A stretch of DNA of 64,000 bases from Heteronotia binoei (Eukaryota): positions 12,090,001-12,154,000 of the forward strand of contig NC_083237.1 of the NCBI RefSeq assembly GCF_032191835.1, written 5' to 3'. Shown here piece by piece: positions 1-64,000 of this stretch; within the stretch, counting starts at the first letter, position 1, and each line of letters starts with the position of its first letter. Position numbers and translations under genes: made by a program. The notes under the pieces are model-generated. The model did not search any database. It was not told where the DNA came from and worked only from the letters and a program-made list of their open reading frames with translations.

Positions 1-101
1 AGAAGGAGGGGAAGGAGAAGAAGGAGGAGGAGAAGGAGAAGAAGGAGAAGGAGGAGAAGAAGGAGGAGGAGGAGAAGGAGAAGAAGAAGAAAAAGAAGAA
101 G
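1..101. repeat. Purine-rich (GAA/GAG)n microsatellite
   Basis: Run of gaaggag/gaagaag triplets at the window start. Confidence 0.9.
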
Positions 102-119
102 GCAGCGGCGATGTTTGTT

Positions 120-348
120 TGTCATCCTGTCACAGCTGACTTATATGGCAACCCTGTAAGGTTTTCAAGGCAGGAAACGTTCAGAGGTGGCTTGCCATGG
201 CCTGCTTCTGCATAGCAATCCTGGTGGTCTTCCATCCAAATACCATCCTTGGTGGTCTCCCATCCAAATACTGACCAGGGCCGACCCTGCTGAGCTTCCA
301 GGATCTCATAAGATCAGGCTAACCTGGACCGTCCTGGTCAGGTAAGGG
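120..348 (-). mobile_element. 5S rRNA-derived SINE
   Basis: 252-345 is a degenerate reverse complement of vertebrate 5S rRNA (ggtctcccatccaaatactgaccagggccgaccctgc), joined to a non-5S tail that recurs at 16345, 34620, 47495 and 59680. Confidence 0.7.
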
Positions 349-443
349 GAATTTCTTCTTGACTCGAGGGCATAAGGTTATAGTCTATGTCACTGAAGCA
401 AGGTCTACCCAACTGAGTATTGGACTGAATCCAAAGAAGTTAC

Positions 444-495
444 CTGCAGTCAGAGACAGAAGCAAAGCTGCAATTCGGATAGCCGACAGCCCCAT
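444..495 (-). CDS. TRAV: Leader exon of a second TCR alpha V segment; V exon presumably left of the window
   Basis: ATG at 495-493 encodes hydrophobic MGLSAIRIAALLLSLTA plus 1 nt, followed by a phase-1 donor GTAACT (443-438). Same design and strand as the leader at 8064-8106. Confidence 0.65.
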
Positions 496-740
496 CTTGT
501 GTGAGAAAGACATGATGAATGAGCTTCCTGCATGGCAGAGCTGTGATACAGACCACAAGCTTGTGGGGGCGGTTTCATGTTCCTCCTTGGGAGGGTCAAA
601 GGAAACAGCTGCCTTTGTTCTTGTCACAGCATCCCATGTTATCTGCAGCAGGAATTGCCCAAATATGTTAGATGGAACCAGAAAGAATCTGGCCCTGGAT
701 CTCTCCAAGCTCAGTTTAGGGGAAATCAGCACATTCAAAA

Positions 741-1037
741 AGGAAGAAGAAGAAGAAGAAGACGACGACAACGACGACATTGGATTTATATCCCACCCTC
801 CACTGAATCTCAGAGTCTCAGAGCAGTTCACAATCTCCTTAATCTTCCTCCCTACAACAGACACCCTGTGAGGTGGGTGGGGCTGAGAGGGCTCTCACAG
901 CAGCTGCCCTTTCAAGGACAACCTCTGCCAGAGCTATGGCTGACCCAAGACCATTCCAGCAGCTGTAAGTGGAGGAGTTGGGAATCAAACCCAGTTCTCC
1001 CAGATAAGAGTCCGGGCACTTAACCACTACACCAAAC
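741..1037 (-). mobile_element. tRNA-derived MIR/Ther1-like SINE (Squam3-type)
   Basis: Reverse complement of the tRNA-like head gtttggtgtagtggttaag, core acctcacagggtgtctg, and (CTT)n tail; many copies in the window. Confidence 0.8.
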
Positions 1038-1066
1038 AGTGCCATCCCCTGGAGATTGTACCACTG

Positions 1067-1166
1067 NNNNNNNNNNNNNNNNNNNNNNNNNNNNNNNNNN
1101 NNNNNNNNNNNNNNNNNNNNNNNNNNNNNNNNNNNNNNNNNNNNNNNNNNNNNNNNNNNNNNNNNN
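1067..1166. other. Assembly gap
   Basis: 100 N. Confidence 1.
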
Positions 1167-1310
1167 CGACAAATCTGAGGTCTCTCATAAACATAATAGA
1201 TTAAAATAAGACCATCACTCCAACAATAGTACAGCTTGAGATCATCGTTCAGCACACATTCAATTCCTATGACCAAATGAAAAGAAACCTTCCCAGTTGT
1301 TTGGGCAAAG

Positions 1311-1598
1311 AAGATGAAGAAGAAGATGATATTGGATTTATATCCCGCCCTCCACTCCGAAGAGTCTCAGAGCGGCTCACAATCTCCTTTACCTTCCTCC
1401 CCCCACTACAGACACCCTGTGAGGTGGGTGGGGCTGGAGAGGGCTTTCACAGCAGCTGCCCTTTCAAGGACGACCTCTGCCAGAGCTATGGCTGACCCAA
1501 GGCCATTCCAGCAGCTGCAAGTGGAGAAGTGGGGAATCAAACCCGGTTCTCCCAGATAAGAGTCCCTACACTTAACCACTACACCAAACTGGCTCTCC
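1311..1598 (-). mobile_element. Squam3-type SINE
   Basis: Near-identical to 741-1037. Confidence 0.8.
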
Positions 1599-1771
1599 TT
1601 GCAAGCGTTAGCAAACAGAGCAAAGTTGGAGTCCAGTGGCACCTTTATGTCCAACCAAGTCTAATTCCTTTAAGACCAACCAAGTTTAATTCAGAATGTA
1701 AGCTTTTGTGCGCAAGCGTACTTCATCAGACAAAGGAATGGGGTACAGTGAGCAGAGCTACATATAGAGCA

Positions 1772-2288
1772 TAGGGTTGCCAATCCCCAGGTGGGGGCAG
1801 GGGATCCCCCGGTTTGGAGGCCCTCCCCCTGCTTTAGGGTCATCAGAAAGCGGGGGGGGGGGGAGGAAAGGGAAATGTCTGCTGGGAACTCTATTATTCC
1901 CTATGGAGATTTATTCCCATAGAAAATAATGGAGAATTGATCCACAGGTATCTGGGGCTCTGGGGGGGGGCTGTTTGTTGAGGTAGAGGCACCAAATTTT
2001 CAGTACAGCATCTAGTGCCTCTCCCCAAAATATCCCCCAAGTTTCAAAATGATTGGACCAGGGGGTCCAAGTCTATGAGCCCCAAAAGAATGTGCCCCTA
2101 TCCTTCATTATTTCCTATGGAAGGAAGGCATTGAAAAGGTGTGCTGTCCCTTTAAATGTGATGGCCAGAACTCCCTTTGGAGTTCAGTTATTCTTGTCAC
2201 AGCCTTGATCTTGGCTCCACCCCAATGTCTCCTGGCTCCATCCCCAAAGTCTCCTGGCTCCACCCCCAAAGTGGACTTGGCAACCCTA
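1772..2288 (+). mobile_element. hAT-type MITE, TAGGGTTGCCAA family
   Basis: 12-bp TIR TAGGGTTGCCAA/TTGGCAACCCTA; perfect 8-bp TSD ATAGAGCA (1764-1771, 2289-2296). Confidence 0.9.
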
Positions 2289-2371
2289 ATAGAGCAGGTG
2301 GGCAGTGGTTAGGAATGCCAAGTGGCACGAAGTTAGAATCCAACGGCAAGATAGTGAAATTAACAAATTAA

Positions 2372-2386
2372 CCACAAGATGGCAGC
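2372..2386 (+). promoter_or_regulatory. Candidate CTCF site
   Basis: CCACAAGATGGCAGC closely matches the core consensus CCACNAGRTGGCAG and lies in unique DNA between two V segments. Confidence 0.35.
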
Positions 2387-2821
2387 ACATGAAAGAAAAA
2401 CACAGGTTCCAAGCGAGGGTGTATTTTTGAACTGGTAGCATAGAGTAATTTGCGGAAAGTACCGTAGCTCCGTTCTTGTACGGATTTCAAAGTTGTGTGT
2501 TCCAAATTTCAATATAATGTGTGTGGTTTAAAAAGGGGATAACCAACAGGCCCGGTGAGTCCATTGAGCCGTAGTAGGTGGCTGTCTGGAGCGCCAAGTT
2601 GGGGAGAGGGCACTGGGTTTGGGCCTTTCCTCCCACCTGTGCTTTGCATATTAGAACACATACCCCTGATGGAGTCAATCCTCCTGAAGCTTCCAGTAGG
2701 CCCTGTATGAAGAGCCCTGTAAGCTCTTGGAGGACTGGCTATATCAGGGGTGTGTGGCCTAATATGGAAAGGAGTTACAAAAAAAGCCCCACCTACAGGG
2801 TCACCAGAAGTCAACTGTGAC

Positions 2822-3215
2822 CAGGGCTTTTTTTGTAGAAGGAACTCCTTTGCATATTAGGCCACACACCCCTGATGTAGCCAATCCTCCAAGAGCTTGG
2901 AATTCTAGCAGGGGCTCCTTTGCATATTAGGCCACACACCCCTGATATAGCCAGTCCTCCAAGAGCTTGGAATTCTAGCAGGAGCTCCTTTGCATATTAG
3001 GCCACACACCCCTGATATAGCCAGTCCTCCAAGAGCTTGGAATTCTAGCAGGGGCTTCTTTGCATATTAGGCCACACACCCCTGATGTAGCCAATCCTCC
3101 TGGAGCTTACAGTAGGCCCTGCAAGAACAGCCCTGTAAGCTCTTGGAGGATAGGCTCCATCAGGGGTGCGTGGCCTAATATGCAAAGAAGTTCCTGCTAC
3201 AAAAAAAAAGCCCTG
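2822..3215 (+). mobile_element. Palindromic hAT MITE, CAGGG family, with four tandem left arms
   Basis: Ends CAGGGCTTTTTTTG / AAAAAAAGCCCTG; TSD ACTGTGAC/GCTGTGAC; internal 70-bp unit repeated four times. Confidence 0.85.
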
Positions 3216-4029
3216 GCTGTGACTTGATCACACTCTCCACTGCACTTTTATTATTTATTTATTTGCTTGCTTGCTTATGTTTTTATTTATTTATTTAAAT
3301 TTCTCTTTCGCTCTTCCCAAAATGGGCTCAGGGAAGATTAAAATCGCTTAAAACATCAGAAGGATGCAATTAATTAAAAACCGTATTAAAACTTGGAATA
3401 AGTCCCTTAATTTTATAAATAAATTAGAAAAATAGAGGCCACCTTTGGCAATGTATCGAATGCTTGGGGATAACGATCGGGGACCATCCCTGGAGATGGT
3501 GGTTTGCATGTTGAAGGTCCCAGGTTTGATCCAGAGCATCACTCACTAAGTTAAGGATGATGGGAAAGACCCTCCTCTGACGAGGAGCCAATCCAATAAG
3601 AAAGACAGCGCTGAGCTAAATGGAACTTTGATCAGACTTGTTTGTTTATTTATACGCCATGTTGATTCATACCCCACTTCTCTTCCCTGGTGGGAACCCG
3701 AAGCAGCTAACATCATCACTCCCCCCTTCCGTTTTACCCTCACAACCACCCTGCGAGGCCAAGGGAGAGTGATTGGCCCCAGGTTTCCCAGAGAGCTTCC
3801 ATGGCACAGTGGGCACACCCTCCCCACTCCGCCATGTTCTAGCCTCTGTGTATGGATGAGAGCACACACAGGACCTTTTTTCCTGTATGGATTTAAGTTA
3901 AATAGTAATAATAATAATAATTTCTCTGCACTCATATATGTGAAGAGGCATTAAATTTAAATCCTCAAACGGCCCTATACTGCCTTTTCCCATATTTATT
4001 TGTTCGATTTATATCCCGCCCTACCCCAC

Positions 4030-4590
4030 ATATGGAGCAAAGGTCCATCAGTGGCTCCAAGCTGCAACATATAGATGGCACACTACGTCTGGGGCAGTGA
4101 TGCTCTGTATTCTTGATGCTTGGGTGGGAGGCAATAGTGGGAGGGCCTCTGGAGTTCTGGTCCAGCTGGTGGGCCTCCTGATGGCCCCTGGGCTTTTGCC
4201 ACTGTGTGACAGAGAGTGTCCTTTGCATATTAAGCCACACACCCCTGATGGAGCCAATCCTCCAAGAGCTTACAGGGCTCTTCTTGCAGGGCTTACTGTA
4301 AGCTCCAGAATGATTGGCTACATCAGGGGTGTGTGGCCTAATATGCAAAGGAGTTCCTGCTACAAAAAAAGCCCTGGTCACAGTTGGACCAACATGGTTT
4401 CTCTTATGTCTGGGGCAGTGATGCTCTGACTGCTTGGTGCTTTGGAGGGCCACAATGGAAGGTTCTCTGGAGTTCTGGCCCAGTTGGTGGACCTCCTCAT
4501 GGACCCTGGGTTTTGGCTACTGTCTGACACAGGGTGTTGGACTGGATGGGCCACTGGCCTAATCCAACATGGCTTCTCTTATGTCCTTAT
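4030..4590 (+). mobile_element. CR1 3'-UTR fragments interrupted by a CAGGG-family MITE (~4219-4376)
   Basis: CR1 tail motifs (tgttggactggatgggcc...ttctcttatg) flank an inverted-repeat MITE. Confidence 0.65.
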
Positions 4591-4879
4591 GAACCTATCT
4601 ATCCACTCTTGTCATCTGTGGAGGCCTTGCATCAGGTGCCCCAAGCATTTCAGGCTAGACATGTCACAACCTGATAAAGGGCCTTCTCCCTCATGGCACC
4701 AAAATTTTGGGACTCCCTTTTCAAGAAGGTTTGTCTGCCTCCCTCTATTGTGATCTTCAGCCAGCAAGTGAAGACCTTTTCATTCTGTTTAGCCATACTC
4801 CCAATAACTGTGATTGGTCTTCTCTCTGGTTTTGAGTGTTATGTGTGCTGATATGCTTTTATTGGATTGTTTGTTGGAC

Positions 4880-5110
4880 TCTAATCTAGAGAACTGGGTT
4901 TGATTCCCCACTCCCCCACATGAAGCCAACTGATTGATCTAGGGTCAGTCACAGTTATCAGAACTGTTCTCTCAAGAGCAGTTCTCTCAGAGTTTGTGTT
5001 GCAGGGAGAGAAAGGGAAGGAGATTGTAAGCCCCCCTGAGACTCGGAGTGAAGGGCGGGATATAAATCCAATTTCTTCTTCATCATCTTCACCTGCTTCT
5101 TCCTCCTCCA
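4880..5110 (+). mobile_element. Squam3-type SINE, diverged
   Basis: Head ggactctaatct...gggtttgattcccc and CTT-rich tail. Confidence 0.7.
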
Positions 5111-5129
5111 CCACCTCTTTTGAAATATT

Positions 5130-6125
5130 GTTTCACTGAATTATTATCTTTTTATTATTGAATATGTATACCCTTTATTTTAAATATTTTGAAATGCATT
5201 AATGTTTGATATGCACTGCCTAATTGAAGTTCAGAAGATATGTGGGAAAAGAATGGAAAATAAAGGGACATTGGGTGATTTTTGATAATAAATGAGGGTA
5301 GGGTTGCCAATCCCCAGGTGGGGGCAGGGGATCCCCCGGTCTGCAGGCCCTCCCCTCGCTTCAGGGTCGTCAGAAAGCGGGGGGAGGGGAGGGAAATGTC
5401 TGCTGGGAACTCTATTATTTCCATAGAAAGTCATGGAGAATTGGTCTGCGGGTATCTGGGGCTCTGGGGGGGGGCTGTTTTGGGGGGGTAGAGGCACCAA
5501 ATTTTCAGTATAGCATCTAGTGCCTCTCCCCAAAATACCCCCCAAGTTTCAAAAAGGTTGGAGCAGGGGGTCCAATTCTATGAGCCCCAAAAGAAGGTGC
5601 CCCTATCCTTCATTATTTCCTATGGAAGGAAGGAGTTGAAAAGGTGTGCCATCCCTTTAAATGTGATGGCCAGAACTCCCCTTGGAGTTCAATTATGCTT
5701 GTCCCAGCCTTGATCTTGGCTCCACCCCTAATGTCTTCTGGCTCCACCCCCAAAGTCTCCTGGCTCCCCCCCCCCCCAAAGTCCCCAGATATTTCTTGAA
5801 TTGGACTTGGCAACCCTAATTGAGGGGGTTTTTTAAAGAAGGGGAAAAAAGAAGAATGAAGATGGATTACAATAATTGAGTTGGTTTATATAGGTTTTGT
5901 TTACTCTCTTGTAGGATGATACGTAGTTTTCTTTTTAAGGAAATTCTTTAAGGATAAGGTTACCTCTTTTTTTATTAGTATTCTAAGTAATTGACACTGG
6001 CGGGAGTCTTGATATGGGGGGAGGGGAGGATAAAATGAGTAATGTATATGGGATAGGTATAGAGTGGGGTTTTTTATGTTATTAGTATTGGATAATACTA
6101 CCATATGTTACTAAATAAAATTGTT
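5130..6125 (+). mobile_element. L1 3'-end fragment, split by a MITE at 5299-5818
   Basis: Homologous to the L1 3' end at 6580-6870 (gaagttcagaagata...aataaagggaca, sequence resumes at 5827). Confidence 0.6.
5299..5818 (+). mobile_element. hAT MITE, TAGGGTTGCCAA family
   Basis: TIRs as at 1772; TSD AATGAGGG/ATTGAGGG. Confidence 0.9.
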
Positions 6126-6273
6126 TTAACAGATATGCACTGCCTGATTGGATGGAAAGGTGGTATAGTGATGTTTCATATAAATAAATACTAATATAAA
6201 ATGCTGCAAAGAATGGCGGGGGAAAGTATGTGTGGAACAGTTACATGCCACATAAAAATGCTGACTGCAGAGT

Positions 6274-6874
6274 AAAAAACATGAAGGTTCTTTCTACCAT
6301 ATGTGGTGGACTTGTGAAAGAGCGAAAAAGTATTGGCAGATGATTCAACAAGAGATTTCTAAGGTCTTGGGATACGAATTTAACAAAGTTGCAGAGACTT
6401 TTCTGTTGGGATTACAAATGGTACTTACTCTCAGCTGCTAGGACATTGTATGCGCAGTTGTGGAAGCAAGAAAAAATACCAGAGAAATGAGATTGGATTG
6501 TAAAAGTTATGACATGGAGTGAAATGGACAAGTTAACCAGAACCTTAAAATAGTATAATTTAGAAGTATTTAAGATGGAGTGGAAAAAGTTCAGAAGATA
6601 CGTAGAAAAACAGTTGAAAATAAAAGGACATTTGACAATTTTTGATAATGACTAAGTACAAGAGGGAGGAGGATATTAATTTTGGTTCCTATTAATTAAG
6701 GGTACCTTTAATATTAAGATTTTAAGTATATAACACCGGTAGGGGTCAAGTAACGGGGGGGAGGGGTGGGTAGAAAGTAATATATGGGATAGATTTAAAA
6801 AAGTAATTATTAATGATGTAAGAAATTGAAATTTATTACCATACATTACTAAAAAAAATTGTTTGAAACGCAAA
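6274..6874 (+). mobile_element. 5'-truncated L1 LINE
   Basis: Encodes HEGSFYHMWWTCERAKKYW (L1 ORF2 C-terminal Cys/His region), has an A-rich end, and a 20-bp TSD AAAAATGCTGACTGCAGAGT (6254-6273, 6875-6894). Confidence 0.8.
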
Positions 6875-7149
6875 AAAAATGCTGACTGCAGAGTGACAAT
6901 TGTGTTCACTTGTTGCAGCACCGAGATGAATACTGAGCCCAGAAGTGGATGCTGTAGTTCTGCTACCACAGTCTGCAAGTCAAGACATAACAGTGAGTAT
7001 AGAATTCGGCATCCCCAAAATCTGTAGCTCCTGTGCAACTGAGCAAGTCTGGCAAAGCAAGCTGTGATGCGGAAAGAAGCGAGAGACAGAGAAGGAAGCA
7101 GATGACAGGGAGTCGCTTGCGATACGGATAGGAGCTTTCCAGGGGCCTG

Positions 7150-7357
7150 ATCTGACCCTCAGGTGGCATGTTTGACACTCCTGCCCTGTGAGGTAGGTGG
7201 GCCTGAGAGAGCTCTCCCAGAAACTGCCCTTTCAAGGACAGTTCTGCGAGAGCTATGGCTGACCCAAGTCCATCCCAGCAGCTGCAAGTGGAGGAGAGGG
7301 GAATCCAACCTGGTTCTCCTGGATAAGAGTCCGCGTACTGAACCACTACACCAAACT
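7150..7357 (-). mobile_element. Squam3-type SINE, 3'-truncated
   Basis: Same head and core as the other copies. Confidence 0.75.
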
Positions 7358-7476
7358 AGCCCTCCTTCTCTGCTGCCAAATTAAAGCCACGTTTGTGAAC
7401 TCCAAGCCCAAAACCTGATTTCCGAGCCAAAAGCAGCCAGTGATCTGAAAAGCCAACTTCTCCATCATAACTGTAG

Positions 7477-7515
7477 AGTTTTTGCTCAGGCTACCAGAGC
7501 ACCTGCCTCACTGTG
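7477..7515 (-). promoter_or_regulatory. V(D)J recombination signal sequence, 23-bp spacer
   Basis: Minus strand: heptamer CACAGTG (7515-7509), exactly 23 nt, nonamer GCAAAAACT (7485-7477), directly after the CAVE codons. Confidence 0.93.
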
Positions 7516-8106
7516 CTTCCACAGCACAGAAGTAGGTGGCTGCGTCTCTGTGCTGGACCCCTGTGATGTTCAGGCGACTCAGCTTCTCCTCTTTGTTGAG
7601 GTCGGCACTGAAGTTGGGTTCCTTTCTGCCTTCCTTTCCCGCTATCGTGAGCAGATGCGTAGGTCCCTCTCCCGGGAACTGCCGGTACCACTGCAAGCTG
7701 GCGAAATATCCTGTTTCATACTTGCAGGCAATGGTGGAAGTCTCTCCTTCCCTGGTGAACCCCAGCAGGCTCTGGTTTACCTTGACTTGGCATCTCACAC
7801 CTGAATAAAAACAACATGCGGTTAATTCAGAGCAATGTTGGCCAACCTGTCCATCAGGATAGACCTTGGAATTCCCTGGATGAACCTCTCACTAGAATGG
7901 AGGCATAGCCTTTAAGTTCAACAGAACTTAAGTTCAATAGAGCTTAGAGGACCTCTTAAAATGTGGGTCATTCTGCTTTGTCAGAAAGGAGAAATTACAT
8001 AGGAAAAGATCTGAAGAGACACCAGAGTGTAGATAAGAAAAGCAATGCTGAAAAATCCATTACCAAAAAATAGTAGCATTGGGAAAACCCACTGGAACAT
8101 CTTCAT
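7516..8106 (-). CDS. TRAV: T-cell receptor alpha variable segment (leader exon 8106-8064, intron 8063-7801, V exon 7800-7516); apparently functional
   Basis: Leader MKMFQWVFPMLLFF+G with donor GTAATG and acceptor TTTTATTCAG. Open Ig-V domain with C23 (IAC), W41 (LQWYRQ), D-x-A-x-Y-F-C and a CAVE end, followed by a 23-RSS. TRA rather than TRB/IGH is inferred from the CAV end and the OR10 neighbourhood. Confidence 0.88.
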
Positions 8107-8777
8107 CAAGATCCTTGACTTCTTCTGCTGAAACACGAGGTGTTGAGAGCAAAACCTCAACTCAGTAAAGTCATGATTCACATACATGGTTGCTGTTGCT
8201 ATACTCAGCCAATCGCAAGCCAGAGGGGTGGGGAGCAAGGAGTGAGGAATGTACTGTTTGGTCCCCAAAAGAAGTGATCTGCCCAAGGAAGTTGGTGAAT
8301 TGGTGGTGGAGCCCATCTCTCCATTGTACAATTGCCAACAGTGGGCTGAAAATTCCTATAAGTTTGGGGGTGGAACCTGGGGAGAGTGGAGTTTGGGGAA
8401 GGGAAGAACCCGGCAAAGTACAATGTCATAAAGTTCACTTTCCAAAGCAACTGGTTTTCCAGGGGGGGGTGGTCTCTGTGGTCTGGAGGCCAGCTGTAGT
8501 TCTGGAAGAACTCCAGTTTTCGTCTGGAGGTTGGCAACCCTAGGTTAAGAGAGGGCACAGCGACCCACCAGAAAGGTTTCCTGAAAGTTAAATTTTAGGT
8601 CCATGCTTGCACCCTTCATCTGAGGAGCTCACAGAACAGTGGCTTCCTACCCAGATAGAAACTTGAACACAGCTCTCCTCGATTTTAATGGGTACTCCAA
8701 GAACTACACCAAACTGGACCATTCTTAAGGAACTCTGAGCACAGTAAACCCTTGAGAAGATCATGGGCCCCAACTAG

Positions 8778-8995
8778 TAGAGTTGCCAGGTCTGTGTTGA
8801 AAAACACCTGGAGACTTTGGGAGGTGGGATCTGGGAAAAGGTGGGGTTTGGGGAGGGGAGGGGCCTCAGCGTGGTTCAATGCTATGGACCCCACCCTTCA
8901 AAGCAGCCGTTTTCTCCAGGGGAGCTGATCTCTGTCAGCTGGAGAGCAGTTGTAGAAGTAGATCTTCAGGTCCCACCTGGAGGCTGGTGTCCCTA
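8778..8995 (+). mobile_element. Short TAGGGTTGCC-related MITE (related copies ~8328-8542, 17460-17678, 34231-34420)
   Basis: Degenerate TIRs; the 17460-17678 copy has TSD AATAGGGC/AACAGGGC. Confidence 0.65.
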
Positions 8996-9215
8996 TCAAT
9001 CAGACAACCCAGGACACCGTCACAAAACTACAATTCCCAGTGTTCCTTGTGGGAAAGCCTTGGTTTCTGGAGATTCCATATATGAATGCTGTTTGCGTGG
9101 CAGCAGGTGGCAGCAAAGAGTTGAAAGCCATGACTCTCTCAATTGGAGGCCTTATTTGGGGTCTTAAAGAATGGATGCTTTGGCTGTGTTTCATTCTCTT
9201 AATGCTACTCACAGT

Positions 9216-9405
9216 CAGGGCTTTTTTGTAGCACAAACTCCATTGCATATTAGGCCACACTTCCTGGATGTAGCCAATACTCCAGGAGCTTACAGCGCTC
9301 TCAGTTCAGGGCCTACTGTAAGCTCCAGGAGGATTGGCTACATTTGGGGGGTGTGGCTGAATATGCAAAGGAGTTCCTGCTACAAAACAAAAAACAAAAA
9401 CGCTG
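9216..9405 (+). mobile_element. CAGGG-family palindromic MITE
   Basis: Inverted arms cagggcttttttgtagc...gctacaaaa. Confidence 0.75.
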
Positions 9406-9415
9406 CAGTCACGGT

Positions 9416-9886
9416 CAATGTTCCCTCTAAGCTACAGAATCTTGTGAGCAAAAATTCTACTTTGTAAGCTACTGGCAATAAAGCTCTGAGCTGCTGCATA
9501 AATTAGTTCACTCTGGGGCCATCCTTCCTGAGTTAAGACAAAAATGTGTTGGAAAGGAAAGGTCCCCTGTGCAAGCACCAGTCATTTCCGACTCTGGGGT
9601 GACGTTGCTTTCACAACGTTTTCATGGCAGACTTTTTTTACGGGATGGTTTGCCATTGCCTTCCCCAGTCTTTTACGTTTTCCCCCCCAGCAAGCTGGGT
9701 CCTCATTTGACCAACCTCCAAAGGATGGAAGGCTGAGTCAACCTGGAGCCGGCTACCTGAACCAGCTTCCGCTGGGATCGAACTCAGGTCGTGAGCAGAG
9801 AGCTCAGATCACAATACTGCTGCTTTACCACTCTGCGCCTTGTGTAAGCTGGAGGCTAAAAAAACCTCAGCTTAGAGGGAACTCTG
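9416..9886. mobile_element. hAT MITE, CAGTGTTCCCTCTAAG family, containing a Sauria SINE (~9550-9839, minus)
   Basis: TIR caatgttccctctaag/cttagagggaactctg; related copies at 19117-19310, ~19505-19720, 37648-37863 and 43670-43853. Confidence 0.75.
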
Positions 9887-10171
9887 CTCACAGTAGCAGA
9901 CTTTAAAGGAAGCGAGGGCTGACGGAAACCTGTGAAGTATAATACAGATAGGGATGTGAAGTATTTTCTAGGCTGCAGCAGACCAAATGTGGTGGTAGGA
10001 AGTTGTGGGGGGAAGGACTTGACTTGTTAGAGATTTTAAAAAAAAAAATGCCATCAATGCATATTACCCTACATCACTTGTGGGATAAACCAGGAAGCGG
10101 CATATAGTAGCTCAAGGAATCACTGGAAACTATGGTTTGACTACAGTGCTGTCAGCAATTCACCGATAAAA

Positions 10172-11423
10172 ACATAAGAGAAGCCATGTTGGATCAGGCC
10201 AATGGCCCATCCAGTCCAACACTCTGTGTCACATAAGAACATAAGAGAAGCCATGTTGGATCAGGCCAATGGTCCCTCCAGTCCAACATTCTGTGTCACA
10301 TAAGAGAAGCCATGTTGGATCAGGCCAATGGCCCATCCAGTCCAACACTCTGTGTCACATAAGAACATAAGAGAAGCCATGTTGGATCAGGCCAATGGCC
10401 CATCCAGTCCAACACTCTGTGTCACATAAGAACATAAGAGAAGCCATGTTGGATCAGGCCAATGGCCCATCCAGTCCAACACTCTGTGTCACATAAGGAC
10501 ATAAGAGAAGCCCTGTTAGATCAGGCCAATGGCCCATCCAGTCCAACACTCTGTGTCACATAAGAACATAAGAGAAGCCATGTTGGATCAGGCCAATGGC
10601 CCATCCAGTCCAACACTCTGTGTCACATAAGAACATAAGAGAAGCCCTGTTGGATCAGGCCAATGGCCCCTCCAGTCCAACACTCTGTGTCACATAAGAA
10701 CATAAGAGAAGCCCTGTTGGATCAGGCCAATGGCCCCTCCAGTCCAACACTCTGTGTCACATAAGAACATAAGAGAAGCCCTGTTGGATCAGGCCAATGG
10801 CCCCTCCAGTCCAACACTCTGTGTCACATAAGAGAAGCCCTGTTGGATCAGGCCAATGGCCCCTCCAGTCCAACACTCTGTGTCACATAAGTACATAAGA
10901 GAAGCCATGTTGGATCAGGCCAATGGCCCATCCAGTCCAACACTCTGTGTCACATAAGAACATAAGAGAAGCCATGTTGGATCAGGCCAATGGCCCCTCC
11001 AGTCCAACACTCTGTGTCACATAAGAACATAAGAGAAGCCCTGTTGGATCAGGCCAATGGCCCCTCCAGTCCAACACTCTGTGTCACATAAGAACATAAG
11101 AGAAGCCCTGTTGGATCAGGCCAATGGCCCCTCCAGTCCAACACTCTGTGTCACATAAGAACATAAGAGAAGCCCTGTTGGATCAGGCCAATGGCCCCTC
11201 CAGTCCAACACTCTGTGTCACATAAGAACATAAGAGAAGCCCTGTTAGATCAGGCCAGTGGCCCCTCCAGTCCAACACTCTGTGTCACATAAGAACATAA
11301 GAGAAGCCCTGTTGGATCAGGCCAATGGCCCCTCCAGTCCAACACTCTGTGTCACATAAGAACATAAGAGAAGCCCTGTTGGATCAGGCCAATGGCCCCT
11401 CCAGTCCAACACTCTGTGTCACA
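10172..11423 (-). repeat. Tandem array of the CR1 3' terminus, 19 units of 67 bp (some 59 bp)
   Basis: Unit cataagaacataagagaagccatgttggatcaggccaatggcccatccagtccaacactctgtgtca; 19 copies counted; continuous with the CR1 ORF2 fragment. Confidence 0.9.
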
Positions 11424-11775
11424 AAGTAGCCAAAAAGTTTCAATTCCCTTCCTAATAATTCCCAGCATGGCATTGGCCTTTTTTATTGCAATCGCACACT
11501 GTCTTGACATTTTCAGTGAGTTATCTACCACGACCCCAAGATCTCTCTCTTGGTCAGTCTCTGCCAGTTCACACCCCATCAACTTGTATTTGTAGCTGGG
11601 ACTCTTGGCCCCAATGTGCATTACTTTGCACTTGGCCACACTGAACCTCATCTGCCACGTTGACGCCCACTCACTCAGCCTCAACAGATCCCTTTGGAGT
11701 GCCTCACAATCCTCTCTGATTCTCACCACCCTGAACAATTTAGTGTCATTTGCAAACTTGGCCACTTCACTGCTT
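11424..11775 (-). mobile_element. CR1 LINE ORF2 fragment with an internal deletion
   Basis: KFANDTKLFRVV...WQMRFSVAKCKVMHIG...ERDLGVVVD is the CR1 RT C-terminal region, fused directly to the 3' UTR. Confidence 0.88.
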
Positions 11776-11931
11776 ACTCTAGTGATGCTTCTGCAAAGAA
11801 AAGACAGATCAAGATAACATCCAGTGTATAATTTACTCCAATTTTAACCCTTTAACTGTTAAATATAGTAGGACAAGAAATGTGTGGAGAAGCTTTATGT
11901 AGTTAATTAATTTTATAATATTGCTTGCATC

Positions 11932-12100
11932 CAAGGGTGGAATTCTAGCAGGAGTTATTTTGCATATTAGGCCACACACCTGAGGTAGCCAATCCTCCAA
12001 GAGCTGACAAAAAAGAGCCTTGTAAACTCTTGGAGGATTGGCTACATCAGGGGTGTGTGGCCTAATACGTAAAGGAGCTCCTGCTAGAATTTCACCCCTG
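11932..12100 (+). mobile_element. Palindromic hAT MITE, CAGGGGTGGAATTC subtype
   Basis: TSD CTTGCATC/CTTGTATC; long inverted arms. Confidence 0.85.
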
Positions 12101-12399
12101 CTTGTATCTATTTTTGTTTGTTTTTCTCTGCTTCCGAATGGTCTGCAGACGATAATAAGGACAGAACGGAAGTGATATAATGGTGTATGCAATATCATGG
12201 CCCCTGTGACCCTACCCCCAAGCGTCTTGTCTGTCAACCCTGGTGCAAAGCCCTATGTATTGATGAGCCAAACAGACAGAAGCATGATAGGTGAAAACTG
12301 ACATTTCATCTAGCAAGTGCTCCTGCTTCTGAAACTGTACTGGGTTTGAGACACCCACTTTATGGCTGTCATAAGGGCTGTAAACTTGGTTGCTAAAAA

Positions 12400-13270
12400 A
12401 TAAAAAGCTAGGATGAGAAGGAAGCCAAATGCTGTCCCTAGCGGATGGACTTTGTAGTGTTTCAGTATTCCCACCGAATTTTCACAGCCTCCGGCAGAAG
12501 CGAATAACTGTTAACCATTCAAGCGTCTTGACATCAGAAGCGATGAGGAAGGAAGAAGACACCTGCCGCCAACTTCTTCCTTCACGGGTAACTTTTCGTT
12601 TCCCAGTTGCTAAGACACAGTGTCTCCATGTGAACTTCTGATCCTCACCGGATCTTATTAGAGCCCTGGGCGATTCTCCATTTTACCGAATCTTTAATTG
12701 TCTCCTTTGCTGCTAATAGCTTTCGGGGCATGCAATTCCCTGCAGTCAATTAAGCAGTGCCTGTAACGCGAGTCCCCCCCGTGTCTTGTTAGGCAAAGCC
12801 ACTAAGCGCAACAGTGTTTAGATGCTTGGAGAGCCGCAGCGAGAATTCTGAACCCAAAGCAATTTCTGGTTCAGCAGAACTGGCGCTTCTCCAGGGCAGC
12901 CAGCTTGAGTGAGACAATTCCCTCTAGGCCAATTACGGCAGAACACGTAGCAACGGATACAGGAGGTGCAGGTGTGAAGTTGCCAAGGATCGAACTCATT
13001 TTGCAGGCCCCACCGAGTTGCATGTTCAATTACGCCACGCAGAGGTCACTTGATTGGTGTCATTAGCAGCGTTTGCCACATGGAGTCTCTCCTTTGTCAG
13101 GTCTCTCGCTGATAAATAATGAACGAGGTGGGCTGGGAAGCAGATGGTGAGGCCAAGAGAAATTATATCATGTAACATTATCACCCCATATGGCCTAGCC
13201 AGTGTAACCTTATGGATCCCAGCTCCCTGGGGGAACGAAAAAGAAGTCCCTCATCTCTCCTGGGGCTCCC
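12400..13270. promoter_or_regulatory. Candidate OR enhancer (H-element/Greek-island-like)
   Basis: No recognisable repeats, CpG retained, eight TAAT-core sites at 12655-13122 and four O/E(Ebf)-like CCNNGGG sites. Function is inferred only. Confidence 0.35.
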
Positions 13271-14034
13271 ACCATGTGGGTGGAAGGAGTGTAGGAATGA
13301 CATTTGTATGTCAAAAGTGATGTGCAGAAATCCTCTCTAGTGACTTTGTTCCTGGCTCTTCCATTTCAAGCCACAGGGGGACAAATGAATATTTCAGTCC
13401 GTCCTGTACATTTGTAACCCATGTAATGTTACAATCTCCTCACTTGGGGCAGTGCATCCCCCACCCAAGCTGGAGTGGCAGTGGAGGAAACATTTTTTTT
13501 AAAAGCCACCGGTATTGCATGTGCCGTTATATCATATCTGGGGGAAACTTGGAAGTGATTGCAAGCAGCTGTACCAATCACTGGAGAGTCTATGGTTTTA
13601 TCATAGAGTTTCTGGTGATTCCCAGAGCTGCCCGCCATCACCTCTGGGGTTTCTCCAGAAGTGATGTTATCAAGACCATGATTCTCCCCCACCCCCCATA
13701 TCCCCATCCATTGATCACCAGGCATACTTTGGTAATCCTGCATCACACTCTTTCCTGAAAGAAATTCAGAGCTCCACAGATGGTTCTCCTTTGCCCACCT
13801 TATCCTCAAAACAACTCTTTGTAGGAAGTAAGACTGAGAGAGTATACTAGCCCCAAGTCCACCATCAAAGTTCAGGGTGGAGGGGAGGACTGAATCCAAG
13901 TTTCCTAGGTGCTACACCAATACACTAACCAGTTACCTACACGAGAACATGTGAGCAACTCTTCATACATACAAAACCAGGGCTTTTTTTGTAGCAGGGA
14001 CTCCTTTGCAAATTAGACCACACACCCCTGTTGT

Positions 14035-14563
14035 TAGGGTTGCCAATCCCCAGGTGGGGGCAGGGGATCCCCCGGTTTGGAGACCATCCCACCACTTCAG
14101 GGTCATCAGAAAGCGGGGGGAGGGGAGGGAAATGTCTGCTAGGAACTCTATTATTCCCTATGGAGATTTATTCCCATAGAAAATCATGGAGAATTTATCC
14201 GCGGGTATCTGGGGCTCTGGGTGTGCTATTTTTGGGGGTAGAGACACTGAATTTTCAGTACAGCATCTAGTGCCTCTCCCCAAAATATCCCCCAAGTTTC
14301 AAAAAGATTGGACCAGGGGGTCCAAGTCTATGAGCCCCCCAAAAAGGTGCCCCTATCCTTCATTATTTCCTATGGAAGGAAGGCATTGAAAAGGTGTGCC
14401 GTCCCTTTAAATGTGATGGCCAGAACTCCCTTTGGAGTTCAATTTTGCTTGTCACAGCCTTGATCTTGGCTCCACCCCAATGTCTCCTGGTTCCACCTCC
14501 AAAGTCTCCTGGCTCCACCCCCAAAGTCCCCAGATATTTCTTGAATTGGACTTGGCAACCCTA
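14035..14563 (+). mobile_element. hAT MITE, TAGGGTTGCCAA family, abutting a partial CAGGG MITE (13979-14034)
   Basis: Both TIRs present; no matching TSD. Confidence 0.85.
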
Positions 14564-15299
14564 CCACTGCTTCACAGCCTGGTCAGCAGGCTTTCCCCTC
14601 ACCGCCCCTCGAGCCCCCCCCCCCCCCCAGATGCGCTCCTGGCGCTTCTTCAGCCTCCTCGCCAGGAACGCCAGCACTAGTGCACACTCCCATCCCAGGC
14701 TATCTAAAGGTGCCCCCCCTTCCCATCCAGGAAATGGGGAAGAGGCAGCAACGGAGGTGCCCTTTCAGGACACTGGTCATTCTTGCTGCTGTTGGCCTGC
14801 ACCAGTGTTGAGTGAGTGCACAGCAGCTGATCAGCGGGGAGGGGGGGGCTTGATCCCCCGGGTAAGCCACCCCTTCTGCCCCCCTCTAGATCCGACCTTG
14901 CATCAATGGGATCAAACACCCCCCTCAGTGTTCTGCACTTCTGTCACTAATATGGCAATTTGGAGGGGCCCACTCAAATGAACTTCAGTGGAATTATATG
15001 ATCCTAGTGAAGAAACAGTCTTGATAGGCAACATAAAATTTACCAAAAGGTTATTTATTAAAAGGGTAAGGACAGGAAATAAGATTTGTAAAAAGTTCTG
15101 AGGTAAAACTGTAGCTTTTCTTCTAGCTGAGGTTCCATATGCAGATAACGGTGACATCAATGGGACCAAACATCCCCCCGCAGTGTTCTTCACTTCACTC
15201 AAAAAGCCTCCTAAACCCACATGAAGATTCTGCTCCACCACCACCATCAATGATTCCACAGTACATAGATCTGGTTTCACCAGTGGATTGCCCATTCTA

Positions 15300-16241
15300 T
15301 CAATCCTGAAGAACTGAGGATCCACTGAACCATTTGGACAGAGCTCTTTTCACTTCCTTGTTCCTCAGTGTGTATATGAATGGGTTCAACATGGGGGTGA
15401 TGATGGTGTAGAATACAGCCAGTGTCCCCTGAGTGGAGTCACTTGAAGAGGGGAACATATATATAAACATTGGAGGCCCATAATATAGGATCACCACTGT
15501 GAGGTGAGCGCTACATGTGGAGAAGGCCCGACGCCTTCCCTGCATTGTCTGGATTTTCAAAATGGCGACTGCAATGTAACCGTAGGAGACACATATAAGC
15601 ATAAAACAGCCAGCAGCTACAAATCCAATGTTAGCTAAAATGACGGTGTGGTTCACCGAGGTGTCAGCACAGGCCAGCTTTAGCACTGGGGGTATGTCAC
15701 AAAAGAAATAGTCAACTTGGTTGGGGCCACAATAGGGTAGACGAAAGGTTAGGCTGGCATGTATAGTGGCATGGACAGAACCAGTAAGCCATGTGCCAGC
15801 TGCAAGCCAAGAGCAGATTTTCCTGTTCATGAGCATGGCATAATTCAATGGGTGGCAGATGGCAAGGTAGCGGTCATACGCCATCACAGTGTAAAGGAAA
15901 CATTCGGTGCTTGCCAGGAAGTGGAAAGAGTAGAGTTGGATTATGCAGCCTGTAAAAGAGATGGTTCTATATCTGGCCACTATGAAGCCAGCCAAGATTT
16001 TGGGGACTGTGACAGAGGAGAGACAGGCGTCAAGTAGGGAGAGGTGGCAGAGGAAGAAATACATGGGGAGGCGATGAAGTTGGGCTTCGGACATGATGGT
16101 GAAGAAGATCAGGAGATTCCCCAGCACTGTCAACAAGTAGACAACCACGAAGATGAAGAAGAACAGAGCAGGGAGTTCGTTGGTGTTTGGTAGCCCCCCA
16201 AGAATGAACACCTTCACTCCAGTTTGGTTTCCTGGCTCCAT
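15300..16241 (-). CDS. Olfactory receptor, family 10, OR10S1-like, 313 aa, intact
   Basis: All OR motifs present (PMYFFL, MAYDRYLAIC, FSTCSAH, PMLNPFIYTLRN). LDACLSSVTVPK, FHFLASTECFLY and FCDIPPVLKLAC resemble OR10S1 as recalled. Confidence 0.93.
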   Translation of the reverse strand: MEPGNQTGVKVFILGGLPNTNELPALFFFIFVVVYLLTVLGNLLIFFTIMSEAQLHRLPMYFFLCHLSLLDACLSSVTVPKILAGFIVARYRTISFTGCIIQLYSFHFLASTECFLYTVMAYDRYLAICHPLNYAMLMNRKICSWLAAGTWLTGSVHATIHASLTFRLPYCGPNQVDYFFCDIPPVLKLACADTSVNHTVILANIGFVAAGCFMLICVSYGYIAVAILKIQTMQGRRRAFSTCSAHLTVVILYYGPPMFIYMFPSSSDSTQGTLAVFYTIITPMLNPFIYTLRNKEVKRALSKWFSGSSVLQD

Positions 16242-16344
16242 ATGACAGAAGGAAGAAGACTTGAATCAAATGAGAGAAAGAAAGGAACAATGATGATATT
16301 CAGAGCATAACCATATTAGGATTATTTACTGATTTTTGCTTTTT

Positions 16345-17080
16345 TGCCATCAAGTCACAGCTGGCTTCTGGTGACCCCATAGGGTTTGTAAGGAGAGACA
16401 CATTCAGAGGCCTCTTCGTCACAACCCTGGTAGTCCTTGTGTTGTCCCATCCAAATACTAGCCAGCAGGGGTGGAATTCTAGCAGGGGCTCCTTTGCATA
16501 TTAGGCCACACCCCCCCGATGTAGCCAATCCTCCAAGAGCTTGGAATTCTAGCAGGGGCTCCTTTGCATATTAGGCCACACCCCCTGATGTAACCAATCC
16601 TCCAAGAGCTTGGAATTCTAGCAGGGGCTCCTTTGCATATTAGGCCACCCACCCCTGGTGTAGCCAATCCTCCAAGAGCTTGGAATTCTAGCAGGGGCTC
16701 CTTTGCATATTAGGCCACACACCCCCGATGTAGCCAATCCTCCAAGAGCTTGGAATTCTAGCAGGGGCTCCTTTGCATATTAGGCCACACACCCCTGATG
16801 TAGCCAATCCTCCAAGAGCTTGGAATTCTAGCAGGGGCTCCTTTGCATATTAGGCCCCACACCCCTGATGTAGCCAATCCTCCAAGAGCTTGGAATTCTA
16901 GCAGGGGCTCCTTTGCATATTAGGCTCCCACCCCTGGTGTAGCCAATCCTCCAAGAGCTTACAAGACTCTTAGAGGATTGGGGGTGGGACCTAATATGCA
17001 AAGGAGCTCCTGCTAAAATTCCACCCCTGCTAGCCAGGGCTGACTCTGCTTAGCTTCAAAGATCTGATGAAATTGAGCCG
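16345..17080 (-). mobile_element. 5S-derived SINE split by a MITE
   Basis: The 5S-like sequence cccatccaaatactagccag resumes at 17030 as ctagccagggctgactctgcttagcttc. Confidence 0.7.
16466..17029 (+). mobile_element. hAT MITE with seven tandem ~70-bp left arms
   Basis: TIR CAGGGGTGGAATT/AATTCCACCCCTG; perfect TSD CTAGCCAG (16458-16465, 17030-17037). Confidence 0.9.
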
Positions 17081-17114
17081 GACTCCATTTTGAAGCTCTT
17101 TACTGATAGATCAA

Positions 17115-17425
17115 GCGGCCCCGTGGCGCAGAGTGGTAAAGCAGCAGTACTGCAGTACTGCGATCTGAACTCTCTGCTCATGACCTAAATTCTATCCCAG
17201 CGAAAGCTGGATTCAGGTAGCCGGCTCAAAGTTGACTCAGCCTTCCATCCTTCCGAGGTCAGTAAAACGAGTCCCCAGCTTGCTGGGGGGGAAAGTGTAG
17301 CTGACTGGGGAAGGCAATGGAAACCACCCCGTAAAAAGTCTGCCGTGAAAACGTTGTGAAAGCAACATCACCCCAGAGTCGGAAACGACTGGTGCTTGCA
17401 CAGGGGACTACCTTTACCTTTTCCT
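17115..17425 (+). mobile_element. Sauria SINE (RTE/BovB-type tail)
   Basis: Head gccccgtggcgcagagtggtaaag, tail ggaaggcaatgg...cctttacctttt; 14-bp TSD TACTGATAGATCAA. Confidence 0.85.
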
Positions 17426-17890
17426 ACTGATAGATCAAATAATGCATTTGAAATAGGGCTAGGGTTGCCAGGTCTGTGTTGGAGAATACCTGGAGACTTT
17501 GGGGGTAGATCCGGGAGAGGGTGGGATTTGGGGAGGGGAAGGATCTCAGCAGGGTACAATGCCAGAGAGTAAACCTTTCAAAGCAACCGTTATCTCCAGG
17601 GAAGCTGATCTCTACCAGCGGGAAATCGGTTGTAAAAGCAGGAGAACTCCAGACCCCACCTGGAAGCTGGCAATCCTAAACAGGGCCCAGTTTTCAAGCT
17701 AGAGACTTCCTGACTTGTACTCTTCTGCTATTAAGCCACAGAAACTCAGAACCTAAGAAGTTTCGCCTTTTGAAATTTTTATTTCAAAATCTGACCTCGG
17801 GGAACGGAGTTTTGTTTTGTTTTTTAACAGACCTTTCAAACGTTCTTTATTATAGCATATAATTGTGGCCACACCCAGTAAACATTTACT

Positions 17891-18712
17891 CTCTCTCGGC
17901 TTGGCTTCGCGAACGAAGATTTAAGAAGGGTGCAATAGTCCACGTTTGCTGCAGGCTCGCTGGTGGCTGACAAGACCAATGTGGGACAGGCAGGTCCGGC
18001 CACAGCGGCTGCAGGGAAAAGTCTGATTTAGCGTTGGTCCTGTAGCAGTGCGATTCTTCCTCAATCTCCTTTTGTCTTCAAGACCAGCTATGCGTGTGTT
18101 CTCAAAGGAAGAGACAGCCTGGTGGATGGTGTGCCTCCATGCTTTGCGATCTGAGGCTAGGTCAGACCACTGGTGATGGTTGATGTGACAGGTGCTAAGG
18201 GATTTCTTCAGGGAGTCCTTGTACCTCTTCTTTGGTGCCCCTCTATTTCGATGGCCGGTGGAGAGTTCGCCATACAGGGCAATCTTGGGAAGGCGGTGGT
18301 TTTCCATCCTAGAAATATGCCCTGCCCAGCGCAGCTGCGTCTTCAACAGCAGTGCCTCGATGCTGGTAACCTCCGCCCGCTTGAGGACTTCAGTGTTGGT
18401 CACAAAGTCACTCCAGTGGATGTTGAGGATGGTGCGAAGGCAGCGCTGATGAAAGCGCTCAAGGAGTCGCAGGTGATGACGGTATAAAACCCACGATTCG
18501 GAGCCATAGATGAGGGTTGTCATCACAACCGCTTTGTAAACATTGATCTTTGTGCCTTTTTTCAGATGCTTGTTGCTCCACACTCTTTTGTGCAGTCGGC
18601 CAAATGCACGGTTTGCCTTTGCCAGCCTGTTGTCAATCTCCTTGTCGATCTTGGCATCTGAGGAGATGATGCACCCCAGGTAGCTGAACTGCTGGACTGT
18701 CTTCAGACATTC
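17891..18712 (-). mobile_element. 5'-truncated RTE-clade LINE
   Basis: Uninterrupted frame YLGCIIS...QLRWAGHISRM...CSRCGRTCLSHIGLVSHQRAC (RTE C-terminus with Zn finger); 11-bp TSD AAACATTTACT (17880-17890, 18713-18723). Confidence 0.9.
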
Positions 18713-18828
18713 AAACATTTACTACTAGATATGTTATTTACTGAGTGGATCTGTCAAAAGCGGATGGAGGAAAACCCTAAAACAAGATTAACTTCCTCAA
18801 GTCATATAGCCGATAAAGACATACAAGT

Positions 18829-19030
18829 AGGGCTTTTTTGGTAGGAAAAAGCCCAGCAGGAACTCGTTTGCATATTAGGCTACACCCCCCTGATGTCATC
18901 CTTGTTTTGTACAGGGCTTTTTGCAGAAAGCAGAAACTCATTTGCATATTAGGCCACACCCCCGGCACCAAACCAGCCGGAACTGCGTTCCTGTGCGTGC
19001 CTGCTCAAAAAAAAAAAAAAAAAAAGCCCT
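18829..19030. mobile_element. CAGGG-related MITE pieces
   Basis: agggcttttt...tttgcatattagg...aaaagccctg; a 109-bp relative at 44765-44873 has TSD AATATGGA/AATATGGT. Confidence 0.65.
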
Positions 19031-19986
19031 GCGCATAAGAATTCTGAGAAGACATGTCACTCTGCTCATAAGCCTGTCGGGATGACTGATGCCTCTCTGA
19101 CAGCTCACCTCCTATCCAGTGTTCCCTCTAAGCTGAGTTCGTGTGAGCCACCTGACAGTTTCATAGCCTCCGGCTCACACATTTTTGTCTCAGCTCAGGA
19201 AAAATGGCCCCGAAGCAAACTAATTGATGCAGCAGCTCACAACTTCAATGCCAGTAGCTCACAAAGTAGAATTTTTGCTCACAAGGCTCCACAGTTTAGA
19301 GGGAACATTGCTGTCTCAGGCTCTCAGACCTTAAAAGGAAATATTTTCACATCCTCTGATTTTGAAGAAATGGGCACTCTTTATGGCCACTGTTGAATCT
19401 CCTACTGGATTGGGGGGGAGGGGGGATATTTAACATTTTTCTACCAAAAACACCATTTGAAATCAACCACTTTTCACTCTCCCATCTAGGCTCTGCAGGG
19501 ATATACCAGCAGCCATACTGTCTCTAAGCCATGGAGTCTTGTGAGTAGAAATTCTACTTTGTGAGCTACTGGCATTAAAGTTGTGAGCTACTGCATAGCT
19601 TACTTTGCTCTGGAGCCATTTTTCCTGAGCCAATATGTGTGTGTGTGTGTGTGTGTGTGTTAGTCAGAGGCTAAAAAACTGTGAGCTAGCTCACACTTAC
19701 TTAGCTTAGAGGGAACACTGGGCAGCCAAATTTCTTGCTGGAAAATGAAAGGTCGCCTCTGATGTTTAACATGGATTCTTACTGGCTTCTGGTTGACTTG
19801 AATTCCTTGCAGCATGAATACCTTGAACATTTTCATCCTCACTCCGTAACTACAGTCATGCCCGTTGCATCTGGGACTAGGTGGCATTGGGTTACAAGTC
19901 CAGATGGAGAGATTTTCACAGACGTTGGGATCTGTGGACAGAAGTGATCTGGGACAGGGACTCTGATGAATAGGAGAATTCAGTAT

Positions 19987-20422
19987 AGGAGGTGATAGAG
20001 AAGGTAGAGAATGAAGTCCTTTTCTCCCTTTCTCACAATACAAGAACTCATGGGCATTCAGTGAAATTGCTGAGCAGTCAGGTTAGAACGGATAAAAGGA
20101 AGTACTTCTTCACCCAAAGGGTGATTAACACGTGGAATTCACTGCCACAGGAGGTGGTGGCAGCTACAAGCATGGACGGCTTCAAGAAGGGACTGGAGAA
20201 ATATATGGAGCAGAGGTCATCAGTGGCTATTAGCCACAGCGTATTGTTGGAACTCTGTCTGGGGCAAATGATGCTCTGTATTCTTGGTGCTTGGGAAGGG
20301 CAATAGTGTGAGGACTTCTAGTGACCTGGCCCCACTGATGGTCCTCCTGATGGTGCCTGGGTTTTTTGGCCACTGTGTGACACAGGGTATTGGACTGGAT
20401 GGGCTATTGGCCTGATCCAACA
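19987..20422 (+). mobile_element. CR1 LINE 3' fragment
   Basis: LFSLSHNTRTHGHSVKL...RKYFFTQRVINTWNSLP followed by CR1 3' UTR; flanked by a ~62-bp direct repeat. Confidence 0.88.
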
Positions 20423-21659
20423 TTGGGATCCAAGTGGACAGAAATGATCTGGGATGGGGACTCTGATGAATAGGGGAATTCAGTATCAAGCAGACAAGCT
20501 GGTAGGATTCAAACTCACGTATTCTCAACAAAGGCATAGTTTTGGTTTCAAATGTACTCACCTCCTATGAAGCTGTGGTGGATGAGTGTGAACATAGCTT
20601 TCAATACGAGGATGTTCTTTAGGAGCCAAACTATATCTCTGTGCACCCTCTGGGATCACTACCCATGGGCATCAAGCACTGGTAGGTGGATTCAGAGCAC
20701 TCCACTTTCTTGCATTCCTGACAAAGCAATCTTCCATTTCTTCTTCTCCCAGTGTAGTTATACCCAGCTAGGAGAAAATAAACAGATGCATCCTCTGGGT
20801 TCTCATTCAAGGATTCTGGAAAGCTATATTATTCATTTTCTGAATTGTCTAACAGTTTGCGTGAAGAGCAGCAGAAATGTGAAGGCTGAATAATCTTTAC
20901 AATATTGTTGGGAAGGAGGCCAAGAGTTTCATTTAGGGTTAAGCGCATCCCCCCCCCCCCCATTCAATTTCCTTATTACTCTGCAGATTTACTCTGCCAT
21001 TAGTTTCATTTGTACTGAATTCTTCTTCAGCCTGGAGAATTTCCAGAGTTTAAATCCAATACTGGAACATAGAATTGGAAACGACCTCCAGGGTCATCTC
21101 CACGAGGCAGGAAATTCACAAATACCTCCCCCTAGGTTCAAAGGATCAGCATTGCTGACAGATGGTCATCTAGTCTCTGTTTAAGAACCTCCAAAAAAGG
21201 AGAGCCCACCACCTCCCATAAAAGCCTTTTTACTGAGGAACCCCTCTAACTGTCAGAAAGCTCTTCATAATGTTTAGCTGGAAACGCTTCTGATTTAATT
21301 TCAACCCGTTGGTTCTGGTCTGACCTTCTGGAGCCATGGAAAACAATGCTGCACCATCTTCTATATGACAGCCTTTCAAATATTTGAAGATGGTGATCAT
21401 ACCACCTCTGCCATCTCCTCTCCAGGCTAAATGTACCCAGCTCCTTCAGCCTTTCCTCATAGGACTTGGTCTACAGAACATCCACAAAATTCTTCCTTGC
21501 TTTCATTTCACTTGAACCTTTCCCCTGTTACTGATGTTCAAATAAATGTTCAAAATAAAGTGTTGTATAAAAGCCATCATAACAAGATCCTAGATATGAT
21601 CACCTCAAAGTTTGATTAGAGGGGTGTTTTAAGTCAGGATAACGTTAAGTCAGGTAATG

Positions 21660-22025
21660 TTAAGTGTTTGGACTCTTATCTGGAAGAACTGGGTTTGATT
21701 CCCCACTCCTCCACTTGCAGCTGATGGAATGGCCTTGGGTCAGCCATAGCTCTTGCTAAGTGGTTAAGTGCGTGGACTCTTATCTGGCAGAACCGGGTTT
21801 GATTCCCCACTCCTCCACTTGCAGCTGCTGGCATGGCCTTGGGTCAGCCATAGCTCTGGCAGAGGTTGTCCTTGAAAGGGCAGCTGCTGCTGTGAGAGCC
21901 CTCTCCAGCCCCACCCACCTCACAGGGTGTCTGTTGTGGGAGGGAGGAGGTAAAGGAGATTGTGAGCCACTCTGAGATTCAGAGTTTAGGGCGGGGTATA
22001 AATCCAGTCTCTTCTTTTTCTTCCT
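21660..22025 (+). mobile_element. Squam3-type SINE with duplicated 5' portion
   Basis: Head segment occurs twice (21660-21755 and 21760 onward). Confidence 0.75.
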
Positions 22026-22297
22026 TTAGGAGATCTGAACATGTGGCGATAAAATTTTAAAGGTAGTCTAACCCAGATCAAAGGTTTTCTGAATTTGTTA
22101 ATGTTACTATTCTGCTATTGGTTTTTAACTTTGTACCACTTGGCAGTCCAAACCCCACCAGCTATATGTGGCTCTGCTTACTGTACCTCATTCCTCATCT
22201 GAAGATGTGTACATGCACACGAAAGCTTACGTTCTGAATAAAACTAAGTTGGTCTCAAAGGTGCAATTGACTCCTATTTGGTAGGCTACAGTGTGAG

Positions 22298-22732
22298 TAG
22301 GGTTGCCAAATCCAATTCAAGAAATATCTAGGGACTTTGGGGGTGGAGCCAGGAGCAAGGTTGCGACAAGCATCATTGAACTCCAAAGGGAGTTCGGGCG
22401 ATCACGTTTGAAGGGACTGCACATCTTTTAAAATGCCTTCCCTCCATTGGAAATAATGACGGATAGGGGAACCTTCTTTGAAACTCGGAGGGTATTTTGA
22501 GGAAAGGCAATGGATGCTATGCTGCAAATTTGGGGCCTCTACCTTAGAAAACAGTGCCCTCCCCAGTGCCCCAGATACCCACAGTTTGATTCTCCATTAT
22601 ACCCTATGGGAATTGATCTCCATAGGGAATAATGCAGTGTGCATTTCCCTCCCCCCTCCCCGCTTTCTGATGACCCTGGAGGGCCTCCAAACTGGGGGAT
22701 CCCCTGCCCCAATCTGGGGATTGGCAACCCTA
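22298..22732 (-). mobile_element. hAT MITE, TAGGGTTGCCAA family
   Basis: TIRs present; TSD AGTGTGAG/AGTTTGAG. Confidence 0.85.
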
Positions 22733-22950
22733 AGTTTGAGGCAGGATGCTGGACGAAATGGACCACGGGTCTGATCCAGCAGTGATGTTCTTAATCAATG
22801 TATTTCCTCCCTGGGTCACAAAAGCTAAGGTGATACATTGGATTTGCGGGCGGGGGGATCCTAAATCTGGCTTCAGGGGTGGCCACATAATGTATTCAGA
22901 TGACTGGTGGTTATAGACACGGCAGCGATGCTCAGCTCCTGCAGTACAAC

Positions 22951-23970
22951 CAGGGCTTTTTTTGTAGCAGGAGCTCCTTTGCATATTAGGCCACACACCC
23001 CTGATGTAGCCAATCCTCCAAGAGCTTACAGTAGGCCCTGTACTAAGAGCCCTGTAGGCTCCAGGAGGATTGGCTACGTCAGGGGGTGTGTGGCCTAATA
23101 TGCAAAGGAGCCCCTGCTAGAATTCCAAGCTCTTGGAGGATTGGCTACATCAGGGGGTGTGTGGCCTAATATGCAAAGGAGCCCCTGCTAGAATTCCAAG
23201 CTCTTGGAGGATTGGCTACATCAGGGGTGTGTGGCCTAATATGCAAAGGAGCCCCTGCTAGAATTCCAAGCTCTTGGAGGACTGGCTACATCAGAGGGTG
23301 TGGCCTAATATGCAAAGGAGCCCCTGCTAGAATTCCAAGCTCTTGGAGGATAGGCTACATCAGGGGGGGGTGGCCTAATATGCAAAGGAGCCCCTGCTAG
23401 AATTCCAAGCTCTTGGAGGATAGGCTACATCAGGGGGGGGGTGGCCTAATATGCAAAGGAGCCCCTGCTAGAATTCCAAGCTCTTGGAGGACTGGCTACA
23501 TCAGAGGGTGTGGCCTAATATGCAAAGGAGCCCCTGCTAGAATTCCAAGCTCTTGGAGGATAGGCTACATCAGGGGGGGTGGCCTAATATGCAAAGGAGC
23601 CCCTGCTAGAATTCCAAGCTCTTGGAGGACTGGCTACATCAGAGGGTGTGGCCTAATATGCAAAGGAGCCCCTGCTAGAATTCCAAGCTCTTGGAGGATA
23701 GGCTACATCGGGGGGGGTGGCCTAATATGCAAAGGAGCCCCTGCTAGAATTCCAAGCTCTTGGAGGACTGGCTACATCAGAGGGTGTGGCCTAATATGCA
23801 AAGGAGCCCCTGCTAGAATTCCAAGCTCTTGGAGGATAGGCTACATCAGGGGGGGTGGCCTAATATGCAAAGGAGCCCCTGCTAGAATTCCAAGCTCTTG
23901 GAGGACTGGCTACATCAGGGGTGTGTGGCCTAATATGCAAAGGAGCTCCTGCTACAAAAAAAAAGTCCTG
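22951..23970 (+). mobile_element. CAGGG-family MITE with 13 tandem right arms (~69-71 bp)
   Basis: Ends cagggctttttttg / aaaaaagtcctg; 12 GAATTCCAAGCTC junctions counted. Confidence 0.88.
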
Positions 23971-24504
23971 GGAACAAGTGATTCCAGGCATGTTATTCCC
24001 TTCTCTTTCTTAACTGGTGACCAACCCAGTTAAAGATCATGGAAACAATCATCATTAATCTGGTGGAGCAACATTTTCCGGAGAGTCATTTGTATATATC
24101 CATCCCGCCCAAGGATTTCAGGTGGAATCAGCTACTTGCATAGAAAATGTGGCACAACTTCCCTCCTCCTTTTCCCTTCATTCATTTTATACTCTTTGAA
24201 TTAAGGAACCTGCTTCCCCCCCCCCTCCCCTGAATACTGCAGTTTAACATTAAAATACCACTGAAAAACAAGAAAAAATGATCAGACCTCCTGGGAAAGA
24301 AACAACAAAGAAAATAGTTCTTTGAATGTCTTAGAATAAAAATGTTTTATTTGTTTCGATGATGGTTTGACGAGATTTACCCAAATCTATCTGATTTGGG
24401 CACAGCATACAGAAGGTCTAAAATACAGTAATTAAGAATAGTAAGATGTTATTGCAGCAGAGATGGTATCACAGTGAAGGCCAGCCAATGAAACACGACA
24501 CCCG

Positions 24505-24680
24505 CTGCCTCAACCAAAGGCCTGATGGAATAGCTCTATTCTACAGGCCCTATGAAAAGGTAGTAACTCAGTAAGGCCCTGGGTCTTTGTAGGGAGCTGA
24601 TTCCACCAGGCTGGGGCCAAGGCCAAAAAGGCCCCGGCCCTGTTTGAAGCCAGTAGGACATCCTTCAGGCCAGGGATGGT
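24505..24680 (-). mobile_element. Old L2 3' fragment
   Basis: AFLALAPAWWNQLP resembles FSMKAPQWWNQLP of the L2 at 54032-54376. Confidence 0.6.
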
Positions 24681-24717
24681 CAGTAGATGTTGTGAGCTAG
24701 ATTGTAATGATCTACGG

Positions 24718-25326
24718 CAGGGTGACCAACGGTTAGGCTTGCCAATCCCCAAGTCCCAGAGGGGGATCCCCCAGTTTTACAGGCTTCCCCCCTCCCCCAG
24801 ACAGCTGGCCAGTGGGGGAAGCCCCGCCCCCAAAGCCATCATGCACCTCCATGAACGATTTCCATTGGGAACAATGGGGAATTAATCCATGGGTATCGGG
24901 GGCTCTGGGAGGGCTGTTCTTTGAGATAGAGGCACCAAATTTTAAGTATAGCATCTAATGCCTACCCCCAAAATACCTCCCAAATTTCAAAAAGATTGGA
25001 CCAGGGGGTCCAATTCTATGAGCCCCAAGAGAAGGTGCCCCTTTAAATGTGATGGCCAGAACTCCCTTGAAGTTCAATTATGCTTGTCACAGCCTTGCTC
25101 TTGGCTCCACCCCCCAAAGTCTCCTGGCTCCACCCCCAAAGTCTCCTGGCTCCACCCCCAAAGTCCCCAGATATTTCTTAAATTGGACTTGGCAACCCTA
25201 CCAACGGTAGCTCTCCAGATGTTTTTTGCCTACAACTACCATCAGCTCCAGCCATCAGCCATGCTAGGTGGGGCTGATGGGTGTTGTAGGCAGAAACCAT
25301 CTGGAGAGCTACCGTTGGCCACCCCG
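24718..25326. mobile_element. Small palindromic hAT MITE hosting a second hAT MITE (24734-25200)
   Basis: Outer TIR CAGGGTGACCAACGGT/ACCGTTGGCCACCCCG with TSD ATCTACGG/ATCTAAGG; inner element has perfect TSD CCAACGGT. Confidence 0.85.
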
Positions 25327-26597
25327 ATCTAAGGGGCACATATGGAGAGAGACAGTCCCGTAGATATGTGGGTTCCAGGCCATGTAAGACTGATTTTGTC
25401 AGATCTCAGCAGCTAGGCTTGGCCCTAGTAAGTATTTGGTTGGGAGCCCACCAAGGAAGTCTAGGATTGCTACAGAAAGGCAGGAAATGGCAAACCTCTC
25501 TATTCAACTCTTGCCCTGAAAACCCTACAGGGTCACCATACATTGGCTGCAACTTGATGGGACTTCCCTCCACTAGCCAATCATCCATGGTTGGAACATG
25601 GAATTTCCCCCAATTCTCTTCCTGCAGCCACATTCTAACCTCCAGAGAGAGAATTCCTGGAGCCACATGATCCATCTGGACCAATAGCAGTGCAGTTGGG
25701 GGGCGTGGTGGAGCAAGAAGTGTGAAGGAACTCCTCCTCCATCCCACAACCACACTGAGGCGAGGGGGGCATTTCATTCCTTCGTTTAACCTCCTCATCT
25801 GTGTAACTATTTCTGTGCACCAGTCCCATGATCAAAAGAATGATCTTTCTAGGGATCAGAAGGGGTGGCCGAAATGGAGAGGAATATGGGAAAGCTCTGT
25901 ATGCCTTCCAAGCACAAATGATGATGATGACGACGATATTGGATTTATGTCCCATCCTCCACTCTGAATCTCAGAGTGGCCTACAATCTCCTTTACCTTC
26001 CTCCCCCATGACAGACATCCTGTGAGGTGGGTGGGGTTGCAAGAACTCTCCCAGAAGCAAGAGCTGCAGCCAGCCCAAGACCGTTTTATTTGGGATTGTG
26101 TGTCCTTTGTCACCTCAGGAGCCTGATGGTTGAAAGGCATCATAGAGTCTTTACAAAAATACATCAGTAAGCTTACACAAATCCACCTCCTCCCTTTCTC
26201 TTTCCCTCCCAATGCCATGGTTTTTCCACTCCCAACCCCCACCTTCAATAGAGAAAAAGAGCTAGGGACAATATTTGGACACAGTCCAAACCACTTCTTA
26301 ATTTACTATACTTTTTGGGACCCCAGAATTACAGCTGATCTCCAGAATACAGAGATTAGTCCCTCTGGAGAAAATGGCTGCTTTGGAGGGTGGAGTCCAT
26401 GGCATTATACCCTGATGTCCTTCTCCTCCCACCAAACTTTGCCTTCTGGAAATTTCCCAGCCTTGAGTTGGCTACCCTAGATTCTAGGTCCCAATGCAAA
26501 ATCAATACATTTGTATTATCCATGGATAGGACACAAGTCCCATTTTATGTTCAATCCCAGTTTGTGAAGGCAGAAATCCTTTTCACCGTACGGTGAA

Positions 26598-27536
26598 TTA
26601 TTCTATCGGTACAGATGTCTTCCTCACCCACAGCTTCTTCAAAGCATGTTTCATCTCTTTGTTTCTCAGTGTATATATGATTGGATTTAAGAGTGGAGTC
26701 ACAGTGGTGTAGAAGACAGCCACCACGCCATCCAGGGGGTCCTGAGAAGCTGGCCTTAGATAGATGAACACCAAGGGGACGTAGTACATCACCACCACAG
26801 TGATGTGGGCAGCGCAAGTGGAGAAGGCCCGGCGTCGTCCTTCAGCACTCCGGATCCTCAGGATGGCAGAGATGATGTACATGTAGGAAGTGAGGATGAG
26901 GAAGAAGCAGGTCATGGCCAAGAAGCCGATGTCTACAAAGGTCACCATCTCATTGAGCGATGTGTCAGCACAAGCCAATTTCAACACCGCTGGGATGTCA
27001 CAGAAAATATAACCCACTTGGGTCCCACAGCCGTAGGGCAACTGAAATGTCAGGCTGGTTTGTATCATGGAGTGCAACGAGCCACCGAACCACGTTCCAA
27101 AGGCGAGGTACAGGCAGGCTTTCCGGTTCATGAGGGTGCCGTAACGGAGGGGCTTGCAGATGGCCAGGAAGCGGTCATAGGCCATCACGGTGTACAGGAA
27201 GCATTCTGTGCAGCCCAGGAAGTGGAAGAAGAACAGCTGGGTGACGCAGCCACCAAAGGAGATGACCCCGCCGCCTTTTATAAACCCAGCAATCACCTTG
27301 GGTACTATCACAGAAGAGACAGTCATGTCCAAGAAGGACAGATGGCAAAGGAACCAGTACATGGGCCTGTGCAGCTGGGGTTCCGATCCCACAGCCAACA
27401 GGATGAGGAGGTTTCCGAAGACTGTCATCAAATAGATGAGCAGAAAGAAGAAGAACAAGGGGGCTCCTAGCTCAAGCGGGTATGGAAATCCCACTATGAT
27501 GAAGTGGTACACGTCTGTCCGGTTTTCACTCTCCAT
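26598..27536 (-). CDS. Olfactory receptor, OR10G2/OR10G3-like, 312 aa, intact
   Basis: OR motifs intact; NEMVTFVDIG, YYVPLVFIYLR and DPLDG recall human OR10G2/3. Candidate acceptor CTGGCACAG ~15 nt upstream of the ATG. Confidence 0.93.
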   Translation of the reverse strand: MESENRTDVYHFIIVGFPYPLELGAPLFFFFLLIYLMTVFGNLLILLAVGSEPQLHRPMYWFLCHLSFLDMTVSSVIVPKVIAGFIKGGGVISFGGCVTQLFFFHFLGCTECFLYTVMAYDRFLAICKPLRYGTLMNRKACLYLAFGTWFGGSLHSMIQTSLTFQLPYGCGTQVGYIFCDIPAVLKLACADTSLNEMVTFVDIGFLAMTCFFLILTSYMYIISAILRIRSAEGRRRAFSTCAAHITVVVMYYVPLVFIYLRPASQDPLDGVVAVFYTTVTPLLNPIIYTLRNKEMKHALKKLWVRKTSVPIE

Positions 27537-27764
27537 TCGTGCAATCTCTGCCTGTGCCAGAGAAAGGGTGAGTCACCTGAAGGATGTCAGCAGTGGAAAA
27601 GCAGAAGATGTTCACAGGCCGTATAAACTGTTCGCCTCAAGGTATAATCATGCATAATCTCTTATGAAGTTTCTAAGAGAGGAGGGGAAAATAACATATT
27701 ATATATGAGAGAGTAGCTGGTTTAAATCTTCATGAAAACAAATCAGCCGGTATCATAATGGCCC

Positions 27765-28435
27765 TGTATAAATCGAGGGTGCGGTCTCATTTGGAATACT
27801 GTGTACAATTCTGGTCACCGCACCTCAAAAAGCATATTATAGCATTGGAAAAAGTCCAGAAAAGGGCAACTTGAATGATTAAAGGGTTGGAACACTTTCC
27901 CTATGAAGAAAGGTTAAAACGCTTGGGGCCCTTTAGCTCGGAGAAACGTCGACTGCAGGGTGACATGATAGTTTTACAAGATAGTTTTACAAGATAGGTT
28001 TACAAGATTATGCATGGGATGGAAAAAGTACAAGAATACAAGAACTCGTGGGCATTCAATGAAATTGCTGAGCAGTTGGGTTAAAACGGATAAAAGGAAG
28101 TACTTCTTCACCCAAAGGGTGATTAACTTGTGGAATTCATTGCCACAGGAGGTGGTGGTGGCTACAAGCATAGCCAGCTTCAATAAGGGGTTAGATAAAA
28201 ATATGGAGCAGAGGTCCATCAGTGGCTATTAGNNNNNNNNNNNNNNNNNNNNNNNNNNNNNNNNNNNNNNNNNNNNNNNNNNNNNNNNNNNNNNNNNNNN
28301 NNNNNNNNNNNNNNNNNNNNNNNNNNNNNNNNNNNNNNNNNNNNNNNNNNNNNNNNNNNNNNNNTGTGTGACACAGAGTGTTGGACTGGATGGGCTACTG
28401 GCCTGATCCAACATGGCTTCTCTTATGTTCTTATG
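27765..28435 (+). mobile_element. CR1 3' fragment spanning an assembly gap (28233-28364)
   Basis: NTRTRGHSMKL...FFTQRVINLWNSLP and a CR1 tail ending ttcttatgttcttatg. Confidence 0.85.
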
Positions 28436-29218
28436 TTGCCTTCCTCCAGATGGGACCGGGGGAATCTCCCAGAATTCCAGCTCATCTCTGGACTACAGAG
28501 CTCAGTTCCCCTGGAGAAAATGGCTGCTAAGGAGGGTGGATTCTGTACCCCACTGAGGTGCCTTTCCTCCCAGGCTCCCAGGAGTTTCTTAACTTGAATC
28601 TGGCAACTCTACCCCTCATCCCTCACCAGGGGCAGGGGGAGGGGGAATCTGCCACTCCTAAATCTCCATTTGCCTGAGTTTAAGAGTCCATTACTTGAAT
28701 TTTGAATTAGGTTTTTGAGCTTTTGCCCTGACAGCTGCATCTCTAGGCAAACTTTACCAAAAACTCATAAACATAATTTATTTCTACGGTCATTGACCAA
28801 ATACATAAAAGAGGAGTAAAAGATCTCATATCAGCTGGTATACCATCAAAATTCTTACAGACATCATCAGCAATATCAGTCAGCCAAACACCAAAAGGGA
28901 ACTAGTATTAAATAATTAAAATAATTAAAATCTCTGTTTGGACTGACTAACTGTTGATAGCTTGTTTCCGGATTTTAATGGCCCGCATAGCAAATTTTGC
29001 CATGTTTAAAGTAATTGCCAGCTAATTACTTTCTGTCAGCTAATACCAAAAACTCACTTCATATTTAGATATTGTTAGGTTTAAACTGTATGTGTACTTT
29101 TAAAATTGGGTATGGATTTCAACTTTTCCTTTTCAGATACAAGTCAGGAGATTTTGTGCTTTTAGCAAAACAGACTCTCCTTTAAAAAAAAAAACTACTC
29201 GGATTTCTGAAGACAGTG

Positions 29219-29473
29219 GCTGTTTTTCCACTGACCTTACTCTGGAGCGACGTCCTTCTTCACCGCGCAGCGTCTGCGCAGATTTCCCACCAACTGCTGC
29301 GCACAACCAGGAAGAGCCACGGCTTTTGCGTCGCAGATGTAAACTGGTTTTTAGCGGTTTACAACTGCGACGCAAAAGGCCCTGGTTGTGCACAGCAGTT
29401 GGTGGGAAATCCGCGCAGATGCTGCACGGTGAAGAGGGACGTCGCTCCGGAGTAGGGTCAGTGGGAAAACAGC
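29219..29473. mobile_element. Foldback (near-perfect palindromic) MITE; second copy ~30717-30979
   Basis: ~120-bp arms gctgtttttccactg...cagtgggaaaacagc; both copies share the internal tttgcgtcgc...gcgacgca. Confidence 0.7.
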
Positions 29474-29584
29474 AAGTGACTGAAAAAAATACAGGAATCA
29501 TTTTTGAAAGCCCAAATCGTCTTCCTAACTCAGGCTGTTTCTGAGAATTAGGGGTTTCTTTCTCTGCCCTTGTTCCAAGTGAGC

Positions 29585-30012
29585 ACACGCGTGAACTCCG
29601 CCTCTTGGTCCATCAAAGTCAGAACGGTCTACTCAGACTGGCAGCGGCTTTCCAGACTCTCTGGCATGGGCCTTCCGCATCACCTCCTGCCAGTTCTTCT
29701 AAATTGCCGATGCTGGGGATTGAACCTGGCACCTTCTGTATGCCAAGCAGACATGCTACCGCTGAGCCATGGCCCCTCGGCCAAAATAAAGGAATTTCTT
29801 TTAACTGGAACACTCAGATCTGCTTTACACTCAATCAGACCATCAGTCCATCAAGGTCAGTATGGTCTATTCAGGCTTGCCGGAGCTCTCCATGATCTCA
29901 AGCGAAGGCCTTTCATATCACCTACTTGCTTGGTCTTTTTTACTGGAAATGCCAGGGACTGAACCTGGTACCTTCTACATATTAAACTGAAGCTCTACCA
30001 CTGAGCCACAGC
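29585..30012 (-). mobile_element. Two tandem tRNA-derived SINEs (family also at ~35090-35270, 40670-40865, 49860-50210)
   Basis: Reverse complement of gtggctcagtggtagagcat...ggttcaatccc (A/B boxes) with tail ctgccagtctgagtagac...gatggacc. Confidence 0.75.
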
Positions 30013-31040
30013 TGCTACGATAGCCACAGTGCCATCAGGTGCATGCTAATAAAGGCATCATTTTCAGAGAGCCACTTGAATGCCTCCAGAAACTGTACTT
30101 TGGGGATAGTATAAAAGGGACAGAGAAGCAGAAAAGCAACAGGTTTTCAGCTATTTGGCTGCAAACAGGTCTGGAGGTGGGGGGAGGTAAACTCCTGTTC
30201 GTTTAATAGTTAGGTCGTATGTTATTTACCAGATGGTGTTATTTAATATTTACCAGATGCCATAAACTCCATGCCATAAAAAGCATCAGCTGTCCATTCC
30301 CACACATTATGCCTCCGTTAAGGGAGTGGGTCATCCCCCCCCCCTCTCCAGGAACTCAATGACTGCAAAAATGAAACGTATTGGGGTGGGGTGGGGTGGG
30401 AGTGAGATAGCTGCAATGCTGGATTAAACTCTGTGGAAGTTCCTAGGCAGTCAAAATCTGGGGGGGGGGGGGCTTGGAAATTATCTCCTAATATGTTTTT
30501 AATTTTGCCAAACAACAATTTTAATAAACCAGTTTTATTACACAAAACAAGCATTAACCACCAGGGAAAACTGTAGGCAAAAGCCAGCCAAGGGCCCCTA
30601 AAAGCATGAGTCCATAGGCCAGTGCCTATTTGGCCTATTTGTTAGTCTAGTCCTTTTCCCTACAGTTTCCCCTGGTTGCTATAGCTGGCACTGAAGAACG
30701 GAAGTTTTAAACTTGAACCTTTTTCCCATACAGCTTACCTTGGAGTCACGTCCCTCTTCACCGGGCAGCCTCTGCTCGGATTTCCCACCATCTGCTCCGC
30801 AGAAGCAGGAAGAGCCGCGCCTTTTGCGTCGCTAACGTAAACTGGGTTTTAGCGATTTACATTTGCGACGCAGAAGCCCCGGCACTTCCTGCTTCTGCGG
30901 AGCAGATGGTGGGAAATCCGAGCAGACGCTGCGCGGTGAAGAGGGACGTCACTCCGAGGTAAGCTGTGTGGGAAAATGGTTTTGGTCTTTTTTTGCTGGT
31001 TTGAGGCTCTTTTTTCAAGAAGGTAGAACTCGAAATGTAA

Positions 31041-31044
<4 letters not shown>

Positions 31045-31103
<59 letters not shown>
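31045..31103. repeat. (TA)n microsatellite
   Basis: About 29 perfect TA units. Confidence 0.98.
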
Positions 31104-31106
<3 letters not shown>

Positions 31107-31315
31107 ATAACATGGGATACCGAAGGGTTGGGGGCGGGATGGGATGTGGGATCAGGAAACAAATCCAATTGCACAGTATCAGCCTAGCTATTCTAATCAA
31201 AGATCTCATGGTGTGTGTGTGTTTTCTGAATACCAAAAGGGGCCCAAGAATGAATCTCTGTTTGGGTGCCCATGGTGGATTTGGGTATTCCTACCCTTGT
31301 TCGATGTATCTTAAC

Positions 31316-31567
31316 CAGGGCTTTTTTTTGTAGCAGGAACTCCTTTGCATATTAGGCCACACACCCCTGATATAGCCAATCCTCTTGGAGCTTACAGTAG
31401 GCCCTATATGAAGAGCCCTGTAAGTTCTTGAAGGATTGGCTACATGGCCGCCCTGAGCCATTCATGGGAAGGGCAGGATATAAATTCTAAATAAATAAAT
31501 AAATAAATAAATAAAAATGGGGGTGTGGCCTAATATGCAAAGGAGTTCCTGCTACAAAAAAGCCCTG
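31316..31567 (+). mobile_element. CAGGG MITE with a SINE tail and (TAAA)n inserted in the right arm
   Basis: Inverted arms interrupted at ~31446-31516. Confidence 0.75.
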
Positions 31568-32040
31568 AACTGATGCATACAAAATGGTATTGCATTTTAC
31601 CAATATGTTTAGTAACCTTGGGGGATGGTGCTAGTAAATTGGTGTGTGCAAGATGAATAGCCATTCATTTATTGACTTCATTTATGCCCCATCTTTCTTC
31701 CCAGTGGAGACGCAAAACAGCTGACAATGTTCTCCTCTCCTCTATTTTACCCTGTCAGGTAGGTTAGGCTGAGAGTGTGTGACTGCATCAAGCTCACCCA
31801 GCAGGCTTCCATGAGAGAGCAGAGATTCAGACCTTGGTCTCCCAGATCGTACTCCAACATTCTATTCACTACACCATGCTGGTTTTCAAATAAAGAAATG
31901 TACAGATTAACAGTGTCTGTTCTTTTACTGGTGTTAAGACCAGATATTCATAAAACTTCTGATGGTAGACTTTATCAACTTTTTCCTCGAGAAACTGTAG
32001 GTGTCAAGAGTGCCTACTTTAACTTTTAAGTGTTAGATCC

Positions 32041-32285
32041 TACCATAAGAACATAAGAGAAGCCATATTGGATCAGGTTAATGGCCTATCCAGTCTAACA
32101 CTCTGTCACAGTGTGGCAAAAAAACAACAGGTGCCAACAGGAGGTCCATCAGTGGGGCCAGGACACTAGAAGCCCTCCCACTATCCCCCCCACTCAAAAA
32201 AAAAGCACTCAGAATTCAGAGCATCACTGCTCCAGAGAGAGAATTCCATATGTGGCTAATAGCCACTGATGGGCTTCTGCTCCAT
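32041..32285 (-). mobile_element. CR1 3'-UTR fragment
   Basis: cataagaacataagagaagcc tail, reverse complement of the CR1 end. Confidence 0.75.
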
Positions 32286-32489
32286 ACCAGTTCCCCTCCT
32301 CACTGAACCTCATGTCCGGGATGGGTTTGTGCATCTGGGTCCCGCATTCTCCAGCGTAGCTCTCCTGGTGGTCAAAAGGAGCCCCTCTTCTCTGCCCTGC
32401 CTCTGAAAAGGCTAATAAGAGGCAACTGCATTTTAATTAGCGGATCACTAACTTCTATGTTACCTGTGCGTCTGAAGAAGCATGCATGT

Positions 32490-32773
32490 GGAGAGCCAGT
32501 TTGGTGTAGTGGTTAAGTGTGCGGACTCTTACCTGGGAGAACCGGGTTTGATTCCCCACTCCTCCACTTGCACCTGCTGGAATGGCCTTGGGTCAGCCAT
32601 AGCTCTGGCAGAGGTTGTCCTTGAAAGGGCAGCTGCTGTGAGAGCCCTCTCCAGCCCCACCCACCTCACAGGGTGTCTGTTGTGGGGGAGGAAGGGAAAG
32701 GAGATTGTGAGCCGCTCTGAGACTCTTCGGAGTGGGGGGCGGGATATAAATCCAATATCTTCTTCTTCTTCTT
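32490..32773 (+). mobile_element. Full-length Squam3-type SINE
   Basis: Complete head, core and (CTT)n tail; flanking CATGCA repeat. Further copies ~38020-38260, 39990-40265, 46960-47250. Confidence 0.85.
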
Positions 32774-33886
32774 CATGCACATCAAAGTTCAAACCTCAAA
32801 TTAACTTTTGTTGGCCTTGCAGGTGCCACTGGACTCAAAGTCTGTTCTAACTTCTCGGTGTTTCACTAATATCCCTTTGCCGCACGTGAGCTTTGAAAAC
32901 TGTAAATATTCCGAACTGAGGTTTGATTGTGTGCCAAATTTAGTGTGATCCTTGCCTTTCGTGAATGAAGGAGAAGAGAAGAGGGAACAGGACTGAAGTT
33001 TTCTGGCAGAGTAAATGCTTTGCATTAGTAGGTTATATATAGCCCATGATGCACCTGGAGAACTAAACAGCATTCGCTGTGGTTAGTATTTAGCTGGGAG
33101 ACCACCGGTGCTCCCCCTAAGCTGTGGAGCCTTGTGAGCGAAAATTCTTCTTCATAAATCGTTAAAGTTGTGAGCAAGTGACTTGGTTACTCCATAAACT
33201 TCTTCTCTGTCTGAGACTCTGAAGAGCTGTTTTCAGCCAGAATAGACAGTACTGGGTTAGGTGAACTCTGAATCTGACTTCATTTTGATCAGTTCTGAAG
33301 GTTAACGAGTTCTAAATATGATACCTTTAATCTGGATGAAAGTTGGATTTTCTGTAGCCAGCTGAAGATTCCTTTCATTTGTGCTGCACTCTTTTGCAGC
33401 GTCTACTTATTTTTGTTCCTTGGCATTTAAGATGGCTGCCGCTTTTGTACATAAAGACAATGACGAGTTGGTAGAAGAACATCGAGCTATTCTCATTGTG
33501 CCTCATTAAATGAACTTTGAAGAAGCCGGTAACAAATTCCAGCTAATATATACAACAGTCTTGGCTAAGAAGACAAAGTCCCTCCAGAAGCTGTGAAAAT
33601 CCAAAACCTTCCTTTGCATAGTGTGTTGTGCTCAGGGATTCCAAGATTCTGTCAGCCCTCCTCGTTGGCTGGAGCTGAGTATTTATGTCACCAAGGCATG
33701 CCTCCATTGCACACCATTTCGTGAACCTCTTTCCCTCAAGATCACCCTCAGGTGGCAGTGAGGTTTTCATTTGTTTTGCCTAAAAATATTTAATGATGTC
33801 TCCTGTTTATAAATTCTAATGAGAGTTATTTAAAAAGAGGAAGAGAGGAGCTGGGGCATAAATAATTTATTTCATTAAATAAAGGA

Positions 33887-34022
33887 NNNNNNNNNNNNNN
33901 NNNNNNNNNNNNNNNNNNNNNNNNNNNNNNNNNNNNNNNNNNNNNNNNNNNNNNNNNNNNNNNNNNNNNNNNNNNNNNNNNNNNNNNNNNNNNNNNNNNN
34001 NNNNNNNNNNNNNNNNNNNNNN
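33887..34022. other. Assembly gap
   Basis: Run of N. Confidence 1.
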
Positions 34023-36230
34023 CCTCCCCCGCCAAAGCGGGCTCAGGTATAGCCAGAGAAGATGCTGGGAGATCTGTCAACGGTTCTTCTTCCCAATATT
34101 TTTTGAGATGGTAACACGTGTGCAAGGGCTTAGTTTGGATTGGGGTTGTTCAGGCACAGGAGAGAGTGGTTTAACTGTTCTCCTAGGTGGTTTCACAAAT
34201 CAAAATTGACCACCTCCTAAGCACTGCTATTAGGGTTGCCAACTCTGGTTTGGGAAATTCCTGGAAATTTGGGACAATGCCTGGGGAAAGTTGGGATTTG
34301 GGAAGGACTACAGTGGGGGTATAATGTCACAGAGTCTATCCTACAAAGCTGCCATTTTCCCCATGGGATCTCTGTAACTCATGGAGAACTCCAGGCCACA
34401 CCTGGAGGATGGCAACCCTATCACACTCCTTTTTGTTGTTGCGGTTGTTGTTCCTTCCGAGGCTAATACTAGCAGGGCATCAGTTCTGCTCGGTGAATCT
34501 ATGTAAAACCAAACCCAGCCTCTCCCCAACCTGATCCCAATCAGTATCCTGCACATCTATGTTACCCATCTGAGAAGCATTGAGAAGGTTCAGTCTCCTA
34601 ACAACTGATCTGGTGGTGGAAACCACAGCTGACTTATGGTGACCCCTGTAGGGTCAAGACAAGAGATCTTCAGAGGTGATTTGCCCTGGCCTGCCACTAC
34701 AGAGCAACCCTGGACTTCCTGGGTGGACTCCCATCAAAATAATAACTCCAGCCAACCCTGCTTAGGCTTCCAAGCTCTGACCAGATTAGACTAGCCTGGG
34801 CCAGGTCAGCAACTGATCTAAGAAAGCCTCAAGTTGCTTATAAACAGCAGGTGAAACTGGTGAACAGCAGGTGAAACAGTAGATTTTTAGGAAAGAGGGA
34901 AAGTCCTCAGGCAGATTTTCAAATGTGTAGTCTAATCTGCTGTGAATGCACAGATTCCTGCTATGCTGGTTCAAGAAGAATATTTATCACCATGGTAAAA
35001 TCTTGCCAGTTGAGTCAAAACCTAGACATGGAGTGGATTTTCCCAGTCTCTCTGGTTCAGGCAAAAGTACACAAGAAGTACAAATAAAGGACATGTGAGT
35101 CAGACCCTTGGTCCATCAAGGTCGGTATTGTCAACTCAGACTGCCAGTGGTTCTCCAAAGTCTCAGGCGGAGATCTTTCACATCACTTTCTGCCCAGTCA
35201 TTTTAACTAGAAATGCCAAGGATTGAACCTCAGACTTTCTGCATGCCAAGCAGATGATCTACCATGGGTCCCTCCCCAAAGCAGGGGCAGACCAGGAGGT
35301 CAAAACACCACAGGAGGTCTACCACCTTGCTGCCACATCCCCTCCCACCATCTCCTCATGGAAGGCTGAAAAGCCAGCTGGTAGGAAAGAAGGCACTACC
35401 ATGATTCTCCTCACCAGCTTCACTGCACCTAGGCCTGCACAGGAAAAAGCAGGGCATTACTGTGCCAGTGTTCCTCCTCGTCAACCCAGCCGAAGCCGGG
35501 CACCACTGTGCTTTTCCTTGGTGGCCCCATTACTTGGACAGAGATCTTGAAGGCAGAATCCCTCTAAGATTTGTCTGGGGAAAGTAAATGGCTAATCCAT
35601 CCTAGTCCCAAAAGCACTGAGCAAGAGTTCTAGCATGAGCTGAATTTTTGTGCTAAATCCAAACCATGGATGTGTGCCCTGCCATTCCATTCAGCCAAGT
35701 ATGAAGGTCTTCTCCATCCTCAGAAGTGTTCCTCTGATGGAAAAGCTAGATTTGAGTGGCCAGTAACACTGGAAAGGCCAAGAAGATATCCAAGGAATTA
35801 TAACAGGAACTTTCAAGAATGAAAACTGCTTTGATAAGATACCTGACGAAGGGAGCTTTGGCTCTCCAAATGATACTCTTATACCTGGAGATCTTATTGG
35901 TCTTTAAGTTTAGTTTAGTTTAGTTTAGTTTAATTTGTTTATAGCCCACCCTCCCTGCCAAAGCAGACTCAGGGCAGCCACAGGGCTTGAATCTAGCTTT
36001 TCCGTCAAAGGTACACTCCTGAGGATGGAGGAGAACTTCATACTTAGTTGGAGTCACTGCTCACTTAGCAGAGGCTCATGAGAGCTCATTCCATGCCATG
36101 AATTCTGTTGGTCAGGAAGGTGCTACTGGGCTCTTTTCTGCTACTACAGACCGACTAACATGGCCTCGATCTACGTCAAGAAGGGTGTAGATCATCAGTA
36201 CTTCCCACAAGTGTCAGTAGTCATGTATCT

Positions 36231-36560
36231 TCATTGTGGGGAGAGGAATGGAAAGGAGATTGTAAGCTACTCTGAGACTAAGTGAAGGGAAGGGTATAAA
36301 TCCAATCTCCTCCTCCTCCTCCTCTTCTTCTTCTTCTTCTTCTTCTTCATCATCATGTTATTATAATTAATTTTGTATGTGCTTAAGATCAGAGAAAAAG
36401 TGGACCATTGTGGGGAGAGGAAGGGAAAGGAGATTCTAAGCCACTCTGAGACGCTAAGTGAAGAGCAGGGTATAAATCCAAGCTCCTCCTCCTCTTCTTC
36501 TTCATCATGTGCTTATAATTCATTTTGTATGTGTTCAAGATCAGAGAAAAAGTGGACCAA
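36231..36560 (+). repeat. ~176-bp tandem duplication containing a SINE tail
   Basis: cattgtggggagagg...gagaaaaagtggacc occurs twice, head to tail. Confidence 0.8.
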
Positions 36561-36887
36561 TGTATTTCTTTGTTGTGTTTGTATCCCACCCTTCCTCTAA
36601 GGAGTCCAAGGTAGTATACATGGTTTTCCAGCCCTCCATTTTGTCCTCTCAGCAACCCCACCCCTCCCCACAACTCCTCAGCAAATAGGTGAGGATAAGA
36701 AAGGGAATAACGGATTTCAGAACACCCAATGAGGTAAACAGGTATGTGGGGATTCAAAGCCAGATGTCCCAAGGCATGGTTCCATCCTATAACCATTACA
36801 CCGCACTGCAACACACACTGTTTGGACTGCAATGATGAAAAGAACTGTGCACAGTGGTGACTTCTCCAGTACCATGGAGACTACAGA

Positions 36888-37189
36888 AGGAAAGGAAAGG
36901 TCCCCTGTCCAAGCACCAGTCATTTCCGACTCTGGGGTGACGTTGCTTTCACAACGTTTTCACAGCAGACTTTTTTACGAGATGGTTTGCCATTGCCTTC
37001 CCCAGTCTTTGACACTTTCCCCCCAGCAAGCTGGGTTTTACCAACCTCGGAAGGATGGAAGGCTGAATCAACCTTGGGCCGGCTACCTAAATCCAGCTTC
37101 CGCCAGAATCGAACTCAGGTCGTGAGCAGAGAGTTCAGACCACAGTACTGCAGTACTGCTGCTTTCCCACTCTGCGCCATGGGACCGCT
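36888..37189 (-). mobile_element. Sauria SINE
   Basis: 12-bp TSD GGAGACTACAGA. Another copy with an internal duplication at 46332-46757 has TSD TAGAGCCA. Confidence 0.85.
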
Positions 37190-37647
37190 GGAGACTACAG
37201 AGCAGACAGTTTAATCACCAGTTTAATCCCAGTTTAATCACCACTTCTTCAAATGATGCACCTTATCTTGATAAACTTCCTATTACAGGCTCTTGTTGAC
37301 TGAGGAAATGAGCGAAGAGATTTCTTTTCTTTTTGTTTACTCTATATAAAGCAAGTTTATTCTTTTTTTTCAACCCAATCAGGATCTACAAGGTGAAGAC
37401 CCTAAAAACACTAAAACATTAGAATAATTAAAAATGCATTGAAAATTATAAAATATCTCTGTTAACATCACATGAACAAATGACATCAGAAGGAAGGCCA
37501 GGAACAGTTACTCGGGGGTATGCCAAAATAACTTGCACTTCACCCACTGGCAAATGGCACTGGTAGAGGGAGACAGATAACTCTCCCTGGGGATGGAGTT
37601 CCACATTTTGGTGCCATCACCAAGAAGGCCCTTTTATGAGTTGCCAC

Positions 37648-37863
37648 CAGTGTTCCCTCTAAGCTGAGTTAGCGTGAGCTGGCTCACAGTTTTTTAGACT
37701 CCGGCTCACACGCTTTTGTCTTAGCTCAGGAAGGATGGCCCCAGAGCATACTAATATATGCAGTAGCTCATGACTTTAATGCCAGGAGCTCACACCTTTA
37801 ATAATAGGCACTCACAAAGTAGAAATTTTGCTCACAAGACTCTGCAGCTTAGAGGGAACATTG
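37648..37863. mobile_element. hAT MITE, CAGTGTTCCCTCTAAG family
   Basis: TIRs present; TSD GTTGCCAC/GTTGCCGC. Confidence 0.85.
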
Positions 37864-38528
37864 GTTGCCGCCCATCTAATTTCCGAGGGAGGGTCAGCAA
37901 AGATGACCACAGTGTAGGGTTCATATGTGATGAGGCAGTCCTTAAGTTATGGTGGTTCCAGGCCATACAGGGCATTAAAGGGCAGTATCAGTGCCTTGAA
38001 TTGAGAACATGAATTTAAAAGAAAGAAGAAGAAGAGGAGCAGGAAGAGGAAGAGGAGGAAATTGGATTTATACCCCACCCTTTACTACCCAAAGGAGTCT
38101 CAGAGAAGCTTACAATCTCCTTTCCCTTCCCCTCTCCACAACAGACACCCTGTGATATAAGTGGAGCTGATAGAGCTCTAACAAGACTGCTCTTGAGTAG
38201 AACAGCTCTGCAAGAACATGTGACTGACTCAAGGTCACATCAGCAGGTCCTCAACCTGCCCGCCGCCACCACTACCTCATATACATCATTAGTCTGGAGT
38301 GCTGCTTTCCAACCCATAGACCTAACACAGTTGCCACAAAAACCAAAGGAAATCAGTATGCCTAACAAAATAACATACCAATGAAAGCTGCAGTCTAAGC
38401 TAATGTGGTTATTAGTAGGCGCCATCTTTAAGAATGCAACGTAACCGCCCAAATTAATATAAAGGCAAGGTTTTAATGAATCACAACTATTCGTAGCATG
38501 CCTCTCAAAGCTCCTGCATTGCCACCTT

Positions 38529-39458
38529 TCATGAAAAGATCTTGTTGAATAGATGTTTCCTCATAACCTTCTTGATCTCTTCATTTCTCAAGGCATAAAT
38601 GATGGGGTTCAAGGCAGGAGTCACGGATGTATAAAAAACCGACACGCCTTTCAAGATTGGGTGGCTGGTGGTTGGCTGCATGTAAATCAGTATGCAAGGG
38701 CCGTAGAGGAGGATGACCACAGTGAGGTGAGAAGCACAAGTGGAGAAAGCCTTCTTCTTCCCTTCTTCAGAGCGCATCTTGAGAATGGTGTTGATGATGC
38801 GGATGTAAGAGCCCAGGATCAACGTTAAACTGCTCAAAGCCACAAGGCCGATGTTCACCATGACGATGGTTTCGTTGAGAGTGGTTTCTGCACAGGCCAC
38901 TTTCAGCAAAGGTGGAACGTCACAGAAATAGTGGTCAAGTTGGTAAGGGCCACAGTAAGGGAGGTGGAATGTGAGCACGGTTTGAAGAATAGAATGGAGT
39001 GTGCCCACCAGACATGTCCCAGCCACCAGCTTGGTGCAAGCCATTTTGTTCATGATCCCAGCATAATGGAGGGGGTCGCATATGGCCACGTAGCGATCGT
39101 AGGCCATGATGGTTAGCAGGAAGCACTCAGTGCCTCCAAAGAAGTGAAAGGCGTAGAGCTGAGCTACACAGCCCTTATAGGAAATGACTTTCAAGCCAGT
39201 GAGGAAGTCCGTCAGCATCTTGGGCACAGTGGCGCTGGAATACAACATGTCCAAGAGGGACAGCTCACAAAGGAAATAGTACATGGGAGAATGGAGTTGA
39301 GGGCTAAAAAGGACAGTGAGGAGTATGAGGAAGTTGCCAAGAAGTGTCAACATGTAAATGACCAGGAAGAACATGAAAAAGAGAAACTGGAGCCCCAGAA
39401 CTTCAGAAAACCCCAGGAGAGTGAACTGAATCTCCGCAGTGAGGTTAGGTTCTTTCAT
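38529..39458 (-). CDS. Olfactory receptor, family 10 (OR10D/10G-related), 309 aa, intact
   Basis: OR motifs intact; first in-frame ATG is at 39458 (MKEPNLT, N-glycosylation site NLT). The track start at 39479 is a GTG. Candidate acceptor CTTGAACAG near 39505. Confidence 0.92.
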   Translation of the reverse strand: MKEPNLTAEIQFTLLGFSEVLGLQFLFFMFFLVIYMLTLLGNFLILLTVLFSPQLHSPMYYFLCELSLLDMLYSSATVPKMLTDFLTGLKVISYKGCVAQLYAFHFFGGTECFLLTIMAYDRYVAICDPLHYAGIMNKMACTKLVAGTCLVGTLHSILQTVLTFHLPYCGPYQLDHYFCDVPPLLKVACAETTLNETIVMVNIGLVALSSLTLILGSYIRIINTILKMRSEEGKKKAFSTCASHLTVVILLYGPCILIYMQPTTSHPILKGVSVFYTSVTPALNPIIYALRNEEIKKVMRKHLFNKIFS

Positions 39459-41268
39459 CTGTCTTTCACTGTATTCCACATCTTATGAGCTCACAGTCTT
39501 GGGCCTGTTCAAGAGAAAGAGAATTTGAAACTGATTTCATTGAAGAGTACCTCAAACAGAAATCTAAAGCCCGCTCCTGTGTACAGCTAGGAGATCCAGT
39601 AGGACTCACTGAGATGTGGATTGAGCTGCTCGAAATAAACTAAAATAGGCACAATTCTGCAGATATTTAAGGATCTGAGTAATGTAGATAGAGATTTGTT
39701 ATATCCCTGTGTTTATAGGGACTCTCTCAATTTCTGGGAATTTCTTTTTTATTTTAAACCTAAATGGTAGCGTTTTAAGTGACTGTTGTAAATGCTATCA
39801 TCATCATTAACAGTTTGGCATTTTTAAAAATATGGAAGAGATAAGTACAAGCAGTCATGGTAGTGGTGACAGCATAATTCTATTTAAATCTACTGAGCTT
39901 CACTCCCAACAAGGTATCGTTAGGACTGCACTAAAAGAGTCACTTCTCTCTCAGTATCATCAAGCTTGACACAGCTTTTTAAAATTTGGATTTAGATATT
40001 GGATTTATATCCCTCCCTATACTCTGAAACAAAGAGTCCCAGAGCGGTTATAATCTCCCTTACCTTCCCCCCGCCCAACAAACACCCTGTGAGGTAGGGG
40101 GGGCTGAGAGGACTCTCACAGCAGCTGCCCTTTCAGGGACAACTCCTGCAAGAGCTATGACTGACCCAAGGCCATTCCAGCAGGTGCGTGTGGAGGAGTG
40201 GGGAATCAAACTTAGGTTCTCCTGGATAAGAGTCCACGCTCTTAACCACTACACCAAACTGGCTCTCAGTTAAACTAAAATCCTTAATTTCAGCCCAGTG
40301 CTGGCCACTGTACACAAATAGGACAATGATGATGACATTTCTCTCTTGCCTGCTAAGCAGAGAGGTTCTCACAGGTGTACAATAAGATGAAACCTGATCA
40401 AGGCAAGTTAACCAAAGTCCAACTTTTCAAAATGCTGCAACTCAAACAGCAGAAGCAACAGGTAAATCAAACAAACAGCGTAACAGTCTCTTTCATGGTA
40501 GCCCAAGTCTTGACAATGTAAAATAATTTTCACCTGAGTAGATGCCAGGAAGGAACTGAAGCCGGTCATCTCTGCAGTCAGCTATCCCTTCAGATGGTCT
40601 GCACAGAACAGAAGAGAAGCAGGATGCGGAAGAAGGTGAGGGTGCAGAGAAGGAAATACACGACACTACTTCATACTGAATTAGATCCTTGGTCCATCAA
40701 AAGCCAGCCTTGTCTACTCAGACTGGCTGGAGCTGTCCAGCGCCTAAGGCAGAGGTCTTTCCCATCACCTATGACTTGGTTCCTCGAAATGGAAATGCCG
40801 AGGATTGAACCTGAGCCCTTCTGCATGCCAAGCAGGTGCTTGTCCACTGAACCACAGCCCCTCCCAAGGGAAAACCTGAAGGAATATTTTGTGGATGGCA
40901 AATGTATTTCCAAATTGAAACTGGCAAATCTGCACCAGGCACAGTCAACATCTGGGACACTGTTCCTGGGAAACGGACAGCATCCAGTGTACAGTGAAGA
41001 GAGATTCTGTCGACTCCAGCTTCCCTAAGCAGTCAAGAATTGTTGCTGAGGACAAGAAATCTCTGTTGGGTTGTATGTTCTGAGTGCAAAAAGTATTCAC
41101 ATGTTAGACAGGAGCAGAATCGCATTTCAGATCCACTTCAGCGAGTAGAGTTGCCAACTCTGAGTTGGGAAATTCTTGGATTTATTTTTTTTTTGGGGGG
41201 GGGGAGAGGAGGTAAAACCAAGGGAGAACAGAATTTGGGGACGAGACAGACCTCACAGAGCATAAGAC

Positions 41269-41439
41269 CAGGGGTGGAATTCTAGCAGGAGCTCCTTCGC
41301 ATATTAGGCCACGCACCCCTGATGTAGCCAATCCTCCTGGAGCTTACGAGGCTCTTTTTTGTAAGCTCTTGGAGGATTGACTACATCAGGGGTGCGTGGC
41401 CTAATATGCAAAGGAGCTCCTGCTAGAATTCCACCCCTG
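41269..41439 (+). mobile_element. Canonical 171-bp palindromic hAT MITE nested in a TAGRGTTGCC-type MITE
   Basis: TIR CAGGGGTGGAATTCTAGCAGGAGCTCC; TSD CATAAGAC/CATAAGGC. Confidence 0.9.
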
Positions 41440-42547
41440 CATAAGGCTATAGAGTCTACCCTCCTCAGCAGCCATCTTCCCCAGGGGAACTGAGCTCTAT
41501 CATATGAAGGTCCCTTTTAATTCCAGGAGAGCTCCAAGTCCCACCCGGACGTTGGCAAACCTAGTTTTGAGACAACCCGAGAATCAGAATGCATGCCATA
41601 GATCCTTTTAAAATGCCTCAAAAGTCACAAGGTTCCTTGTCTTTCACTGGATTATGCTGGATGAACTGAATTCACTTCTCTCTCCCTTCATTTACAAAAG
41701 AAACCTGTATCTGACTTACCATATCTAGTTTTGTCTTTGCAGAAGTCAAAAGGGTAAACGTTTCAAAAGATATTGTGAACGAAATTTGTTTGTGGGTGCA
41801 TCAAGCGGAAACGGTCCTTGAAAACCTGTTCTAAAAGATCAGCACGATATAGCTGCAGGGTTTATACAACTTACTGGGTCTGTTGAGTACTCATCTGGAT
41901 AGAAATGTTGATGTTCTTTATAGCAAACTCATTTTATAAATGATTAATGTCCCAAGAGGATGGAGGGGTAGTCATGTTCTCTAAAGAGTCTACAGGCATT
42001 AGAAGATAATCACTGGGGCCTATTACACACGGGTGTTTTTCCCTTGCTTTTGCCACACATCTCTGTCAGGTTTCTTTTTCATTCTGCATTGATTCCCCTC
42101 CCCTCCCCCCCCCCCTCAGTTCGCTTTCTGGTTGCTGTTTCCCTGGAAGTGGTTTTGTACTGATTGGCCCCTGTGTTTCGTTTAGGAGCCAAAGGTAATT
42201 TAAAAGCTTACAGATTCACTTGGATCCTCCTCCCGCCCCTTTGCTGTCCCTAGAAGGCTACCCCCCCTCCCCCAGCAAGATCTGTACCTTTCCCCATTCA
42301 TCAATGTGCCAGCTCAGTGATTACTCTTTCCTTCATATCTTTTTTTTTTTTACAAGCGGCATGAGTCTAGCAATATGAGACTACAGCTAATCTCAGATAA
42401 GTGATGGGGGGGGGGAGAAATGAAGAAGAAGGAGAAGAAGATATTGGATTTATAGCCCACCTTCCACTTTGAATTTCAGAATCTCAGAGTGGATCACAAT
42501 CTCCTTTACCTTCCTCCCCCACAATAGACACCCTGTGAGGTGGGTGG

Positions 42548-42736
42548 GTGGTCATAATCTATTATTTCCCAATCGTTTTCCATTACCTGAGGCCACCATC
42601 TCAGGATTCCGTGGATGGTGTGGTGAGCATGTTCAACACCACAATAACCCCGTTTCTGAATTTTGTCATCTACACATTCAGGAATAAGGAGATGAAGGCT
42701 GCTCTGTCGAAACTGTGGGTTGGGAATCCCAATTAA
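42548..42736 (+). pseudogene. OR remnant (TM6 to C-terminus) of the 48018/60199 subfamily
   Basis: VVIIYYFPIVFHYLRPPSQDSVDG...NKEMKAALSKLW, fused on its 5' side to a partial SINE through gtgg microhomology. Confidence 0.88.
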
Positions 42737-42739
42737 ACA

Positions 42740-45700
42740 GCAATATGTTTTTATGGCTATGTGCTTCTAAGCTGTCATCACCAATCAACTCAGCTTGATT
42801 TCACCAATGTTGATTGGGCTGATTATCAGATTGCAGCTGGGGAGGGGGGGGTCACAGTGGCTGTAGATATTCATTTGTTTCACTTCAAAATGGAGCATGG
42901 AAATTAGAGAGAAATGTATGGCATAAATATAATAAACAAGATAGAGATTAAAGTGTTTATTTAAATAATTCTAGGCATCCACAATGCCACAGTTTAGCCC
43001 AAATTTTCCCAACCCATTGTTATTTTACGTTGTTAAACTGGCTCTGTGGAGCCTGAGGTACATAGACTCTCTTCTTTCTCCTATTCAGCCAGCATGGTGG
43101 AGTGGAGTGGTTGTTAATCACATTAAAACCGCTCTTTTCTGTATTGGGGGATTGGTTTTTTGTCAGATTAAAACTTGGAATGTCAGTTTAGGATGAGGTT
43201 TCAGATACCTGCTCATCCACGAAATTCACTGTATGACTTTAGGACACTTGCTAAGGGTCAGCCTAGCCCACCTCATAGTGGAGATAAAATGGGAGAATAC
43301 AACCATCTGTAAACCACCTTGAGTTCTATTGAATAGTTGCTGGCAAGATATGCTAGGGCGACTGTCATAATGTGATGGTTTTACTTGTAATTTATGAGTC
43401 TTCTATGAGTGGAAAGGGCACCTCTGGTTCCAATCCTATGACTGAATACAACCTACATCTTGGTATTTGTCAGTGTGTCAAAATGTAGTCAGTTTAGTAT
43501 AACTGGGCATTGGGAAAAAGAGTAGATACAAGGCTTAGGGCCTCCCACTCACATACCTTGGCTTAAGCAAAGTAACTACTCATTACAACAGGCAAAATGC
43601 AATATGGCACACTGGGAAGTGACTCCCCACTTCCCAAACTCTTTCCCTTCCAAACCCAACAGCCCAGCACAGTGTTACCTCTATGCTAAGTTAGTGTGAG
43701 CTCACATATTTTAGCCTCCAGCTCATACATTTTTTGTCTTAGCTCAAAAAAGATGACCCCAAAGCACACTAATTTATGCAGTAGCACACAGCTTTAATGT
43801 CAGTAGCTCACAAATTTTTGCTGACAAGACTCTGTAGATTAGAGGGAACATTGGTCCAGTAGTCAGTGTCGCAGAATTGCTGTTTTCTGGTTGAAGCTGA
43901 TCCAGCCACAGTCCTTCAGAAACTGGCCTCAAGTAGGAAGGAAAGTGTTCAGAGCCTCCCTCCTCGCCATTTGAGAGGAGTAATCAGCTCCAGTTCATAG
44001 GTGGGCGGTCTGCGGGCTAACTCCTCCAAAAGAAGTACATCCAATTTATGGTCGCCATTTTTTTTTACTATTTAGCAATATGCGGATAAGCGCAAAACCT
44101 CATAAGCGCCATAACAAGAAGGGCAAAGGGAGAAATTCTTCTGACCTATGCGCATGCGCTGAGGTAGCATTTATGCGCTTATGCGAATAAGTGAGGGAAA
44201 CAAATAAAAGCCTCCACAGTACCGTCGTGTGGAAGGCAGAGAACGATTTCACCCCAGAGTGATGTGAATTGCAGTATGGCAGCCTGATCGCTAATATCGG
44301 GAACAAAGATATTCATGAAGGAACTGGGTCAGTTTAACATGGACTCAACACACTGAGTGAACAAGCCTTCTGCACTACAGCCTTGAGAGTCTTCTCAGAA
44401 GGAGCCACTGTTAGCCCCATCACACAAACAAGAACTCTAATAAACACCAGCTCTGTCTCAGACTGCTTAGACTGCAGTCTCCCTCAGACTTCTCTCAGTC
44501 TGCTCTGAACTGAGATTTCTCTCTCCCTCTCCTCTTTAACTTCTTACGTTGGTTACCATGGAGGTGGTTAGCCAATCACAGTGAGTGTTTCCACTGTCAC
44601 TCATGCAAACTGCTTTCAGTCCATCACTCCCAGGCATTGGAAATAAGGGCAAATTCAAGGTCTAGGGCCTCCTTTCTTAAAGCCCCTGTCCCACTCACAC
44701 ACCTTGGCTTAAGCAAAGTAATTATTCATTACAATTTATTACAACAGGAAAAATACAATATGGACGGGACTTTTTTGAGCAGGAACGCAGTTTCAGCTGG
44801 CTTGGTGCCAGGGGGCGTAGCCTAATATGCGAATGAGGTCCTGCTGGGCTTTTTCTACCAAAAAAAGGCCCTGAATATGGTACAATGGATAATGTGCTCC
44901 CCACCCACCAAACTCTTTCCTTTCCCAACCCAACAGTCCTTGCTCCTAGCTCCAACCCCAAAGTTCCCAGATATTTCTTGAGTCAGACCTGGCAACCCTA
45001 CCTGCAGCCCATAGGTCATTTTGGCTGCCAAAAATGGGGTGGGTGGAGGTAACAGCCCTTCCTCTCCCTGCACCATGGTTGCAATCACAATGGAGCCCAT
45101 GCCAAATTTTTACTCAGGAGTTGCAACCGGGACTTGCAGTTGCAGTGTGGATGTAGCTTCCTCGTTGCAAACTCGTGGAAGAAGTAACTTCTAATTTGGC
45201 TGTAAGGAGAGGGGGAAGAAAATAAACCATTTTTATCAGATCCACACATTTACCTTAAAACATAACACCATTGCCTAAAAATATTTCAAAGCACCCAAAA
45301 ACCAGAGCTTAGCCCCAACAGTTCCCCAGTGACTTCACCACGTTGAAGTGCCTATAAGAAACTTTCAGAGATGTTTTAGACATTTTTCCATGGCAGTTAC
45401 TCAAATCTCTGGCTGCGTAACTTTGCCAAAACTGGAGAGTTACAAAAAGAAATAGCTCACCATTCAACAGGGTTGGGTTTTTTTCCTCCGTAGCAAACAG
45501 AAATATATCATTCCTCCAAATAGTGTTAGTGGAAAGGGTTCGTCATAAACATCATAATTGTCACCAGTGGGCATGTCTGCAAGTCTTTGGGGAAAAGACC
45601 AGAGTGGAAGGTTCTGACTCACAGATGATGAAACTTTATATAGACATGTGAGAAAGTAGAACGTGTTCCTGCTGATGGAGAGAACATTCATCCCACACTT

Positions 45701-48017
45701 CATTGCTAGCACCAGGTGAACCTGAATTAACAATGACTTCTCATCTAGATACATGGTTCTGCCTAGGTTGTCTGCTCACAACAGTCTTCCATGTACAAAC
45801 TCTCCTTCTTAACAGACAATAGGATGGAAGGATTTTCATTGCACGAGGATTGAAGCAGTTGGAAGACATCGATGAAAAAGGGCAAAGCGACAACTCGACA
45901 GAAGGTAGAAGAACGAAAACAGTGGAAGCATCAAGGAAGAAGAGACCGAAAAGATTTTGGTCAAGAAGGTGCTGATTTTACATGTCATGATATCTATGCG
46001 TGTCTTTAAGAAACCACAAGGCTCTTTACTGCTTTGACTGCATCCCATGACCATTGCCACCTTTCTGGCAGGAAATTCTGGCTCCACCATCACCTATGCT
46101 CAGGTTGTTGAGGCTGAGGCAGATGCATTTGCAGCAGCTTGACTTAATATAACTAAGCAAAATACTCCATCAGTATAATCATCATAAATTTATACGTGAA
46201 TCAAACTGAAATGATAGGAAGACAGCAAGTAACAAGCAAGGTTTGGTAGCTTTGGGTGTCTTGTTAAATGATAACCCTTTATTTTCAACCAGTTCTTCTA
46301 GGACAGACTATCAGAAATTATATTAGAGCCATAGGAAAGGAAAGGTCCCCTGTGCAAGCACCAGTCGTTTCCGACTCTGGGGTGACGTTGCTTTCACAAC
46401 ATTTTTCAAGGCAGACTTTTTGCGGGGTGGTTTGCCATTGCCTACCCCAGTCTTTTACACTTTCCCCCCAGCAAGCTGGGGACTCCTTTGACCGACATCG
46501 GAAGGATGGAAGATTTCACAGCAGACTTTTTGCAGGGTGGTTTGCCATTGCCTTCCCCAGTCTTTTACACTTCCCCCCCCCCCACAGCAAGCTGGAGACT
46601 CCTTTGACCGACATCAGAAGAATGGAAAGCTGAGTCAACCTCGAGCCAGCTACCTGAACCAGCTTTCGCTGGGATAGAACTCAGGTCATGAGCAGAGTTC
46701 AGATCACAGTACCGCAATACTGCTGCTTTACCACTCTGCACCATGGGGTGGCTTTACTAGAGCCACAACACCTCACTAAAACAACCATTTCGCCAGTACT
46801 TACCAATTAAGGCTGGGTCTGTGGCCTTGAAGAGGTGTGAAGGTGGCATTAAGTCTTTGAAAAAGCATGAAAAAATATTATGAGAATCTTGTTTTTGGTA
46901 TTGTCCTGTACAATAGTATGACTCCTCCTGAAGTAGTCCAGTTAGCTTTTTGATGTAGTGAGAGCCAGTTTGGTGTAGTGCTTAAGTGTATGGACTCTTA
47001 TCTGGAAGAACCGGGTTTGATTCCCCACTCCTTCACTTGCAGCTGCTGGAATGGCCTTGGGTCAGCCATAGCTCTGGCAGATGTTGTCCTTGAAAAGACA
47101 GCTGCTGTGAGAGACCTCTCAGCCCCACCCATCTCACAGGGTGTCTGTTGTGGAGAGGGAAGATATAGGAGATTGTAAGCCGCTCTGAGTCTCTGATTCA
47201 GAGAGAAGGGCAGGTTATAAATCTGCAGTCGTTGGCGTCTTCTTCTTTTTTAAACATCAGGACTTCTGAATCTCATTCCCAGTTGTTATTAGAAATCATT
47301 TCACTGAACTTCAATAGGGTGAAAGGATATTTTAAAACATGAGTGTTGTTTATTTTAAGGATATCTTTGTACCTAATCTGAGGAGGAAGAGACCATTCCT
47401 TTAGGTGGGAAGGATCTAGCGTTGTGCCTGCTTTGACTGCATCTTCCCAGATCAGTTCCAGATAATGTGAGGATTATGATGTCTAACTGGAAACTGTCAT
47501 CAAGTCACTGCTGGTTTATGGTGACCTCATGGAGTTTTCAAGGCAAGAGACAAAGAGGGGAGGCTTTCCATTACCTGCCCCTGGACTTCCTTGGAGGTCT
47601 CCCATCTAAGTACTAACCAGGGCTGACCCTGCTTACCTTCTGTGATCTGATGAGAGAGGCTATCCTGGGTCTTCTGGGTCACGGAGGGTACTTTGATTAA
47701 AGAATCAGTCTAATGCTTTAAATGTTATCAGCACATTTAGCACAGTTCCTCTTACTTTAAATTCACTGTGTCTGCAACTTTCTCACACTTATTGAATTCT
47801 ATGGCCTTCTAAATTTGCTTGTAAATTCTGGGGGGGGGGGGGGGTCTTCAGCCTAGAAGGCATTCCTTTTCACATAAGAATACTCAGCTACCAATGTGTG
47901 GATAGCCTTCTGTTATGTGAAAGGATGGTGGGACAGGAACTGTGCTCCTGCACTTGCTTTGGAAAAAGAGCAAAAAAATTGTCTTCCTGACCCTTCTTCA
48001 GCGACACTGTTCTGCTA
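42740..48017 (+). repeat. Segmental-duplication unit (OR 3' flank plus next OR 5' flank), homologous to 54661-60198 and 61126-63940
   Basis: Colinear blocks: 42740-43320 ~ 54661-55237 ~ 61126-61860; 45110-46270 ~ 58230-59540; 47380-48017 ~ 59560-60198. Confidence 0.85.
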
Positions 48018-48944
48018 ATGGAGTGTCCAAATCAAACACAGCCGGCTGTGTTCATCATCTCTGGATTCTCATTCCCGAAAGAATTAGACGTGCTGCTGTT
48101 ACTCTTCTTCTTGCTCATGTACATTCTGACTCTCTGTGGAAATTCTCTGATTGTCTGGGTGGTGGCATCTGATGTCCAGTTGCACAAGCCCATGTACTGG
48201 TTCCTCTGCCATTTGTCCATCATGGATATGGCTTTCTCCTCCATTGTGGTCCCCAGATTGATTGCAGGTTTCTTCCCTGGTGGGAACATCATCTCTTTTG
48301 GAGAATGTATATGTCAGGTATTCTTTCTGAATTTCCTCGGATGTACTGAAAGTCTCCTTTACACTGTTATGGCTTACGACCGCTTCATTGCTATCTGCAA
48401 GCCCCTCCACTACAGCCACATCATGCATTGGAGAGTCTGCCTCACCCTCTGTTTGGGTACCATGATCGGAGGCTGCCTGAACTCAGTGTTAGAGACGACC
48501 CTCACCTTTCAATTGCCCTTTGGATGGAACAACAAGATTGACTATGTCTTTTGTGACATCCCTGCTCTACTGAAGCTGGCTTGCGCAGACACAACTTTCA
48601 ATGAGATGGTGGCTGTAGTGGATATCGGCCTGGTGGCCATGACCTGCTTCATCCTTATCCTGACCTCCTATGTCTATATTGTCTCCGCCATTTTGAGGAT
48701 CAGCAGCAGTGAAGGGCGTCGCCGGGCCTTCTCCACGTGCTCAGCCCACATCACTGTGGTCATTATCTATTATGTTCCAGTCGTTTTCCATTACCTGAGG
48801 CCAGCATCTCAGGACTACATGGATGGTGTGGTGAGCATGTTCTACACCACAGTAACCCCGTTTCTGAATCCTGTCATCTACACATTCAGGAATAAAGAGA
48901 TGAAGGCCGCTCTGTCGAAAGTGTGTGTTGGGAATCCCAAGTAA
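48018..48944 (+). CDS. Olfactory receptor, OR10G-like, 308 aa, intact ORF
   Basis: OR motifs present; close paralog of 60199-61125; PFGW in place of PYCG. Confidence 0.92.
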   Translation: MECPNQTQPAVFIISGFSFPKELDVLLLLFFLLMYILTLCGNSLIVWVVASDVQLHKPMYWFLCHLSIMDMAFSSIVVPRLIAGFFPGGNIISFGECICQVFFLNFLGCTESLLYTVMAYDRFIAICKPLHYSHIMHWRVCLTLCLGTMIGGCLNSVLETTLTFQLPFGWNNKIDYVFCDIPALLKLACADTTFNEMVAVVDIGLVAMTCFILILTSYVYIVSAILRISSSEGRRRAFSTCSAHITVVIIYYVPVVFHYLRPASQDYMDGVVSMFYTTVTPFLNPVIYTFRNKEMKAALSKVCVGNPK

Positions 48945-49000
48945 ACAGCAGCATGCTTGTATGGCTATGTTCTGCCCTAAGCTCTCATCACTAATCAGCT

Positions 49001-49084
49001 GTGGATGGTGTGGTGAGCATGTTCTACACCACAATAACCCCATTTCTGAATCCTGTCATCTACACAATCAGGAATAAAGATGAA
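49001..49084 (+). pseudogene. OR remnant (TM7) whose final codons resume at 54621-54660 after a LINE insertion
   Basis: gatggtgtggtgagcatg...aggaataaagatgaa | insertion | ggctgctctgttaaaactgtgggttgggaaccccagaTAA matches the split point GATGAA|GGCTGC of the paralogs. Confidence 0.85.
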
Positions 49085-50490
49085 CGTCGCCCGGGCAGAG
49101 CTGGGCGACCGGCGAGTAAGACCCGCGAGTGCTGAGGCAGAGGCGCCGCCCTAGGCTGCATTCCAGCTTGTGCGGAGCCGAGTGGCGAACGGAGTGGCTG
49201 ACGAGCGGTGAACAATTACAAGCAGCGACTGAGGAAAGGTGTGGTCGAAGACCTGAGGCGTTTGGTAGCACCATAAGCCGGCAGAAGGGAGCTGGTGGGA
49301 ACTGCCTGGGGCCACTGGACATTGAACATCTATGAGACGGGATGCTGAACTTGATGGACCGCTGCTTTGATCCAGCTGGGCTGCTCTTATATTCTTCTGT
49401 TTTTAACTCTAGGTGCTCTCTAGTGCTACGTCTGCATTTTTTTTTTTAGTCAGATGCTTTTTCATTAAAAAAATTATGCCTTCAGTGCTGCTTTCTGCAG
49501 GAGTTATATATGGAAGGTCTGGGACCCTGGCTCAAATCCCTGTGCAGCCCTCCACGCCTCGTGTCTCAGAGGTTAAAGCCCCTCCTTCAGCTTCTATTTA
49601 TCTGTCACATGGGAATAGTAAAAGGAGACACAACAACAACGGCCTCCTATTGATATTGGAAACTGTTCTAGAGGGCAAAAAAAAGTAGGAAATGTATCAA
49701 AGGCTGAGCTGAAGTTTCTTCCCAAACAGGGCTCTTTTTTGTAGCAGGAACTCCTTTGTATATTGGGCCGCACCCCTGTGATGCAGCCAATCCTCCAAGA
49801 GCTTACAGGAGACCCTGTAAGAAGAACCCTGTAAGCTCTTGGAGGATTGGCTACTTCATTGGGGAGGGACAGTGGCTCAGTGGTAGAGCATCTGCTTGGT
49901 AAGCAGAAGGTCCCAGGTTCAATCCCTGGCATCTCCAACTAAAAGGGTCCAGGCAAATAGGTGTGAAAAACCTTAGCTTGAGACCATGGAGAGCAGGGGA
50001 GGGATGGTGGCTCAGTGGTAGAGCATCTGCTTGGTAAGCAGAAGGTTCCAGGTTCAGTCCCTGGCATCTCCAGCTAAAAAGGGTCCAGGCAAGTTGGTGT
50101 GAAAAACCTCAGCTTGAGACCCTGGAGAGCCGCTGCCAGTCTGAGTAGACAATACTGACTTTGATGGACCGAGGGTCTGATTCAGTAGAAGGCAGCTTCA
50201 TATGTTCATAACATCGCACAGCCGGGCAGAGTAAGGGTCCTGGACTGCCCAACCCTGTGTGACTGGGAGCCACAAGAGGGCTCACCCCCCCCTCGGGACT
50301 GCCAGGTTGCACTGGAGGCATTACCAGAAACCCTGACATGTACCACCCTTTGCTCAGAGGTGGGACTGCTGCTCCACATACCACAACCATCGCGCTTTTG
50401 AAGCGACCGGGCTCTGCACTGTGCGCACTTTATATCTTTATTCAACCAGCACCTTACTTACCCAGCACCTACTTACAACCAGCACCTTAC
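49085..50490 (+). mobile_element. Duplicate of the LINE 5' end (49085-49330 plus 50210-50490), interrupted by MITE/SINE sequence
   Basis: Near-identical to 50516-51015; AACATC is repeated at both edges of the interruption. Confidence 0.8.
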
Positions 50491-50515
50491 TTACACGTTC
50501 AGGAATAAAGATGAA

Positions 50516-53500
50516 CGGTCACCCGGGCAGAGCTGGGCGACCGGTGAGTAAGACCCGCGAGTGCTGAGGCGCCGCCCTAGGCTGCATTCCAGCTTGTCCG
50601 GAGCCGAGTTGCGAACGGAGCGGCTGACGAGCGGTGTACAATTACAAGCAGCGACTGAGAAAAGGTGTGGCCGAAGATTTGAGGCATTTGGTAGCACCAT
50701 AAGCCGGCAGAAGGGAGCTGGTGGGAACTGCCTGGGGCCACTGGACATTGAACATCACACAGCCGGGCAGAGTAAGGGTCTTGGACTGCCCAACCCTGTG
50801 TGACTGGGAGCCACGAGAGGACTCACCCCCCCCCCCCCCTCGGGACTGCCAGGTTGCACCGGAGGCATTACCAGAAACCCTGACCCTGACATGTACCACC
50901 CTTTGCTCAGATGTGGGACTGCTGCTCCACATACCACAACCATCGCGCTTTTGAAGCGACCGGGCTCTGCCCTGTGCGCACTTTAAATCTTTATTCAACC
51001 AGCACCTTACTTACCCAGCACTTATCCTGTACTATGCTCAAATCAGAAGATCTTGCATGGACTAGCACATTAGCACTTTCCTTGTAACCTCCTGTATACA
51101 TTTTTAGGCTCTGCTAAATTTAGTGTAAATTTTAATCAATTAACTCATGGGATTGGTTGTCTGTATTAATTGGATTGATTTGTTTGTGGTAAATTAATTT
51201 GGAAGCATTATTGGGGGGTGGGATTATATTCATTTTTACCATCAGATAAGGCTATATATATTTTACCAATTGATATAAGGAATTATGGGGTAGGCTTAAT
51301 TGGGTTGATTGAGAATGGGGATTGTTGGAGCAGAGTGAATTGGGGGGCTAATTAAGGACAGTGTTGAGATACTAGTGGTGGCAGTTACGTTAGCATCTAT
51401 TACCACCAACGGGGGATGACTGGCCTAGGGATTCCAGTGCTCCTGGGGAGGGGGAGGTATGGCGGTGGGAGCAGAAAGCAATATAAGGGAAGGGGGCGGA
51501 GACCTGTGAGGGCTCGGCCTCCTTCCAGTCTGTGCCCCATCCCGAGGGTGACAGGTAGTAGGGTCAGGTTGGACCCGCCTCCGTCATTGGTGTTATGCAA
51601 CACCAGGTCCATTAATAATAAGGCCTCTGTCCTTCGAGAGTTTCTACTCGAACGGGACATGGACCTGGTTTGCGTGACCGAAACCTGGGTATGAGAGAGT
51701 GATACTGTGGCCCTCTCACAAACAGCTCCCCGGGCTATTCGGTCTTTCACCAATCGCGGACTAGCGGGCGGGGGGAGGAGTGGCGCTGTTCATACGAGAG
51801 GCTTACTCCTTTAGGGCGCTCCCGGCTCCAAGGATCAAGGGCATTGAATGTGCCGGTCTGGCGTGGGAGGCTGGAGAGGGGTTGGCGATTTGGCTGGTGT
51901 ACCGTTCACCTAGCGCACCGGCCAATGCCCTACCATCCCTGCTCGAGGCGGTGGCAGGCTGGGTGTTGGAGCACCCAAGGCTGGTGATCCTGAGTGACTT
52001 CAACGTCCATGCGGATGACCCGGCCTCTAGTCAGGCGACAGACCTAGTGTCATCCATGGCGACACTAGGACTCTCTCAATTTGTAACATCCCCCACGCAT
52101 CAGGCCGGGCACATGTTAGATTTGATCTTTGCAGCCTGGGTTGTGGTGGACGATATAACTATAGAAGCTGTGCCATGGTTGGACCACCGCGCCCTTAGGG
52201 CTTGTGTGAATGCCCCACCCCAAACCTGCTTAGGAGTCGAGCCTATTTTGGCTCGCCCGCGGAGCCAAATGGACCCGGAATGGTTCCAAATGGCTCTTCG
52301 GGATCCCTGGCCCTCTGGCAATTCCTTGGAGGCCCTGGTCGAGGTTTGGCATAGCCGACTCTCCAGGGCTATTGAAGAGATCGCACCTCGACACCCTCTG
52401 CGACCCCGGACTAGGCTGGCGGTGTGGTATACCCCGGAACTACGCCAGCTGAAACACAGCCTCAGATGGCTACAAAGGCAATGGCGGCATACTCGAGATG
52501 AAGCGATTGGAGCATCTTATAGGAAATTTATGAGATCCTATGAGATGGCAGTCAAGGCCACAAAGAAAACATACTTTGCGGCTAAGATTGCGTCTGCAAA
52601 TGCGCGCCTGGCACAATTATTTAGGATAATTCGAACGCTTACTATATTGCCACAGGGCAAACTAATGTTAAGGAATTGGAGATAGGCTGTGTGGCTTTTG
52701 CGAAACATTTTGCAGACAAGGTCCAATCACTCCGCCGCGACTGCCCTGCCATATTGGACTCAGTATGTAAACTCGAGGCTCCGTGCACGCCTTCCAGCTT
52801 GATCCTGGATCATTTCAACCCTCTCAGCTTGGAGGAAGTTGACAGAGTCCTCTCTGCTGCACGTGCAACAACTTGTGATCTCGACCCGTGCCCCTCCTGG
52901 CTAATTAAAGCTTGCCTGGAGGAGCTAAGATGTCCTATATGGGACAGCATAAATAGATCTCTTTCAGAGGGCCGTTTTCCTGCCCTTCTGAAAGAGGCAG
53001 TGGTCCGCCCTCTCCTAAAAAAGGTTACATCAGACCCGACCGAATTGGCACATTACCGGACGGTCTCAAATTTGCCCTTTTTGGGCAAAGTTATTGAGAG
53101 GGCTGTTGCGCTGCAGCTACAGAGTTTTCTGGAGGACGCTTCCACCTTAGATCCATTCCAGTCTGGCTCCCGCCAGGAACACAGGGCGGAGACAGTCTTG
53201 GTCACTCTCATGGATGATCTCCGGAGACATCTGGATCGAGGCGGCGTGGCGGTTTTGCTGCTGCTAGACCTATCAGCTGCGTTCGATATGGTCAATCACC
53301 GGCTGCTGACCCGCCGCCTCGCCGACGCAGGGATTCAGGGGTCCGCGTTACAATGGCTTTCCTCTTTCCTTGAGGGTCGGGGACAAAGGGTGGCAATTGG
53401 GGGAGAGCTATCCTGGAGACACTCACTTGACTGTGGGGTGCCACAGGGAGCAGTTCTCTCTCCGATGCTATTCAACATCTTCATGCGCCCCCTTGCCCAG

Positions 53501-54576
53501 ATAGCCCGGAGATATGGGCTGGGTTGTCATCAGTATGCTGATGATACCCAGCTCTATCTATTGATGGGCGACCGGACTGGAAATGCCCCGGAAAATTTGA
53601 ACCGGGCGTTGCAAGCCATGGCAGACTGGATTAAGCTGAGTGGGCTGAAATTTAACCCAGTGAAGATGGAGGTCCTTTGCCTGGGCTGCGGCGGTTCAGA
53701 GAATGGGGTCCCTCTCCCAGTTTTTGATGGGGCGCAACTGGTAGCAGTGCGCAGAGTTAAGAGCTTGGGAGTCTTACTGGAGCCTTCCTTGACAATGGAG
53801 GCCCAGATAACAGCTACTGCCATGTCTGCCTTTTTTCATCTTAGACGGGCGAACAGTTGGCCCCCTTCCTGGAGCGCAACGACCTGGCAACAGTGATCCA
53901 TGCAACGGTCACCTCGAGGTTAGACTACTGTAATGCCCTCTACATGGGGCTGCCCCTGTACCGAACCCGGAAACTGCAGCTAGTGTAGAACGCAGCAGCC
54001 AGGCTGTTATTGGGACTGCCTCGTTGGGAACATGTGCAGCCTGGGCTGCGGGAGTTGCACTGGCTGCCAATTGTTTACCGGGTCCGTTACAAGGTGCTGG
54101 TCATTACCTTTAAAGCCCTATATGGTCGAGGACAAGCCTACCTTAGGGACCGCCTCTCTCCATATGTTCCCCAGAGAGCACTACGATCAAGTTCAAAAAA
54201 TCTTCTCGAAATCCCTGGGCCAAAAAGAAACCAAACTAAAAACTACCAGAGAACAGGCGTTCTCTATGAAGGCCCCCCAATGGTGGAATCAACTGCCAGA
54301 AGAGATGCAGGCCCTGTGGGATTTTAACCAATTCCGTAGGGCCTGCAAAACTGTCCTCTTCCAGCTAGCTTTCTAAGATGGAACCCCTGATAACATCAAT
54401 AACACCGAGCCATCTTATACACAATTTGATTATTTTATAATGTTATATTGTTTTATTGGTTTTACTGTTTAAATTATTAATTATATTATATATTGTTTTA
54501 TTGTATCATGGTTTTACCATGTCTTGTTAGCCGCCTTGAGCCTGCCTTGGCGGGGAGGGCGGAATATAAATAAAAG

Positions 54577-54620
<44 letters not shown>
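50516..54620 (+). mobile_element. Near full-length L2-clade LINE, disabled (APE-RT ORF ~51416-54376)
   Basis: APE motifs LCNTRSI, VTETW, LSDFNVH; RT motifs LDLSAAFD, GVPQG, QYADDTQLY, SRLDYCN; in-frame stops (51692, 53986) and frameshifts; (TTA)n tail ending 54620. Confidence 0.92.
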
Positions 54621-56702
54621 GGCTGCTCTGTTAAAACTGTGGGTTGGGAACCCCAGATAAACAGCACCATGCTGGTATGGCTATGTTCCGCTCTAAGCTA
54701 TCATCACCAATCACCTTAACTTGATTTCACAAATGTTACTTGGGCTGATTATAAGAGTGGAGCTGGGGAGGGGGTCAAAGTGGCTGAAGATATGCATCTG
54801 GTTTACTTCAAAATGGAGACTGTGAATTAAAGAGATATGCATGGTATATATAATATAAACAAGATAGAGATTAAAGTGTTTTTTAATAATTCTAGGCATC
54901 CACAATACTGCAATTTAGCCCACATGTAGCCAATCCATGATTATTTTACCTTGTTGAACTAGCTCTGTGGAGTCTGAGGTACATAGACTCTCTTCTGTCT
55001 CCTATTCAGCCAGCAAAGTGGAGTGGAGTGGTTCTTAATCAGACTAAAACCATTCTTTTCTTTTTCTGGTGAATTGGTACTTTGTAAGAGTAAAACTTGG
55101 AATGTCAATTTAGGATGAGAGTTCAGATGCCTATTCAGACATGAAGGTCACTGTATGAACTCAGGACATTTGCTAAGTCTCAGCGTAGCCCACCTCATAG
55201 TGGATATAAAATGGGTGAATATAATCATATGTAAACCCAGGGGCGTAGCTAGGGCTTTGGGGGCCCGGGGCCCAAGATTTATGTGGGCCCCCCTATGTGT
55301 GTGCACGCCGCCAGAAACAGGATATGATGTCACTTCCGGTGATGTCACTTCCGCAGGATGGCCACCACTTGCGAGGGAGCCCTGCTGGAAACAGGAAGTG
55401 ATGTAACTCCCCCAAAATGGCCACCACTTGTGGGGGGGAAACAGGAAGTGGTGTCACTTTGGGGGCGGCACCCCCCCCAAGATGGCACTGCTGGTGCGAT
55501 CTAGGTCATGTGATTGATAACCTGATTACCCCACCACACCATGTGACAGGGAGAAATGCCACAAGCAGCCTGCTGGCCCAGCTGTTCCCCTTGTGCCCTG
55601 AACCATGCATGCCAGATCAGACCACAGTACATCCAACCTTTCCGTTCAGCATAGAGGGCCAGTTGTCATCCCCCCGCCCCCCAAAGACTCAGTATGTTTC
55701 CACTACAACTGGGCAAGGTACAATTCTCCCTTCTCCACTTTAGTTTGCAAGCACACCAATATTGCAGGGGTTTGGGCACTCAGGCCAGAAAGTCCAAGAA
55801 GGATCAGAATACACACGGGCAGAAACAGAACTGAAATCAATGGGACTCACAGCTACTACCCAGCAAGCCCATTATAGCTACTAACTAGCAACCACAGATG
55901 CCTATACATTTGAATTTTTTTAAAAAAATGTGTTGTGCTCAACTAGTTTAGCCTCTCATTTTAATAACTCATAACTGTAGCCAAATATGTTTATGTTAAC
56001 AAGTGTGCAATGGAATGAGAGGGAAACCAAAACAGACTTTTTGAGTAGTCATTTGTGAATAGGGCTGCAAACCTATGCACTTTCTTAGAAATATGTCCTA
56101 TAGAATACACCAGGGCATGTGTAAGAGAAAGGAAGAGGGACAAAAGCATACGGCAGAACTTAATATTACTTATAAAACCGTTAATGCAGTACTACAAAAA
56201 GAGGGGGGATCAAATTATATTAACCAATAAGGGTGCTCTTATTTACCCCCCGCCATTTGCAGATTAGTTAATTTGGATCTGAAAACCTGATCTTGGTTTG
56301 GCTGGGTTCGGATGCTTTTCGAGTCCGCCCTCTAAATAACAGTTTAAGCAGTCACAGGGAAAGTTTCTTAAAAGTTTAGAAGTGTAAACAGCCGTAACAA
56401 TCTGATCGTGGGGAGAAGTAGGGGCTGAAGGCACATTCCGCGCCCGAAGGCAGCCAGGGCGCGAGTGTTCAGACGACCCCATCAGTCAGGAATGTTACGC
56501 CTGTCCTCGCCTGGGCAGCTTCGCCGCTCGCTTCCCAACTTGCGCGAGGATCCCGGCGGGAAGCAAGCAGGCCATGGCAGTGGGGCTAAGGGGACGAACT
56601 CACCCCAGCTGTGCCCGTCGGGGCTCAGAGCCCACCCAACTCCCCGCATCCCCCTCCCGCCCCTATTTCCCCAGAGAGCCGGCTGGAGCTCTCCCCCCTC
56701 AC

Positions 56703-56733
56703 CGTTGTCCTCATCGCATCCCCAGTGCAGCAT
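56703..56733 (-). pseudogene. Captured first coding exon resembling cytosolic alpha-carbonic anhydrase (CA1/2/3/13 type)
   Basis: gccATG CTG CAC TGG GGA TGC GAT GAG GAC AAC G|GTGAGG = MLHWGCDEDN-G with a phase-1 donor. CA2 exon 1 is MSHHWGYGKHN-G with the same intron position. Confidence 0.62.
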
Positions 56734-56889
56734 GGCTAGTCCCCTAACTCGAGGAGAAGGAGGAGGAAGGCAGTGCTGGTGAAGATGCAGATAGGTATAC
56801 GCCCGGCTCTCCACCGAAAGCCGCAGAAGAGGCGCCCAGACTCTCCAAGAGCCTGCAGGGACAAAGCGTGCCCGGGCGACCCCGCGGCG

Positions 56890-56990
56890 CCCTCTTATGC
56901 ACAGCGCCCTGCAGGCGCCGCACGTGGCCGCCCGGAGACCCGGCCTCCAGAGGCCCCGCAGCACCCCCTCCCGAGACCTGATTGGCGCTT
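56890..56990 (-). promoter_or_regulatory. Promoter-like elements of the captured CpG island
   Basis: Minus strand: CCAAT (56985-56981), E-box CACGTG (56921-56926), TATA-like CATAAG (56899-56894), ~160 nt upstream of the ATG. Confidence 0.5.
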
Positions 56991-58084
56991 CTTTCCTAGA
57001 TAGCAAGTGGGCACAAGATTCGGAGTCCTGCTGGATCGGAGGAAAGGTCCAGCTCCTCCAAAGTGGTCATCCAGAAGTTTAACAAGCTGCTTGTTAAAAT
57101 GATGCAGCACAGCAACACGGCCATTATTCGGGACCACCCTTGGCAATGTGGGGGCCCCCCAGACCCCCCAGACCTGGGGCAACCCGCCCCCCCCCTCCCT
57201 ACACCACTGTGTAAACCACCTTGAGTTCCATTGAAGAGTTGCTAGCAAGATATGCTAGGTTATCTATCATAATGTGATGGTTTAACTTGGAATTTATGAG
57301 TCTTCTTTGCATGGAACTGGTTCCACTTCCAAGGCTGAATACAACCTATAACTTGGTATTTGTCATTGTGTCAAAATGTTGTCAGACTGGTGTAACCCGG
57401 GCAATGGAAATAAGGACATATTCAAAGCTTAGGCCCGCCCACTCGCATACCTTCGGTTAAGAAACTATTCATTACAACAGGGGAAATACAATATGGCACA
57501 TCGGGTAGTGTGCTCCCCATTCCCCAAACTCTTTCCCTTCCGAACCCAACAGTCCAGTATTTTTATGTTTTAAAATTTAATTTAATTTTATTTATATCCC
57601 GCCCTCCCCACCAAAGCAGGCTCAGTAGTCAGTGTCCCAGAAGTTCCGTTTTCTTGTTGAAGCTGGTCCAGTCGCAGTCCCTCAGAATCAGGCCTCAAGA
57701 GGGAACGAAAGTTCTCAGGGCCTCCTTCCTCACCATTTGAGTGGAGAAATCAGCTCCAGTTCATAGACAAGCGGTCTGGGGGCTAACTCCTCCAAAAGAA
57801 GTGATTTTCAAAAAGGGAGGGCCCACACTAGACAAAATTTCTTCAGCTGAGACCTTTCAGGAATTCAGTCCTTTGAGAGACAGAATGACTAGGCCTCTTA
57901 GTCCTCACCCTACCTCCTTGTAATTTTTCTTCAAGTCCTCCTACACACAGTCCTCCTGGTATAGAAATAGAGTCGTTTAATTGCTTAACTCAACAGCATA
58001 CATCTCCAAAGCTCTACACTGGTCTTCCTCCTACTATGCCAGATCAAGCAACGAATGCCACTCCTGTCTCGCCCTGAACGACCT

Positions 58085-58210
58085 CCAGAAATCCATGTAA
58101 CAATCACCTCCAGGTTAGACTACTGTAACTTGCTCTACATACGGCTACCCTTGAGACTCACCCAGAAATTACACCTGGTCCAGAAAGTAGTAGGACGAGT
58201 CCTTATGGGA
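58085..58210 (+). mobile_element. Old L2 fragment
   Basis: IHVTITSRLDYCNLLYIRLP. Confidence 0.7.
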
Positions 58211-60198
58211 GCCTACAGTTGCCAGCCTCCAAGTGCAATTGCCTCTGGGACTGGGAGTTTAGTGTGGTTGTAACTTCCTGTTGCAAACATTTGGAAGAAG
58301 TAAAGTCAAGTTTGGCTGTAAGGGTGAGTCTGTGGGGGGAGGTAAAACATAAACCATTTTTATCAGAAATACAAAACTGCCATAAACCAAAGCACCATTA
58401 CAGAAAAATATTTCAAAGCACCCCAAAACCAGAGCTCAGCCCCAACAATGGTTCCCCCATGGGGAATTCACTATGTGGAACTGGCTGTATGAAGCTTCCA
58501 GAGATGTTTTAGATGTTTTTTCCATGTCAGTTACTCAAATCACTGGTTGCATAACTTCGCCAAAGCCAGAGAGATTACAAAAGAATGTAGCTAATCATTC
58601 AGAAGGGTTTTCTTTTATCAGTAGCAAACAGAAATATATCATTCTTCCAAACAGCGCCTTTAATAACACTCACTGGAATTAGTGGAAAGGGTTTGCCATA
58701 AACATAATTGTCACCAGTGGACATGTCTGCTAGACCTTGGGGAAATAACCACAGATGACTCACAGATGAAAAAACTGTATAAAGACATATTAGAAAGTAG
58801 AACATCTTCTTGCTGGTGGGGAACATTCATCCAACACTGCATTTCTAGCAGCAGGTGAACTCGAATTAAAGATGACCTCAGATCTAGGTACATAGTTCCA
58901 GGCCTCAGATTCAGCGGGAGCTCACAGGAGCACAGCTCCTGAACCTTTGTGAGAGTTCCACCTCTTCCTCCCCACCTTGTCCATTGAATAGTAGGTGCAG
59001 CTGCATAACAATCCCTGGATGAGCTCCACCACCTATTTTTCTACAAAACGACCCCTGCATAGTTCTGTCTGGGTTGTCTGTGCACAACAGCCTTCCATGT
59101 ACAAATCCTGCTTCTCAACAGACAATAGAATGGAAGCATTTTCATTGCATGATGATTGACGCAGCTGGAAAACATAGACCTGAAAGTGTAAAGCAACAAC
59201 TCTATAGAAGGTAAAAGAAAGAAAGCAGCAGGAGAACCAAGAAAGAAGAGATGGAAAAGACATTAAGGAGGTTCTGGTTTACATGCCATGATATGTAAGT
59301 GTTTTTTGGAAGCCACAAGACTCTTCATTGCTTTGACTGCAACGGATAATCATTGACACTGTTCGGGAAGGAAATTTTGCCCTCACCATCATCATCTGTG
59401 CTCAGGATGCTGAGGCAGATGCATTTGCAGAAGTCTGACTTACATCACTGAGCCAGATATTCCATCTGTATAACCTTTATAAGTTCATACGTGAATCAAA
59501 TTGAACTGATAGGTAGCCAGCAACTAACAAGTAAGCTGTACTAGGTTTTAGGTTATCTTTGTACCTAAAGCGAGAAGGAGACCATTCCTTTAGTTGGGAA
59601 GGATCTAGTGGTGTGTTTGACTCTATATTCCAAGATCAATTCGAGATTATGTGAGGAGTGTGCTGTCGAACAGGGGAAGTGTCATCAAGCTGATTTAAGG
59701 CAACCACGTAGAGCATTCCAGGTAAGAGCCAAACAAAGTTGGCTTGGCATTACCTGCCCCAGCATGACAACCCTGGACTTCCTTGGAGGCCTTCCATCTA
59801 AGTATCAAGTGCAGCTGACCCTGCTTAACTTCAGAGATCTGATGAGAGAAGCTATCCTGGGTCTTCCAGGTCAGGGAGGGCAGTCTGCTTAAGGAGTCAT
59901 TCTAATTGTTATCAGTGCATTTAGCACTGGTCCACTTACTTTAAACTCAGTGTGCTTCCAACTTTCACAGACATATTGAATTCTAGCTCTTTCTAAAAAC
60001 ACTGTTGAGTTCTGGGGGGTCTTCAGCCTAAGAGGTCATCCCTTTCACATAAGACTATTCAGGCACAAAAGTGTGGATAGCCTTCTGATATGTGAAAAGA
60101 TGGTGGGACAGGAACTGTAATCCTCCACTTGCTTTGGAAAAGGAACAAGAAAGGCTTCCTGGTCCTGCTTCAATGACCCTGATATAAATGTTCTGCTA

Positions 60199-61125
60199 AT
60201 GGAGTGCCTAAATCAAACACAGCCGGCTGAGTTCATCATCTCTGGCTTCTCATTCCCCAAAGAACTGAAGGTGCCACTGTTACTCTTCTTCTTGCTCATG
60301 TACATTCTGACTCTCTGTGGAAATTCCCTGATTGTCTGGGTGGTGGCATCTGATGTCCGGTTGCACAAGCCCATGTACTGGTTCCTCTGCCATTTGTCCT
60401 TCCTGGATATGGGTTTCTCCTCCGTTGTGGTCCCCAGAGTAATTGCAGGGTTCTTTCCTGGTGGGAACATCATCTCTTTTGGAGAATGTGTATGTCAAGT
60501 ATTCTTTTTCCATTTCCTCGGATGTACCGAAAGTCTCCTTTACACCATTATGGCATACGACCGCTTCATTGCTATCTGCAAGCCCCTCCACTACAGCCAC
60601 ATCATGCATTGGAGAGCCTGCCTCACCCTCAGTTTGGGTGCCATGATCGGAGGCTGCATGCACTCAGTGTTAGAAACGACCCTCACCTTTCAATTGCCCT
60701 ATGGATGGAGCAACCATATTGACTACATCTTTTGTGACATCCCTGCCCTACTGAAGCTGGCTTGTGCAGACACATCTTTCAATGAGATGTTGACCATAGT
60801 GGATGTTGGCCTTTTGGCCACAACCTGCTTCATCCTTATCCTGACCTCCTATGTCTATATTGTCTCCGCCATTTTGAGGATCAGCAGCAGTGAAGGGCGC
60901 CACCGGGCCTTCTCCACATGCTCAGCCCACATCACTGTGGTACTTCTTTATTATGTCCCGGTCGTTTTCCATTACCTGAGGCCAGCATCTCAGGACTACA
61001 TGGACGGTGTGGTGAGTGTGTTCTACACCACAATAACCCCATTTCTGAACCCTGTCATCTACACATTCAGAAATAAAGAGATGGTGGCCGCTCTGTCGAA
61101 ACTGTGGATTGGGAATCACAAGTAA
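60199..61125 (+). CDS. Olfactory receptor, OR10G-like, 308 aa, intact ORF
   Basis: OR motifs present; paralog of 48018-48944; PYGW in place of PYCG. Confidence 0.92.
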   Translation: MECLNQTQPAEFIISGFSFPKELKVPLLLFFLLMYILTLCGNSLIVWVVASDVRLHKPMYWFLCHLSFLDMGFSSVVVPRVIAGFFPGGNIISFGECVCQVFFFHFLGCTESLLYTIMAYDRFIAICKPLHYSHIMHWRACLTLSLGAMIGGCMHSVLETTLTFQLPYGWSNHIDYIFCDIPALLKLACADTSFNEMLTIVDVGLLATTCFILILTSYVYIVSAILRISSSEGRHRAFSTCSAHITVVLLYYVPVVFHYLRPASQDYMDGVVSVFYTTITPFLNPVIYTFRNKEMVAALSKLWIGNHK

Positions 61126-62491
61126 ATAGCAGTATGCTTGTATGGCTATGTTGTGCCCTAAGTTGTCATCACAAATCGACTCAGTTTGGTTTCACGTAAT
61201 GTTGGTTGGGCTGATTATCAGAGTGGAGCTGGAGAGGGGGTCACAGCGGCTATAGATTTAGAACTGTTTCACTTCAAAATGGAGGACATCAATCACAAGC
61301 ACCACAATGTTGTTTGAATTGATTCTAATATTGGCAAGTTTACTGTTTTTAATACTGTAATTTAATACTGTTATTCTGGTTTATTGCTAGCCACCCTGAG
61401 CCCATTCCCGGAGAGGGCGGGGTCCAAATCCAAAGTAAATAAATAAAAAAGAGAAATGCATGACATAAATAAAAAAACAAAATAGAGATTGAACTGTTTT
61501 TCTTTTAAATAGCTTTAAGACAAAAACAATTCCAGCATTTAACCCAAATGTTGCCAACCCATGAGTATTTCACCTTGTCAAACCGGCTCCTTGGAGCCTG
61601 AGACTAGACTCTTCCATCTTTTTATTCAGCCAGTGTGATGGAGTTGAGTGGGTGTTTTTGTTTTTGTTTTTTTGGCCAGACTAAAGCCACTTTTTTCTTT
61701 TTTGGTGGAGTGGTTCTTTGTCTGACTAAAACTTGGAATGTCAGTTGAGGATGAGGGTTCAGATGCTTACTCAGCCATGAAGTTCACTTTCTAAGTCTCA
61801 GACTAACCCATCTCAGAGTGGAGGTAAAACAGGAGGATACAATCATATGTAAACCAACTTGAGTTCCATGGAAGAGTTGCTGGCAAAATGTGCTAGGGCG
61901 ACTGTCATAATGTGATAGTTCAACTTGTAACACATGAGTCTTCTGTGAGTGGAAGGGCACCTCTGGTTCCAATCCCATGGCTGAATACAACCTATAACTT
62001 GGTATGTGTCTATAATATAGTGGGTTCCACACAGTGATGAGGTGAGGTGGTAGTGATCATAGCTCTTTTATTAGATACAGCATAGTATAGCACTGCACTC
62101 AAAGACTGAAGACTGGGCCAATGGGGCCAACTATATGTACACTCAAGGTTCCCATGCTAGCATGCTATTGGACCATTCAAACCAACAGGGGGCTCGTGAC
62201 TGGAGTAAGGCAGAAGGGATTTGGATCCTACTTCCTATTGTTCCTGAGCCCCCAAGCTCAGTCCTACAGGCTCCAATGAGCCAGGCAAGAACTCCATATA
62301 TTAATCACAATTCTGATCACATATACAAGAGTGTCAAAATGTTGCCAGATTGGTGTAACTCGGGCATTGGAAATAAGGGCAAATTCAAGGCTTAGAACCT
62401 CCCACACACACCCGTTGCTTTAAGCAATATATAACTATTCATTACAAAAGGGGATATACAATAAGGCACACTGGGTAGTGTGCTCCCCACC

Positions 62492-63693
62492 TAGGCTTGC
62501 CAATCCCCAAATCCCAACGGGGGCTCTCCCGCTTTCTCAGGCTCCTTCCCTCCCCCAGTCAGCCCCGCCCCCACAGCCATAATGTGACTTTCCACCTTCG
62601 GAGGCTTCAGTCTCTATTGGAAAGCCTTCCTCTTTGGATGGTGTATCTTTGTCTTTAAGGCTGAAGGGGAGAGGGGGGGAGGAGGCAGAACAACATGGCT
62701 GTGAAAGGAGCCCAGACCCTTCATTTGTTGCTGTAAAGTACTGGGGTCAGCGCAGTAAGAGACCAGAGTCTGATAGTGATTTCAGCAAGCTTTACTTCAG
62801 GAACACACACAACAACAACAACCCTGTTCAAACTTCCCGCTCCTTTATACAATTCTTGCCCCCTTCTGATTGGTCCTTAACTATCTACACGGATTGGCTA
62901 TTTACAGGGCCCTAAGGGCCTATCAGGGTACAGTATGAGCCTGGATGTTGATTGGCTACTTATGTTTCAATCCTTCCCCTGATTGGGCATGCTTAGGACT
63001 TCTCTGGAACCCTGGTGTGGAATTCAAGCTCTGGCTTGTTCGGCTTCCCTCCAAAAGTAACAGTTCTCCCATTTGAACCTAGGACACAACAGTTGCGCAA
63101 TCTTTGAAGAGGTTATTTGCATAGTGTGAAGGTAAACTTGAACCTTTGGTTGCCCTGTGTTACTGTGAAAAACTTGGAAGTTCAGCAACTCATGAGTAGA
63201 GGTGCCAATTTCTAGTTGCAGGGAGGGGATCCTTGGTTTGGAGGCTCTCTGGAGCTTCAGGGTCACCAGAACCAGGAGGGAGGGTCGGAAATGTCTGTTG
63301 AGCCATAGGGTATAATGGAGAACTAATCCCAGGGTATCTGGGGCTCTGGAGGGGCGGTTTTTTGAGGTAGAGGTACCAAATGTTCTGCGTAGCATCTGAT
63401 GGGTATCCTCAAAATGCTCTCCAAGTTTCAAAAAGATTGGACTACGGGGTCCAATTCTATGAGCCCCCCAAAAAGGTGCCCCTATCCTTCATTATTTCTA
63501 ATGTAGGGAAGGCATTAAAAAGGTATGTGGTCCCCTTAAATGTGATGGCTAGAACTCCCTTTGGAGTTCAGTTGTGCTTGACACAACTTTGCTTATGGCT
63601 CCATCTCCAGTGTCTCCTGGCTCCACCCGCAAAGTCTCTTGGCTCCACACCCAAAGTCCCCAGATATTTCTTGAATTGGACTTGGCAATCCTA
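62492..63693 (+). mobile_element. Composite TAGG(G/C)TTGCC-family hAT element
   Basis: Ends TAGGCTTGCCAA / TTGGCAATCCTA; degenerate TSD TCCCCACC/TCCACACA; absent from the paralogous flank at ~57515. Confidence 0.7.
62732..63091 (-). mobile_element. Solo LTR, 360 bp
   Basis: TG...CA ends, 5-bp TSD GTTGC; on the minus strand four CCAAT boxes, TATA (GTATAAAGG) and a polyA-like AGTAAA in U3-R-U5 order. Confidence 0.75.
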
Positions 63694-63946
63694 TCCACAC
63701 ACCCCAAACTCTTTCCCTTCTAAACCCAACAGTCTAGTTGTCAGTGTCCTGGAATTGCTGTTTTCTTGTTGAACCCGGAATTGCTGTTTTCTTGTTGAAC
63801 CTTAGAAGGAAGCCTCAAGTGGGAAGGTAAGTTTTCAGGGCCTCCTTCCTCAATATTTGAGAGGGGAAATCAGCTCCAGTTCATAGGCGGGAGGTCTGGG
63901 AGCTAACTCCTTCAAAATAAATGATTTCTAAAAAGGGAGGACCCTC

Positions 63947-64000
63947 TAGGGTTGCCAAGTCCAATTAAAGAAAAATCTGGGGACTTTGGGGGTGGAGCCA
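63947..64000 (-). mobile_element. End of another TAGGGTTGCCAA MITE, running out of the window
   Basis: tagggttgccaagtccaatt...gactttgggggtggagcca. Confidence 0.8.

Follow-up and report, generated by a model that had tools for sequence, protein, structure and literature searches.

The window, that is, the whole 64,000-nucleotide stretch of gecko (Heteronotia binoei) DNA analyzed here, contains an olfactory-receptor (OR) cluster in which a 1.97-kb element lies at positions 55238–57209, with a LINE on one side and an OR gene on the other. The element is bounded by perfect 8-bp copies of TGTAAACC at 55230–55237 and 57210–57217, which constitute its target-site duplication (TSD). The empty site, reconstructed in sequence, was compared with two paralogous segments within the window: the alignments to window 42915–43667 (82%) and to window 61457–62010 (73%) are both unbroken, and each segment carries a single TGTAAACC at the homologous point. 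An initial annotation of this DNA had proposed a 1,972-bp insertion with a perfect 8-bp TSD, missing from both paralogous flanks; the duplicated octamer and the alignments through the empty site bear out both parts of that proposal.

A hAT-like family and its ends

The termini of the element are CAGGGGCGTAGCTAGGG (5') and CCCTCCCTACACCACTG (3'). On the plus strand, its first 366 bp (55238–55603) and its last 106 bp (57104–57209), the latter terminating in CCCTACACCACTG, represent the 5' and 3' ends, respectively, of one non-autonomous hAT-like family. The 5' end includes a 17-bp terminal inverted repeat (TIR; 55238–55254) that matches the 3' TIR at 13 of 17 positions, as well as the subterminal direct repeats D1–D3 (55313–55461). 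TIRs of hAT elements are short, with the consensus start 5'-YARNG. Both ends of this element are of that type (5', CAGGG; 3', read as the reverse complement, CAGTG), in keeping with the imperfect CAG...CTG TIRs noted in the initial annotation.

Every family copy compared starts with CAGGGGCGTAGCTAGGG, and the termini follow the pattern CAGGGGCGTAGC...CTACRCCACTG. Among 1858 candidates for the 5' end, at least 40 family copies were scored, and these are 98–99% identical to the element; for the 3' end, with 843 candidates and again at least 40 scored, identity is 83–95%. The 3' end of one long family copy, L035, is 80% identical to that of the element. The family is non-autonomous, very young and present in high copy number. 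Perfect 8-bp TSDs were observed in six of six complete members, namely the window copy, a sister copy on contig C10 (described below) and four others. Because five further complete elements with the same ends carry such duplications, the TSD in the window is not a chance repeat. With both an 8-bp TSD and short, imperfect, YARNG-type TIRs, the element has the hallmarks of a non-autonomous hAT.

The captured cargo and its parent gene

The interior of the element (55604–57087) is colinear with C7:46607922–46609855, at a substitution identity of 96.5%. In the 2.6-Gb genome it matches only four places, among them the 5' end of a gene on C7, the outermost in a carbonic anhydrase (CA) cluster. The non-TE interior was traced only to this parent, to the C10 sister copy and to one partial copy; the ends match more than 1800 candidates. 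A whole-genome search with the interior had been expected by the initial annotation to return a colinear match at the 5' end of a cytosolic CA-cluster gene, and that is where the match lies.

Read on the minus strand, the cargo begins with a captured 5' UTR and ~350 bp of CpG-island promoter (56734–57087), delimited by alignment to the parent. Within it, the sequence contains a CCAAT box (56981–56985), the E-box CACGTG (56921–56926) and the TATA-like CATAAGAG (56892–56899). The 31-nt coding part of exon 1 follows (56703–56733, aligned to the parent and the C10 copy; ATG-LHWGCDEDN-G), with its start codon at 56733–56731, and then an intact phase-1 splice donor GT (56701–56702) and the initial ~1.5 kb of intron 1 as copied from the CA13-like parent (55604–56700; parent C7:46607922–46609461). 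The captured promoter is oriented antisense with respect to the neighboring OR genes. All of the minus-strand features that had been listed for this CpG island (CCAAT, E-box, CATAAG, ATG and the GTGAGG donor) were recovered where they had been placed, and the colinear C7 match, which runs from the promoter through exon 1 into intron 1, corroborates the earlier claim of a capture from the 5' end of a CA gene.

The copy differs from its parent in several respects. At 56717 it has TGC (Cys) where the parent has TAC (Tyr), which agrees with the change at Tyr7 that had been surmised; only the window copy has this change. Next to the CCAAT box of the window copy, 13 bp of the parent have been deleted, and 417 bp of the parent intron, flanked by ACC, are absent between 56247 and 56248. 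For the 417-bp difference, insertion of a TE into the parent was considered and rejected, as no TSD accompanies it; it looks like a deletion in the Pack lineage with microhomology at its edges. The promoter part of the window copy has a GC content of 0.65 and a CpG observed/expected ratio of 0.68, vs. 0.72 in the parent.

In the parent locus, promoter and 5' UTR together account for 363 bp; exon 1 and the initial 1.5 kb of intron 1 follow. Exon 1 (MLHWGYDEDN-G, then the donor GTGAGG) splices to another six CA exons with the frame preserved, and the gene is intact: it has seven exons, AG/GT splice sites throughout and a 777-nt CDS of 258 codons, and the zinc-binding His motifs HFHWG and VVHW are present in the protein. 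Exon-wise matches to PF00194 (Carb_anhydrase) start ~6.5 kb downstream of the captured parent locus. The cluster consists of three tandem genes at C7:46.43–46.61 Mb. The top score of exon 2 was against CA13 structures (91 bits, vs. 77 bits for CA2); for exon 6, all 60 matches listed were to CA2, which is much more heavily represented in the PDB. The source of the cargo is a complete cytosolic alpha-carbonic anhydrase gene, CA13-like in character.

Junctions, copies and the probable route of capture

Homology of the parent locus continues past both capture junctions, and no hAT sequence of the element's family was found in 21 kb around the C7 parent; copying thus ran from the gene to the transposon. 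At the 5' junction, which was defined by a three-way comparison of the window, L035 and the parent, the trinucleotide AAC (55601–55603) is common to the hAT element and the parent, a 3-bp microhomology. The 3' junction contains a 16-bp palindromic filler (57088–57103), of which 57089–57098 is an inverted copy of 57078–57087, so that the sequence across this point reads TTTAACAAGC-T-GCTTGTTAAA. Together, the microhomology and the palindromic filler point to template switching during repair.

A search for further copies with the same termini and another TSD, as the initial annotation had advised, yielded a second copy of the chimera at C10:68216894–68218879. It has identical junctions, the TSD TGATGCAG and 98.9% identity to the window copy, and the flanks of the two are not shared. 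Because the junctions are the same and the TSDs different, the chimera moved at least once following capture. Over 1466 sites, the window copy has 7 changes of its own and the C10 copy 8, and in 43 further changes the two agree with each other and differ from the parent. The C10 copy has lost the ATG; the window copy retains both the ATG and the splice donor.

A third locus (C7:27344956–27347183) contains CA intron 1 with different junctions and has no 5' hAT end; it reaches 361 bp deeper into the parent intron. Because of these differing junctions and the missing 5' hAT end, more than one capture or rearrangement may be involved. Private changes number 3 in the third copy, 12 in the parent and 17.5 in the Pack lineage, and no clock-consistent rooting of these three was found.

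From these data, we conclude that the element is very probably a Pack-type, that is, gene-fragment-carrying, non-autonomous hAT transposon that captured its cargo and later transposed. We infer the following course of events. A member of the young hAT-like family would have lost its interior in double-strand break repair, most likely during gap repair following excision. Repair synthesis would then have jumped to the CA13-like gene on another chromosome, using its open, GC-rich 5' end as an ectopic template, and copied ~1.9 kb (promoter, first exon and the near part of intron 1) before returning to the 3' end of the element. The resulting chimera would have retained functional ends of 366 bp and 106 bp, and transposase supplied in trans would have mobilized it into two or more sites, each with its own target duplication, of which the window copy occupies one. 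The genome contains 2623 candidate matches to PF05699 (hAT dimerization domain), many of them in open frames of ~940 aa; these are possible sources of transposase. An autonomous element with these termini was found neither in L035, whose 4.8 kb contained LINE-RT fragments and spurious GC-rich ORFs only, nor among the ORFs adjoining 35 family ends, in which no transposase was seen.

Might the chimera have come about otherwise? One alternative makes the window its birth site: a resident hAT would have been broken there and its gap filled from the CA locus, and only the C10 copy would have transposed later. Most animal Pack-TIRs arise by transposition-independent gap filling (PMC8277862), with which the junction microhomology and the filler agree, and the tally of private changes (7 vs. 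8) makes neither copy clearly older. However, 43 shared changes against some 7–8 private ones suggest that the chimera long predates the split between the window and C10 copies; moreover, gap filling is biased toward the same chromosome (PMC8277862), whereas the parent here lies on another contig. We therefore view a birth in the window as conceivable but rather unlikely; since the 43 shared differences predate the split, the origin could be the window copy, the C10 copy or a third copy that has been lost. A composite (macro-) transposition, in which two hATs flanking the CA 5' end used their outer ends together, is much less probable still. Insertion of hAT elements near the 5' ends of genes is frequent, which would favor such an arrangement. 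Yet the junctions lie inside hAT sequence (at family position 366 and 106 bp from the 3' end), and inner termini and TSD remnants are absent from them; the parent locus, having no hAT of this family in the surrounding 21 kb, renders composite and read-through capture alike unlikely. The opposite direction, in which the transposon donated promoter and exon 1 to the CA gene, would account for the shared sequence and for nothing more. It is already contradicted, and we assign it practically no probability: the parent has neither hAT ends nor a TSD, its exon 1 shows the conserved W-G-Y...N-G and the phase-1 intron of cytosolic CAs with in-frame splicing, and the third copy includes another 361 bp of the parent intron.

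Fate of the cargo and relation to known systems

The cargo and the 3' end of the element (55604–57209) drew zero reads at ≥ 98% identity in three raw RNA-seq runs, each ~6% sampled and of unspecified tissue. When the same runs and one metatranscriptome were examined over 53200–57699 at ≥ 98% identity, reads covered only the repeated hAT 5' end and an upstream repeat, with no reads, joints or loose ends on the cargo; a run search using the cargo alone as the query returned small shares only (≤ 0.20). These results bear on the idea that the captured CpG-island promoter is active at its new site, giving rise, by way of the exon 1 donor, to an antisense or chimeric OR-cluster transcript as an exapted module. 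The ATG, donor GT, CCAAT, E-box and TATA-like motifs are all retained, the CpG ratio is still 0.68, and some animal Pack-TIRs are transcribed (PMC8277862). Against such activity stand the lack of cargo reads in the sampled runs, the 13-bp deletion by the CCAAT box, the sister copy on C10 that has no ATG, and the CpG losses that make up 6 of the 15 private changes of the two copies, as would be expected if the copies were methylated. We thus consider an active promoter improbable. The initial annotation had called the promoter intact and had looked to minus-strand spliced reads from the 56702 donor for support; its motifs do persist in the sequence, but the deletion beside the CCAAT box detracts from its intactness, and none of the three runs, ~6% sampled, contained such reads. 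The cargo, consisting of only 10 codons and a splice donor and with no transcription detected in the sampled runs, is most likely a neutral passenger.

The ends are common to the members of the family; breakpoints and interiors differ, with many unrelated interiors lying between the common ends. GC-rich, CpG-rich DNA was present just inside the 3' end in 13 of 13 other members sampled, with no fewer than eight mutually unrelated sequence types among them. Two or more other interior types reach ~9 copies each, and for one of them the 9 copies are accompanied by a split parent-like locus. The common ends with unrelated interiors, the CpG-rich 3' sides of the members sampled and the other multicopy interiors fit a reading that we put forward tentatively, as a serious possibility: one young hAT family may repeatedly acquire and spread CpG-island promoter/first-exon modules, as a vertebrate equivalent of the Pack-MULEs of rice. 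In that case, the gecko genome would offer a natural system for promoter and exon shuffling by DNA transposons, and the wider value of the present case hinges on whether the family captures systematically. The case itself is a fully traceable one in an amniote, as the parent, both junctions, the empty site and a transposed sister copy have all been identified: a cut-and-paste transposon has duplicated an entire module of promoter, first exon and splice donor and carried it to other chromosomes. New transcription start sites, antisense RNAs and chimeric first exons can all originate from modules of this kind.

Pack-type capture had been described in the initial annotation as much less documented in vertebrates than in plants. 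The record is fuller than this suggests: a survey of 100 animal genomes reported 208 hAT Pack-TIRs, among them Pack-hAT-N8_XT of Xenopus tropicalis, which carries the CAPSL 5' UTR (Tan et al. 2021, Nat Commun; PMC8277862). The gecko element, having TIR ends around non-TE sequence with an unambiguous parent, is a Pack-TIR as defined in that survey and a further case of a process already known in animals. As in the animal Pack-hATs, the ends of a non-autonomous hAT enclose host DNA whose parent can be identified and lies on a different chromosome, microhomology is present at a breakpoint, and there is more than one copy, each with its own 8-bp TSD; multicopy cases are uncommon among animal Pack-TIRs (4 of 370; PMC8277862). 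Its cargo of ~1.5 kb contrasts with the 291 bp of the frog element and forms a complete module of promoter, first exon, splice donor and intron, and its host, a squamate, lies outside the 100 genomes surveyed (PMC8277862). Rice Pack-MULEs and plant Pack-TYPE elements (PMC5861414; bioRxiv 10.1101/2021.06.18.448592) are likewise TIR transposons that copy and spread gene fragments, and the GC-rich cargo from a gene's 5' end is a further likeness to the rice elements; however, Pack-MULEs are Mutator elements with 9–11-bp TSDs and long TIRs, whereas the gecko element is a hAT with an 8-bp TSD and short TIRs in an animal host. Helitrons of vespertilionid bats (PMC4224331) provide another example of an amniote DNA transposon amplifying host promoters and first exons. 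Those elements are rolling-circle transposons with neither TSD nor TIR that capture by read-through, while the gecko element moves by cut-and-paste and probably acquired its cargo through repair.

Insertion into an olfactory receptor cluster

When 54900-57500 was read directly, all of the features described in the initial annotation were found: the target-site duplication (TSD), the unit, its termini and the minus-strand motifs. The TSD, TGTAAACC, lies at 55230-55237 and is repeated at 57210-57217. Between the two copies stands a unit of 1,972 bp (55238-57209) that starts with CAGGGGCGTAGCTAGGG and ends with CCCTCCCTACACCACTG; of the 17 positions of its inverted termini, 13 are identical, and each terminus opens with the hAT-type YARNG. 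The empty site was rebuilt by joining both flanks with one TSD copy and was then aligned to the window. It aligned without interruption to 42915-43667 (82%) and 61457-62010 (73%), and at the homologous point of each of these paralogs TGTAAACC occurs just once. Both the insertion and its target duplication are therefore genuine.

The surroundings are those of an olfactory receptor (OR) cluster: the ORFs at 48018-48944 (+) and 60199-61125 (+) encode 7tm_4 olfactory receptors. The cluster consists of duplicated blocks, each about 12-18 kb long and with a single OR gene of 308 aa. A LINE (51780-53896, +) stands between the insertion and the OR gene at 48018-48944, in a GC-rich block (about 50000-54200); its two adjacent ORFs are endonuclease-like (301 aa) and reverse transcriptase (406 aa). 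RNA reads and contigs accumulate at 53800-54250.

The cargo and its parent gene

Where does the interior of the unit come from? A search of the whole unit against the window's own 2.63-Gb genome divided it cleanly into ends and interior. The 5' end (bases 1-366; 55238-55603) had at least 40 scored places from 1,858 candidates, at 98-99% identity, and the last 106-122 bases had at least 40 from 843 candidates, at 83-95%. Outside the unit itself, the interior had only three matches: a full-length sister copy on contig C10, C7:46607922-46609855 and C7:27344956-27346821.

The second of these matches is the 5' end of a carbonic anhydrase (CA) gene. A genome-wide Pfam Carb_anhydrase scan showed that C7:46.43-46.61 Mb holds a tandem array of three CA genes on the minus strand. 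The outermost gene has its exon 2 at C7:46602709-46602906, 6.5 kb downstream of where the interior matches. As assembled, this parent gene has seven exons (31, 198, 119, 96, 63, 156 and 114 nt), all with AG/GT borders, and its coding sequence of 777 nt (258 codons) includes the HFHWG and VVHW zinc-ligand motifs. Because exon 2 scores highest against CA13 structures (91 bits vs. 77 for CA2) but the matches listed for exon 6 are CA2 entries throughout, we call the gene CA13-like rather than CA13.

In the window copy, minus-strand CCAAT, CACGTG and CATAAGAG motifs precede the start codon, and exon 1 reads gccATG CTG CAC TGG GGA TGC GAT GAG GAC AAC G/GTGAGG. Aligned to it, exon 1 of the parent is ATG CTG CAC TGG GGA TAC GAT GAG GAC AAC G/GTGAGG. 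The ATG and splice donor are thus kept, with a Tyr-to-Cys change at 56717; the initial annotation had deduced a Tyr codon behind this TGC, and the parental TAC proves it exactly right. The C10 copy has ATA instead of ATG.

Is the captured promoter used? GC content is 0.63-0.66 across 56450-57200, and the CpG observed/expected ratio of the island is 0.68 vs. 0.72 in the parent; CpG losses account for 6 of the 15 private changes pooled from the window and C10 copies. A 13-bp deletion adjoins the CCAAT box. When three raw RNA-seq runs, sampled at about 6% each, and in addition one metatranscriptome were mapped to 53200-57699 at 98% identity or better, zero reads fell in 55604-57209. Coverage within the unit was confined to the repeated 5' end, from which one contig runs on into canonical family interior. 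The tissue of the RNA-seq runs is unspecified, so silence of the cargo is not proven. We read the cargo as a neutral passenger that lies antisense to the OR genes and has latent potential as a promoter.

Capture, junctions and later transposition

The direction of copying is from the CA gene into the transposon, because the 21 kb examined at the parent contain no sequence of the present hAT family, and because parent homology to a third CA-bearing locus extends 361 bp past the window copy's junction. At the 5' junction, the family reads ...CCCTGAAC/TTGTGGG, the parent ...CTCCCAAC/CATGTATG and the window ...CCCTGAAC/CATGCATG, with a 3-bp microhomology, AAC. At the 3' junction, parent-derived DNA stops at 57087 and is followed by 16 bp of filler and the family's last 106 bp. 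Within the filler, the 10 bp that precede it are repeated in inverted orientation (TTTAACAAGC-T-GCTTGTTAAA).

The window and C10 copies also lack 417 bp of the parent at 56247/56248, and ACC flanks the gap. An insertion of these 417 bp into the parent was rejected because there is no TSD; the difference is thus better read as a loss from the transposon lineage. The missing stretch (C7:46608578-46608994; L032:5579-5995 in the parent locus) belongs to CA intron 1 and has a hairpin-like squamate SINE-type motif (...AAAATCTTGTTGGTTTTTGAAGGTGCTACTGG...). If the unit were a composite of two complete elements, inner termini would be left, and the junctions do not fit this. The junctions and the deletion instead appear to be marks of repair synthesis with template switching, by which the transposon would have captured its cargo from the CA gene; this is the proposed origin of animal Pack-TIRs (PMC8277862).

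The C10 copy (C10:68216894-68218879), flanked on either side by TGATGCAG, has both junctions, the filler and the 417-bp deletion identical to those of the window copy. Over 1,466 ungapped cargo columns, 43 changes relative to the parent are common to both copies, whilst the window copy has 7 private changes and the C10 copy 8, which argues that the chimera was already of some age when transposition parted them. The private divergence, about 0.5% per copy, agrees with the 98-99% identity among family ends. We consider capture by a Pack-hAT followed by transposition very probable, in support of the CA capture that the initial annotation had proposed.

The third CA-bearing locus (C7:27344956-27347183, minus strand; L037:4957-7183) is a chimera of three pieces. 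The first, 1,637 bp of CA intron 1, includes the 417 bp that the window copy lacks; the second, 489 bp, is a copy of C7:57837104-57837592 (98%); and the third is a hAT 3' end, which borders the flank AGGCAAAC. A search of 14 kb gave no 5' hAT end, and upstream lies a different repeat, for which there are over 3,300 candidate copies. The locus may be either an independent capture or a rearranged relative.

The hAT family and animal Pack-TIRs

Perfect 8-bp TSDs bound five further complete elements: the C10 copy and four more members of the family. Lengths in the family run from 637 to 4,815 bp; copies share the 5' end and diverge at 372, 383, 402, 439, 449, 529, 620, 714 and 784 bp. One of them, of 1,602 bp (C2:99016072-99017673; L029:1501-3102; TSD TCCAGAAC), has a 1.1-kb interior present in nine copies at 97-99%. 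A further match to this interior, at C7:28453806-28456154, is interrupted by about 1.2 kb, and that locus is likely a second parent. Another interior type has about nine copies. The 4.8-kb member (C4:53810399-53815213; L035:100-4914; TSD GGAAAAGC) has no transposase and contains minus-strand LINE reverse-transcriptase fragments and tandem repeats of 70 bp; its 3' kilobase is GC-rich and has at least 13 copies. A member like it is located 54 kb past the window end, at C15:12207813-12212582.

In each of the 13 other members sampled, the 700 bp internal to the 3' end have a GC content of 0.52-0.64 and a CpG observed/expected ratio of 0.51-0.81, well above the flanks except at one locus (L047), whose flank is equally GC- and CpG-rich. 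These 13 sequences comprise at least eight unrelated types. Heterogeneous GC-rich interiors thus seem common in the family, which does not prove their origin from gene 5' ends. No transposase was found in the family copies examined. Genome-wide, the hAT dimerisation domain has 2,623 candidate matches, dozens in uninterrupted frames of about 940 aa, which suggests that at least one autonomous hAT family was active here very recently.

How does the element compare with known cases? Tan et al. (2021; PMC8277862) reported 370 Pack-TIRs among 100 animal genomes, of which hAT elements carry 208; most breakpoints had microhomology, and multicopy Pack-TIRs numbered only four, one of them from alligator and the other three from Xenopus tropicalis. 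The element falls within their definition and in the rare multicopy class, and its cargo of promoter, exon 1, donor and intron is unusually complete. It would carry greater weight only if promoter capture were systematic genome-wide or the copy were transcribed. Gene capture by a Pack-hAT is already known; the element is a textbook-quality example of it, rather than a new kind.
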